DNA of 63,576 nt, filler included, from Choristocarpus tenellus KU-1152 (Eukaryota > Protista > Phaeophyceae): assembly GCA_964200185.2 (NCBI GenBank). It is 11 parts of 11 records of this genome, joined end to end, with 100 filler letters (N's around TTAATTAATTAA, not from the genome) between each part and the next. Parts side by side here need not be neighbours in the genome. Positions count along the whole stretch, not along the records: positions 41,481 to 47,786 come from CAXNAD020008426.1; 10 more parts are not named here. One strand, 5' to 3'. Position numbers and translations under genes: made by a program. The notes under the pieces are model-generated. The model searched no databases. It was not told the DNA's origin and was given only the letters and a program-made list of their open reading frames with translations. This document shows, piece by piece, positions 1 through 63,576 of the stretch. The stretch's first letter is position 1. Each line of letters begins with the position of its first letter.

Positions 1-280
1 CCTAGAGGGGGGTAGGCTTTTGACAATTTTGTTGCTTAAAAGTGGGGTTAAAATCGTACACACAACACCCCATTCATATTAACCAAATCAAGGTATACCT
101 TATCACGAGTCCATAGACTTGGAAAAAAAAAACTGTGGACGAATTTTCTGTTGTGACCGGACCGGAGGACGTACGGGCGTAAAGAGAGATGCAAATAAGA
201 AAAAAGAGTCATAAGGAGACAGACCCCTCAACAACCATAACATAAAAACAGTAAGCGTTACACCCCTCTAGGACACTCAG
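1..280. mobile_element. Probable MITE truncated by the window start
   Basis: Inverted repeat CCTAGAGGGG (1-10) / CCCCTCTAGG (263-272). CCCTCTAGGACACT resembles the family B terminus CCCTCTAAGATACT. Confidence 0.4.
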
Positions 281-395
281 GGGGATGTGGAAAAATCCGC
301 AATACATCACATACAGTATATAGGGTTAGGGTTGCCCAGGTTGAGAAAAATATAAATATATATTTTGCGTTTGTATCAGCCGTGCCGTCGGTCTC

Positions 396-440
396 AGGGT
401 TAGGGTTAGGGTTAGGTTTCGGTGTCTGGTTAGGGTTAAG
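396..440 (+). repeat. Interstitial telomeric-like (TTAGGG)n
   Basis: AGGGTTAGGGTTAGGGTTAGG plus a nearby GGTTAGGGTTA. Confidence 0.8.
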
Positions 441-1137
441 GCTTGAGTTCTACCAATCATTCTAATAACTGTTTTGCAGGCGCACATCACATATATATAT
501 ATATTCAATTATCCTGTGGAGGCACTCTAAAGACTCTTCAGAACAAGATTTCCTCTTCAACTGCGATAATCCCCAACAAGGCGGAACCCCTCCCCCCCCA
601 ACAACAACCCCTTACAAGTCTCTCACTCTGGGAGAGAGGGGAGAGTGGGTGAATCTGTTTCAGACTTTGAATCTCAACAGGAGCAGTACTGTTCTGTTCA
701 CGCCATGAACCACTACAAGTGACAACAGTTTAAGGAACTAGAGACCTAGAGCAACTCCAAACATTATACACACAAACTCATCTTCCGGACCACCATCAAC
801 AAACAACACAGAAGCACCCCCCCTCTCATCACTACCCCAGCCCCCTCTTCCCTCCCACAATACACAAACACACACACCAGTGGTTTCATAATTGGGGCGT
901 TTAGTGGGCTGCCCGACTATCTATCTGGAAAATGTTAACTTCCTCCTAGTACAAAATCAGAGGTGGGCGGAGTGGTATAACATTATCCATATTTACCCAA
1001 AACAGTATAATGAATTCCCCCCTATACCGTCAACAGATTAATTCTTAGTCATATCAAACCGGTCAATCAACCGAAACCCTGTTCTACACGCACACACACA
1101 AACATACACAGACATGTTCTTGTGCCGTATCACTCAC

Positions 1138-4100
1138 CCCTATCCTCAGCTCAAGCTCATTGAAGGCGCTGGTCTTGGTGGACCTCTTCTTGCAGGACAG
1201 GCATGTGGTAACGTACGAGAGCTCCCCCGAGAACAGCCCTTGCACCAGGTCCTGCAGGGGGGGACCGCTACGTTTCAGGCAGCGCTCCAGCAGCGACATG
1301 AACAGCTTGTTGAACTCCTGCGAGTGTGAACGCACAAATTGACGCGCACGCACGTGCGTCCGCATTTGCATGCGAGTGCGGCGCGTGCCGCAACATAATA
1401 AGAAAAAAAAAGAGGTGAGAAATCCCTCACGTTTTTAGCAACTGCGCTGATGTAGAAATAGTACACCTCAAGGAACGTTCTACTCTGATTGATTGATTGA
1501 CACGTGGTTGGTGAGGTAATACAAGATGAGAGGGAAAAAAAACCAACCCGAATGAACAGAAGTAGAAAAGTGCACACAACTATGGACATCAAATTTAAGA
1601 AACAGAAAAATCTCAGCACAAGAAAAAGAGAAAGGCCTAAGAGACATTTTTTTTATTATTATCAAAGGTATCCGGTTCAGCATCAAGAACCAAAATTTGT
1701 TCAAGGAAAGGGCTTACGCCAACACTGTTAAAGTAGCATACAAATAGTCACATACCAAAAATATCGGTTCCAGGTCTTGTACACCTAATAGCAACAGAAA
1801 GCTAGGTATCAACATTGAGTATCACAGAGTGCTACTAATACGCTCAGAATGGTCAGAGCCGAAAAATTACCAGTACAGTACCAGTACCAACAAACCAAGT
1901 AAACACAATAGTGGTACATACATAGCGTAATTAGGGTTAGGATTATAGTATTGTGACCAACGGAACTGCTACAAGTACGGGTACTTGAGAACCAGTATGG
2001 TGCAAGTTTGGACTACATGGATGAAGCGCTGTTGCATGTATCTATGTTGCATGTATCAATGTTGTATCTAGGAATGGTGTTTTGGGTATTAGTTTGTCTT
2101 TCTAAGGAGTTCAATTGTATTCTGGATAAAAAGAAGGGGGCTAGTTAGTAGAGTGCAGTTCTTAAATGCTGAGGGGAAAAAAGACTTCTCAAGATGGATG
2201 TATGGGAATCTACAACTATACTATACCTTTTCTTATACCAAGGAATTATATTAAAATGATTCTGGTGCAATATATGTTGACACTGTACCTTTTCTAGTGC
2301 TAAGGAGCGACACAATCAGTATCACTATACTGGTGAAATATTTGTGAACATTTTACCTTTTTTTTTTCATACTAAGGAATTACAATACTATGATCCTCCT
2401 GGGATGCACTCCATTAAAACACTGCACCTTTCTTGTATCAAGGAGAGAAACCCATTCAGTGGGTTTGAATCATTGGCAGGCAAGAGAACCCCTGACAACG
2501 AAAAGGTCACCTGTTGATTCAAAGGTGAACGCTAGAATGACTACTACAATAGTACTACTATACTAAATAGTGTAAGGTGAGGGTTAGGGTTAGCAATGCA
2601 GGTCGAGATTCAAAGTAGCTGCTGTGAGAGGGTAGGGGTGTATGCCTTGGCTGTTTAGATTTCTAATAGAATTTTCAGCAGCACTAACGAAGACAGATTA
2701 GGACATTGGAAAGCGGGCATCAGTATGGACACAACTTGCCTCTGCAAACTGAATGCACCCACTGAGCAGCTAAAACCCCCTCCACAACAACTGTGAAACC
2801 GATTGATTCAAAAACATGCTGCATCCAGAAAATCGTAGAAACCCCCTCAAAACTCTGTTGTACCCCCTTCTCAGGTACCATGACTCTTGGACTTTTGTGT
2901 GTTAGGGTTAACATTATGGACAGAAAAAAAATTAGGGTAACAGCTGTACCTGTGCTGGTATGACTACAAAGATACTCCAACATCACTTTGTGACACAGGT
3001 TCAAACATGGCTAAATTTGTTTTGGCCAAATCGGTATGAAGTAGTAAGGTACACTGCCAATATATACGCATATATATATATACTGATGGCGGTATATATA
3101 CTTGTTGATATACATTCAATAACCCATACCATCATTGCTTTCTGTCACAATTGTTGTAAGGTGTATCATACCGCCAAAATACAGGTATATATATATCGAT
3201 AACGGTATACATAGAATCATACCATTCCACCTACGCTGACAACATCACACATTATAATTTAGTAATTGTACCTTGCTTTGTAACAGGGTCAGAAGTCATG
3301 AGTCAGAGTCAATTGCGGGGGTCGGACTTTTCGTTGACATAATGATACTATCAACGTGATATTTTAAATACAGAGTGTCTCACCTGTGGATCCTGCTGTA
3401 TGCCATTGTCGATCCCTAGAAGGCTAGCAAAATGGGCGGGGTCATAAACCTTAGCAGTGCCTGCTTGCATGTGCCCAAACACACGCTGCAGCTCCTGGGA
3501 AGGAAGTCAGAATAATGTACGTTTGAACATGGGATGAACATGGGGTGAGGCACTTGCGTAAAAAACAAAAATTAAGAAAAAATGAGAATGTATATATATA
3601 TATATATGTATGTATGTATGAGGAACCTACGGTCGTGGCTTTTGAATATCTGGATCAATATTATGCTATTGAATTGTCATTTTCACATAACTCGTGTTCT
3701 CATACCGTTCTCATACCGTTCCATCTCCCGGTTCTTATGCACAACAGTAGTACGTGTCTTACTGTTACTATTGTCAGGGTATTTCTTTTTATTATCACCA
3801 TGATGTCATACTTTCCGAGGACTTAACGTTTAAACACAAAAAATAGTAGGTGGTGCAAAACAGAGGGAAGTTAGGGTTAGGGTTAGGGTTAGGGTTACCC
3901 TAAATTTAGATGGAGTTGCAGCATCTGTATCAAGGGTATATAATGTATACATAAAATTGTCTTTCTTGCCTCAGGTGTGGCAGTATTTTTCCAGTTCTCT
4001 CTGTTTTCTACCTCAAAAAGCAGAAAGCCAGGACATATTTATGTATTTAATTATAGGAAAGGGTTAGAGTAACAGTAACCACATCCAAAGCATCTTAGAG

Positions 4101-7100
4101 GGGACTGTAACTTGGGCATTTTGTAGGGGTCATAACAAAAATTGATGCAAGACTCCCCACTTTAACAACTCCAATTCAGGTAACCCCCATGAGGAGTCTG
4201 TTGAAAACCCTCGAAACTCAATGACAACACTCCTATAACCCTAACCCTATTGTGCAAGGTCTATGCCGTGCTGCAGAGCTGACAGTCTGTGCAGCTAAAT
4301 ACACCTATGCCTGTCTGATACCCATGCTGAAAATACTATTACTGCAGTACATGCATGTAAGGATACATCATGTAAGAGCAAAAAAACACAACTAAGCAGG
4401 AATAATAAAAAATAAACGTCATACAGCATCAAAAGTTGGTTGTCCTTGTATCGAAGCCCCATGCTGATGAAACTGGACACTTGGCAGCAAAAAAAACAAA
4501 CACCAACCCCGCTGCCTTGGTAGGGGTCATGCCCTCGGACATGCATTAAACGGAAGATGAAATACATGTATACGGGTGTATGTAACTGACAAACTTCAAC
4601 TTCTGTAGAACTAGTTACATAATCAGTAGTGCCTCACACTCGTTTTCGTATTTTCTTCATCTATGGACTTTTTAGATACAAGTCAAAGAGTACTCTTCTT
4701 GAAAACTTGCCGCCAACTTTGGGCTTTTTGGTGAAAGGGTATATTCCCTCAAAAACTTTCCACAATACCCCCCCCCCTCCACCTATGTACACACACTTTG
4801 ATACATAAGAAAGACTATTTCACTTCTGTCAAGAAGGGTCCGTAACACAAGGCAATCATTCTGCACACTGTCAACATGCCAAAATACACTTACAACAGAC
4901 CGCTTAGTCTCTCAATCTCCATGTGAATTACATCATCAATCTGCCACCGCATCACAGTCTGGATTAAAAAAAAAAAATGTAACAAAAAATAAAAGATGCA
5001 TAGTGCACGGTTTTGTTTCATTGAACACCCTTGCATCAAATACCTCAACAAAATCAAGCAAACTCTTCTCAGACTTGATTCAAAGACATCGTTTTCGCTT
5101 GCAGACAACGAGCTCCTATGATTCCTCTTCAACATACATACACACGTGCATCCATCAAGATAATCGTGGACTGCAAGATCGTGAACTGCAAGATCATGAA
5201 AGACAGGAAAAAAGAAAGACAGAAAAAGAACAGGCACTCGTACACGAAAGAACCAATCATCGCATCACCATCATGCATACCCAAATAAACTTTCAGCTTT
5301 CCTTCCCCCCCCCTCCCCCCCCAAAAAAAACAAAACAAAACAAAAACAAGGCGAAGGACGCCTGCACGACTCACTGCCATGATCCGGTCATCATTCTCCT
5401 CTGATGGTGAAGTTCCACTGCCATTGTACACAAGCCCCATCTCTCCTTCCGTTCCCACCACTCTCCCACCACCAGACTCCTCCGTAGATGCCCCAACTGC
5501 AACATCTGGCAGTGCCCCTGGTGCTGCTGACCCTGACACAGGCCCTATCCCACCACAGGGAGGCGTTTCGACAGTATCATTGATGCAAATGGTGTCTGAG
5601 GCCCCTTCCAAGCACTCTACATCCATAGCCATCTCCATGTCTTGGTCTAACATGCCAGCGGTGCCCCCTCTGGAGGAGACGCCTCCCTTAGGGTGGAACT
5701 CTCTAGCTGTGTATTTATTAGGTATTGTAGCGTTTGCGTAGTAGGGGTAGGGTTAGGGTAGGAGGTCTACAGTAGTGCTAGTAATATTAATAGTAGCAGT
5801 GTGATGGTGTGTGTGGCATGCTATTAGGGTCAAGTCTTGCAGGTCATTTCAATAAAATTGTGCTACTTGCACCTTATCAATTCTTAGATATAATTCATAC
5901 TATGCTCTTATAATATAACTGTTCTTTCGGCACACAATTATTGTCCTTACTTATTTGTGTAGTATATCACTATTATTCTTACAGAATATTCTTCAATATG
6001 AACAAAAAAAACATGGTTGGACCATTCAAACCCGGCATTCTATACACATCTACTATCATTATTAACAGTACAGGTGATGGAACCGGAATACACAAATATA
6101 GAGCCAGTAAAATATAGAGCCAGTTCAAACCATGAAAATAATAAAATGCATAGACGAGCCAGTAAAAACACATGAGACTGATTACCTACAGACGATCATG
6201 GTTTCCACAGCACCAGTAGAGAGCATACCTGTCCCGATTGATCAAACACTTCAAGTACCAAGCCAACCACCACCTCAACCGTAAAACTTCTTCCTGACCC
6301 CACCTTGATGTTAGCCAACTTCTTCCAGCCATCACAGTCACCAGCAATAAATCTCAAGAGAACTGTATAGTTCCAAATGCACCTTCCATGCAGTTCTGAT
6401 TGACAATATACTTCAAATTAAGACGTACTATGCTACTGTGTGCTTTGAATCTTGCTCTGGAGTACTTTCATGCTTTATTTTGTGGTTCATGGAGACCTCC
6501 TGTATACTCTGAAACTTGCACTGGAGTAGTAATATGAAAAGTATTAAAAATTAAAACGTAAAGGCTAGCATGGGTAGTCATACCAAAACAAGCCTAAGAG
6601 AATGTGACGTTAGGGTCAAGGTGGGCATCGTTACCAAAATAGGTATAAGATCACGCTAGGGTTATGGGGTGGACAGTCATGCCAAAACAGGTCTAAAGTG
6701 AAATAACATTAGGGTTAGGGTGGACAGTCATAGCAAGACAGGCCGAAAAATAAAACATCAGGGTTAGGGTGAGCAGAAATCACAGAACAGGGGTGCAGGA
6801 ATTATTATTAGGGTTAGGGTGGGTAGTGATACAAAAACAGGCCTAAGACTTGAACGTTGTCACAACTAAAGTGGTTGCAGTGTGTGTCTTCTCCCCAAAA
6901 CTCTGAGAGCATGCAACTCTTATTAACGAAAAAAACAACTGGATCTTGACAAGCTGTAAACAGTAACACATATCTCATCCACATATGGTTTAACTATCAA
7001 GAACAATATTGAGGATCCAAGGAAGGACCCAAATTATTCTTATTCTTTAAAATCCTGTATGCAATAGATTTAAACTAGAAGGCAAAAAATACCAATTCTT

Positions 7101-10100
7101 TCTTAATCTCTCCAGGTGATAGGTCATGATACACTCCAATGGGAAGTAGCTAGGAGGGTCAGTAATTCCATACCACTTTCCCAAGATCCACCTGTTTTCT
7201 GTTTAAGACTTGACTTCCAACTTGCGCATGTTCACAACAATATATACATTGTATGTATCAGATATTTCTCGATTATATAGATAGATAAGAACACTAAAAC
7301 ACTTTGGAGTGAATGGCTGCCTCAAACAACTTGAAATTTGCACAAAACAGATCAGAGTAAGACAGACAGGGACGACCGGGGGTGCACTTCTAACCTGATG
7401 ATTTCAAAATCAGTGATTGCAGTCTTCTCGGGATTTTTATTAATCACATTATTTCAAACTCTGTGAAGATTCAAATACTTAAAGACAACATCATTCGGTC
7501 AGGTTTTTTCATCCAGGGTTAGGGTTAGGGTTTATCTGTACTACTGTGCAGATCAATGTGAAGACATTTGCATGACTAGAGTTAGGGTTAATGCTGGCGC
7601 ATTTAGCCTTCGAGCATACCACAAATCGATCTCCAGGTGGTTATTTCAAGGTTATCCTGCAGGGGAGGAAGACACTGGTATGGCCTTGGGGTGGGGTAGT
7701 CATACCAAAACAAGCCTAGAATGAAACAAAGGCTAAGGGTAGGGGGTCTAGAGTAGCTACACTCAAACACACCACCTCATCCAACAGCAATGAAGAACCA
7801 TGGTACAATATCTGGTACAGTACTTGGCTTACGTTCTGGATTTCATTTTCAGCGTTGGGACTGACAAAAACACAATGTCCCATTCCTGTTACAGTTGTAC
7901 ATACTACTTACAAGATAACATAGAACACGAATATTATTAAAATACTTGAATCAAAATATTTATATTGCTGTTTGATCATCAAGTTCAATACACACATGTA
8001 AATATTCCTTGAGGTGTGGAATCTGACCCGATCGCTATAAAAAGAAAAACATAAAATAATAGTTTACTTTGTATTTCAAATCACCATTTTTAACTTCAGA
8101 TGCACAGTCCTGTTCAAAAGCCGGATGTATATCCAACAAAAATCTGTCCTTCTTTCCCATCACCACACCCAGTAGAATATCCTACCCACAGCAATGCCTT
8201 ACAAAAACAAAAATAATACTACACACTCCATTACTCTACACGGGATATACAACAGCACAAGCTCAGTTGCAGACACCCCATCCCTTGAAAAAAAGAAACA
8301 CCAGTAGACCCATACCCCCCACAAACTCTCCAGACTCAGCACTCCTCACCAACTCATCAATCTTGCTCCACATGCCCGGACACATCCTCCCTCCCCACCA
8401 CAAAACAACTTCCTCGAGATCCCACCCAACAACCTGCACACCCCACACACCAAAATCAAACACGCATTCTACCACTCACCACCACCACCACTGCCACCCG
8501 CAGGAGGCTTCCAAGCGTATACCCCTTCCCTAAACGCCTGATTGTGAAAAAGGGCCTGCAGTTGCGAATTGAGGTAGCATGTCGCACCAAGGTTCTTCAG
8601 CCCCGCCCGTTTCAACGCGGCATTCTCCCCTTTCCCACCGCCCCCTCCCAAGCCTGTGGAACTCCTCTCTCCTGATTCCCCCGCCACTTTGGCAGCACCT
8701 CCAGTACCTCCACCTTCTCCTCCTCCTGTTCCCTTCGAAGTCCGCTGGGAGGCAGTATTTTTTCGTAGCACTACAGAGGGGTCTTCGCCAAGGGCCCTGA
8801 CAAGCCCGGGGCGCTTGGCCCAGATCCCCTTTTGTTAAACCCGGCAAGGGAAGAACAGCAACATTGAATTAGACGGAATGCGGGAAGGCGTTGGACGAAT
8901 GGGAAGGTTGCATTCGAACAACAAAGGGGACACAGGAAGGGAATGGGGAGGCATTCAAACGTTGTGGACTACAGAAAGGTACAATTCCTGAGGTTGTTCC
9001 CAACAAAGAAGGTTTATTTATGACGTGACGGGTTCAGAGGAATCGTAGAACAAGAAGAGGGTTCAATCAGGTACGAGAATATAGAAGCACACACAAAAAG
9101 CTAACAAATGAACCCGATATGTTGAAAAAATATTAAAAAAAAACAAGTCAGGGTTTTGTCCAATCAACATTGACATAGATTTACTCTTTGTCTTCCTCCA
9201 TTATTTCTCCATATCTTTCAATAACACTCTTCACAGACAGCAGATCTCAGCACTTGATCCACAATCATGCAGTATTTCTGGGTGGGGGGGGGGGGGGGCG
9301 GAGGTAGGTATATATCGCAGCACACAAGAGTGTAACCATCCACCCCTTCCCCTGCTTCCTATCATCAACATGCATCAAAATTTTGAAATAATAAAAAGTA
9401 GACACAATACAGCAGAGTAAAGAACTAGGGTTTTTCCTCACAGGAGCAAACTTCCTCTCCATTATCTCAGCTTCCCTGTGGAATGGGGCACCCACCTGTC
9501 TTCCTTGGTAGGTTGTGAGGGTAATATGGAGGGGATCCGCTAGGCGATGAGGAATTCCCAGAGAGACAAATTCAGACAATGTGCAATCAATCAATGGGTT
9601 ATGTTCTTAATATAACTGAAACAGATGTTGGTTTACGTCCGAAAAAAAAATCATGCAAGGGTCCTATCAAAAGCTTGCCTGGACAACACAAGACATCACC
9701 GGGAATAACCATGAGCAATCAAAATATCTAGTACCTCCTTCCACTCTCCCAGGCCGTACAGGCACCGAGGGTTGTCAATACAGTTCTTCTTCTTCAAGTG
9801 ATCTGCAAGAAAGAGGTAAGATGTGACAAAAAAGGACAAAGTGACAACAAAAGATATAGAGGAGAGGTTAAGGACTACACAAACATGGGGGGGAGTGGTG
9901 GGGCTATGCCAGCTAAAAAAGTGAATTCTTACATTTATGAGTTGATGCCTACATGGTGTGCACACCTGCTCCCACAAAGGATGGGAAGGACCGGACTATT
10001 GAATACACTTTATATATGGTCACAAATGTGAAAAACAACTCAGTGAGGAAGCAGCTGGATGCACATGCTACTACTATATATTGACCTCAACACAATGCAT

Positions 10101-11520
10101 ATATAGAGAGGGGTGCAACGAGTCTCGGAATATATACCAAATATGGCTTGCTGTGTGCTCACCAGAAAGGCAAGAGTAAGTCAAAACCAAAAAAAAGCAA
10201 GAACATGCACCACCGGATCAACAAGAAAAGAACTGAGGAAATTACATACCCAACATATATAAAAATGGAATATGCAGCACAATGAATCTAATTGTCAGCA
10301 ACATGCAGCTTCAGAAACAGCTGTTGAAGAGTATAATCTGGGAAGAGCAAGGCTTGCATATCTAAACCCTTGGCAACGGCTAAAGTCATTGTCTAGATGC
10401 CATTCCCTCCAAAATAATTCCATTACTCTGTTTCCAAAGAGCACGTTTATCTGTAGCTGCTACATATAAATTACCATCTTTGAATAATTTGGTGAATTGA
10501 AGCAGGCAAGGGAGAAAATTTTCTATTACTTAAACAAACAAATTCTAAGGTCTTCTCAAGCACGATAGAAATCGAATTCATCCCTGTGTTGCCGTGAGGG
10601 TGTGGGGGGGGTGAACCCTCAACAAGATCAGCATGAGGTACTATAAAAGTAACAAACCAAGGTCTGCGAGAATCAAGTTGATCACTGAACATTAACAAAA
10701 GCCCAATGAAAACAAGTTTACAAAAACTGATCCGCACCCGACCTTGTGGATTGCAGCGAGGATATCGCACTGGATCGTTGATGCGGTAAGGGTCTCTTGA
10801 CTCTCGTTCTATCTGCTCGTCGGTTGTTGCAGTCCGGTCCAGGTTCAAGCCAAAGGACAGGTGTTAACAGGTGACGGGATAAGGTGTCACCAATGAGAGA
10901 GTTGCATGGCGCCAATATTAAGGTAGGAGCGGCAAAAATCACCCTGTATACGTACGACTTCAAACTTGGTAGAAAAAAATGCGGTTTCAGTCTTCACATG
11001 AAAAGTGCAGAGGTCAGACCGTGAACCCCAGTGCGTGATAAACAGTAAATCAAGCTCGTCATGTGCAACAGATAGGGTAAACCCAAGGTCGCAAAGACTT
11101 TACGGATCGCAACGCAATGGTTGTTGCTGAAGGAAAATGGAGAACCTCAAAAAACGGCTATTCTCGTGAGATGAGGGAGAAAATTGAAAATCAGCGGTAC
11201 TTCAAACTTTGCCACACCAGGTTCAAACGGAAATTGCATAAGATCTAATGAAGGTTTGCTTCGCGACATTCGATGTGAGGCTCAGCTTGAGGGTATAGAA
11301 GTTGGCGATCCTATGATCTTTCATGCCATTTCAAGGAATACAACAGTAGTGGAAAGGAGACTCGTACATCTTCGTTGAGTAGAGTACTCAATTCGCTTAT
11401 TCCCTTAGCGCCTGCTTTGCCCTGTCGTTTTCCTGTTCTCCTAGATAGAGCTTTTCTCTGGGTTCCATCGTCAAGGTTTGCAACTCCTTCGCCTCGTATT
11501 GCTCCTCTTCGAGTTTCCAT
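1138..11520 (-). CDS. USP48: USP48-like ubiquitin carboxyl-terminal hydrolase (peptidase C19), 7 exons, 3' end runs off the window
   Basis: Phase-compatible GT-AG exons on the minus strand: 11520-11368, 10812-10743, 9802-9735, 8828-8480, 5706-5375, 3494-3384, 1317-1138. The translation has the USP48-type N-terminal pattern DPYRI..RC..KKNCIDNPRCLYGLGE, the Cys-box AGLKNLGATCYLNSQLQALF, GIQQDPQ|EFNKLF and the finger motif TTCLSCKKRS. The His-box is not in the window. Confidence 0.88.
3870..3903 (+). repeat. Interstitial (TTAGGG)4 with inverted CCCTAA junction
   Basis: TTAGGGTTAGGGTTAGGGTTAGGGTTACCCTAA. Confidence 0.85.
6562..6850 (+). repeat. Degenerate ~50-bp minisatellite (6 copies) starting with TTAGGG repeats
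   Basis: Approximate consensus TTAGGGTTAGGGTGG(G/A)CAGTCATACCAAAACAGGCCTAAG. A solo copy lies at about 7686-7720. Confidence 0.75.
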
Positions 11521-12022
11521 ATTCCCACCTTGGGAGGACAACCCCCTCCTCTACCAATTTCAAGAGTAAGACGTAGACTAGATTTCCCTCCGTCTCAACG
11601 TTCTGTTCAGCCCAGGACGTTCTTCCTCCCTTCTCGAGTCACGTGTTCGCTCAGTCGCGAAGTATGTTGGCTCTGAAGATGTGCTAGATGAAGTTTAAAT
11701 CCATCCATCCGAGGCTGGGTCAACGAGATGTCCTATTATCCCGATTATACCTTTTTATTGGTTACAGTTTATATCTACCGAACCAGCGAATCACTAACAA
11801 CAAATGCCATATAACAATATGATCTCCAAAAGAGAAACAGGATTGGAAAGGGGGGGTTTTCACGTTTTAAAACTTTATATTTATTATGGATTCAGATCTA
11901 CAATCTGACCAACCCATATTCCAAAAACGATATCTTGACAACTTGACAAAGGAGTTGAAGGATCACCCCTCTTAACACCACGATTCTTAGTTTACTGACT
12001 CGAGACATATGCTTAAGGATTC
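11521..12022. promoter_or_regulatory. Putative bidirectional promoter/5'UTR region between USP48-like and TPC-like genes
   Basis: The two inferred start codons (11520 minus, 12023 plus) are divergent and separated by 502 bp on one contig. Confidence 0.5.
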
Positions 12023-14975
12023 ATGTCCGACATACCTGTCTCAGAGCGCTCAGCTCTGTTGAGGAAAGCCCCACCAAGACGCTCAGTGTCATTGGTGAGG
12101 AGTGCTTTCTTCATTTCCTCCTGTAATGATTGTGGCGTTTATTTCCTTCCCATAATGGGAATAGTTGGACCTTACCGTTTCGAACCTGTTCACCCTGCTT
12201 GTCGTGGCCCTTCCGCTGTTTTTTTTCAACACTCGGGCCCTAATGACCATAGCATGGCAGCATTGACGGCTCTAAAAGTCGAGCTGGACGTCCTGCTCTT
12301 CCCAAGTTGCAGTCCTATTCTGTCAACCGTTTTCTATCGTCACAAAGTTTTGCGGATGAAGGCGGTGTGAATTTGGATGGACTAAGGTACGCTCCTAGCC
12401 CATGGGTTCCTCCCGGTCGGTACTCATGACGCAGGCCTTCAAGAGACTTGGTGACATTGTATCTGCTTTGTTCCAGTGTTTCGGTTTTCGATGTCCCTCT
12501 AGTTTCAAAGCCCACGACTGATATTTCGCGATTGATACAACCGACAATGAAATGATCCGTTGAAGAGTCCGCCTTGGTTCAACCCCCCACAGGCTTTCCT
12601 TTGCCGCCAAGCTTGTGGCTGCGGCTGTGGATGGTAGGCATGTCTCTTCTGCAGTGGACGTCTTCCGTGGCAAGAAGAGAATGCTCTGTCACCCAGCCTA
12701 TAAGTGAGTGCTAACTTTGAGTGCCGACAGCACCGGACATACTGCTCTTGTATTCCAATGCACAACAGGACTCATTGGCCACTCTTCACTCCACGGATTT
12801 CATGCAATATGCATTTGGCTAAAAAGAATAGAGTAAAACTTTCTTGTGATATTTGATGCATCCCAGTGAGTATTCGTGGATCGTCATATACAAGTTCGAC
12901 ATTCTACCTGCAACTAACAACTTCCTTCTTTGAGGCAATTGGTGCACAATATGCGACTTTTCTAAAAAGGGGAACGTCCAAGCAGCCATTTTTGCCCCAC
13001 GATACTCATTGCTTGCACGCTTACGTTCTGTGCATGAACGGTTAATATACATCGAAAAATGAGCACATTGAAAATATTGGTCCGTAAAGTCTGTCTATAG
13101 CACGGTGAAGCAGTATATAACAATAAGGTGGTGGCACTTGAGGTGTGATCCAACATCTGTCATTAATCTGTGAATCCAAGAAGTGTCCTTAATGTGTTGT
13201 GTTTGTATTGGGTTGACATTGTACCCCCAGGGAAAGAGAGAACCTGTACCTTCCCTTGGGAGAAGAAAGTCAGGAAGTTTTAATGAGAGTTCAATACCAG
13301 TGGAAAATGAAAATGCACCTTTCAGGATATGGAATATTCGGCGTTGAGGTTGAAGAGTGAACACATCGCATTGATTGAGTTTAATGAAGGGCTAGTCATA
13401 TTGGTTTACTGCTGCCATTTTTTGTGCCTTATCCCCCACTCAAGTATATATAATCCACATAATCATTCTTCCTATCATTATTATACACCTTGTGGTGTCT
13501 CCTGCAACAAGGCATAAACTCATTGAAGTGTACTGCTCACGTACCCACGGTAACTGATAGTAGTGGACAGAAGAGTACGCGAGCGCCTTGTTATCAACAT
13601 ACACACACGCCTCCTTGGTTACACAACAGACAACAGCATCAAAGCAAGCCGTGAAGGTTAACTGCATATGGCACATTCTGTATTTTCCGCCCAGATCTTG
13701 TATACACTATACACTTACTGGCACTCGCTGCCCTACCCTTTTCCACAGCAAGTGCATAGTCTCTGTGGTCCTTGCTCACATGTCCCTGGCCTTCTGGGAG
13801 GGGGCAGACTCTCCCATGAGTGCGTGGGTGCTGGCAGCAGAGGCGTTTGTCACGGTGGTGTATGTGTCCCACATATTACTCAACCTGTCTACTTTTGGGT
13901 TGGGTCAGTTCAGGTGATTTGAGGTTCTGTCTTCCCCCCCACATTCACTCAAATCTTTGACTCACACCCAATCTCTAAAGAATATCTGAAAAAGCTGTGA
14001 AAATAAAACAGAACCTCTGAATAGATATATTTAGATACATACATTTAGATACACATATATATATACATATATATGCGGTCCAGTGTTGTTGTGGTCTTTC
14101 CGACTTTGTAGTATTTCCATATGTACACACACATATGCCGCTCATGTGTACATAAACACCATCTTATCTTCAGTGTTGAAATGCAACCCCTTGTGCAATA
14201 GCAATTCTGGACTCCTTCTACAAAATTTTAATTCCAAGGATGTCAAGTACCTGTTTTTTTACAACAATAACAAGAGCGTTACTTGGTGCTTCAAGGACCT
14301 GAGACCTTAGCAAAAAATAAAATAAAAATGATGCCACGTGTAACAGCGCTCACCGTAGAGATACATTGGATCTCTTTGGACCGAATCTGTCTCTCTCAAC
14401 TGTGTTCCAGCACGATTATATTTGATCACAAGGCACAGAGATAGATCCAGCCATTGTGAGCCTTTGAGTGGGAAGAGCTGTTGTTCTTTTTTTTCCGTGC
14501 ACAATACTCTGCGGGTGGACAGTTTTTTTTTTTTTTAAGATGTGTTCCATTTTTTTTTATCACGGGAGAGACCTCTCAGTGGGATGTCCTCAGTTGTGGG
14601 TCACGGTGTGTGTCTACTTGTGCATGGAGTGATACTGTCGAAGAGCAGGGTGTTGAGTTGCAAGGGTTAGAGTTAGGATTAGGATTAGGGTTAAATTCCT
14701 TGTGGTGCGTGTATTCTGAGCACTGTGGAGGGCACTTTTTGTGGAGAATGTGTTACGCATAATTCCTAATCTTCTACAGTCAAAGTTCTCAGGGTTAGGG
14801 TTAAGGTTAGGGTTAAACTTCATTCCAGGCGTGAATATATTGATGAGTGCATATTGCAGAGGGTTTGAGAATAACGACTCTAACTCATTGGAGCCAAGAT
14901 CGCCCCCAGCCTTGGATGCTTTCACTCAATTTTATTTATTTGTTTGTTTATGTGTGTAATGTAATCTCTCTCTCG

Positions 14976-15019
<44 letters not shown>

Positions 15020-18000
15020 AGCTCCCATCAAGTGTATGAAAAGTGTATGAAAAGTGTCACTCATTATCTCATATCTCAGCAAGAAAAAGCTTTTCCAAGG
15101 GTTGGACAGAGATGATCGTGGAAATGATTTGTCCACAGTTTCGATAGACATTTCCACCTACTGTGTGACTGGAAGGGCTCTTACCAGGGATTTCAAAAAC
15201 GAGGTCTTAGTATTCACTGTTCTTTGGGGTCCTCTACTTGGTGTTGTCCACAAATGTTCAGAATATCATATTTGAACTGACCAATTGGAGAGTGATCTTC
15301 ACGATTGATGAAGGTGAAAAATCAGGTTCAAAAAAATTGTTCAAGGGAGTGAGTTACACTAAAATAGATGGTGCATGAATCTGAAGTATATTTTGGCTTG
15401 TAGGAAGCAGTAGTAAAATTGTTCCTACAAAACTCCTGTTTGTTAGTAAACTGAAGAAGTCTGGCTGGTGGGACTATTAGCCGTATGCTATGGGTTATTA
15501 ACTACTTCAGGTGTACTCAGTGTACTTACAATGGTTGGGACAATGAGAAGAGTTAATGTATGTGGCAGACTGATCTATTGGGTGTGGTGTGGGCTATATA
15601 CAAGTACATGAATGAGTTATGTTAAGGCGATTTGAAGCATGTAGTATTAATAGTGCAGTGGTTGCAAGAGATGCTCTTGAATGCGACATACTCTAGTTTT
15701 TTTGTGATCCTGGTATATCATTAGTAGTAATAATTTTTATTATTGAGAGTAGTATTAATGTTGACTATAGTTTGGTCAAGTATTGAGAACAATATCAGAG
15801 GTCATGGATTCAAACCTTGCCATGAGTATCCTGTTTCCCGACTCATTTTATCCATGAGATGAAAAAAGCACCGGCTCTATTATGCTATGGCAGGATGCTG
15901 GTTAACTATCAGCAGAGATCTGATAGCAACAGGGAGAATGGGAAGCACGAAAAATTAGGTAACCTTTTGGGGAGTGGAAATGACTAGTGGGGTGATGGCC
16001 CTCAGATTCAACTGGGTAGCACCCCTGCATCTGGTCTTGTCAAGTTAGAGTATTGGGATGGATGGATAGTGTATACTAGGGCAGTGAGGTGTGTAAGGAA
16101 GTTGCTTCTCCAAAGGACAGTTGAATCTCAGTCTTTAATAAATCCTCGCAAAGTATGCAGTGTGGGGCATGATGTGATAGCAAAGATAAATGGAAGGGGA
16201 TCTTGAATTTGATGTGTCATATGTGCAAGAACATAGTGATAGTTTGTTGTTCTTATGACATTTATTGTTACTATTGATTGCTTACATTTTTTTTTTTTAT
16301 CAATGTATCTATAATATTATTATTCTTTTTTTAGCATTTTCAAGATACGATACTAGTAGCTATTTATTTTTATTTTTTCTCTTTGAGAATTTTTATTTTT
16401 TAAACTAATGTTACAGAGATTTAAAATACTGCTACTGCGCTGTTGTGGCCTCAGGGATAAGCGATGGCATGCAACCTTCACCATCCTGGCCATAGTCCAC
16501 ATCTTGCTTTGCATTGGTGCTCTCTGTGCCACGGGATGGGAGGAAGGTTTGCTAGAGGAGGGGAGGCGTACCTGGTGTGGAAGCCCAATAGAGTGGGGGG
16601 AAAGCTCAGTGCTCTTGGCAGAGACAGGAGGGTCGTCGGATAGTCGGAGGGAGGATGGGGGGAGGATGGACTGCCCAGCCTTTGTTCTCCTCCTTGGGGC
16701 ACAGTCTCTTCGCCCGTTGCTCCTGATCAGTCAACTGGCAACCATCCGGAGGGTGTTCTCCAATGTGCTCAGGCGTGTTGTTTCGGTGATGATGGGGACG
16801 GTACAACGTGACAAAGTTGATGAATGAATTATATTAATAATATTTGTAGTACAGTAATAATTGATACTATTGATATTTGTAGTGCAGTAATAATTGATAT
16901 TGTTGATATTGTAGTACAGTAGCTATTGATTGTAGTAGACTTTGGAGTAATAGTGTACTTAAACATATGTTTTTTTTAAACAAAGGTTGAACGTTTCTTT
17001 TTTCTGGGGGGGGAAGAGGGTAATTTTTTTGTTGGTTTTGTAGTGAGATGGTGTGTGTTGGTTGTAAAGGGGCGGGTATATACTTGTGGGGAATGCATAC
17101 ATATTATGGGTGTAATATGATATCATGTAATATGTACAGCAATGATGGTCGCATGTTGCTGTTGGTGTGTGGTGTGTGTCTTGCCTGTAATGTCATTGTT
17201 GCTGTCGATGTGTGCATCTTGGTAGGTCTGATTTGATATCAATGGACTATTTCTAGTTTGGACAAGATGTCAGGATGAGATTGCAAGTGATAGTAATTAC
17301 AATAACATACTGATGTGGAACTATTGAATGTAGTAAGCATTGAATAATCACAGTAGTGTCAAAAGTTCCAAGTATTGAGGATAATTATTATTATGAGATG
17401 AAGGTAGTAAAAATTATTCTTATTTTTGTACGTACTAGTTATGGAAATAGTAAACAATATAATATGTAAGTTGATATATTATCATGAACGGAATTTTTAC
17501 TTGTATTAGAATATAGTGGGTAGGATAAGTATTTAAGATCTGATGTGCTTTTTTATATTATATTTATATATATTATATGCAATTTTTTTTTAGAACATAT
17601 TATTAATATTCTAGTTTTGTAGATGTTGTCACTTGCATGCAAGTTGTAGTTAGGGTTAGGGTATATTTTGTTTTTCTGGACAACTCACACCAATATGATA
17701 TGTTGGGACAAGAAAGCCCCCCATGCTTTGTGGTGTTCTTATTATTGTTCATAAAATTGGTACATTTTTTTTTAATAAGTGTTTCTCCTCCCTCAGTGGG
17801 AGCAGTTGACAGAAGCAGCACAGCTGGTAATTGGATCTTGATATTGGTGTCCCTTTGTGACTATTATTATCATCGTTGGATTTTTAATACTACATATTTT
17901 GAATTAATACTCGCTGAGAGGTGAACATATTTTGGCTGTGTACATTGTATACATACATATATTTTTTTTGTTCCCTTTGGAATATACCATATTTTCATTT

Positions 18001-19031
18001 TTTTTTGTTCACAACAGAGACCCCCAGAGAGGAAGGTGTCACTGCTGAAAACCTGAAAAGATAACTCCAATTGAGCCGGCAGGCCCTTTGTATAATTTAC
18101 AAAAAAAAAAAATGCCTTTTTGGTCATTCCTGAAGATCCATATATTGCAACCATGTCTATACCTCTCGCTTAGTGTATCTTTTTTTGTCGTAGTACTTAC
18201 CAATATTTGTTTTAGTTTTTTGCAAATGTTGAGATTTAGGGTAGGGCCCTGATTTTTTCCTATGTCTGCCCATGATGCTGACCTTTTTCCCTGAGTATAT
18301 TAGCAGTGAATGCATTCTTTGCCTACATCATTATGTATTCCTTTTTTTTCATCTTACCCTGTAGTGTGTTTTATTCTCCATTTGGAAACCTCTCCGATAC
18401 AGATTGCCTTTAAAGTGTCCTTTGGTGTAGAGGCCTGTGAAAAGAGCCACATTGGTTGGTGGTGTGTGTTTTTCTCTTTTCAATTTTTTTTTTTTTAGGG
18501 CTTCTTCAGCAAGATATAGATACAGATGTATTGTTTGTGTTGCACTATTTTGAATTATTAATCTAGAATAATAAAACACAACACTGCGTAGTATTTTTTT
18601 TTTTAATCTTGGTTTGAAGAGTTGTGCCCCACTTGTTTATTATTTTGTCTTGATGGTACAATAGACAACATCCGTATGCTTCGAAGTGTATAATAATTCT
18701 TTTGTCCGCAGTTGCACGTCTGAATTTGAAACTAGACCAGGAGCAAGGTATTCCGATACCATATCACACTACATCATACCACAACACATCATATCACCTT
18801 TTCCTACCGCCACACTTGGGACTGTTTGAGAAGAAATATCCTCCTCTCTTCTTGTTTTTAGCCTGCAGATGCATTGACCCAAGAGATCGATTACGATCTG
18901 TAACCTATGAGGGCATGTCCATGTCTGCCGTTTCCAGGACTATGCTGGAGACCAAGGCGATCCTCACGCTAGGCTTTGTGGTGCTGACGTTTTATTCTGT
19001 TCTGGGCATTAATCTGTTCAACAGCGGTCAG
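12023..19031 (+). CDS. Two-pore channel (TPC)-like cation channel, N-terminus to S5 of domain I, 3' truncated at the contig end
   Basis: Exons 12023-12094, 12313-12386, 12593-12703, 13749-13913, 16455-16772 and 18938-19031 join in phase if the fifth intron has a GC donor. The protein has an N-terminal dileucine motif ERSALL, a pre-S1 helix FAAKLVAAAVDG, S1 ending LAFWE, S4 and linker SLRPLLLISQLATIRRVFSNVLRTM, and S5 LTFYSVLGINLF. Confidence 0.8.
14663..14816 (+). repeat. Two degenerate interstitial TTAGGG tracts
   Basis: AGGGTTAGAGTTAGGATTAGGATTAGGGTTA and AGGGTTAGGGTTAAGGTTAGGGTTA. Confidence 0.75.
14965..15019 (+). repeat. (CT)n(GT)n compound microsatellite
   Basis: Directly visible. Confidence 0.9.
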
Positions 19032-19275
19032 GTATACCTTGTTTTGTCGATATGACAAGGATTGAGCCGTTGCATCGAAGAGTATAATTTGGGGTAATTT
19101 AATTTTATTATTTTTACTGGGGGGGGGCTTAATGGTACTTGGGCCTGACTGCGCCTTCATTTTTTTTCTTTTCTATTTTATTTACTTTTGCCCTAAGACA
19201 TACTATTGACTGAAACAGAGGGGGGGGGGGGGTTATATAGCTTGGGATGCGTGTTTTCATTTGGGTTTGTTTACT

Positions 19276-19375
19276 NNNNNNNNNNNNNNNNNNNNNNNNN
19301 NNNNNNNNNNNNNNNNNNNTTAATTAATTAANNNNNNNNNNNNNNNNNNNNNNNNNNNNNNNNNNNNNNNNNNNN
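19276..19375. other. Artificial contig spacer (first of ten)
   Basis: N44-TTAATTAATTAA-N44, with stops in all six frames. Others are at 24549-24648, 27611-27710, 32608-32707, 36730-36829, 41381-41480, 47787-47886, 50678-50777, 54671-54770 and 59804-59903. Confidence 0.98.
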
Positions 19376-21104
19376 CATGGACTCAATTCAACACAACAAT
19401 CTCATATACACAAAATAAGGTACACCTCACTATTGTCCTATTTTGCACAACCTGGACAACGGAATGATTTCCGTTGCCGACTCTTTCAGACTGAACCATG
19501 AGATTGCCAACTTTTCTTGACAACTCCGCTACCGTCGCCATAAGCTGTCTGAATTCTTGAACAGATGGACCCTCGGAAGGAACAGGTTCCTGCAATTCTT
19601 GAATCGCATCTCCTCGTGTAGACATGATGAAATGATGAGTTAGAAATCTAAGGTTCAATATATTGTGTTAAAAGTATCTTCCAAATCATCAAAGATGATA
19701 AAAGCGATAAACCCAGCGAGATTGCTTGGTGTCTGTAGAGTGATTGATTAATCTTAAGCGGGGTATGCAACACCCCACAAAATCATAAATATTTGCTTTT
19801 ATATGAGATTTTTTTTAATACAACTAATCACTAGTAAAAGGTTCCGATAACTCAACCACTAATTGATTTTTCCTTTACTCCGTACATATTTTAACGTAAC
19901 TGTCCGATAGAGTTGGAAGAGTCTAATCGAACAGAGTTGGTAGGTATGCCTTCACGGTTTGATTTCAACGTTCTCGTGCCTTTCCCAGCACTTCCTTTTG
20001 CAAGACACCTGGGGTTGAAGAAACAACACTATCTGGTGATATACCTGAGCCTCGATTAAAAGATAACAAGACTCCTAGTGTTCTCACTTAGAAGTGAATA
20101 ATTAGCTGCCTTAACACCCTTTATCGCTCTCCCACACGACTCCAAAATCGATTTTTGGCTCGAAATTATTGCATTATTGATATCGGTCTTGTGTTTATAC
20201 ATTTTATTCTCCGGAGTACATGATTATTGTAGAAACAGAGTGCACAGTGAAGACATTGAGCAGAATGTGTGCCCTAGAAGAATATTATCAGTGGAATGCA
20301 TGATGCAGGTTGTGATGGAGTGCCTTTCATCAGATATTCACATCATTATTTTCTCACCATTTTTGCTGGAATAGGTCAACAACTACACCTCTACGTGGCG
20401 GAAGTAGGCTAGCAGTAACCCTTCAACTATACAGTATTTGAATGCTTTTGTGTCAGCGTCAAATTTTGTGACCCGTTCAGAGACGACGCACCCAATTCCA
20501 TAGGGTGCACGTAAGCCAAACATTCTTGCTTTGAAGTAGAGTTTTGTTCTTAACACATGTCAGTCATTGGTAAGGCGTATGTTTTTCTCGTCGATTCGAT
20601 TCAGTCATCTCCTGGCTCGTTGCCCCACTTTCTCCCTCGCTTGGTAGTGCTTTGGGTTATTTTAAACTGGATCATTGCCATTAAAAGAAGTCTGGCTATG
20701 GAGGGCTCTGAACCCGCAAAATTGATCTAGGGTACAACCTCATCCGTTACTGAACTACGGTGACACTCAGGTGTCTCTCGTCCTTCCGCTCCAATGATTG
20801 ACCCTGCACTACCTTCATACTCCGCAGTATAGTAGCACAATAACTTCAGCGTTTTGACAGCTCATGTGATAGAAAAATATATTTTGTCCTATGACATTTT
20901 GAAGATGTGTCAGGGAAAGGTCAAACCAATATAATGGAACAGGAAAATCATTAGTAATGTGAATGATAGGGTATGATTCAACAGGAACTGAATCAGAATC
21001 CCTACAGGGTTGCTCCTTTAGTGCAACAAGTTACTCCCATGGCATTGCTATGCCGAGTCATACGGCGGACTCCTATGATACCTGTATCATCGTACTCAAA
21101 AGTG

Positions 21105-21280
21105 GCATACTTCTATATTGCATGGTGACCTCCAAAGCCCTACAATAGGTGCAGTCTACCTTTGGACCTCAGGGGGTTGTTTCCTCCCGAAGCTATCTGG
21201 ATGACACATCCATTTCGGCAAGGGAGATCAACCTCAACACCATAGCTGCTTTCGAGCAGGTAAAAACTGATCTTCATGTA
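21105..21280 (+). mobile_element. Second fragment of the same non-LTR RT family
   Basis: VQSTFGPQGVVSSRSYLDDTSISAREI is a diverged copy of about 54255-54425. Confidence 0.7.
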
Positions 21281-21374
21281 TATATAGTGCCAGTTGAGGA
21301 GTATAGTATTATATACCTGTATGTGTCCTCGTATGTCCCTTGTTTTCAAAGAGTCAAAGCAATTGAGAGGTACG

Positions 21375-22071
21375 CAGGGCTGCATTTTAAGGATCCCAAG
21401 AAATGGCTAAAAAAAAGTAATTTTGTACTATTACAGAAAGAGGCTTTTTGGTGTCACTGTGTGTGTGGAAAGGTTAATATCAATTATGCATACAGAGTAA
21501 TTGTGTACACATAAAGCAACGAGAAATTGAGTGTGTTGCACAGGGTAAGAACGATAGCCTAAGAATGCAAAAGGTTCCAATCCTGGCCACCTCTCATTAG
21601 GTTTTGCTCCGATACTCTACAATTGTCATCATTGGGATATCTGAAAGGTCTTTATAACAACAAACGATTACTAATTCGGTTGATGTCGTATCTGTTGTTG
21701 TATTCTTGTATTACGTGTATTTTGCCAGCTTCTTTGGCACAGTTTTGTTTTGATTAGTTATTTTCGATTGTGAAGGACCCCCAAATGAGATTAATGCATT
21801 TGGTTCACTGGCTACCTGTGACATAATGGCGTCTCCAAGTACCACATCAATTGAGAGGTAGGCAAGTTTGGATCTTTTTGCATTCCAAGCCATCTCCTTA
21901 CCCTGTGAATACTATTGCGTTGCTATATTTGCACAATATTGTACGCAAAATGATATCCCCCCTCTCCACACACAACGTGACACCACGATTCAGCAAAGGC
22001 CCTTTCTACAATTATTGTACGAATTGGCATCTCTTCTTGCCCCTTGTCCATATCCTTGAAGTGCAACCCTG
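21375..22071. mobile_element. Possible ~700-bp TIR element with CAGGG termini (hAT-like)
   Basis: CAGGGCTGCATTTTAAGGAT / ATCCTTGAAGTGCAACCCTG imperfect inverted repeat. The left part recurs at about 22760-22990. No clear TSD. Confidence 0.35.
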
Positions 22072-24328
22072 CCTGCCTCTCGGTTGGTTTGACTTGTGAC
22101 ACCCCCAAATTCTCAGAGAAATCATTTTTTTAGATACACTTACGGTATTGGGAGTCATCTATTTTGGGTTCCAAATTGCAAGTGCCACCATATCTGCCAA
22201 CAATGCCAAGAGGGAGTTACAACTTGTGGGTAATATTCCTCACACAACCAAAACTAGTTCAGAATTCTATCACCTCATACCCCTTTGCGTAGTGGACGAC
22301 AACATGTGCATTCATTTTTGTGCATATGCGAACCTACAGGGGTCAGGACTTTCATCCATTGGACAATTCTGCCTTGTTAAAACCTAGGTGATGCAGTAGT
22401 AAGTTGCAGTATCCACGCACTCATCAATGCCACAAGGACACAGAGTGATTGTTGAATTCATTCTTTGCCTTTACTTGTTATCTGTGCACTTGCATGCTTC
22501 CTATTTCTAAATATATGTACCCTTATCTGGTTCCTCCTTCCAAATTCAAAACCTCATATATATATATATATACCCCACAGTGATTCCCTACAGGCATTTA
22601 GTCACTCATACCAACAAGTTAACGTCATCGTTGAGAGGCAGATTTCGTTGTCACACAGGGGCGGTCTTAAGACTATCTTTGTTCGTTCTATTATTCTACG
22701 ACGGTCATGAGACAACCGGTATATTTATTATTGAGTCAAACCAACTGAGAGTTAGGCTGGCTTGCATTTTTTTAGGATCCCGAGAAAAGGGAAAAATATT
22801 AAATTTTGTGCAATTTCAGAGTCTTTCCTTATTTTATGGTGTAAATTTGTGTGTGAAAAGGAGAAATATCAATTTTGCGTCCACTATCATGCACATAAAC
22901 CAATGAAAACAGTGTATTGCACAGAGTAAGAAAGTTAGTTAGAATGCAAAAGGGTCCGAACCTCCCTACCTCTCAATTGGTCTAGGTCATCATTACAATC
23001 AACCAGTATCGCCACCCCCTCAAATCTTTATGGCATACGCATTTACTGCTATTATTGTCACTCAGAAGTATCTCTGGGAGTACGGAGCTGGGAAACATTA
23101 GAGTACGGCACTGGTTGTGTCTCCTGTGGAGCCCTGTTTACCGTTGAGCTTATTACCTCGTGCTTACGCCATGCTCTGCCTCTTCTTGAGTTGTTGGAAT
23201 CTGATGCCTGCTCTGTGAAGAGTACAGTATTCCCTATTTCGTTGTTTAGAAGTGTTTCGGCTACTGTAGGTATAAGAAGGTAGTGATGGACTGTTCCCTA
23301 CAATCAATTTGAGGAGTATAAATTTCGACTCCCTTGGGCACATGCACGACAGAGAGAGTCAAGGTGGTGGTGAGGGAGTTTTATTTTGGGTTGAAATTCC
23401 GGAAGTGTCAACTGAGGGCAAGCATACTGGAAGTTTGATCTTGCTTATTACACTACGTTTTGGCATTGGAATGGAGTGTTAAAGAATTGATGCTATTAGT
23501 GGTTGATGCAGGTTTGATGAACATCGTTTAAGGGAGATGATGGCCTTTCTGGAAGAACCCATTGATGGCTAGGAATGCATGGAGTCTCTGTCAGGCAATG
23601 TCTAGTAAAGGAGTGTGCAAGCTTGCTCCCTGGGTTAGCACCCATGACGATCATTCATGTACTGCAATATATATTTGTATGTCGTAATATACTTACATTT
23701 GCATCACCATGTGTTCTTATCTTGTAACAGTTCGCCACGTTGGTCTCATCTGGTGTTACATTGATGTTTCCGATGCAAAATATTGTTTCTTCTGCTTTTG
23801 TATCGAATGCATCCAATATAATTGGAATCTTTGGTTCGAAATGTGTGTGAACGTCCATAAACAATGCTGCAGGCAGGATGCTTGACTATTGGTTCTTTCG
23901 AGTGGGCTGATCTATCGCACTATACCCATCTCTTCACTGTGTGAGTTCTATTGTCGCAAAGGTATTGGGGAGCACCTCAACGAGTCCTGTGTACAAGGCA
24001 TGCGGTGCCTTGCGCCAAGGATACTATTTAAGTTTGTATGGAACTAGGCTAGTTTTGATACTGAGCTGCCAACAGCTAGGATGTACTAATCCTGCCTCGC
24101 TCTCTACCTCTTCAACCTTTGAGTTAGATCTTGTGACCATGTTTTGCTCTTCTCACGTATGAAAGTCGTCATGAGACTGAACTGTGCGCTGAGTTTTCCT
24201 ACGCATTCTGAAGAACCAGTTTGCTGCATTAGTAGATCTCTAAGCGTCTGCTTCCACAGCTTCCAAGGTTCTGATACATGTGCCAATGGAGGTAAAGAGT
24301 ATGTTGGTACATCCGTTGACCCATTCAT

Positions 24329-24509
24329 GGATCAAAGTATCTGGGAGGGGCTGGTGGCTGTCCATTTGGGGTCAATTTTTTCATATCGCAATTTTTGGGT
24401 GATTTGGCTGCCATACGTCGGATGGATACTGCAAATGCACTTTTCCCGATTTTGGTCGAAATGGACACCCTCGTGTAGACCCCCCCTACCCCCCCAGATA
24501 CTTTGGGTC
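24329..24509. mobile_element. Complete 181-bp non-autonomous TIR element (MITE family A, Sola2-like)
   Basis: Termini GGATCAAAGTATCTGGG and CCCAGATACTTTGGGTC, inner inverted repeat TGTCCATTT/AAATGGACA, and a perfect 4-bp TSD TCAT (24325-28, 24510-13). Confidence 0.85.
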
Positions 24510-25099
24510 TCATGCCAAAACTGTCAACTCGTAACCAGGTGTGAATTGNNNNNNNNNNNNNNNNNNNNNNNNNNNNNNNNNNNNNNNNNNNNTTAATTAA
24601 TTAANNNNNNNNNNNNNNNNNNNNNNNNNNNNNNNNNNNNNNNNNNNNACCGTGCCTTTGAGCTAGAAGACATCTACCCCGCTGGAACTTGACCTCCCCC
24701 CCCCCTTTACACAGTGTTCCCGTCGGTCGTGAGCAAGCGACAAGGTGGGTGAGCGGGAGAGCTTGCTCGGAGGTTGTCTTGGTCTCACCCTCCTCGTCCT
24801 GTACCCCTGGTTCTCAGCCCTCTTATTAAATACTGAACACTCCTTCCCCTTCCCTCTTCCTACCATTCATTTATTTTTACATTTTCCCCCTTCTCTTAGC
24901 CAGTCATTCCTTAACTATTCTTTCTCTTCCTGCTTCCTTCTTTTTCTTTCCACTACCTTCCCTTGTCCTGTGCCCCCCGCCAACCAGAATTCTTCCGCCC
25001 ACAAAACTCAGATTACTTATTAACCTTCACACTAAACTAAAACAGAGCATTAATGATCTCATAAAAGAGTTATCCAATCGAAGCGACCGATTTATCCCA

Positions 25100-26500
25100 G
25101 CCAATCAATATGCTGCAAAACCTGCATTGTACAAGGAGAAGACACACTGGTTTGGGTAGATGGTAGATGCGCTTGTTTGCTAGCATGTCACACCCTTCTG
25201 CTGCCTCAGTCGAAGCCCTGATCATCAGGCAGAAACAGGGTCTATATTGCCACAACAGGACTTCCATGCACGAATATGTATCAAGCCAAACTTCACTTTT
25301 ATTCAGAGGTTGTCAACGGTGTACTGGCAGCCCTTGCACCGATGCTTCAACCTGTTTCAACCTAGAATTCCTCGCCCGCTGTCTGTGCACCCTTAAATAC
25401 CGAACCTTCTTCCGTTCCCAGCAAACACAGTGCCTCGTTTGTTCCCAAAACGCAATGCATCAAAACCAGTTCGGCCAGTCACATCCATTCCCCAGCCTGT
25501 GCTTTGATCCCCACTCGCTCTACCCACAGAGAAGGTGAGCAATAGAAGTCGGCACGATTCCGGCAAAGGCTTACCTCCATCATCTGCCTCCCAGGACGAC
25601 GTCGATACATTACTAAAGGCACACCGAGTATGCTTTCATCATGCCTCTGGTCAAGACTGCTTCACGTCCATATCTGATGTGTGCAGGTATATATAAAGCG
25701 ACTCGTTAGTTCCCAGGGGAATCCTCCCATTCCTTTTGGGAACCCACTGAGGACCTCCGGGTACTCAATCCACTGCAGAGTCTCGTACGATGATAGCCTT
25801 AATAGAAACGAATCTGTGATACCTAGCAGCAATGCAAGACTCGAAACTTCCTCCACTATTCGCGAGAAGTCCAACTGGTTTGGAAGATGCAGAGTCGTCT
25901 TGAAGTTACACCATGGAGTCTGAGTTTCCAGTCATGTCATTCCAACTATAGACATTTAGACTTTCGTTTCCACCTCGATAATATTCACCATGACATCGGC
26001 CTATGGTACTACTCAAGTATCGACATATGCCCTGCTATGTCACCCACACAGAGTCCACTCCAGAATGCTTGCCCAGGTACTCCTTGACACAGGTGCAGGT
26101 CTCATCTATTTTTGTGATATTGCTTACCACAGCTCAACATGGCAGGCAAAGGTACCATACATGCAGCAAACTCCAGAGGGTGCAATATTCCACCAATGCT
26201 GGTACTGAGGTCATGCAAACTTCTAATAGCGTTTTCCCCAGAGGAAAAAGTGCGCAATATGGGTTGTAGGGTAATGGTGGGGCTGCCTTACGAAATTATT
26301 TTTCGGAGCAACATTTTGTAGACACCACTAGAGTGAACTGTCATTTAGAGAAGGTCAATGCTCTCAACCATCATCACTGTCACCATGGGTACCTTTTGTC
26401 AGGATCCCAACACTCAGATCGAGCAGTAACAATGTACCCTTGTCAGACCTTAGCAAATGGCATTGTAGTACAAAGGAAAGTTCTAAGATGGATAGTTGTC
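25100..26500 (+). mobile_element. Degraded Ty3/Gypsy-like gag-protease remnant
   Basis: Retropepsin motif QVLLDTGAG (~26074-26100) and a downstream frameshifted CRVMVGLPYEIIF..NIL resembling LPxDIILGxDFL. A Cys/His-rich segment lies upstream, with many stops. Boundaries are approximate. Confidence 0.55.
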
Positions 26501-27710
26501 AGACTAGGTAACTAAATAGAAGAAATGGACAGCTTTACCTTACTACAGTTGGATGTTTATCATGCCCTCTAGGACCTTCACGATTCTAACACAAGACCAT
26601 ACCCAACTAATGTTCCCACCCAAGAACAACTCTTGCCCGGAGAGGATGTGTTCTGTCTCTTCCCTATAGGTACTAGTGTCAAACATTGTGGGATGATGAA
26701 GGCTGAAGAGACCGGTAGGACAGGGTCCAGTTTTTGAGTTCAAGTCACCTCACTGGAGGGTATGGTTGAAGGATGGAGGTAAGGAGGAATTCAGCAGGAG
26801 AGAGATGAGTGCCTCCTCCAGAAAACCTCCCAGCAAGTAACAACTGTATGCCTGAAGGACAAGGTGAGGTTCAGCCGGTACATGCTAGAACAAGAAGTTA
26901 AAGCATTGAAAATCATAGCCACTGAAAGGAACGTGAGATACCAGAAGTTAAAGTGAAGCTGACCACATTAGAGCACACAGTAATATACATGGGTTGTATA
27001 GGCTGAAGTCCTTGGAAAATATAAACACTGAACTCACTACTTTTTTATTTTTATTTTTTCATTTTCCTCTTTTCTATGTTGTAACAACTCTCTGTGATCT
27101 AGATTTCTCTATTTTTTATATCTTCTATATCTCTCTTATGTTTTTCAAATGTTCATTTATTTTTTCTCATCCCATCATCCCCTGATTTTTAATTTACTTC
27201 TTTTTTTCATGGTGCTACTCTCCTTCTTTACCGATGTTTTCTTTTTTTTCTTACTTTTTTGTTCTTCCCTTTATTTTATTTCATTTACTATTCAGTTTCC
27301 ACTGTGTTACCCTCATTAACCACACATTATTTTTGTTTATTTTCTATTTATTGCCCATATTATTATTTTTTATTTTGTTTCTATTTAGTATTTTTATTGT
27401 TTGTTGCTCTTTTTGGCCCTTCTTTCTTTCTTTATTTTTCATTGCCTGTTTTGCGCACTAGCAGCCTTGAGTATGCTTTGTGCTTGGGGGGAATAGGACA
27501 GGCAATAATCAGATGCTGTGTAGGTCATGAATAATGTAAGTCTAATCCCTGATAGCATTTGCATTTATATAAACGGGAAGATTGGAACAGAAGACGCATG
27601 AATTGTATGCNNNNNNNNNNNNNNNNNNNNNNNNNNNNNNNNNNNNNNNNNNNNTTAATTAATTAANNNNNNNNNNNNNNNNNNNNNNNNNNNNNNNNNN
27701 NNNNNNNNNN

Positions 27711-27940
27711 TTTGCCCTGTTTGTCCATTTGGGGCTTGGCTTCCCACGGGTTCTTTGATGACAATTTCATACTCCAAAATGTTTAGGAGTAGGTAAAATG
27801 TGTATGTTATGAAAGGTGTGTCCGGAACAAGGACATTGACACTTCCTAACAAACATGACAGCCAAAAATGTATCACAATTGCAACATTGGATATTGGCCC
27901 CCAAAAGGACGCGGCTCTATCCTCTAAGATACTTTGGCTC
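27711..27940. mobile_element. MITE family B, left-truncated copy at contig start
   Basis: Colinear with about 61270-61501 and ends CCTCTAAGATACTTTGGCTC. Confidence 0.8.
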
Positions 27941-27959
27941 ATTTCCCTACACTCCTAAA

Positions 27960-30900
27960 GGTCATATTTGCAAACGTTGAGAAGAGCTTCTTCCTTCATC
28001 ACTACACCACCATTTGACAGGTGCAACAATACAAACACTGCAAATCCCGCCTCCCCAAAGGACACGCCGCCATGTCCATGGACTTCAGCGCCCACCTGCA
28101 GTACAACCACCAAGACTTGACACAACAAGAGTTCCTCAATCTATTCCTTACGGCGTTTCTTACCATTGTCGGGTGGTTGAGGGATTTGAGAGAAGAGGGA
28201 AATCTTGAGAAGGGAAGGGTTTGGGCTCACAGCATGACGGTGTGCAATGAAGACCGAAGCCAAGACAACGAGTTCATCCAGAACGCCGTGGAGATGCTTG
28301 TGAAAGACCACCTAATACCTCTGGCCAGTGAATACGGACAGACCATAGAGGTCCTCCACATCTCGTCCTATGGCTGCGGGACCAGTTCGAGAACAAATGG
28401 CAGATGTGGTGGGTTTCTCAGTCCTTAGCGCAGATGGGAATTTCCGTGCTACACAACTTCTTTGCCTCCTGTCACGGCAAGTCGCTGTCTGATGGAGTCG
28501 GGGCTGTGGTGAAGTCTGCTGCCAGGAGACTGGAACTACACGGGGTGCGCATGCCAAGAACCTCATCCCTAGTGGATTCGATCAAGGCAACCAAAACTCA
28601 ATACACATTGAGGGATCCAACACCGGAGGAAGAATGGCGCTACCGCAAAGGTCATAAGGTTCCTCCCAGACAGACAATCGTGACAAAGGTAGACACACTC
28701 CACATGACCACCCCCACCCCCCACTCACATATTTGGCCTCTGTTTGCCACTGGCGATAACCACAACACGTACACTCCTTGCTCACATATGCAACAAACAC
28801 TCAATATGTACCGTTCGAACTTATGTCACGTCCGTCACTCCCTTCACGCTGACAACATGCGCAGCATCAAGATAACACATACGCACGTATGAAATGACTG
28901 CACAGATAGTCCACACATGCTTACATCCGTTGCCACCTATTTCATACAAGTCTGCCAATCGGTAAACTTGCGCAAAACTCCAAGTTCTTCTTTTCTTTCC
29001 ACTGTCAACATCGACCATATAAACATCGCTTGTTGCAGGAATACATACCACATACGATACATGCATGATTCTCCCCGCACTCTGGACCTGATCCCTCCTT
29101 GCCACTCCCATCAGTCTGGACCTTCTTGCCCCTCCAGAACCCATACACACTAAACGCACAATAGATATCGTTGACCCATTATGTCACATCCGCGCTTTTC
29201 CTCACGTCGACACCACGAATCACATGATAATCGCACATACACATTTACTAATCGACCGCACACTGTCCGAGCATGCTTGCAACCATCGCCCTCAATTTAG
29301 AACGAGTCTGCCAATCGGTAAACCAACTCGAAACTCCAAGTTATTGTTTCCTTCCACATAAAAACGTCGGCCATATATCTATCACTTGCTGCAAGAATAT
29401 ATACCACATGTACAACGTGTATGATTTTCCCACTCACAATAATTAATTCCTGTTTGCAACTCGCGACTGTCTACACCCTCACACCCCTTGCTAACCTATA
29501 TATTCCACCAAGGTAATAGATTTCGTCGACCCATTATGTCCCATCCGTTCCTTCCCTTCATGCCTACACCACGAATCACACGATGATCGCACATACGCAC
29601 TTCCTAATTGACCGCTCAAAGTCCGTGCACACGTTGAACCATCACCCTCTATTTCTCAATTGTCTACCAATCGGCAAACTAACACAAACCTCCAAGTTTT
29701 GGGTTTAATCACACACTGCCATCCGTCATTACCAAACACTCGTTACAGCAATAGGTATCACAACTATTTACAATCGAATGCCATCACATTGAATTGGTCG
29801 CAGCACACTGCCTCAGTGCCGACACTGACTCCAACACGTACCACCCCTCACCTTATACGCACAATCACCACAACCCTTAGGATTGGACGGACAGGGACGG
29901 CAGACAGCACAGTAACACGTCTACGAAACTTCCATACATCGACACGTTCCGCACACAGGAGATAGTCCACCTTCCGTCTTACAAGATCAACCGTGCGGGA
30001 CGACACAACCCACATGTCCTGAACCTCGGTGGAATCAAGTCCATGTGCAGGTTCTTCACTGGTCGGCTCACCACCGGAGACTCCCGTACATTGATATACA
30101 CCGAACTGTCGTGCTACTGTACGAACTGTTCCATCGGCAACCTCGCCCTATGCCGCAGGCAACCAACCCACGTGCCCCCACTTAAGGAGATAAACCTCGG
30201 ATTTTCGACGGAAGCGGGAACGGGTGATATATATCTGAGAAGTCAGCTGTCGAGGAAGAAGAGACAGCTCGCTGAGGGGAACATATGCATTGTGCGGACG
30301 TAGCCATCGGAGTACAATGGTATAGAGTTCTTGTCGTTCACTATCCACTGCAAGGACAAGATTCAATGAAAAGCCAGACACCACTCCAGCTATGGAGGGA
30401 TGTTCAGTGCTGGAGATGAGATCGTCTTTGTCACTGAAGACTTCGAGGTGCTGCGTGCTAGCTTCGTTGATGGCGTGCCAACTATTCACATGTCACGGAT
30501 GGACAAGGTGAGTAACGCCTCTTCTTGCTTCTAAGAAAACAATGCCCCACAAAAATGAATCCACGCTGTCCATATAAAGATGTCACATACTCCCCTATAT
30601 CCCCTCATATACAAATAAAATCCTCCCATAACGTCCAACCCTGACATCCAAACCAGTGCCGTTTTGTTCTCCCAATCTGCAACCGCCACTGACACACCTT
30701 TCACATTATTTTTTCGCAACTTACGCAGGGCAAACAAGCGCGTCCCATACGTTCATTTCGCTGCTAAAGTATATCCTCTATCATACATAAAACTATCCGT
30801 TCCTCAAAAAAACAACCTCCAACACCCCTATACAGCCAAACCAGGCCATCACTCGCAAACATATTCCAATAGTCCTACACACCAACACAGCCCCCGCAAC

Positions 30901-31700
30901 GAACATGTCGGTGGTGATGCAGGACGCACAACCGGGTCCCCGCGTCGTGCCCCTTCAGGCTATCATCATCCCAGACTTCAGGGATATCCACCACAACCAC
31001 CTGGACAACACATTCACGATCCTGCCTGGTCAATACCAGAGGTTCACCTCGGAATCCAACCGGCAATCTCTCGGCGGGATACCTGCTCGCTTCTCTAGGC
31101 AACTCAGAGTTGGGGACATGTCAGACGCCAGGTTCGGTCAAGGATCTGCTTCATTCTACGCGCGAATGGAGGGGCCATCGTACAGGGGAAGGTCAGCAAT
31201 GTGCCCGTAGATGGTTCAGGGGCGTACATTTACTCAGTGTCCTACATCCCGGACGATGGCCAAAACTCTTTACCCCCTCAACTGGGATCGTACATGACAG
31301 AGGACGAGATCAAGGAGGGTGTCAACCAACCTCGAGACAAGAGCAACAGGGACAGTTATGAGGCTGTAGCCCTGTGTGTCAGACAACGCAGTTGGTCGAC
31401 TGTCGACCGACAGCAGAAGTGTAGGGACGTGGACAAGACAATATAAAAGTATATACTCCTTGAACCGACACTGAGTTAGTTATGCCGGATTTAGATGAGG
31501 GGGTAACCCTCAATGCCAGAGCCAAGGGCAGGGGACTATACCTCAGATGAGACGATCAGCGGATGCCAGGAACCGTGACCAAGTACCAGCCCCACTACAG
31601 AGTGAAAGATAGAGAAAAGCGAGTCAGTATCCCCTACGAGGTCAAATGGGAGAATGGCGACTTGCGAAATATGCAGCCCTTGTCTCCAACACTACAGCAC
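27960..31700 (+). pseudogene. Decayed Sola2-type DDD transposase with introns and Tudor-like C-terminal segments
   Basis: Motifs in order: HHY..Q, MDFS, SYGCG (catalytic SDG changed to SYG at 28369) with a frameshift near 28380 into QFENKW, and FFASCHGKSLSDGVGAVVK. After intron 28689-29958 comes LSCYCTNCSIGNLALC. Several in-frame stops follow. Confidence 0.75.
28820..29700 (+). repeat. ~357-bp degenerate tandem repeat (about 2.5-3 copies) inside the transposase intron
   Basis: TTATGTC(A/C)C(A/G)TCCG recurs at about 28821, 29179 and 29534. GTCTGCCAATCGGTAAAC recurs with a similar period. Confidence 0.7.
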
Positions 31701-32364
31701 TGACCAAGACGCTCCTACACGGGCCTGGTTCCGGACAGGTCCCACACTGACACCATATCGACGACATTCACGGCTTTGAGGAGCAACATAGGCCAACTTC
31801 TGTTCGTGAGTCACCCTCTCTACTTCACCAGTCCGACACATGCTTCGACAGACATGTTATGATGGAGAGATCGGACGTTCTCTAAATCGACGGACTTATG
31901 TGCACTTGGTATATTGAATTTATTATCTTCCCAAAGAGTTTGTGTTCATGTGTCCTCATACACATGTTTTTATTGGCCTGGTGGCGCAAGCAAACCTTCG
32001 TCTCCATTATTGTTGCGTTCTGCCACCATCCTCTATAATACGTTTACTGCCATGCCCCAGTCCTTTTTCCTCCCTCCTTTGCCCTGATCGGACCACAGAG
32101 CAATTGACAGAAACCTTACCACAAATACGTTGTCGCACAAGCATCTCGTACTCCACACCACCATCTTCAGCATAAGTCGAGATTTCCACAACATATGACA
32201 TGTCTTCCTCACTCACACCAAGCGGCGGCAACCACCCACACTCCAGTCTTTGAACCCAACGACAACTTCCCTGAGCCATAAAAACGTAGTCTACACCCTC
32301 TCAGCACCAAGCGTAGATCCTGAATGTATTTTAGCCCAAAATACATCATATTAGGACGGTCAGT

Positions 32365-32573
32365 GGGTCGGAGTGTCTTGGGGGGTGGTGATTTGTCATA
32401 ATTCGTCCGTTTCTGGCCGGACGAATTACTCAAAAATCATAGCAATGCTGTCTTCGGTCGCGGACGTTTCACGACAGAAGACAGCAATTGTTATGATTTC
32501 TGAGCACTTCGTCCGGACCAAAACTGACGCCCCCTCACAAACCAGCCCCCCCCCCCCCCAGATACTTTGACCC
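32365..32573. mobile_element. Fold-back TIR element (family C) or terminus of the Sola2 element
   Basis: Termini GGGTCGGAGTGTCTTGGGGG and CCCCCAGATACTTTGACCC. Long internal inverted repeat CCGGACGAA..CTCAAAAATCATAGCAATGCTGTCTTC / GAAGACAGCAATTGTTATGATTTCTGAG..TTCGTCCGG. No TSD match. Confidence 0.7.
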
Positions 32574-32707
32574 TGAAATCAGAAGAGTGACCTTGTGTGG
32601 TGTCTTCNNNNNNNNNNNNNNNNNNNNNNNNNNNNNNNNNNNNNNNNNNNNTTAATTAATTAANNNNNNNNNNNNNNNNNNNNNNNNNNNNNNNNNNNNN
32701 NNNNNNN

Positions 32708-32769
32708 GATTTTAGTCCAAATGGACACCCTGGTGTAGACCCCCCTCCCCCTCCCAGATACTTTGGGTC
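32708..32769. mobile_element. MITE family A, right end at contig start
   Basis: AAATGGACACCCTGGTGTAGACCCCC...CCCAGATACTTTGGGTC matches 24448-24509. Confidence 0.8.
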
Positions 32770-35329
32770 TTTAGCAGCTCTTCAGAAAACACCAACACTC
32801 TCTGTTGTCTCAATCCTCCACGAGAAACATCACAGATTTACCAGCTAAGCCTCGTCGTTTTGCCAGAGATACATTGTTTGGATATTATCGAGGAGCAGGC
32901 AGATCGTTTGAAACACAACCAATTGAAACAGACCCAAAGCTAATAGAAGATGCGCAGCTCTGAATGCCAACAATACTTGATTGAGGTTATCCCACCTATC
33001 CTGTTGCCAACTGCAACACCTGCGTAATAGTCCTTGCTATACCACAGTCAGCATCTGTCGCAACTCCTTCCCCTCCACTCCACCTATTCTATCACTGCAC
33101 AACTTTCCCCAATTCTTCTTGACGCCTTGCCTCCCAGTCACCTGGGACTGCAGGCTCGATACAGCAGCAGCACTCGATTTGACGTGTTGTACGAAAAACG
33201 TGATAGGGTCCCTCACTCTTTTTGCATTGTTGTGCCGTCCGTCATGCCATCGTGTTTGAGCCAGCGATCTAGTCTCGTCCACGATCTACGCAACTTTAGG
33301 CATCTACCCCAGTATTTTCTGTCAAGGAAAACTCCTGTGTCTACCTCCTGAGCTGAATGCACCAAAGAACCGAACTCGGCATTTACAACCTCTGACCAGT
33401 CTTCCTTAGGAATGGCCTTGAGGATGGAGAAGGGGTGACGGTTGGGCAACAGTTAGGATGAGTGTGCAAGGGGTAGTGAAGATAGTGAACAATGGATGAT
33501 GGGTTCGGTAGTATAGCAGTAATATAGTAGTGTCAAACAGGAAGGAGGGAATTTGGGGAATAGGGAGAAGAAGGACAATAACCCCACAAGGTCAACCGCA
33601 TATTTGTAGTGAGTACTTCAGGGTGTCCAGTGCTCGGTACAAATTTATCGCGTGTTGGGATTCTGATCCTGTGAAACAGTGGATGCTACATACCTCCTCT
33701 CGCGCATGCTTAAGTACAACATTCACATATTTCACACCTTGTGCATATAGCAACAAGCTCATGTGTCATATACCTATTTACATATACGTACACATTCCAG
33801 AGTACATACCACCTCACGCCGGCTTTGGAAGTTTGCCCCAGCCACCTTAGTCCCCTGCAAATACAGTGCTTGAAAGGAGATGGGGGTTTATCCCATAGGA
33901 CAGATTTGGTAGAAATCTCTTCGGGTTAGATGCGTCATTCCAAATCGAAGATGTGAATAACGTTACAGTAGTACTTTAGTAGTTTAAAAATCGGTTCTAA
34001 GTAGTTGCAGTTCTGGCATAGCAACGGAAGACACAGGGAGGCAGATAGCCTTATCAGCGGAGTAAAGGAGTGAGTGTACAATTGACATACGCACTGCAAT
34101 TGTTCAGATATGGTCGCATATACATAGAAAACGTGCACAATGACCTTAAACCTTTCTCGATGTACAAGAGCACAAAATGGCAAAGGGATCTTGAGCATCA
34201 GGGAGGCTTTCTTTCAGAATCCTGCAAGTGAAAACACTACTACCACAGCACAAATGGGTACAAGGGGGGAGTGCCATATACAAAGAACAATGCTAAGACA
34301 AATCCAGTACTGCTCAATAATATTATGTACTTTAGATTGCGAATCATTAGGTACAAATCCGGCAACATTAGGTCAAGTGGTGCCAATTCCCACAGTAGTG
34401 CACGACAATGGAACTACAGACAAAGGCACAGAGTAGGGAGGAGGTAGATAGGGTCGTAGAGTGTCCGGAGGCAATGGCAGGAAAAAGGAAAGCAGGGTGG
34501 GGGGGGGTGGCCCAAGAGTTAGAAGGCGGTTGGAGAAAATTAGATTAGTGGAGGCAGATGCAGGAAGAGGTGCTATGAATATCAGCTAACTCCATATAGT
34601 TGAGCAAATACAATATTTTCTCAGTCTGATATAAGATGAGATAACATGCATTTCACTATGCGAGATCTTTGTGACACAATTCGGTGTGGACCACGCTCTG
34701 ATCTTTCTGAACTGTGCTAATCAAGTGACACTGGGATACCTTTTCGTTTTCCCTACTGTTTGCATCACACCTAGAGGTATATATCGCACATATATAGAGG
34801 TCTATACGCTTTGTTCTGGATTTACCTGCTTGAACATTTTGAGAGCAACACGATTACCCTCATCATATTAGTCTATCATTGTGATTCTTGACTTTGGAGG
34901 AATATCCTTCGAGAACATTGTGTGATCTCCAAATAATATTCTGATTCGAACCGGTGATTCGAATGGGTAAGCCAGCATTTTTACCCCTTGAGAACACGAC
35001 CGTGACGCGGTGTATTTTTCATCCACAGTGACGTTCCTTGAGACATAGACTGCTCTAGCGACCTTCGTGAATGGTGTGTGAGGAATATGGACCTCGGTGT
35101 CATTCAATCTTTCCGGATTCTTCCTCGAACGGGGAGCAATCTCTGCTGGTGTAGCAGTGCTCAGATCTTCCCAGAACAGACGTGCTAACACCTCCAGTGC
35201 CCCCATCAGCTCTTTAGTATTTATAGATAGTATTAGTGGTCACAGTGTCTTACATGGAGTTCCCCAAGTTTTATCCTGGTCGAGAACTAAGCACTAAGCT
35301 GGATTGGTTTCGATATCGATGCTGCCCCC

Positions 35330-35533
35330 TGCCGCATTCTCAATTGCCTCAAATAGCCCTCTCGTGCTAACCTACTTTGAGACATTCTGTTGGATGCAGA
35401 TCGATTTTAGGAAATGTCCGGGCTACGAAAGTGCCGCATTCTCAATTGCCTCAAATAACCCTCTCGTGCTAACCTACTTCGAGACATTCTGTTGGATACA
35501 GATCGATTTTAGGAAATGTCCGGGCTACGAAAG
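35330..35533 (+). repeat. 102-bp tandem duplication
   Basis: Two near-identical units beginning TGCCGCATTCTCAATTGCC at 35330 and 35432. Confidence 0.9.
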
Positions 35534-36397
35534 TTGAAGTGACCACAGTGCTCACCAGGTTCTGTCACTTCTCTCCAGGAGCTGTTCCAGAATGTGCACT
35601 TGGATCATCATCGAAGAGCCCTGGCGGTTTCTGGTTGGAGAGATCATCTCATCATTTGCGGTATGATGTGCAGTGAGTGGAAGGTCCACCTGCACACATT
35701 GCAGACTGCAAGATGGCACGTGATGGCACCCTTGCAACACTGATGACCAGCGACCAACAAATGTTTCGTAAGTTCGACTTGAGTCCTGGTCACCTCTACC
35801 GCACACCATCAAGCTTTTGATATTCACTTCTACCCTTTCTGATGATATTCTAATCCCGAAAAGATGTTTGTGGTACTTTATCGACCTCAACCAGAGCAGG
35901 GTACTGTTTCAATTCCTGGAGTGAGCAGTTCACATCTGCTCTACGACAAGAAAACAGGTACAGTCTCAGCTTCGACAACTACAGACGGGTCAGTCAGGTG
36001 TTGGGTCTGGTGTGATGGATTCTGGGACCAGGTCTTCGTGATACAGGTCTGGGTCTGAGGTCCCAGTATTTCCTACTACGTACATACTACCTCTGTACCA
36101 TAAGGTTGTACTTCGAAACATCTGGGCTCACCGAGCGAGAACGGTGCCGAATCGGACGACAACCCCACAGAATGAAATGGGGTTGACAATCTCAGCTTTC
36201 AGTATAAGTGGGGCTCGAGAATCATGAGGTACATACTCGAGGTGCTTCAAGTCGTCAAAGTAGGGGTCTTTTGGGGTGATTTTGAGGCCAGAACTGGGCA
36301 CGTCGAGGGTCAGAACGTCGGCATGGCAACCCCCCCCGCTAAACCCCCCACGTAGGAAGGGTGCCCAAGAGTTTCTGATTAACAAGTTGCACTTGCA

Positions 36398-36729
36398 GTG
36401 CAGCACACCCTCGCGATGGTCCCTGTTGAGCATAAACTGCCACGGCATGTTGGACCGGCCGTCACAGCGGAGTTCGGAGTGTCCGAGTGTTACATGCGAG
36501 GGCTCTGGGAGGACGTTGCTGATCAGCTCGCCCGTGGCGAAACACTTGACCTATGGGCGGCGGCACGTAGTTGGTGGCCTTCGGAGCTCACACCGACCAA
36601 GATGGTCGCAATACATAGTATCAACTCCGATAATCGATCTTCCGCTGTGCATCAGGTGACAATGAAGATGGCCGTCATGGGGCTGAATAATAGCACGAGC
36701 ACCATAAATAGGTGGTTGGATGATATGGG
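36398..36729 (+). mobile_element. Possible Tc1/mariner transposase N-terminal HTH remnant
   Basis: VGPAVTAEFGVSECYMRGLWEDVADQLARGE resembles the HTH of plant/oomycete mariner-like transposases. It is frameshifted and cut by the spacer. Confidence 0.4.
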
Positions 36730-39330
36730 NNNNNNNNNNNNNNNNNNNNNNNNNNNNNNNNNNNNNNNNNNNNTTAATTAATTAANNNNNNNNNNNNNNN
36801 NNNNNNNNNNNNNNNNNNNNNNNNNNNNNAAAAGAAAAAAAAAAACACCCTGGATTAAAAAAAAAAACGAAATTTCACGAGTAAAAGCCCCCCCCCCCCC
36901 AAAAAAAAAAAAGCGGCATTCATGCCACTGTTTGCGTAAGTATTATTATTATTTTTTCGGTAAAGAAGATGACCCTGAGAGAGAACTGCAACAAGCCCTT
37001 GCAAACCTTCCCATCACATGGTAATAGTTTGACCTACAGGTTGACAATGTTAGCTACATCTCCCCTGCATGTATAGACAGATGCCTCAGGAATCAAATCT
37101 GAAAGGGGGTCAGCAGCGACACTCTGTGCGGAAGATGCCCTTGCTTTTAAGGCATCATGACTCAAAAAAACCTTACCTACGAGGAACTCTTCCTACTCGA
37201 GAGCTTCAGCCTACTCTACCGTGCAATACCAACACTTCATATAGAAGACTTTTATCCAATAATCCTCCAAAAAAGGTTGTCGCGATCACTGGTGCAGTAT
37301 ATTGACACTGAATAACACCTCATTTCTCCCTAAAAACACCCTTCATTCGAGGTATACCTTTCACCACAAACAGTGCACTCTCAACCAATAGAAGTCTCGG
37401 TACTAGATTCAGGTTCCAATAACCAACTAGTTTGAAAAAAATTGTTCAGTTTACCCAATCAAAAGACTTAGGCCGAGCTGAACAGAAAAAAACGCTGCCT
37501 GCACTTTTATGTTTTTTTAAGGAATGCGTGGTACTAGCAGTTGGACCCTTTAAGTCAACACCACACACCCCTTTTGTTCACGGGCACTAATCCACATTTC
37601 AGGGGGGGTTATACCCCCAACATGCTTCTGGTGCTAACAACGGCAGAAGTTGAGGTGCTGAAGGTCAGAGTGCTACGGGGCAAGTTCAAGACATCACAGA
37701 TCACAAAAGAGGAAAGGTGACATGGCAACAGGTAGATTCGCTGAGGAGCCAACTACTCAAGTCCACCGAACTCAAAATTTGATCTTTCTCTTTGATCAGT
37801 TCAAACGTCTTTCAATTGACTAGAAAACCAAACATTGGATCGTCCAAGCATCAAACCTTGCTGCTTCAAATCAAAAAAGTACAACGTACTATTCACGAAG
37901 TTGAACCAACACTTGGGGGCAAATGGTTTGCACACCAAGGCATAGAGTAGTAGAGCAACACCAATGCCATCACTCATCTCATCAAAATGATGACGGAGAC
38001 GGGGAATGGGTCTGGGGGAGAGTCTGTTTTTGCTCCATTTTGATATTTTTGGTGCATTCTGCCTAACCTACTTACTAATTACATAGGGCAGTTCTTCCCG
38101 AGAAGATAAGGTTGGCTTTCCCTAGCATGAATCCTCACCATTTCTACTGTCTTGGAACAGACGGCTGCAAAACAATGGCAGAGTCAGTACTTTTCGCACA
38201 CAGGGAACGGCCCTATGCAAAAAAAATGACACTAAAATAAGATCATTTTTGCACATCTTGTGAACCAAATTTAAAAAAAGATAACCATTGACTCCACGCA
38301 CGCTTGACCAACAGGTAAGACTCTGAACACAAATAAAACATCAGAAATGCTTGATTTCTGACCTTCTAAATATTTGGTCAGAGCCTAGACAAGCACAGGA
38401 GTAAGCTTACTGGAGTTGTACTCTTATGCATTCAATTTCCGTACCCAACATTACATAGCCTCTTCGGGAGACAAAGCACATGCTGCACACTTCATTCCTC
38501 CCCATTGGGACTGCAACAGCTCAAGGAATGCCTCATCCAAAAATCACATCAATGCTCAAATCACAGCCTGTTCAAGTCCCACGAAAGAGGTCAAAATGCA
38601 CTGGTTACACAAAGGAAACATAAAATATAAACTTATCAGCCGGAGGGTGGAGGAGGGGGGGGAAGATATGCAACACCTTCTCCTAACACAGTGTGAAAAA
38701 GGCACTGGCAGTTTTCCCATGGCCTCACTTGTGTCGATATGACTCTTACAGCTGAGATTGAAGAAGGGAATCACAGACTCCAGTATTACACACACCAAGG
38801 GGCTGGAATGAGCTCCGAAGAAAGTACTTATCCTCAAGGTCAACCCTAAACTGAGCCTGTTTTGAGCCAGTGTCCAGTGTCCTCTGATCATGCTCCACTG
38901 TTCAATCTACCTACACAAAGCAGTGCGTGCTACCATAAGCCATCCTAGGAATACTCCTAGTATGGGTTACCTGTGTATACAGACACCAGTCGCCATCCAT
39001 ACCTTTAACAAACCTACTAGTGCAGACAAGGTTCGCCTTATAAACACCATCATTGTACATCAAACCCTTGGCTCTACATTACTAGTGTTTTGTGACTAGG
39101 AGGCAATAGCAACAACCATTACTCTAGATCTGGTTACCACGGTAACTAATAGTTAATACACCCTGGTGACTCGGAACTGGTAGAATAATGCTGATAGTGG
39201 AGTGGGATGGAACCAGAGAAGTGAGAGGGGCGCTCCTACGGCAGTTGTGTTGGAGGTTGCCCGTACTACAAGAAACAAGGGGGGGGAACAAACCCTTGTT
39301 ACATAACAAAAACACCGATCTCACGCTCAC

Positions 39331-40289
39331 CTGATCTGCAGCAACGGAAAAATATTGCGGCAGCTCCGTCTCCATTTTAGCGACAAAAGTGTGATCTTCT
39401 TCTGCTGGACTAATGGCTATTCCACCCTCAAGTCCCAAAGGTAGAATCAATGCACACAGGAAGGGACACAATGGCGAATAAACACCCAAAAAGAGACAAA
39501 AAAAGGTTCCAAAAGTGATGCAAGGAAACATTTAGATATGCAGTGGTCGAAAAATCGTCAGACCACTGGGTAGAAGAAGAAGGGTTGTTATTGAACTATG
39601 GTCTTTAATATTGGAATAGAAGAAGCAGTACTGTGGCAAGGTTTGGATACGTTGGGAGAATAAGCTTACCTGCGGAAGAAAAAAAAAGGACAATTTGAGA
39701 ATGGTATACATATGCAGCTAGAGTCGTACCATCCGGACCCTACAATGCATGACCTGGCACCTTCAGCCAAAGAACACAAGAAATTAATTTGCTGTCATGC
39801 AGAGCCAAGTCGCACTATCAGGGTATTTGAGCGTAGGTGCAGGATTTCACAATGATCCACAATAACTCTCACCGTGCACAAGAGGAATACCATCTGATGT
39901 ACCCATCAGCACTGCTTTGACATCAGCCCCTCTGTACAAGGTGGAACAAAATGAAGGAAACGAGGGTGAAGGGTTTTAATAAAATGACAATACCATAGAC
40001 TGGTCAGTAGTAGCATTAAAGTAGATTATGTCGGTTCAGATATCACATGGGGTAAAGTGCACGAAGCCACAAACCCTTCGGGCCATCAACTCCCCGTTAT
40101 CTATATCCTTCCATCTCAACACGAAGGAACTCTCCTAACCAAATCATGTCTACCATAAAGTAAGAAACCCACGGTTGCTCGATATATATATGGGGCAGTG
40201 TAAGCCATCCAGAACATGCAACCCCAACGCCTGCACCTTTCGCTGCATCGTCCCAGCACTCTTTCACAGACATCCTTCAGCGATGGATG
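39331..40289 (-). CDS. LAMTOR3: Ragulator subunit LAMTOR3 (MP1)-like, internal three exons
   Basis: Exons 40289-40237, 39931-39873 and 39416-39331 are phase-compatible with GT-AG sites. They give HPSLKDVCERVLGRCSERGADVKAVLMGTSDGIPLVHAISPAEEDHTFVAKMETELPQYFSVAADQ, matching the LAMTOR3 pattern (AI/VxxxxxDGV/IPL and FxxAxDQ). The start exon and 3' exons were not found. Confidence 0.7.
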
Positions 40290-40438
40290 CTGACCAAGAA
40301 TGACGAGTGTGGGAATTCCAGGGGAAAGGGGACGGAATAAGATAAGATGGGGGTTCTACGATGTTCAAGTAGGCATTGGCAGGAGAGGTTCATTGCCCAA
40401 CATGAAGCGAGCAACGAAGGTCCATATGAAACAAATGC

Positions 40439-40735
40439 ATGACAATGGCAATGGCTGTGATGTGGGACCTGCTAGTCTGGGAGATATTGCATTGGAGGAG
40501 AGATTATTCTGGAGTGGTTACAAAAGTTTTAAAAGGCTATCGACACATTTGTGGAGGTTCACGTTTGAATTGTGGACATTCAGGTGATGACAAGGCAATG
40601 AATATGATGTGGGACCTACTAGACTGGGAGATATTGCGATGAAGGAGAGATTATTCTGGAGTGGTTGCACAAGTTCAAAAAGGCTATCGATAGATTTGTA
40701 GAGGTTCACATATAAGTTGTGGACATCCAGGTATC
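40439..40735 (+). repeat. ~148-bp diverged tandem duplication
   Basis: GATGTGGGACCT..CTGGGAGATATTGC..GGAGAGATTATTCTGGAGTGGTT..TGTGGACAT occurs twice. Confidence 0.85.
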
Positions 40736-41480
40736 ATGGGGTCGTTGGCGAAAAAGCACGATCACATGACTGATATGCTCACCACATCATCAGTCATCAG
40801 ATTCAAGACGCGTTCGGTCCTTTAGGTAAGGTAGAAACAAGTCCCCCTATCCAGAATACCAAGTCAAACTACCAAAGCCACACTCTATTCGCCCATATAC
40901 TTCAGGTAGACGCATGCAAGGATCAACACTTCCAGTAAAAAAACCTTTGTGATGTGACAAGGAACTCCTCATTGAGATGTTTAGATGGGATACATCAATG
41001 GCACATATATCTTTTTTGATTTATAAGTATGTTACAATCTGTCAACTCCTATTCCTTTTTATTTGTGAATAACTTTTAGTTCCTAATTTTTGCCACTACA
41101 GTAGGTAGGTACCCCGATTTTGTGCACCCATGGGCAAGTCCGAAACAAGCGGCACAGAATTGATGTCGTACAATATCGTTTTTGTAGTAATTAGGGTTAG
41201 GGTTAGCTGGGAATCAATCGTCGAAGCGACTGATTTATCGTGGTGAGCTGGGAAATCATTCATTAGCTTCATGGATCAGGATGGAAACGATTACGAGCGC
41301 TTTTTTTTCATGATGTTTGTGTGTTAATGCGCATCTCCCGCCTCGCCATGAGGAAGGAGAATACTGTATGTACCTTCTACNNNNNNNNNNNNNNNNNNNN
41401 NNNNNNNNNNNNNNNNNNNNNNNNTTAATTAATTAANNNNNNNNNNNNNNNNNNNNNNNNNNNNNNNNNNNNNNNNNNNN

Positions 41481-41566
41481 GATTTGAGTCTTCTTTTTCC
41501 CGGGGCGGGGCCACACGACCACCCGGGGGCGAGCCCCCCCCCCCCCCCCCCCAGAGACTTTGAGTC
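41481..41566. mobile_element. Related TIR end at contig start
   Basis: Poly-C followed by AGAGACTTTGAGTC. Confidence 0.55.
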
Positions 41567-41704
41567 TACAATAGGCAACTCTCAGCAGTGTGAGTTGCAA
41601 CACAAAGCTACCATCGTTGAACTTTACCATGCAATAGCTTTCTATTTACTTGTGTGTTGTCTTCTCCCTCACCTGTGTAGCCCTCTCAAACCCCCTTTCA
41701 CCAG

Positions 41705-41848
41705 GATGCACCTAGGAACTGCAGCAACGGAGAGGTTTACCAAACCTTCAAAATTGTCCTTCCATGGACGCGCTCAGATCCCCCCCCCTATATTGTGGAG
41801 CAGGGGGCTCCATCGCCCACCAGTGAGGAGAGAGGGTCGGGTGAAGAT
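41705..41848 (+). CDS. Possible isolated exon of an unknown gene
   Basis: 144-bp open segment between a pyrimidine-rich CAG acceptor and a GTGAGT donor (DAPRNCSNGEVYQTFKIVLPWTRSDPPPYIVEQG...). No recognisable domain. Confidence 0.3.
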
Positions 41849-42739
41849 GTGAGTAGGAAGTCTTGCTTGCAGTGAGCCATCAAACAAAACTATTCATCAT
41901 GTAGTTGTACTTAACCCTCTAGAACTGTCTGAAGATCTGGCTCAGTGGATATAGAACCAACTATATGGATTATGTGGGATTATATATGTATGCTTAGAGT
42001 ATCTGAATAGGTACTCAAAGTATACTGTATCACTTACTATAAATGTGCAGAGCAACAGAAGTACATGGGTACTAATAAATATCTCTTCCATTTTGTACAG
42101 CACTGTGTACTTCTATGGATGGAGAGTATGAAAGTGGGAGTCCAAAATTCTAGCATATTTTTGTCTTGTGGAATGCCCAGTCTCAGCGATGAAATGCCTA
42201 TCATAATTGCAGAATAGCTTCCTGAATACAGAATATGTCAGATGGGAAGGGTCAACATTATTGTATAATCTTCACTTTCAAGGCTTCTGATTGTCCATAA
42301 AATGGATCATTAGGGATTCTATTTATTGTTTCAGGAACTCTCCAAGTCAATTCTCTTTAGTTAGTGTAGGTTAACGAAATATGATCAGAAATTCTAAGAA
42401 ATTAAATCTCTTGCGTTTACCCAACTTCTCACTCGTTCGGTCATCCACTCATCCTACCTACCCCCCATAGATGTATTATTATTATTACTATTTTTTTTTG
42501 AAAATATTATAATTTACTATATTTAATGTTGTGGTGTATTGTTATTTTGTTCTGTTTTATTTTTTCACTCACATTTCATTCTATTATGTTTTTTTTTGTT
42601 GACGAAAAAGTACAAAAATAACTCAAGTGATGTTATATTAAGTACAGTTACATTACATAACTTCTAATAATCCCCTTATTGTTGTTATAATAATTATTAT
42701 GATTCTTGTTTTTTAGTATTATTTTCATTATTCTGCCCT

Positions 42740-42840
42740 CTGACATTTTGGAGATGTGTCAGGAGGGAAACCAATGAAAACTATACACATGTCAGTATAA
42801 GCCCCAAAGAAATAAAATGTCGTAAATGTGAAAGCTAGTA
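42740..42840 (+). repeat. Dispersed ~100-bp repeat
   Basis: CTGACATTTTG..ATGTGTCAGG..AAACCAATGAAAAC..ATGTCAG..CCC.AAAG has diverged copies at about 20890, 56070 and 56325. Confidence 0.55.
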
Positions 42841-44662
42841 TTATTAGTATTATTGTTATTAATATCACATTAGTATTAGAGATGACACACTAATGGTCAA
42901 AAAAGGAGTCTAAGGAAGGAAATAAACACCTAAAAAAAAGGACAACAAAAACCCAAAAAACAGTGGAAGAAAAAAAAGAAAAAAAGAAAAGAGATGATAA
43001 GAAGAGTAGAATCCGCAGGAGAAAAATACTGCCATCACCCCCATATACACTGAAGGGGAGTATAAGGGAACGAAAATAGACAAACGATGAAAGAGGAATC
43101 AGTCCGAAAAGAAAGCAGTTTTCAGCAGACAGTGATGGTGATGTTGTTGGTGGCGTGTGCTATCTTACCTCCTGCCATTGTGTGTGGTCTCACATGTCAG
43201 TATAAACCAGAAGGAAAAAAATATGCATATTATTTTTCAACTTCAGAGTGAGTGATTGACTCTGGTATGTTTTTTGTATTGATACACAATAGCGATTTCC
43301 TGGAATTAGTTAGGAAAGTTTCTTTCTGGTGGACATCAAGAAATGTTAGACCCAAAACTATCCTAATCCTTTTGTACAGATGAGGTCATAATCAGCACGC
43401 CGCTAGGGAAAACAACTCAACAAGCAATATTTATGGGTGGTAGATTAAGAAAAGGATGAATTTATGTCCAATTCTCCCCTTTGTTGGTCACACAAATGAG
43501 ATCTTCATAGCACTCTATCACCATACCTGTGGTAGTGATAACTTCCTGCACCGCTATGAAGTATAGAGAGGAGGAAAGTACTTCCGGAGCATTATACTAG
43601 CGGCCTAAAAAAGATTCTAGCTATAACAGCTAGTTTGACAAGTACCTCAACGAAACGTTATCCTCGATTTTTTGTTCCCACCGCATGCCAAATCCTGCTT
43701 GGGTATTGACTTGTGCCTTGACTGGACATATCCTGCCAACATCCTTCCGTGTCACTCCTCCACGTTTCTATATTATTGCAAGATATCCGCATATCTAAGA
43801 CATCCTCATATCTGCGTCATTGGTCCACCAAGCCAAGTACCTCTCAGGCTGGTCACCTACTGTCAAAAGTAAGGCTGTTGATAATATATAATCCAAACTA
43901 GATGTGGGCAAAAATCGAAGGGTGCATCAAGCTGGAGAAACTCTTTCACAAATTTTCGGCTAGGCTATTCTTGTTGACAGACCAGTCAGCAAAGCACGCA
44001 GCACGCGTATGTCTGAGATGTTGCAATTTCGACACCAACAGGTCAGGCAGTACGAACAGAATTGTTGCATTTTTTTTTCTCAGCACTCCACAGCAATGGC
44101 CTGACCAGTCGTGAAAGATCTAGCCTAGATTGCAGTTCAGTTGCATATGTTTCTAAGAGGTCCAGTCTCGGGCTATTAAGGTTTGTTAAAGGTCTGCTCT
44201 AGACTTCAGGTAGGTTGTTTTTCTAGAGAAAGGCCCAGTCACAGCCAAATGGAGTTTGCGAAATGTCTGGTTGGGGAAGCAAGCCAGTTTAATCCCAGAC
44301 CCAGGTAGCTGGAATGTTCTAGTCCACCAATCCTACCTTTGTTGATAAAATCAGATACTCATCTGAGTCGAGCACAGGAGATTTGCTTGGGGCTAGCTGC
44401 AGATGTTCCACCCTCATTGCTTGAGTCATGAGATAATGTGGTACTGGTGGTGCTACTGTTATTGACCCGGTGGAGACTCAATGTCCACAAGTTTTTACAT
44501 GAATTCTTGTGATTTTTTTCAATTGTGTTGTCCAAACCTTTTTTGTATATTTTACGATACATCTCCTACCGTCCACCTTCCTTTCATCTTTCCTTTCCTC
44601 TTCTACATAGCAGCTAAATAAAAAAACGAGTAGAAGATAGTAGTATAGGATTTGGGTCATAA

Positions 44663-44780
44663 CCAGGAAAAGTGCTCTTACATTATCCATCCGACGCATG
44701 CAACCAAATCATCCAAAAATCGCGACATGAAAAAAATTGAACCCAAATGGACAGGCGCCACCCCCCACATACTTTGAGTC
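44663..44780 (-). mobile_element. MITE family A, partial inverted copy
   Basis: Diverged reverse complement of about 24329-24447, ending CATACTTTGAGTC. Confidence 0.75.
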
Positions 44781-45646
44781 AAAGTTGAAATTGTGTTTTT
44801 TTAAACAATAGATAAAGTATTAAGTCATTATCCATCCACCGAAACATAGGCAATTATGATGTACTCCGAGTAGTTAGATCTACCTTCAGGGATTAGACCC
44901 ACTCCCTCCTTCTACACGCACAATCCTTTCCCCTGTCCCTTCTGGTGGTACCACGGCATGAGAGCGACTGCAACTTGACCTGGCCTGACCTCTTTAATCC
45001 ATATCTTCATCACCAGGTTGTCCCCTTCTTGTTCAGTAGGTTGAACCGCACCGTACCATAAAGGGTAAAGGTCCCTGATATTCACCTATATGAGACAAAC
45101 ATGAGTTGTGAGCCCTTCATTCTCTCTGATGGTTCAAGGTTCTTGATGACAACCTTATTTGGATGATTGTTTGCTGTTATGCCTTGGGCATGGTGATAGC
45201 CTAGCACAAGGGTGTGAGGTCCTGGTGTTGGATATTTTCTTGTGGAGTAGTTATCCTCTACCCTGCTAGCAGGATGGATTGGGAGGGATGAGTAACAGGG
45301 GAAAGTGTGAGGGTAGGTCGCAGATTGGACCCTTGAAGCCATCAACTCACAGTTCGTTGTCCAAGGCAACACTCCCTCGTAACGTCGACAAACCCTTGGC
45401 ATCATTTGTTGTGGAACATCAGGTGTCTGCAGTTCTAAATGTTGTAGGTGTGTGTTCTACTACCACCATTATTATGTTCCCTCTCGTTTTTCCTCCTAGA
45501 TTCGCGCGAACGTATACCAATCCTACAAACTATTTATATTATAATAATTGGTACGATCACCATCAACAATAACCCACACAGCGCGCGGAAAGACCTGAAG
45601 GTAGAGAAGGTAGGTATAGTTCACAACAGAGACCGCTTCTCCAAAC

Positions 45647-47695
45647 ATGGCTACGCCAAAGCGCACCCGAACGGATGGGCAGCTTTCTAAAGAGGACTAT
45701 AATGCAATCAGTGAGGCATCTTCACCAAGGGTGTGTGTGTGTCGCTGTCCAACTAACCGCTTTGTGTTGGTATATAGCAATTTTGACGCTTTGCTGTTCG
45801 TCCTTGGTGTCCAAAGAGAAATTCAACTTCTCGCTGAAGCAATTTGGAGCGTTATTCGTTAGAGAGTGTAAAGGGAAAGCTTCTATCTTTTCCTGCTCAG
45901 TATCGGTTATGGTGCCACTTGTCGGTGCTTCCTGGAGTCAGGTGTCCTTTGCTCTATCCCCATAACTAAACACAATACTTTGTACCCAGGACTGAGTGTC
46001 GCCACTGTGCTCAATTGTGCTTATCAGAAAATCGCACGAATACGAGCCCATCATTGATTTTGATGATACAGTACCTTCGCTTGCTACCTGTTTCCCTTCT
46101 CTGCATCTTGCTTTCAGCCTACGGGCAGCTTCCCAGTGGCAGACAAAGCCACCATGGCGGTGCGCAATATTTCACGGACTGGGGCACGGAAGATCAACGC
46201 TCTGAACAAAAGGTGCGCTCCATAGTCCAATTAGACAGGTGGTTTCCCCACGTTTGTCACTTTTGAGAATGGCGTCGTCACCTCAAGTGCATCTTCCACT
46301 TCGATTTTAGGTTGACAACTCGCTTTTCTGCGTCAACCCCACGAAACAACATATTGCTCTAGCGTTATCTCGGCAAAATAGTCCTTCTCTAGCGCGTTGT
46401 AAATTGGCTATAACCGACCCTCTTATCTTTGTCATTCGTATGGCACAAAAAAATATACTTGCAATGTGAAGAAAATGTGAGTCTGAGGTTAACCCACCCT
46501 TTCTCAGAAGCATTTCCTAACACGCCAACCCAGTTCTCTTTTGCTCTTCTTTCCCACGCATCTGTCGGACTGGGTGCATTTGTCTACCAGCTTCGACACC
46601 TCCGTGATGAGGGAAATTGCGGAGTGTCCCAGTGTTGACCTCTCACCCCTTATGTCGGATTACCTATCTTACTCCTCTCAGTTGCAGAGAAGGTATGTTG
46701 GGGTAAATGATATCCAAGATTAGATACGTTAAGGAATGCAGAGAAGTAAACTGATATATATATATATACATAAATTAAGGGAGATTATGTGATATTTTTC
46801 TCTTGTTTCATGCTTTACCGTTTGTGGTGCATCCATAGCCTGTGAATCTATGAGGACGTCAAAAAACGTACTGTTCCATTTTTTGTTTTGTTTTGTGCTT
46901 CCAAAGTAGCACAGTGAGTTGTGTAGCATAGTAGGTTGCACCTGATATTCTCCGCACACTACACTGGATTGGTCTTGCAGTGTTGAGTCATCCCTGTGTG
47001 CTTTTTGAACTCTTTGGATGATACATCCTTGTTACAAACAGATTTGGTGTAATGGTATGAATATGTTATTCTTTATGAAAATTAAGGAGAGATCGAGAGG
47101 GAGGTTGTACTCTGCTGCAAGGTTTACTGTGAGTTGATGCGGCGATACAATTAATGTGGGCGTTGGTATCAGTTTTGGCGGTCAAATGGTAAACGACTTG
47201 ATTTTTGATTTTTTTTCTCTCCACGTTGTGCTGCTCTGAGCAGGCACTTTTTTGTGCATCCGTGCTTTACTCTATGGACTAGACTAGGGGGGCTATGGGT
47301 GCTGCTGTACAGTAGTTACTTTGTGGATTGCACATTGGCTACTCTGTTGATCTTGCTGGACACTTACTTTAGAGCATTGAATAAAGTCATGAAACGTTTT
47401 TTTCCTCAAAAATATTTGTCCTATAGCATAAAGATAGATGGGAGTTCTACTTTTTCGATGGTGGGCAAATCAGTTGGGAATTTTGTGGTCCAGGGGAGCA
47501 ATGTATTGCAATTTTTTTAGTTTTGCACACACATGCACACACACACACTCTCTCTCATATGCACACATGCATGAACAATATTGCATATTTGCACAAATGA
47601 ATAAAAAAACCCATACACTTGCATGCTTTGTAACTGCCAGGTACTTCAAGGATGTGGGGCAAGTAATGATATGTGGAAATGGAGACTGTGGTCAG
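45647..47695 (+). CDS. Nup50/Nup2-like N-terminal region fused to an RCC1 repeat protein (5' four exons, 3' truncated at the contig end)
   Basis: Exons 45647-45730, 46118-46212, 46591-46692 and 47641-47695, all GT-AG, phases 0/2/2. The 112 aa read MATPKRTRTDGQLSKEDYNAISEASSPRPTGSFPVADKATMAVRNISRTGARKINALNKSFDTSVMREIAECPSVDLSPLMSDYLSYSSQLQRRYFKDVGQVMICGNGDCGQ. Confidence 0.8.
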
Positions 47696-50600
47696 GTCAG
47701 ATGGATTTTGACCTCGTCCCCCCCTCCCTTCCCCACCTTCTACATGGCATGGTTCCCTCTGATCATGGCGCAAGGAGCCTGTGCAGNNNNNNNNNNNNNN
47801 NNNNNNNNNNNNNNNNNNNNNNNNNNNNNNTTAATTAATTAANNNNNNNNNNNNNNNNNNNNNNNNNNNNNNNNNNNNNNNNNNNNATATATATATAAAT
47901 CTCCCACAGTACCCCTTCTATGTGCATGTAGGTGAACATGGCACAAATTGATGGAGTCTTGTCCGGTCCGGGATTGAATCGACCGACAGTCTGTGGTGAC
48001 CTTGCTGACTTGGTGCACTGCACAGTATCACCAACCACAAACTCGTGGGCTGCAGTCCGCTGGAGGTTCCTCCAACCGTCTCCAGATGCACTCGTCTTTT
48101 GAGATGAGGGAGTGAGCACCCAGGACTCGCCAGTAGCGTTTTTGTCACCCTGCTTGGTCAGATAGAAATGGAACATGTACCACCAGATGATTGTGTTGGG
48201 AGGGAAGAGAGAGAGAGACTGATAAAGACAGGAAGGTACACTTGTAGGTCGTAGCAAACTCAGGTTGGGTACAACAGTTGGTTGCTTTCACAACATACCG
48301 CCATGAGCCATAGGTGGTGGACCTCTGATTGAGTGATGCATGGGTTGATCTACAGTCCATCTCCTTCAAGGCTATCAACAACACTTCAACATATGAAACA
48401 TTGGAAACAAGCCAACTAACTTGGTGTGTGGTGATGGTAGTCAATACCGCATGGGCCCTTTGTACTTTACTCAGCACATCCTGGATGACTTTCTCTTGGT
48501 CATACACGGTCTTGGGACCTCCATTCTTCCTCCTGCGTGTATCAGGGAGGGTGTGTGTGAGACAGGGATGTTCACACACATTTTGACTAATCAAAAGCTG
48601 GGAGAAGACGTTGATAGGCTCACAGGTCATGTTTCATAGGGAGTAGATCGTGAGGAGGAAATTGACAATGGCATCCTCATATAATGGTAGGTGGATGTTA
48701 TTCCACCAAACAGAGGGAAACGGCATACTTCATACGATGAGCAAGTCTACTTTGTGGGTAAAATGTAGTGGGGAGCTTGCGCAACGGAAATCAAAAGACG
48801 TGTACAAGTGAATACATGACCGCACTCACGTGATCTGGGGACGGACAGTCTCTTTGACGATCTTGAGCAGTGGCAGCACAATCGTCGTGATGGCATGGTC
48901 CTTCTCGGCTTTATCAGACCTCGTCATCATTTGCAGCTTGGCCTCTATTTTGGCGCATTGAAAGCTCACCAACCGGATACGTTCCGAGGCGTTTGGTGTT
49001 GATGCCATTGAATCAAGCATGTTACTCATGGCGCGAAGGAGCCACAAATGGATGGGTCTGTGGATGTCTTTTCGTGCTCTCCCCACAGTGCAACCTGAGG
49101 GGGCAACGGTGGTGTCGTCTGTCCTCCTCTCCTCCCCAGAATCTGGAGTAGTTGGGGATATTCCGACAGGAGACGGTTCTTGGCGATGAAGCGCCGAGAT
49201 TTGGACCTGTGTGTATGTTTTGGAGGAAATGGGATGGCCATATAGGGTGAAGGCAATGATATTGCAACGCCACAAGGGAGGTATCATCGAGAATGGTCGT
49301 AATACGAACATTTTGTGTCAGACCGATGGCAAAGAGAGAGAGAGAATATCAACGGGTAGTGGATAAACGATGGCAGCAGCCGAGAGGAGGGTGGTGGTAC
49401 CAACACCGCGCACAATCAAAGGCTTTGACCTACCCCATGGGTTGGCCCAACTGAGCCATTGGTAGTCGTTGCACCGTCGGATGACATCCTCGGGCGAAGA
49501 CAAGAAGGAGGAAGTTCGATGCTCGTCAAGGGAACAGGGGTCACGGACTTGACCATCGCCACCTTGGGATGATTAGAAGTGTTCATGTGCCGGACGAAAA
49601 CCGCCTTCGCGAGGCGAAGAACATGCCCCACCCAGACAAGGACGGAGCGCTTGATCCCCATTCCTGCGACTATTGTATTGAAGGCCAGCCTCAGAAGAAC
49701 CGTCTGGAGGAAAAGGAGGGCCGATGTGATGGGCCACAGTAGGAGAGGCATTTTCGTCCTCTAAAGAATGTGGATTGTGTACACGTGCTTGTTGCTTCAC
49801 TATTGCCAGAGGTGCACGGATCCGCGAGCGTATCGCAGGCGAGCTGGTGTATGTTGAGTGGTTGTGACAATGAAGTGGTGGAGAGTGGGGAGGTTCTTTC
49901 GAAACGCCAGTCGTTACACCACGGGGAATGGGAAATACAAAAAATATGGAGGTATGACGTATGCACGTTGTTGAGTTTGATCGAGTAAGGTCAGGTTGTA
50001 CGTATCCAATGGATTTTTGGTCAGAGGCAAATATCGTAGAGGGTTAGGGTTAGAGTTAGGAGGATTTGCTAACTGGGATTGGAAATTATCACAGCAAACT
50101 TGGTTGAATGGGCGGGTAACCTTGTGTTAGATTGGTCTTGACGCCCCTTTTATGTGATGTTCTTCCGGTATGCGTATTTCTGGGTTTTATCCTGGAGGAG
50201 AAGTGCCCCCGAGTCTGCCTTTTACCTGGATTGCAGGCAGATCCTCTGCAGAGAGTATGTTGGGGATAGAATATGTACCAGCGAAAACTGTAGAGCTGGG
50301 GAAAACAGCAGCAGAAAATTTCTGGCCAAGGACACCTTTTTGGTGTGCATGGAGGGAGGGGAGGGAGGTTGCGAATGAACGTATGAAAGCGGCATTTTGA
50401 CTGTGGATCGTGGAAGAGAGACCTATAGCCTGCCCGCTCTGATCGGCAATTGGGGCTGTACCTCTAGGTTTGTGTGCAAGGACAGATATCTGCTCCTTCG
50501 TTGTCCTTGAAGAAAATCCATGACCAGAGGCAAGTCCTTGAGTTCAGTGAGGTTGTACAGGTCACACAATCAGTACGATTTTTCCATCGTGAAGATATGC

Positions 50601-50777
50601 GAAAGAGGTGGAAACAAGCCGACAGGTTCTTCGAATGAAGGGGAGCGGGGAGACCCACAGGAGGAGAGGTCAAAGAGNNNNNNNNNNNNNNNNNNNNNNN
50701 NNNNNNNNNNNNNNNNNNNNNTTAATTAATTAANNNNNNNNNNNNNNNNNNNNNNNNNNNNNNNNNNNNNNNNNNNN

Positions 50778-50844
50778 CCCAGACCTCCTCTTTACACCCC
50801 CCACCCCCCACTCCCCACCCCCACCCCCCCAGATACTTTGACCC
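50778..50844. mobile_element. Related TIR end at contig start
   Basis: C-rich tract followed by CAGATACTTTGACCC, the same terminus as at 32573. Confidence 0.65.
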
Positions 50845-53800
50845 ATCTTGGGCTTTGTTTGTTTGAATCCACCGTTCATCTCGAAGTTACCACGAGCCGT
50901 GCGCGTCTGACCCACACCACATCATCTTGACTGGGCTAAATGGCAAAGGGTGGCACGGGTAAATGCATATGACTGCATGCATTATCCACATCAACGTACA
51001 GATATCCAAAAAAAGGGATTTGTTACTAACAACAAGAATAGTTTTAATAATATTTGTGTAATGGTAATAGTAATAATAATACCAATAGTAATTGAAGCTG
51101 TAGTAATAGTAATAGAAATAATAATGATACTAGTCGTAGTAGTAATAATCTCATGATATTAGCAAGTTTTAACCTGTAGCAACAATTAAGGTAGCCCAGA
51201 CTATCAGGGTACCTGCATATACTCCACTGTCCGATGAAGGCTGCTTTTCTCATCTTGTCTCTCAAAAATTACAATGATATCATCAGGGGGGACAAGAAGA
51301 AGCAGCACCAGATACATGACAACAACATCAACTAACACATTGTTTATTTTAATACTACATAGTATTAACTATTGCTAGACACAAAGCGGTGGGTACTCAT
51401 GAGAATAATCAGACCCCCCCCCTTCCCTTCTACCTCCAGTCCGACAATTTGCTGAACAATTTTGAGAGGATGGTTGGCTCCGAATGTGATCTGGTTGATT
51501 TATGGTGTCTTTGGACCGAAGTAGTATAGAATTCTCTGTTAGCATGAAGTAGGTTGTAACAGTATTTCTCCTTAGGAAGATTGCCTACCAATCCCACCTC
51601 CTGGTTCCTCATTGCTTGGGAACAATGAGTTCTAACAGAGGGGCAAATAGTGCCAGACTGCTAATCGACATTGGTCACCGAGGGCATTCAGAGTAAATCA
51701 AGCCAGATTCCCTGAAGGATACTCACCTTCCCCGTGTCTAGTACTGGGTGGAAAGAAGGAGATGCTATTTTCCCTAAGCAATGCCTCTGGATACCCCCAT
51801 CGAAATGTGAGGAGATGGCACAGCTCACCATCATGTGATTCAGGGTGCGATAATGACCCCAGTCAGTCATTTAGGTCGATATACTTGGGGGGTCTCTATA
51901 GTCGCATTATAGAAAGTACGCTCAATAATACAAACGATGGTCCGTCCCACACCAAGAAAGTGGTCCTTGTTTGATTAACAACCCTCGCTCATCTTTGCAC
52001 AAAAAAAAGGAAGCAAGAGTGATATTGCTATGTATCATAATATCTTCACACTTAACGTTAGTCTGACGGGTCACAAAACCATGGTCAAAAGGTGGTCAGA
52101 AGCAACATATAAAATGCAAAATTATTAAATATAAATGAGAAACGAAACTATATATGGTTGCGCCACGTGGAAGTGGGAACATCACCTCCAGAGGGATCAT
52201 AAAATCAGACATCAAGCCAAAACAAAGCAGGAAGTAGGTTGAGGGGAAAAATTGTCAGTGTCGGTAGGATTGGCAGATTAGTCGCCAACTGAGCCTCTGT
52301 ACGCTGTGAGTATGGAAGTTCTCCCCGATTGTTAACCAAAAATATTTTGGGACACCTTTATTTGGGTCTCCTTTCCTCCAGGAAAAAGGGCTTGATGGAG
52401 TGATATAAAGCTGTTTTCAACTTGTCTGTGCATAATATTCCCACATATATTACACAAATGCAACCCACCCTTCAACTGTGGGTCATGGTAACCATCAACC
52501 ACGCGGCCTGGCCCCTTTGCCTGTTGCCTATGAACTCACAACTCACCACTTATCCTTTCAATATGATGTAACGACCCTGGTTGGGTCCTGTCTGGTGGCC
52601 ACTCACTAATTGGTAACTCCAACTACCAACAGCTCCTCACTCCTGAGTGCCCCCAATTTCTGATGGCAAGCAGACAGAAAACCGCCGGCAGTGTGGTCGA
52701 CATCTCCTGTTCCAATTGGCGGAAATATCCGATTTGGTTAGAGGAAATACAAAAAAGAGCATAAATAAATAAAAGAAAGAAATAATCTCACCCAAGAATG
52801 CCAGACAAGAGAGTAGGGGATTCAATCCGCTAGCACCCAATACTTCCAAAAATTGTCATTATTTTGAGCGTCGCCAGATTCTATTTACTTCTAGTATACA
52901 TGTCAAACTTCAAGATTTCAGCTGGAAGACCGTCTGGGCCATCATGACCTTCCCGATTCCCATTGGTAGAGTGCTTCAGCCACTTCCACTATTGTTGGTG
53001 CATAAGAAAGTGTGAGGGGTCCCAGTCCTGGGGACCTGGTACATTTTCTATCAATAAAGTGTACCCGGTTCCTCCAGACCTGTAGTACAACAGTAAAATG
53101 GTAATTGGAAGAAGCAATACTCCTTAAGTAACTAGTTACAAGAAGCAAGAATTACAAACTGGTGCCAAAATAAAGAAGAGGCATCTATTGTTGCATTTTA
53201 AGGATGCGGACAGGTGTGCAAAGTTCGAATTTCTGAATGATGAAATTACTTAAATTATGTCGAAACTTTCCGAAGAAAAGAGAGATCAACGCTCTCAAGC
53301 CAATTTTAGCACTTCATCCATAGAAACAAGAGTGAATTGCGAAATATGGAAAAAAAGTAACTTACACTACAAAACGGCCAAAATCTGGAGATATCTCCTT
53401 TCCTGTCGCCCATGGAAGAAAAAAAGGAAAACGCAGTGAATTGCAAAAAGAAAACTGAGATGAAATTGAAAGTAGAGAGTAGAGAGAACTTAATATATTG
53501 TAGGATATAGTGCATCTACTAAGACAGCAAATATATTCCAATATAATACACCCTACTATGGCCCCCGACATATTCCGCATATAATAACATAAAATACAAA
53601 CACACGAACTCTTAACAAATATTATTTGCTCGCTATTGGTTTGAAATGTTTCTGCTACCTTCAACCTCCTTCCTAGTCCGTTGGGCCTCACCCACGGTCA
53701 GATGGTAGTGCACACCGAACTATTCTTCTACCCTAAGAACTATACTGTTGCACCAAAACTAATCATTGCACTGCCCCGTACGTGCCTTGAATTTTTCTCA

Positions 53801-54089
53801 CACATTGGGTTCAACCATCCCACCTCTCGTCGCTTTGCCTCCTCCCTCGAATCCGGTGCGTACTCCCTCACTCCACTATGAACCTTTATCACCAAGACGC
53901 ATATCTTTTCACATGTACCTTTCTATGCTTTCGCACAATATTATATATGGTGCAGGGGTACCTTCTCAATACACTTCCTATGTGGTCCATTACACAGATG
54001 GTTATCAGATAATGACCTGAGGTACATGATTATACAAAAAAAAAGTACTTCAAATAATAAGATGAAAGAAATGCTTTCAAGAGCATACG

Positions 54090-54601
54090 CCGCTCGGTAT
54101 TCATAAAAGCTCTCCCAGAGACTCTACCGGGACTCTTGCCCTACGTCTTTAAGGTGTATGGGGACACCCATGATCTTCTTTCCCCCCTGGATGAGGGAGG
54201 GATGAAGTTCCTGCCATCAAAAACGGGGGCACAACAAGGAGACTCCCTTGGGCCCCTCTTACATTGCAGGGTCACACATAAAGCCTTACAGCGGGTCCAG
54301 TCTTCCTTTGGACCCCAGGGGGTTTCCTCCTGAAGCTATCTGGATGACATGTCCATTTCCGCAAGGGAGATCGGCCCCAACACCATATAGCTGCTTTCGA
54401 GCAGTTAAAAAACGGACCTTCATGAGGTGGGCATTGCCCTGAATATGGACAAGACCTTTGCCGCACCTCTTCCAGGGCCACCAACCCACACCCTCAGAAC
54501 TGGAGGTTCCTTCTAAAGCAGGAATCAACCTAGCCCAGAACCCAAATGGGTTTGTTACACAGGGGGCTCCTGTGGGAACGGATGGATTCATCCAACCAAG
54601 C
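54090..54601 (+). mobile_element. Non-LTR retrotransposon RT remnant (CRE/SLACS-like)
   Basis: LPYVFKVYG...SKTGAQQGDSLGPLL...*SYLDD, with a stop and frameshifts. Confidence 0.75.
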
Positions 54602-54670
54602 GGCTCAAAGTATCTGGGAGGGGGTGGCGGCTGTCCATTTGGGGTCAATTGTTTCATATCGCGATTATTG
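54602..54670 (+). mobile_element. MITE family A, left part, interrupting an RT remnant at the contig end
   Basis: GGCTCAAAGTATCTGGGAGGGGGTGGCGGCTGTCCATTTGGGGTCAATT matches 24329 onward. Confidence 0.8.
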
Positions 54671-54770
54671 NNNNNNNNNNNNNNNNNNNNNNNNNNNNNN
54701 NNNNNNNNNNNNNNTTAATTAATTAANNNNNNNNNNNNNNNNNNNNNNNNNNNNNNNNNNNNNNNNNNNN

Positions 54771-54791
54771 CCCCCCCAGATACTTTGGGTC
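54771..54791. mobile_element. MITE family A, right TIR at contig start
   Basis: CCCCCCCAGATACTTTGGGTC. Confidence 0.7.
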
Positions 54792-57072
54792 TTATGAAAT
54801 TGATGGTGACACTCTTCTTCAGCCGGGAAGGAGTCACACAGGGACAACAGGTTTACTCTCCCACGTCCTTTATTTGGTTTTATAGTCATCATGCGTGTAT
54901 TCATGTTATATACAACATATATCATTTGGAGTAATCCCATCTTAGATGGTGGTATTTGTGAATAGTTAGGACTCCTGTGCCTGCCTCCTTGGACTGCAGT
55001 AGTAGAGTAGTGGTTGGTATTATAGTGTAAAAACTTCTTACTGTACTTTTAGCACTCTGGAGGGTGATTTGGCACTTATGCGAACGAAAATGTTGTCCTT
55101 GTCCTCTTCTATAGCCACGTTATCCTATTAGAGCTAGCCGTACTCCGGGCGTGGGAATTTGGGTGTCAAGCTGAAGAAGAAGATAACACATTTTCTAATT
55201 ACTCAGAAAGATCCTAAAATAGACCCCCTTCTAAGAAATGGGATCCAGCAAATCGATTGTGGAAATCGCCCTCGAAATATCCTCCCCAATCGTCAAAGAT
55301 GGCACAACTACTACAAACTGTACTGTTTCTCACAATACCTACTAGAATTAATATTCACTGTCGTTGTTGTAACTGTTGCTATAACTAATTGCTACGCCTC
55401 CATTCATGCATTGCTTCCTGGGCATTTTTGGGTTCAGTCATTCAACTTCTTGCCGATATGCCAACTCCTCCTCTTGAATCTTGAATATTATCGTATTGGA
55501 CATGCCTTGGCATCGTTAAACTCGAAGCCTTGGTGCCCTCGTTAGGGTTTCTTGCTTTTTTGCTTATTCTGTGATCTGGTGTAGTGGGACAGATAGGATA
55601 TAATCGTATGGCGGGGTGTACTATCTATCTATAGTCGTCTTGTCAGCTGTTTTTTTTTTGCAGATAATCAAAATCAGACTCTTCTAAAACTAAAATCTAT
55701 AGCGGGAGGGGTTCAAATAATCATGGGTGTTTTTTTTAGTAATAGTGTTTATTGACCCACCCAAGCAATGTCTACAACCTTGAGAAATTGATATCAGGAC
55801 GAGGAGAGAGTCGCATATACAACTAAGAAAGAGGAAGACTTCTGATATCATAGTTACGAGATCACATCACACACACAATTCACAAGCCTCTCACATGTTC
55901 CCTTCCAATATATATTATGACTCCCTTTTTTGAGGTTCCAATGAATAGTACGGAGAAAATAAATAGTAGGAAGAGACCTTTTTTCTTTTTGAAGGAGATC
56001 TCTAATATATTTGAAAATCTCTGTACTTCCATCTAGATTATATTTATTTTGCCCTCTCCCATCATAGTGCAGATGTACCGAGGAAAAACCAATGAAAACC
56101 AATTCAATATCATAAGAACTCCTGTAAAAGTAACAGTTGTCGTAATTGTGAGAGATACTTTTCTATTTAGTATTTGGCTACTACCTATCTATGCTACACC
56201 ACTCCCCTCCTATTATACCTCCAACCTAGGTTAGGCCTACACCACACGGTGAGGACCTAGGGAAGCATTCCAAGAATCTGACAGGCCCCTCCTTCCCCAT
56301 CTCCCTTGATATATATTATTAAATCTGACATTTTGCGCATGTATGTGCTAGGGGAAAAAACAGTGAAAGCCATTAAATGTCAGAATAACCCCTAAAGAAG
56401 GAGCAGTTGTCATCAATATAAAAGATATTCATAGATTGAAATAGGGAGTTTGAGGACTGGGATGACGTTATGCATTTGTTCTGGACTGTATAGTTCAATC
56501 TTTTTAAAATGTGGACTATGTTAGTATTTTCTTTCTTTCATTTACCCACTAAATTCTCTCTCACTAAACTCAAATTCCCCTCTTCTAAAAGTTTCACACA
56601 CATTCCTCAACCATCTATATATTTCTGTTTCCAACCGAAAAATATGTTTGGGAACACGAGAGATGAGAGATTTTATTCTCAAAGTTGATCGATTTTTTGA
56701 CATTTTTTTCCAGAATGTGCACAATCACACTTTAAAGAGACATTCCGACAATTTCCTATAGAAAACTACTTCACAACTTTTCAACATTGATGTGTTCCAA
56801 AGCAACTTTCAAACATGAAATAGTGAATATAATTGGATCAACAACCAACAGAAAGGTGAGGTAAGAATTTTATAGTGGGTGAATTGCAGTGTAAGTGGTT
56901 TGTGGCCCTTTCCCAAATTGCAGAACTCTATGTAAGAGATCGTACTACCCCTAAACCGACTAATGCACTCCTGAACTGTCAACGTTAAACAAACAACCCA
57001 ACAAGGAAGAGGGTGAAAAGAGAGTGACAAAATAACTTCCCTCGTAACCCTCGCCATAGCAGCAGGGTAGCC

Positions 57073-59424
<2,352 letters not shown>

Positions 59425-59431
<7 letters not shown>

Positions 59432-59803
59432 GTGATTAACTTTCAGACACTGCATATGTTGGTAATTTATTAGGTGATTAACTTTCAGACACTGCATATG
59501 TTGGTAATTTATTAGGTGATTAACTTTCAGACACTGCATATGTTGGTAATTTATTAGGTGATTAACTTTCAGACACTGCATATGTTGGTAATTTATTAGG
59601 TGATTAACTTTCAGACACTGCATATGTTGGTAATTTATTAGGTGATTAACTTTCAGACACTGCATATGTTGGTAATTTATTAGGTGATTAACTTTCAGAC
59701 ACTGCATATGTTGGTAATTTATTAGGTGATTAACTTTCAGACACTGCATATGTTGGTAATTTATTAGGTGATTAACTTTCAGACACTGCATATGTTGGTA
59801 ATT
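59425..59803 (+). repeat. 42-bp minisatellite, 9 identical copies, truncated by the spacer
   Basis: Unit TTATTAGGTGATTAACTTTCAGACACTGCATATGTTGGTAAT. Confidence 0.97.
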
Positions 59804-60409
59804 NNNNNNNNNNNNNNNNNNNNNNNNNNNNNNNNNNNNNNNNNNNNTTAATTAATTAANNNNNNNNNNNNNNNNNNNNNNNNNNNNNNNNNNNNNNNNN
59901 NNNGCTTCCACTTTATTCCCCTACCAGCAACGTACTGTATTGCTGTGTGGTCAAGTCTCAGGAAGAAAGGCACTTTTCACGAGAAATTTTTACACGCGCG
60001 CCAAACTCGCGTGAATATCTCCCCGTTTTTGTACCAAGTCGCCCGAATACGAGAATTCCGGTACAAAAGCCTATTTTTTGAGTATGTCGAAAAAAGCGGT
60101 ACAAATGGGCTTGGTACATAATATCTGGTATAAAATCGGTGTAGGTACTGTATTACTATTTTCTATACGGGATTATTCTCTTGTAGTATCCTTCATTAAT
60201 TTTCTTTCTCTCATCCTTTTATATTTTGCGGATTATAATTTTACTGTTCTATTCAAATTTCTTTCGTTCATTTTTGAAATAGTACACAACTGTCATGATA
60301 ATAATAATAATATTCTATGTCAAACTTGCACCTCCAACGGAGATATGAAACATGTGTTAGAGATGAGGATTGAAAGTTATGATACATCAAATTCTGACCA
60401 TCCTCAAAC

Positions 60410-63045
60410 ATGGTATCGTTTGTTAAACCTAGCGGATATACTGGAGAAAGCCTATCGCTGGCAGAAGAGGGTACGACACCTTTAGAGTTATGTGCAGCAT
60501 TTTCGAAGTGTGAGAATGAGGTCATGTCAAACCAGACAGGTAAGATCGCCAACATGGGAGTGGGTCCTCTCTTGCCTGGATTTACTTGTGGCAATCCCTC
60601 ACCAAACCGGAAGGACGGAACCGCGACAGTCTCTCACACTAACGAAGGCGAGGTAGAGGAAAGGGGAGAAGATCCCAGAACTGGCCACTTAAGTCTACCA
60701 AGAGTCCTCCTCCATGCCTCCTACAAAGAGGAACACTGGAGCGACGATACAGTCATTCCATCACCAGAGAGAGGTCAGCGCTTAAGACGCTCTATTGCCA
60801 AACCTACAGGTTACTGGTGGGATCGAGCCAGTGGGAGGGTTGTGAACAAATCCACCGAGACACAATTTACACACGAAAGTGGGAGTACCACCAAGGGTGG
60901 TCCCGCCCACAGGAATTTGGACATAGAGGCGTCGCAACCTAGACAACCCTCATCCAGGAGGCGCCGTCGCCTTAGTCGATCAGTATCTAAGCCCGCAGGG
61001 TACTGGCGAATTCATGCAAATGGGGGCGGTGAGACGGCATGCTTCCCTAAGCGTGACCGCCGAGGGGGAGCTTCTACTCCAGGAGTAGCAAGTGCATCCA
61101 ATGACCTTGCTGCAAAAGAGGATGGGAATGAGCCGAAAACGTCAGAGGGGGGCGTCATTGATGACACCTCGGACAGCAGTGATGAAGAGGATGGTACTGT
61201 GGGAACGGTATGCCCTTCAAAGTCCAACAGGGGACAGGTACGAGTGCAAATATTTTAGAGGGTACGAGTTTTTCCCTGTTAGTCCATTTGGGACTTGGCT
61301 TCCCATGATCTCTTTTTATGACATTTTCCTACTCCAAAATGTTTCGGAGTAGGTAAAATGTATACCTTATGAAAAGGTGTGTCCGGAACAAGGATATTGG
61401 CACTTCCTAACAGATATGATAGCCAAAATTACATCAAAATTGCAACATTGGAGTTTGAACCCCAAATGGACGCGGCTCTACCCTCTAAGATACTTTGGCT
61501 CGTATACAATTTAGTTGGAATTTGCAACAAGACCGACCTCACAAAATAATGAAAAGTGCTGCAGCACACTCAACCTTTATGTTCCTCGTAAGATTGAGAA
61601 CAAGCAAGTCTGACCATTGTTTTCTTACCACCTTTAGAATTGAGAATGGGACATTTATCATTTGTTATTCACTGACATTTTCCCAAGAAATCTTGTGCAG
61701 TGAGTAGTCAACTACTGGATGTACCACACCATGAAAACCCCATAATTGTGTGTGTATTGATGTACGGTAGAGGCCTGATACAGTTTCGAGTTGCGATAGA
61801 GGCAAGGGGAGCAAGCCTGGGGTCAACAAGCCTATTGCGAGGCCAAAAGTAGGACCCACTAGTACAAAATAAATTACAAGAGAGGTACGAAAAACATGTT
61901 TAGGGTGTGAACTGTTGAGAACAGAGTCCACCCTAGAGAGATATTTCTAATGGCTGGTAGGTAGTTCAAAGAGACCTGTTGCACCATCCAACAATTAATC
62001 ACACATCAAGGGTGGGGCAAGTTGATCTCTAAATGAATACCTGTTGCAGAAAGAGATGAGCTCAGCCACCGCCTTGGTTGAGACATTATATTTTGATATA
62101 GATCACCCAGTGCATTCTGAAGACTAGCATTCCATAGAGTGTGATGTAGGATGTTTAGTTCTCCGGCCCAGTGTACATGGCAATAGTGTCCCATCTTCCA
62201 TGTTTTCCACAGTTTGAAGTCTGGTACCCCACTTGCATTGTGTCTGAACTGAGTAACCTTTGCAGATAGTGGTTTGGTGCACAATGTAAGTACCTTTGCC
62301 ATGTGAAGTATCAGTGAGGACAGGAATCATGCTGGTTCTGAACTTCTTTGCTGTATCCAATGGAAAATGAATTTCCCAACATTTTCAGAGCATAGGGTTA
62401 GGGTTAACCCTAAGTATGTGTAAGAAAAGAACTTTCAAAGTGAGAAACAACCTCCTACTTATGTGTGCCTTAAACCTTTGTTTGTGTGTGTGTTGCACGG
62501 AGCAGAACAAGAATGAAGACAACCCAATGCAAGACATTGGGGGAACTTCAGGGAGCTCCAGCAAAAGTTCAGATGAGGTGGAACAAAATATTGTGGTGTG
62601 GGGGAATGATAGGACAGGGAAAGTAGAGGCAAGGCTTGGGCACAACCGCAGCACATGTTCAGGAAGTGACACAGGACCAGGTACCATTCCAGTACAAGCA
62701 TTGGATGCAAAGGAGGCACATGGGCAGAACTCAAGTGGGGATGGGAGGTGGAAACGCAGGAAGAAAAATGCTCCTGTGGATGATGTCTCCATGATGCAGT
62801 TCTTGAGCCGTGTTGACCGGTTGGATATTGCATACCATGGTGAGGTGTTGGATACCGATGCTCTTGCAAGAGTTGAGCACAGGCGTCTTGAATTCATACA
62901 GGGCAAGACTGCAGAGTACAAGGCCAAGATTGAGCTGTTTGCCATGATGAAGACTAGTGGTGCAATGACACATGAAGTTGCAGAGAAGGGAACCGAATTC
63001 ATGCAGAATCTTGCAAAGGATATGTTGTTTGTTCTACGCATGTAG
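60410..63045 (+). CDS. Orphan two-exon protein: long disordered region with repeated RSxxKPxGYW motifs, basic NLS-like patch and helical C-terminus
   Basis: Open exon 60410-61237 ends at CAG|GTACG (phase 0). Exon 62506-63045 follows a CAG acceptor in frame and ends at TAG. The true start is uncertain and the gene may be transposon-derived. Confidence 0.55.
61242..61501. mobile_element. Complete 260-bp non-autonomous TIR element (MITE family B, GAG...CTC termini)
   Basis: Termini GAGTGCAAATATTTTAGAGGGTA and TACCCTCTAAGATACTTTGGCTC. Flanks GTAC/GTAT form a 4-bp TSD with one mismatch. A second copy lies at 27711-27940. Confidence 0.8.
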
Positions 63046-63117
63046 ATAGTTGAACTTTGTACCTTGAGGGGGTGAGCAACAGCTCACTTGAGGTGGTTTT
63101 TTGGTGTACAGTGAATG

Positions 63118-63146
63118 GTGTGTGTGTGTGTGTGTGTGTGTGTGTA
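63118..63146 (+). repeat. (TG)n microsatellite
   Basis: Directly visible. Confidence 0.9.
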
Positions 63147-63536
63147 TTTACATTTGGTGTGTTGTCATGGATGATGGGTATGGTGACATGAGAAGAGGAC
63201 TCTGAGGGTTTGAGGTGAGAATGGTGTTTTGTTACATTGGTGTGGTTTGTGTGCCATGGGGAGCTTGGGGTTGGTCACCTACATCTGTGGTTATGTATGT
63301 AGTGGTAAATATTGTACTACAAGAAGTGGAAGTATTGAGTGGGGTGTATTTTACTTGTTGAAAATATTTGATCAAGGCAATTCTTGTTTCTGATCTTATC
63401 TCTGCTGTTTCTATGATACATTACGCACTTAGTTGTTTCAGTTGATGATTGCAGTTATGTTTTGTTGTGAGGGGGTGATTGTGGTGCAGTTCTGCGGTGA
63501 TTGGATGATAACCACAACAAGTCACAACGGTTCATT

Positions 63537-63576
63537 GGCTTAAAGTATCTGGGGGGGGGTGGCGGCTGTCCATTCG
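63537..63576 (+). mobile_element. MITE family A, left end at window end
   Basis: GGCTTAAAGTATCTGGGGGGGGGTGGCGGCTGTCCATT. Confidence 0.75.

Follow-up and report, generated by a model that had tools for sequence, protein, structure and literature searches.

Does Choristocarpus tenellus KU-1152 (Phaeophyceae; assembly GCA_964200185.2) possess a gene that joins a Nup50/Nup2-type N-terminal module to an RCC1-type propeller in one polypeptide? The locus that raises this question lies at positions 45647-47695 of the window, the whole stretch of DNA analysed (63,576 nt, filler included), in the piece that occupies positions 41,481 to 47,786 and comes from CAXNAD020008426.1. We found that the locus is the 5′ end of a nuclear gene that is expressed and spliced, and in which about 94 N-terminal residues lead directly into an RCC1-type blade 1 with no long spacer. 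On balance, we lean towards the reading that the gene encodes an RCC1-type propeller, most likely a RanGEF, with a condensed Nup50/Nup2-type N-terminal module.

Recomputation of coordinates and phases gave four exons on the + strand in a single reading frame, with 336 nt or 112 codons in total. The preliminary description, which had proposed four in-phase exons, was correct in their coordinates and peptide strings, according to the recomputed phases and exon-wise translations. Three public runs (X1, X2, and X3), none of which is on record as RNA, were compared with positions 45400-47786, and a contig of X3 was found to skip the introns as given below; (S) and (R) in the translations stand for codons that introns 2 and 3 interrupt.

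45647-45730, + strand: exon 1, 84 nt, 28 codons, phase 0; translation MATPKRTRTDGQLSKEDYNAISEASSPR; contains the start codon, a basic KRxR motif, and an acidic stretch.
45731-46117, + strand: intron 1, 387 nt, GT..AG; skipped by the X3 contig (joint 45729/46117, cut +1).
46118-46212, + strand: exon 2, 95 nt; translation PTGSFPVADKATMAVRNISRTGARKINALNK plus 2 nt; contains the GxF...RxI segment and the beginning of the ALN motif; X3 contig positions 36-129, depth 787.
46213-46590, + strand: intron 2, 378 nt, GT..AG; skipped by the X3 contig (joint 46210/46589, cut +2).
46591-46692, + strand: exon 3, 102 nt; translation (S)FDTSVMREIAECPSVDLSPLMSDYLSYSSQLQR plus 2 nt; a candidate Nup50-type pore-targeting helix; X3 contig positions 130-231.
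46693-47640, + strand: intron 3, 948 nt, GT..AG, with AT and CA microsatellites; skipped by the X3 contig (joint 46690/47639, cut +2).
47641-47695, + strand: exon 4, 55 nt; translation (R)YFKDVGQVMICGNGDCGQ; contains the first half of the RCC1 blade-1 motif; X3 contig positions 232-288.
47696-47786, + strand: beginning of intron 4 only (GTCAGA..., GT at 47696), running to the edge of the piece; the X3 contig departs from the genome at 47695.

The splice-site strings of introns 1-3 are pyrimidine-rich at their 3′ ends, and the GC content is 46-57% in the exons versus 39-45% in the introns. The context of the ATG at 45647 is good for a start codon (AAACATGG), and the same frame has a TAG 30 nt further upstream, at 45617. 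Several minor features were observed in intron 3. The (AT)n and (CA)n microsatellites lie at 46754-46772 and 47524-47548, and the read layout skipped 46871-46899 and 47524-47567 as repeats. At position 47214, the window has T and all three runs have C, reflecting an assembly error or a different individual.

Contigs of X1 and X2 are collinear genomic sequence across the region. One X2 contig departs at 46370, within intron 2, into 30 unlike letters (TGCAAAATAGGGATAAAATAGAGAATCACG), which may represent an insertion or a haplotype variant in sample S2. X3 yielded one 756-nt contig at a depth of 787, whereas intronic contigs of the same run have depths of 2-6. This contig joins 45730|46118, 46212|46591, and 46692|47641, every joint being GT..AG, and its product is about 252 aa long. 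Beyond 47695, it runs on with CTGGGCTTTGGCATGGACTCTGTGGCAGAT, which is translated in frame as LGFGMDSVAD and belongs to an exon outside the piece; the spliced message codes for ...ICGNGDCGQ|LGFGMDSVAD across the junction between exon 4 and this next exon. These results demonstrate that the gene is expressed and spliced, and the contig looks like spliced mRNA. The junction of exons 3 and 4 had been named beforehand as the place where the fusion could fail; since the X3 contig joins exon 3 to exon 4 at 46692|47641, that test has been answered. X3 is not on record as RNA and contigs show neither strand nor ends, and on these grounds one could suppose that the 756-nt contig was misassembled or derived from a processed DNA copy, the gene model not being one mRNA. 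However, the three GT..AG joints of the contig are exact and in the order of the genome, the depth on exons is far above that on introns in the same run, and the frame is kept through all joints into the next exon, where the expected RCC1 residues are found. We consider such an artefact very improbable.

The transcript contig does not reach the start codon. It begins at 45695, and zero X3 contigs lie on 45640-45694. The depth of 246 in the bin 45640-45719 equals 787 x 25/80 and was therefore contributed wholly by the 756-nt contig. Transcript cover of exon 1 is confined to 45695-45730, and since the contig begins at 45695, codons 1-16 (45647-45694, including KRTRTDGQL) have no transcript cover; this part, with the ATG at 45647, is placed in the gene only by the genomic ORF, the start context, and the in-frame TAG at 45617. 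The start of the contig could correspond to an alternative acceptor (3′ splice site), to another 5′ exon, or to a branch or break in the assembly graph. An AG dinucleotide at 45693-45694 directly precedes it.

The N-terminal tail of RCC1 proteins is normally basic and contains an NLS through which importin-alpha is bound. In the gene described here, GNGDCGQ of exon 4 and LGFG, encoded by the exon that follows in the spliced contig, together form the full blade-1 signature G-x-G-D-x-G-Q-L-G-x-G after a basic tail. An RCC1-type blade start had been proposed from exon 4; the signature is now complete because the next exon supplies LGxG, and this confirmation is independent of the reasoning behind the proposal. 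The best match in PDB (177,635 sequences) for the 22-aa stop-free stretch around exon 4 was likewise an RCC1 blade 1, namely residues 42-56 of Drosophila RCC1 (3mvd_K, LGNVLVCGNGDVGQL, E=0.1), which form the first blade of that protein just past its basic tail; being weak and 15 residues long, this match is a lead rather than proof. A Pfam search with a short, 27-aa stretch at exon 4 gave no match. The sequence evidence suggests that the gene is likely of RCC1 type and that its propeller is probably a Ran exchange factor. The known repeat region amounts to 28 residues (18 in the piece and 10 from the loose end of the contig); the other blades of the presumed propeller, with the catalytic residues of its putative GEF activity, would lie outside the piece.

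The shortness of this repeat region, together with the E value of 0.1 and the fact that GQLGxG is common to the whole RCC1-like superfamily, would also suit a Nup50-like head on a non-RanGEF RCC1-like-domain (RLD) protein with other partners, or on a short or degenerate propeller. Nevertheless, W-G stands at this position in most other RLDs, and RanGEF orthologues have the form G-N-G-D-x-G-Q-L-G-x-G where the propeller begins, behind a basic tail (3mvd_K 42-56). We regard a protein of this other kind as quite improbable. When compared with RCC1/Bj1/Pim1/Srm1 (e.g. Drosophila RCC1, PDB 3MVD) over the first blade, the product has the same order of a basic N-terminal tail and then blade 1, the blade reading VGQVMICGNGDCGQ|LGFG here versus residues 42-56 of 3mvd_K as given above. 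The tail itself is different: it is about 94 aa long, versus about 20-40 in those proteins, and unlike theirs it carries motifs of Nup50 type.

The residues of Nup50 that act on importin-alpha and chromatin are K3, R4, R38, and R45, those for the binding and stimulation of RCC1 are G25, F27, K36, and R38, and aa 144-189 form a conserved region of 46 aa for pore targeting, with Nup153 and ELYS as its binding partners (Holzer et al., PMC8634129). The same study bears out the statement in the preliminary description that vertebrate Nup50 binds RCC1 and stimulates it (PMC8634129). We compared these residues with the product, numbering it by counting along the four exons in order, with the following result.

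Nup50 K3, R4: K5, R6 here, adjacent and near the N-terminus (exon 1); a match, with codons outside the transcript contig.
Nup50 G25, F27: G31-x-F33 here, with identical +2 spacing; in register.
Nup50 R38 (F27 + 11): R44 here (F33 + 11); in register.
Nup50 K36: A42 here; not in register.
Nup50 R45: A51 here, with R52 adjoining (one residue off); not in register.

Equivalents of five of the seven literature-named residues (K3, R4, G25, F27, and R38) are present with the same internal spacing, and in the second segment (G25, F27, K36, R38, and R45) three of five are in exact register. This segment is followed by the stretch KINALNKSF...CPSVDLSPLMSDYLSY (also KINALNKSF...DLSPLMSDYLSY), which spans the junction of exons 2 and 3 and has the pattern ALNxSF...DLxPxxxDYxxY. 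It closely follows the pore-targeting region of human Nup50, which we take to have the pattern ALNxS...P..DLxP...DY..Y. The KR motif, GxF...RxI, and ALN...DYxxY thus stand in the same order as in Nup50. The importin-alpha-type segment passes directly into the helix (...RTGARKINALN...), and the long linker between the two Nup50 motifs is absent, just as had been noted at first reading. The 112 codons contain no FG dipeptide run or FG repeats. When the piece was shuffled and read in six frames, each of the patterns GxF...RxI, DLxP...DYxxY, and GxGDxGQ, all written post hoc, turned up about 0.0005 times per shuffle. With that reservation about how the patterns were chosen, their presence in the right order in one transcript appears not to be due to chance.

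Homology was also searched for with the separate exons. Exons 1, 2, and 3 searched singly by hmmscan against Pfam, including PF08911, matched 0 families at E<=10, the queries of 28-33 aa falling under the HMMER filters, and phmmer of the same exons singly against PDB gave zero matches at E<=10. With exon 3, phmmer against 1.84 billion representative proteins gave 0 matches at E<=0.001, and a feature search of the ESM Atlas returned only unrelated short proteins, all below 0.9. No record was found by exact-product look-up of four window ORFs. When the stop-free ORF around exon 4 was compared with a word-indexed protein collection, among targets of 0.55-1.75 times the query length, none had three words in common with it, and a metagenome scan with the exon 3 ORF found no relative confirmed by tblastn. 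In a further metagenome scan, DNA encoding CGNGDCGQ was met at 26 loci; all were rejected as chance matches (non-coding frames, mostly on GC-rich contigs). The blanks are weak counter-evidence, because peptides of 28-33 residues are below what the HMMER filters pass. As regards the proposed likeness of the first 94 aa to Nup50/Nup2, the agreement of motifs stands, but profile and pairwise searches with single exons added zero matches to it. A Nup50-like head is plausible but unproven, and kinship would be argued from motifs.

The same observations could be accounted for by an ordinary RCC1-family gene with a longer NLS or chromatin-binding tail, whose Nup50 likeness would be chance or convergent short linear motifs, with neither shared descent nor shared partners. 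A basic tail that binds importin-alpha through an NLS is normal for RCC1 proteins, KRTR fits the classical NLS K-K/R-x-K/R, all exon-wise profile and pairwise searches of libraries containing Nup50 were blank, and two of the seven Nup50 residues named in the literature are out of register. On the other hand, three specific patterns of such low expectation follow one another as in Nup50 inside a span of 90 residues, the spacing of G-x-F and of the R at F+11 is that of functional Nup50 residues, and the blanks weigh little for exons as short as these. We consider this explanation unlikely, if less so than the two alternatives described above.

If the gene indeed encodes a RanGEF with a Nup50-type head, the usual short NLS tail would be replaced by a condensed module of three parts. 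The first would be the basic KR(T)R motif, and the second GxFxxAxxxxMxxRxI, the vertebrate counterpart of which holds the residues that bind importin-alpha and those that bind and stimulate RCC1. The third, directly next to it, would be the ALNxSF...DLxPxxxDYxxY helix, similar to the one by which Nup50 is directed to Nup153/ELYS. Three roles of the tail are proposed by analogy, because functions have been mapped to the corresponding Nup50 residues. As a strong importin-alpha ligand, the tail would serve for import of the enzyme and its cargo-like release, and it might also displace NLS cargo. Through the helix, the exchange factor could be docked on Nup153 or ELYS and so be brought to the nuclear basket or to post-mitotic chromatin bound by ELYS. 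Exchange activity could be raised by a contact in cis between the G-x-F/R segment and the propeller of the same chain, similar to the contact of Nup50 with RCC1 in trans. More tentatively, we propose as a possibility that this lineage covalently joined the Nup50 N-terminal module to the RanGEF, with RanGTP production at the basket or at ELYS-marked chromatin and activation in cis.

The product shares with Nup50/Npap60 of vertebrates and Nup2 of yeasts (PF08911) the N-terminal KR pair and a G-x-F...R-x-I segment with the spacing of G25, F27, and R38, and its helix-like ALN...DLxPxxxDYxxY stretch may resemble the 46-aa region that binds Nup153 and ELYS. In contrast, the linker of about 100 residues between the conserved parts of vertebrate Nup50 is missing, the equivalents of K36 and R45 are out of register, and profile matches are zero. 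Over the 112 codons compared, the helix is followed here by an RCC1 blade, whereas Nup50 goes on towards a Ran-binding domain. RanBP3 also binds RCC1 and raises its exchange activity; the citation of Nemergut 2002 that we met concerns export-complex assembly only. RanBP3/Yrb2 and Nup50 are cofactors that bind RCC1 and raise exchange in trans, and a fusion in cis would hard-wire that relation. These cofactors are separate polypeptides with a Ran-binding domain, whereas no such domain was seen in the 112 codons here and the link would be covalent; the C-terminus lies beyond the piece and may carry a distal Ran-binding domain.

The raised exchange activity of RCC1 in the presence of Nup50 is a recent (2021), biochemical finding made in vertebrate extracts (PMC8634129). 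A natural fusion, if true, would be independent evolutionary 'Rosetta stone' evidence that Nup50 and RCC1 act as a unit. Because the motifs alone would survive in it, with the linker, FG repeats, and Ran-binding domain lost, the fusion would also indicate which Nup50 segments matter, and structural and kinetic studies could make use of a compact single chain. If the likeness consists of short motifs only, the gene would be an RCC1 gene of the ordinary kind whose NLS tail is long. Full-text searches gave no account of a fusion between Nup50 and RCC1, nor of any protein in which PF08911 and PF00415 occur together, although such a protein may stand uncommented in domain-architecture databases; the RCC1 fusions in the Tetrahymena fusion paper are myosin-RCC1 and kinesin-RCC1 only, and a paper on the trypanosome pore had no bearing on the question. 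If real, the gene would bring known parts together in a new variant rather than represent a system of a new type.

The 4.1 kb that precede the gene showed no ORF, RNA family, or gene-like feature, and an Rfam search of the piece returned nothing. This upstream part contains a run of 19 C at 41534-41552, close to the edge of the piece, and an AT-rich low-complexity block of about 500 nt at 42470-43005, with TAT/TTA and AAGAA-type tandem repeats.
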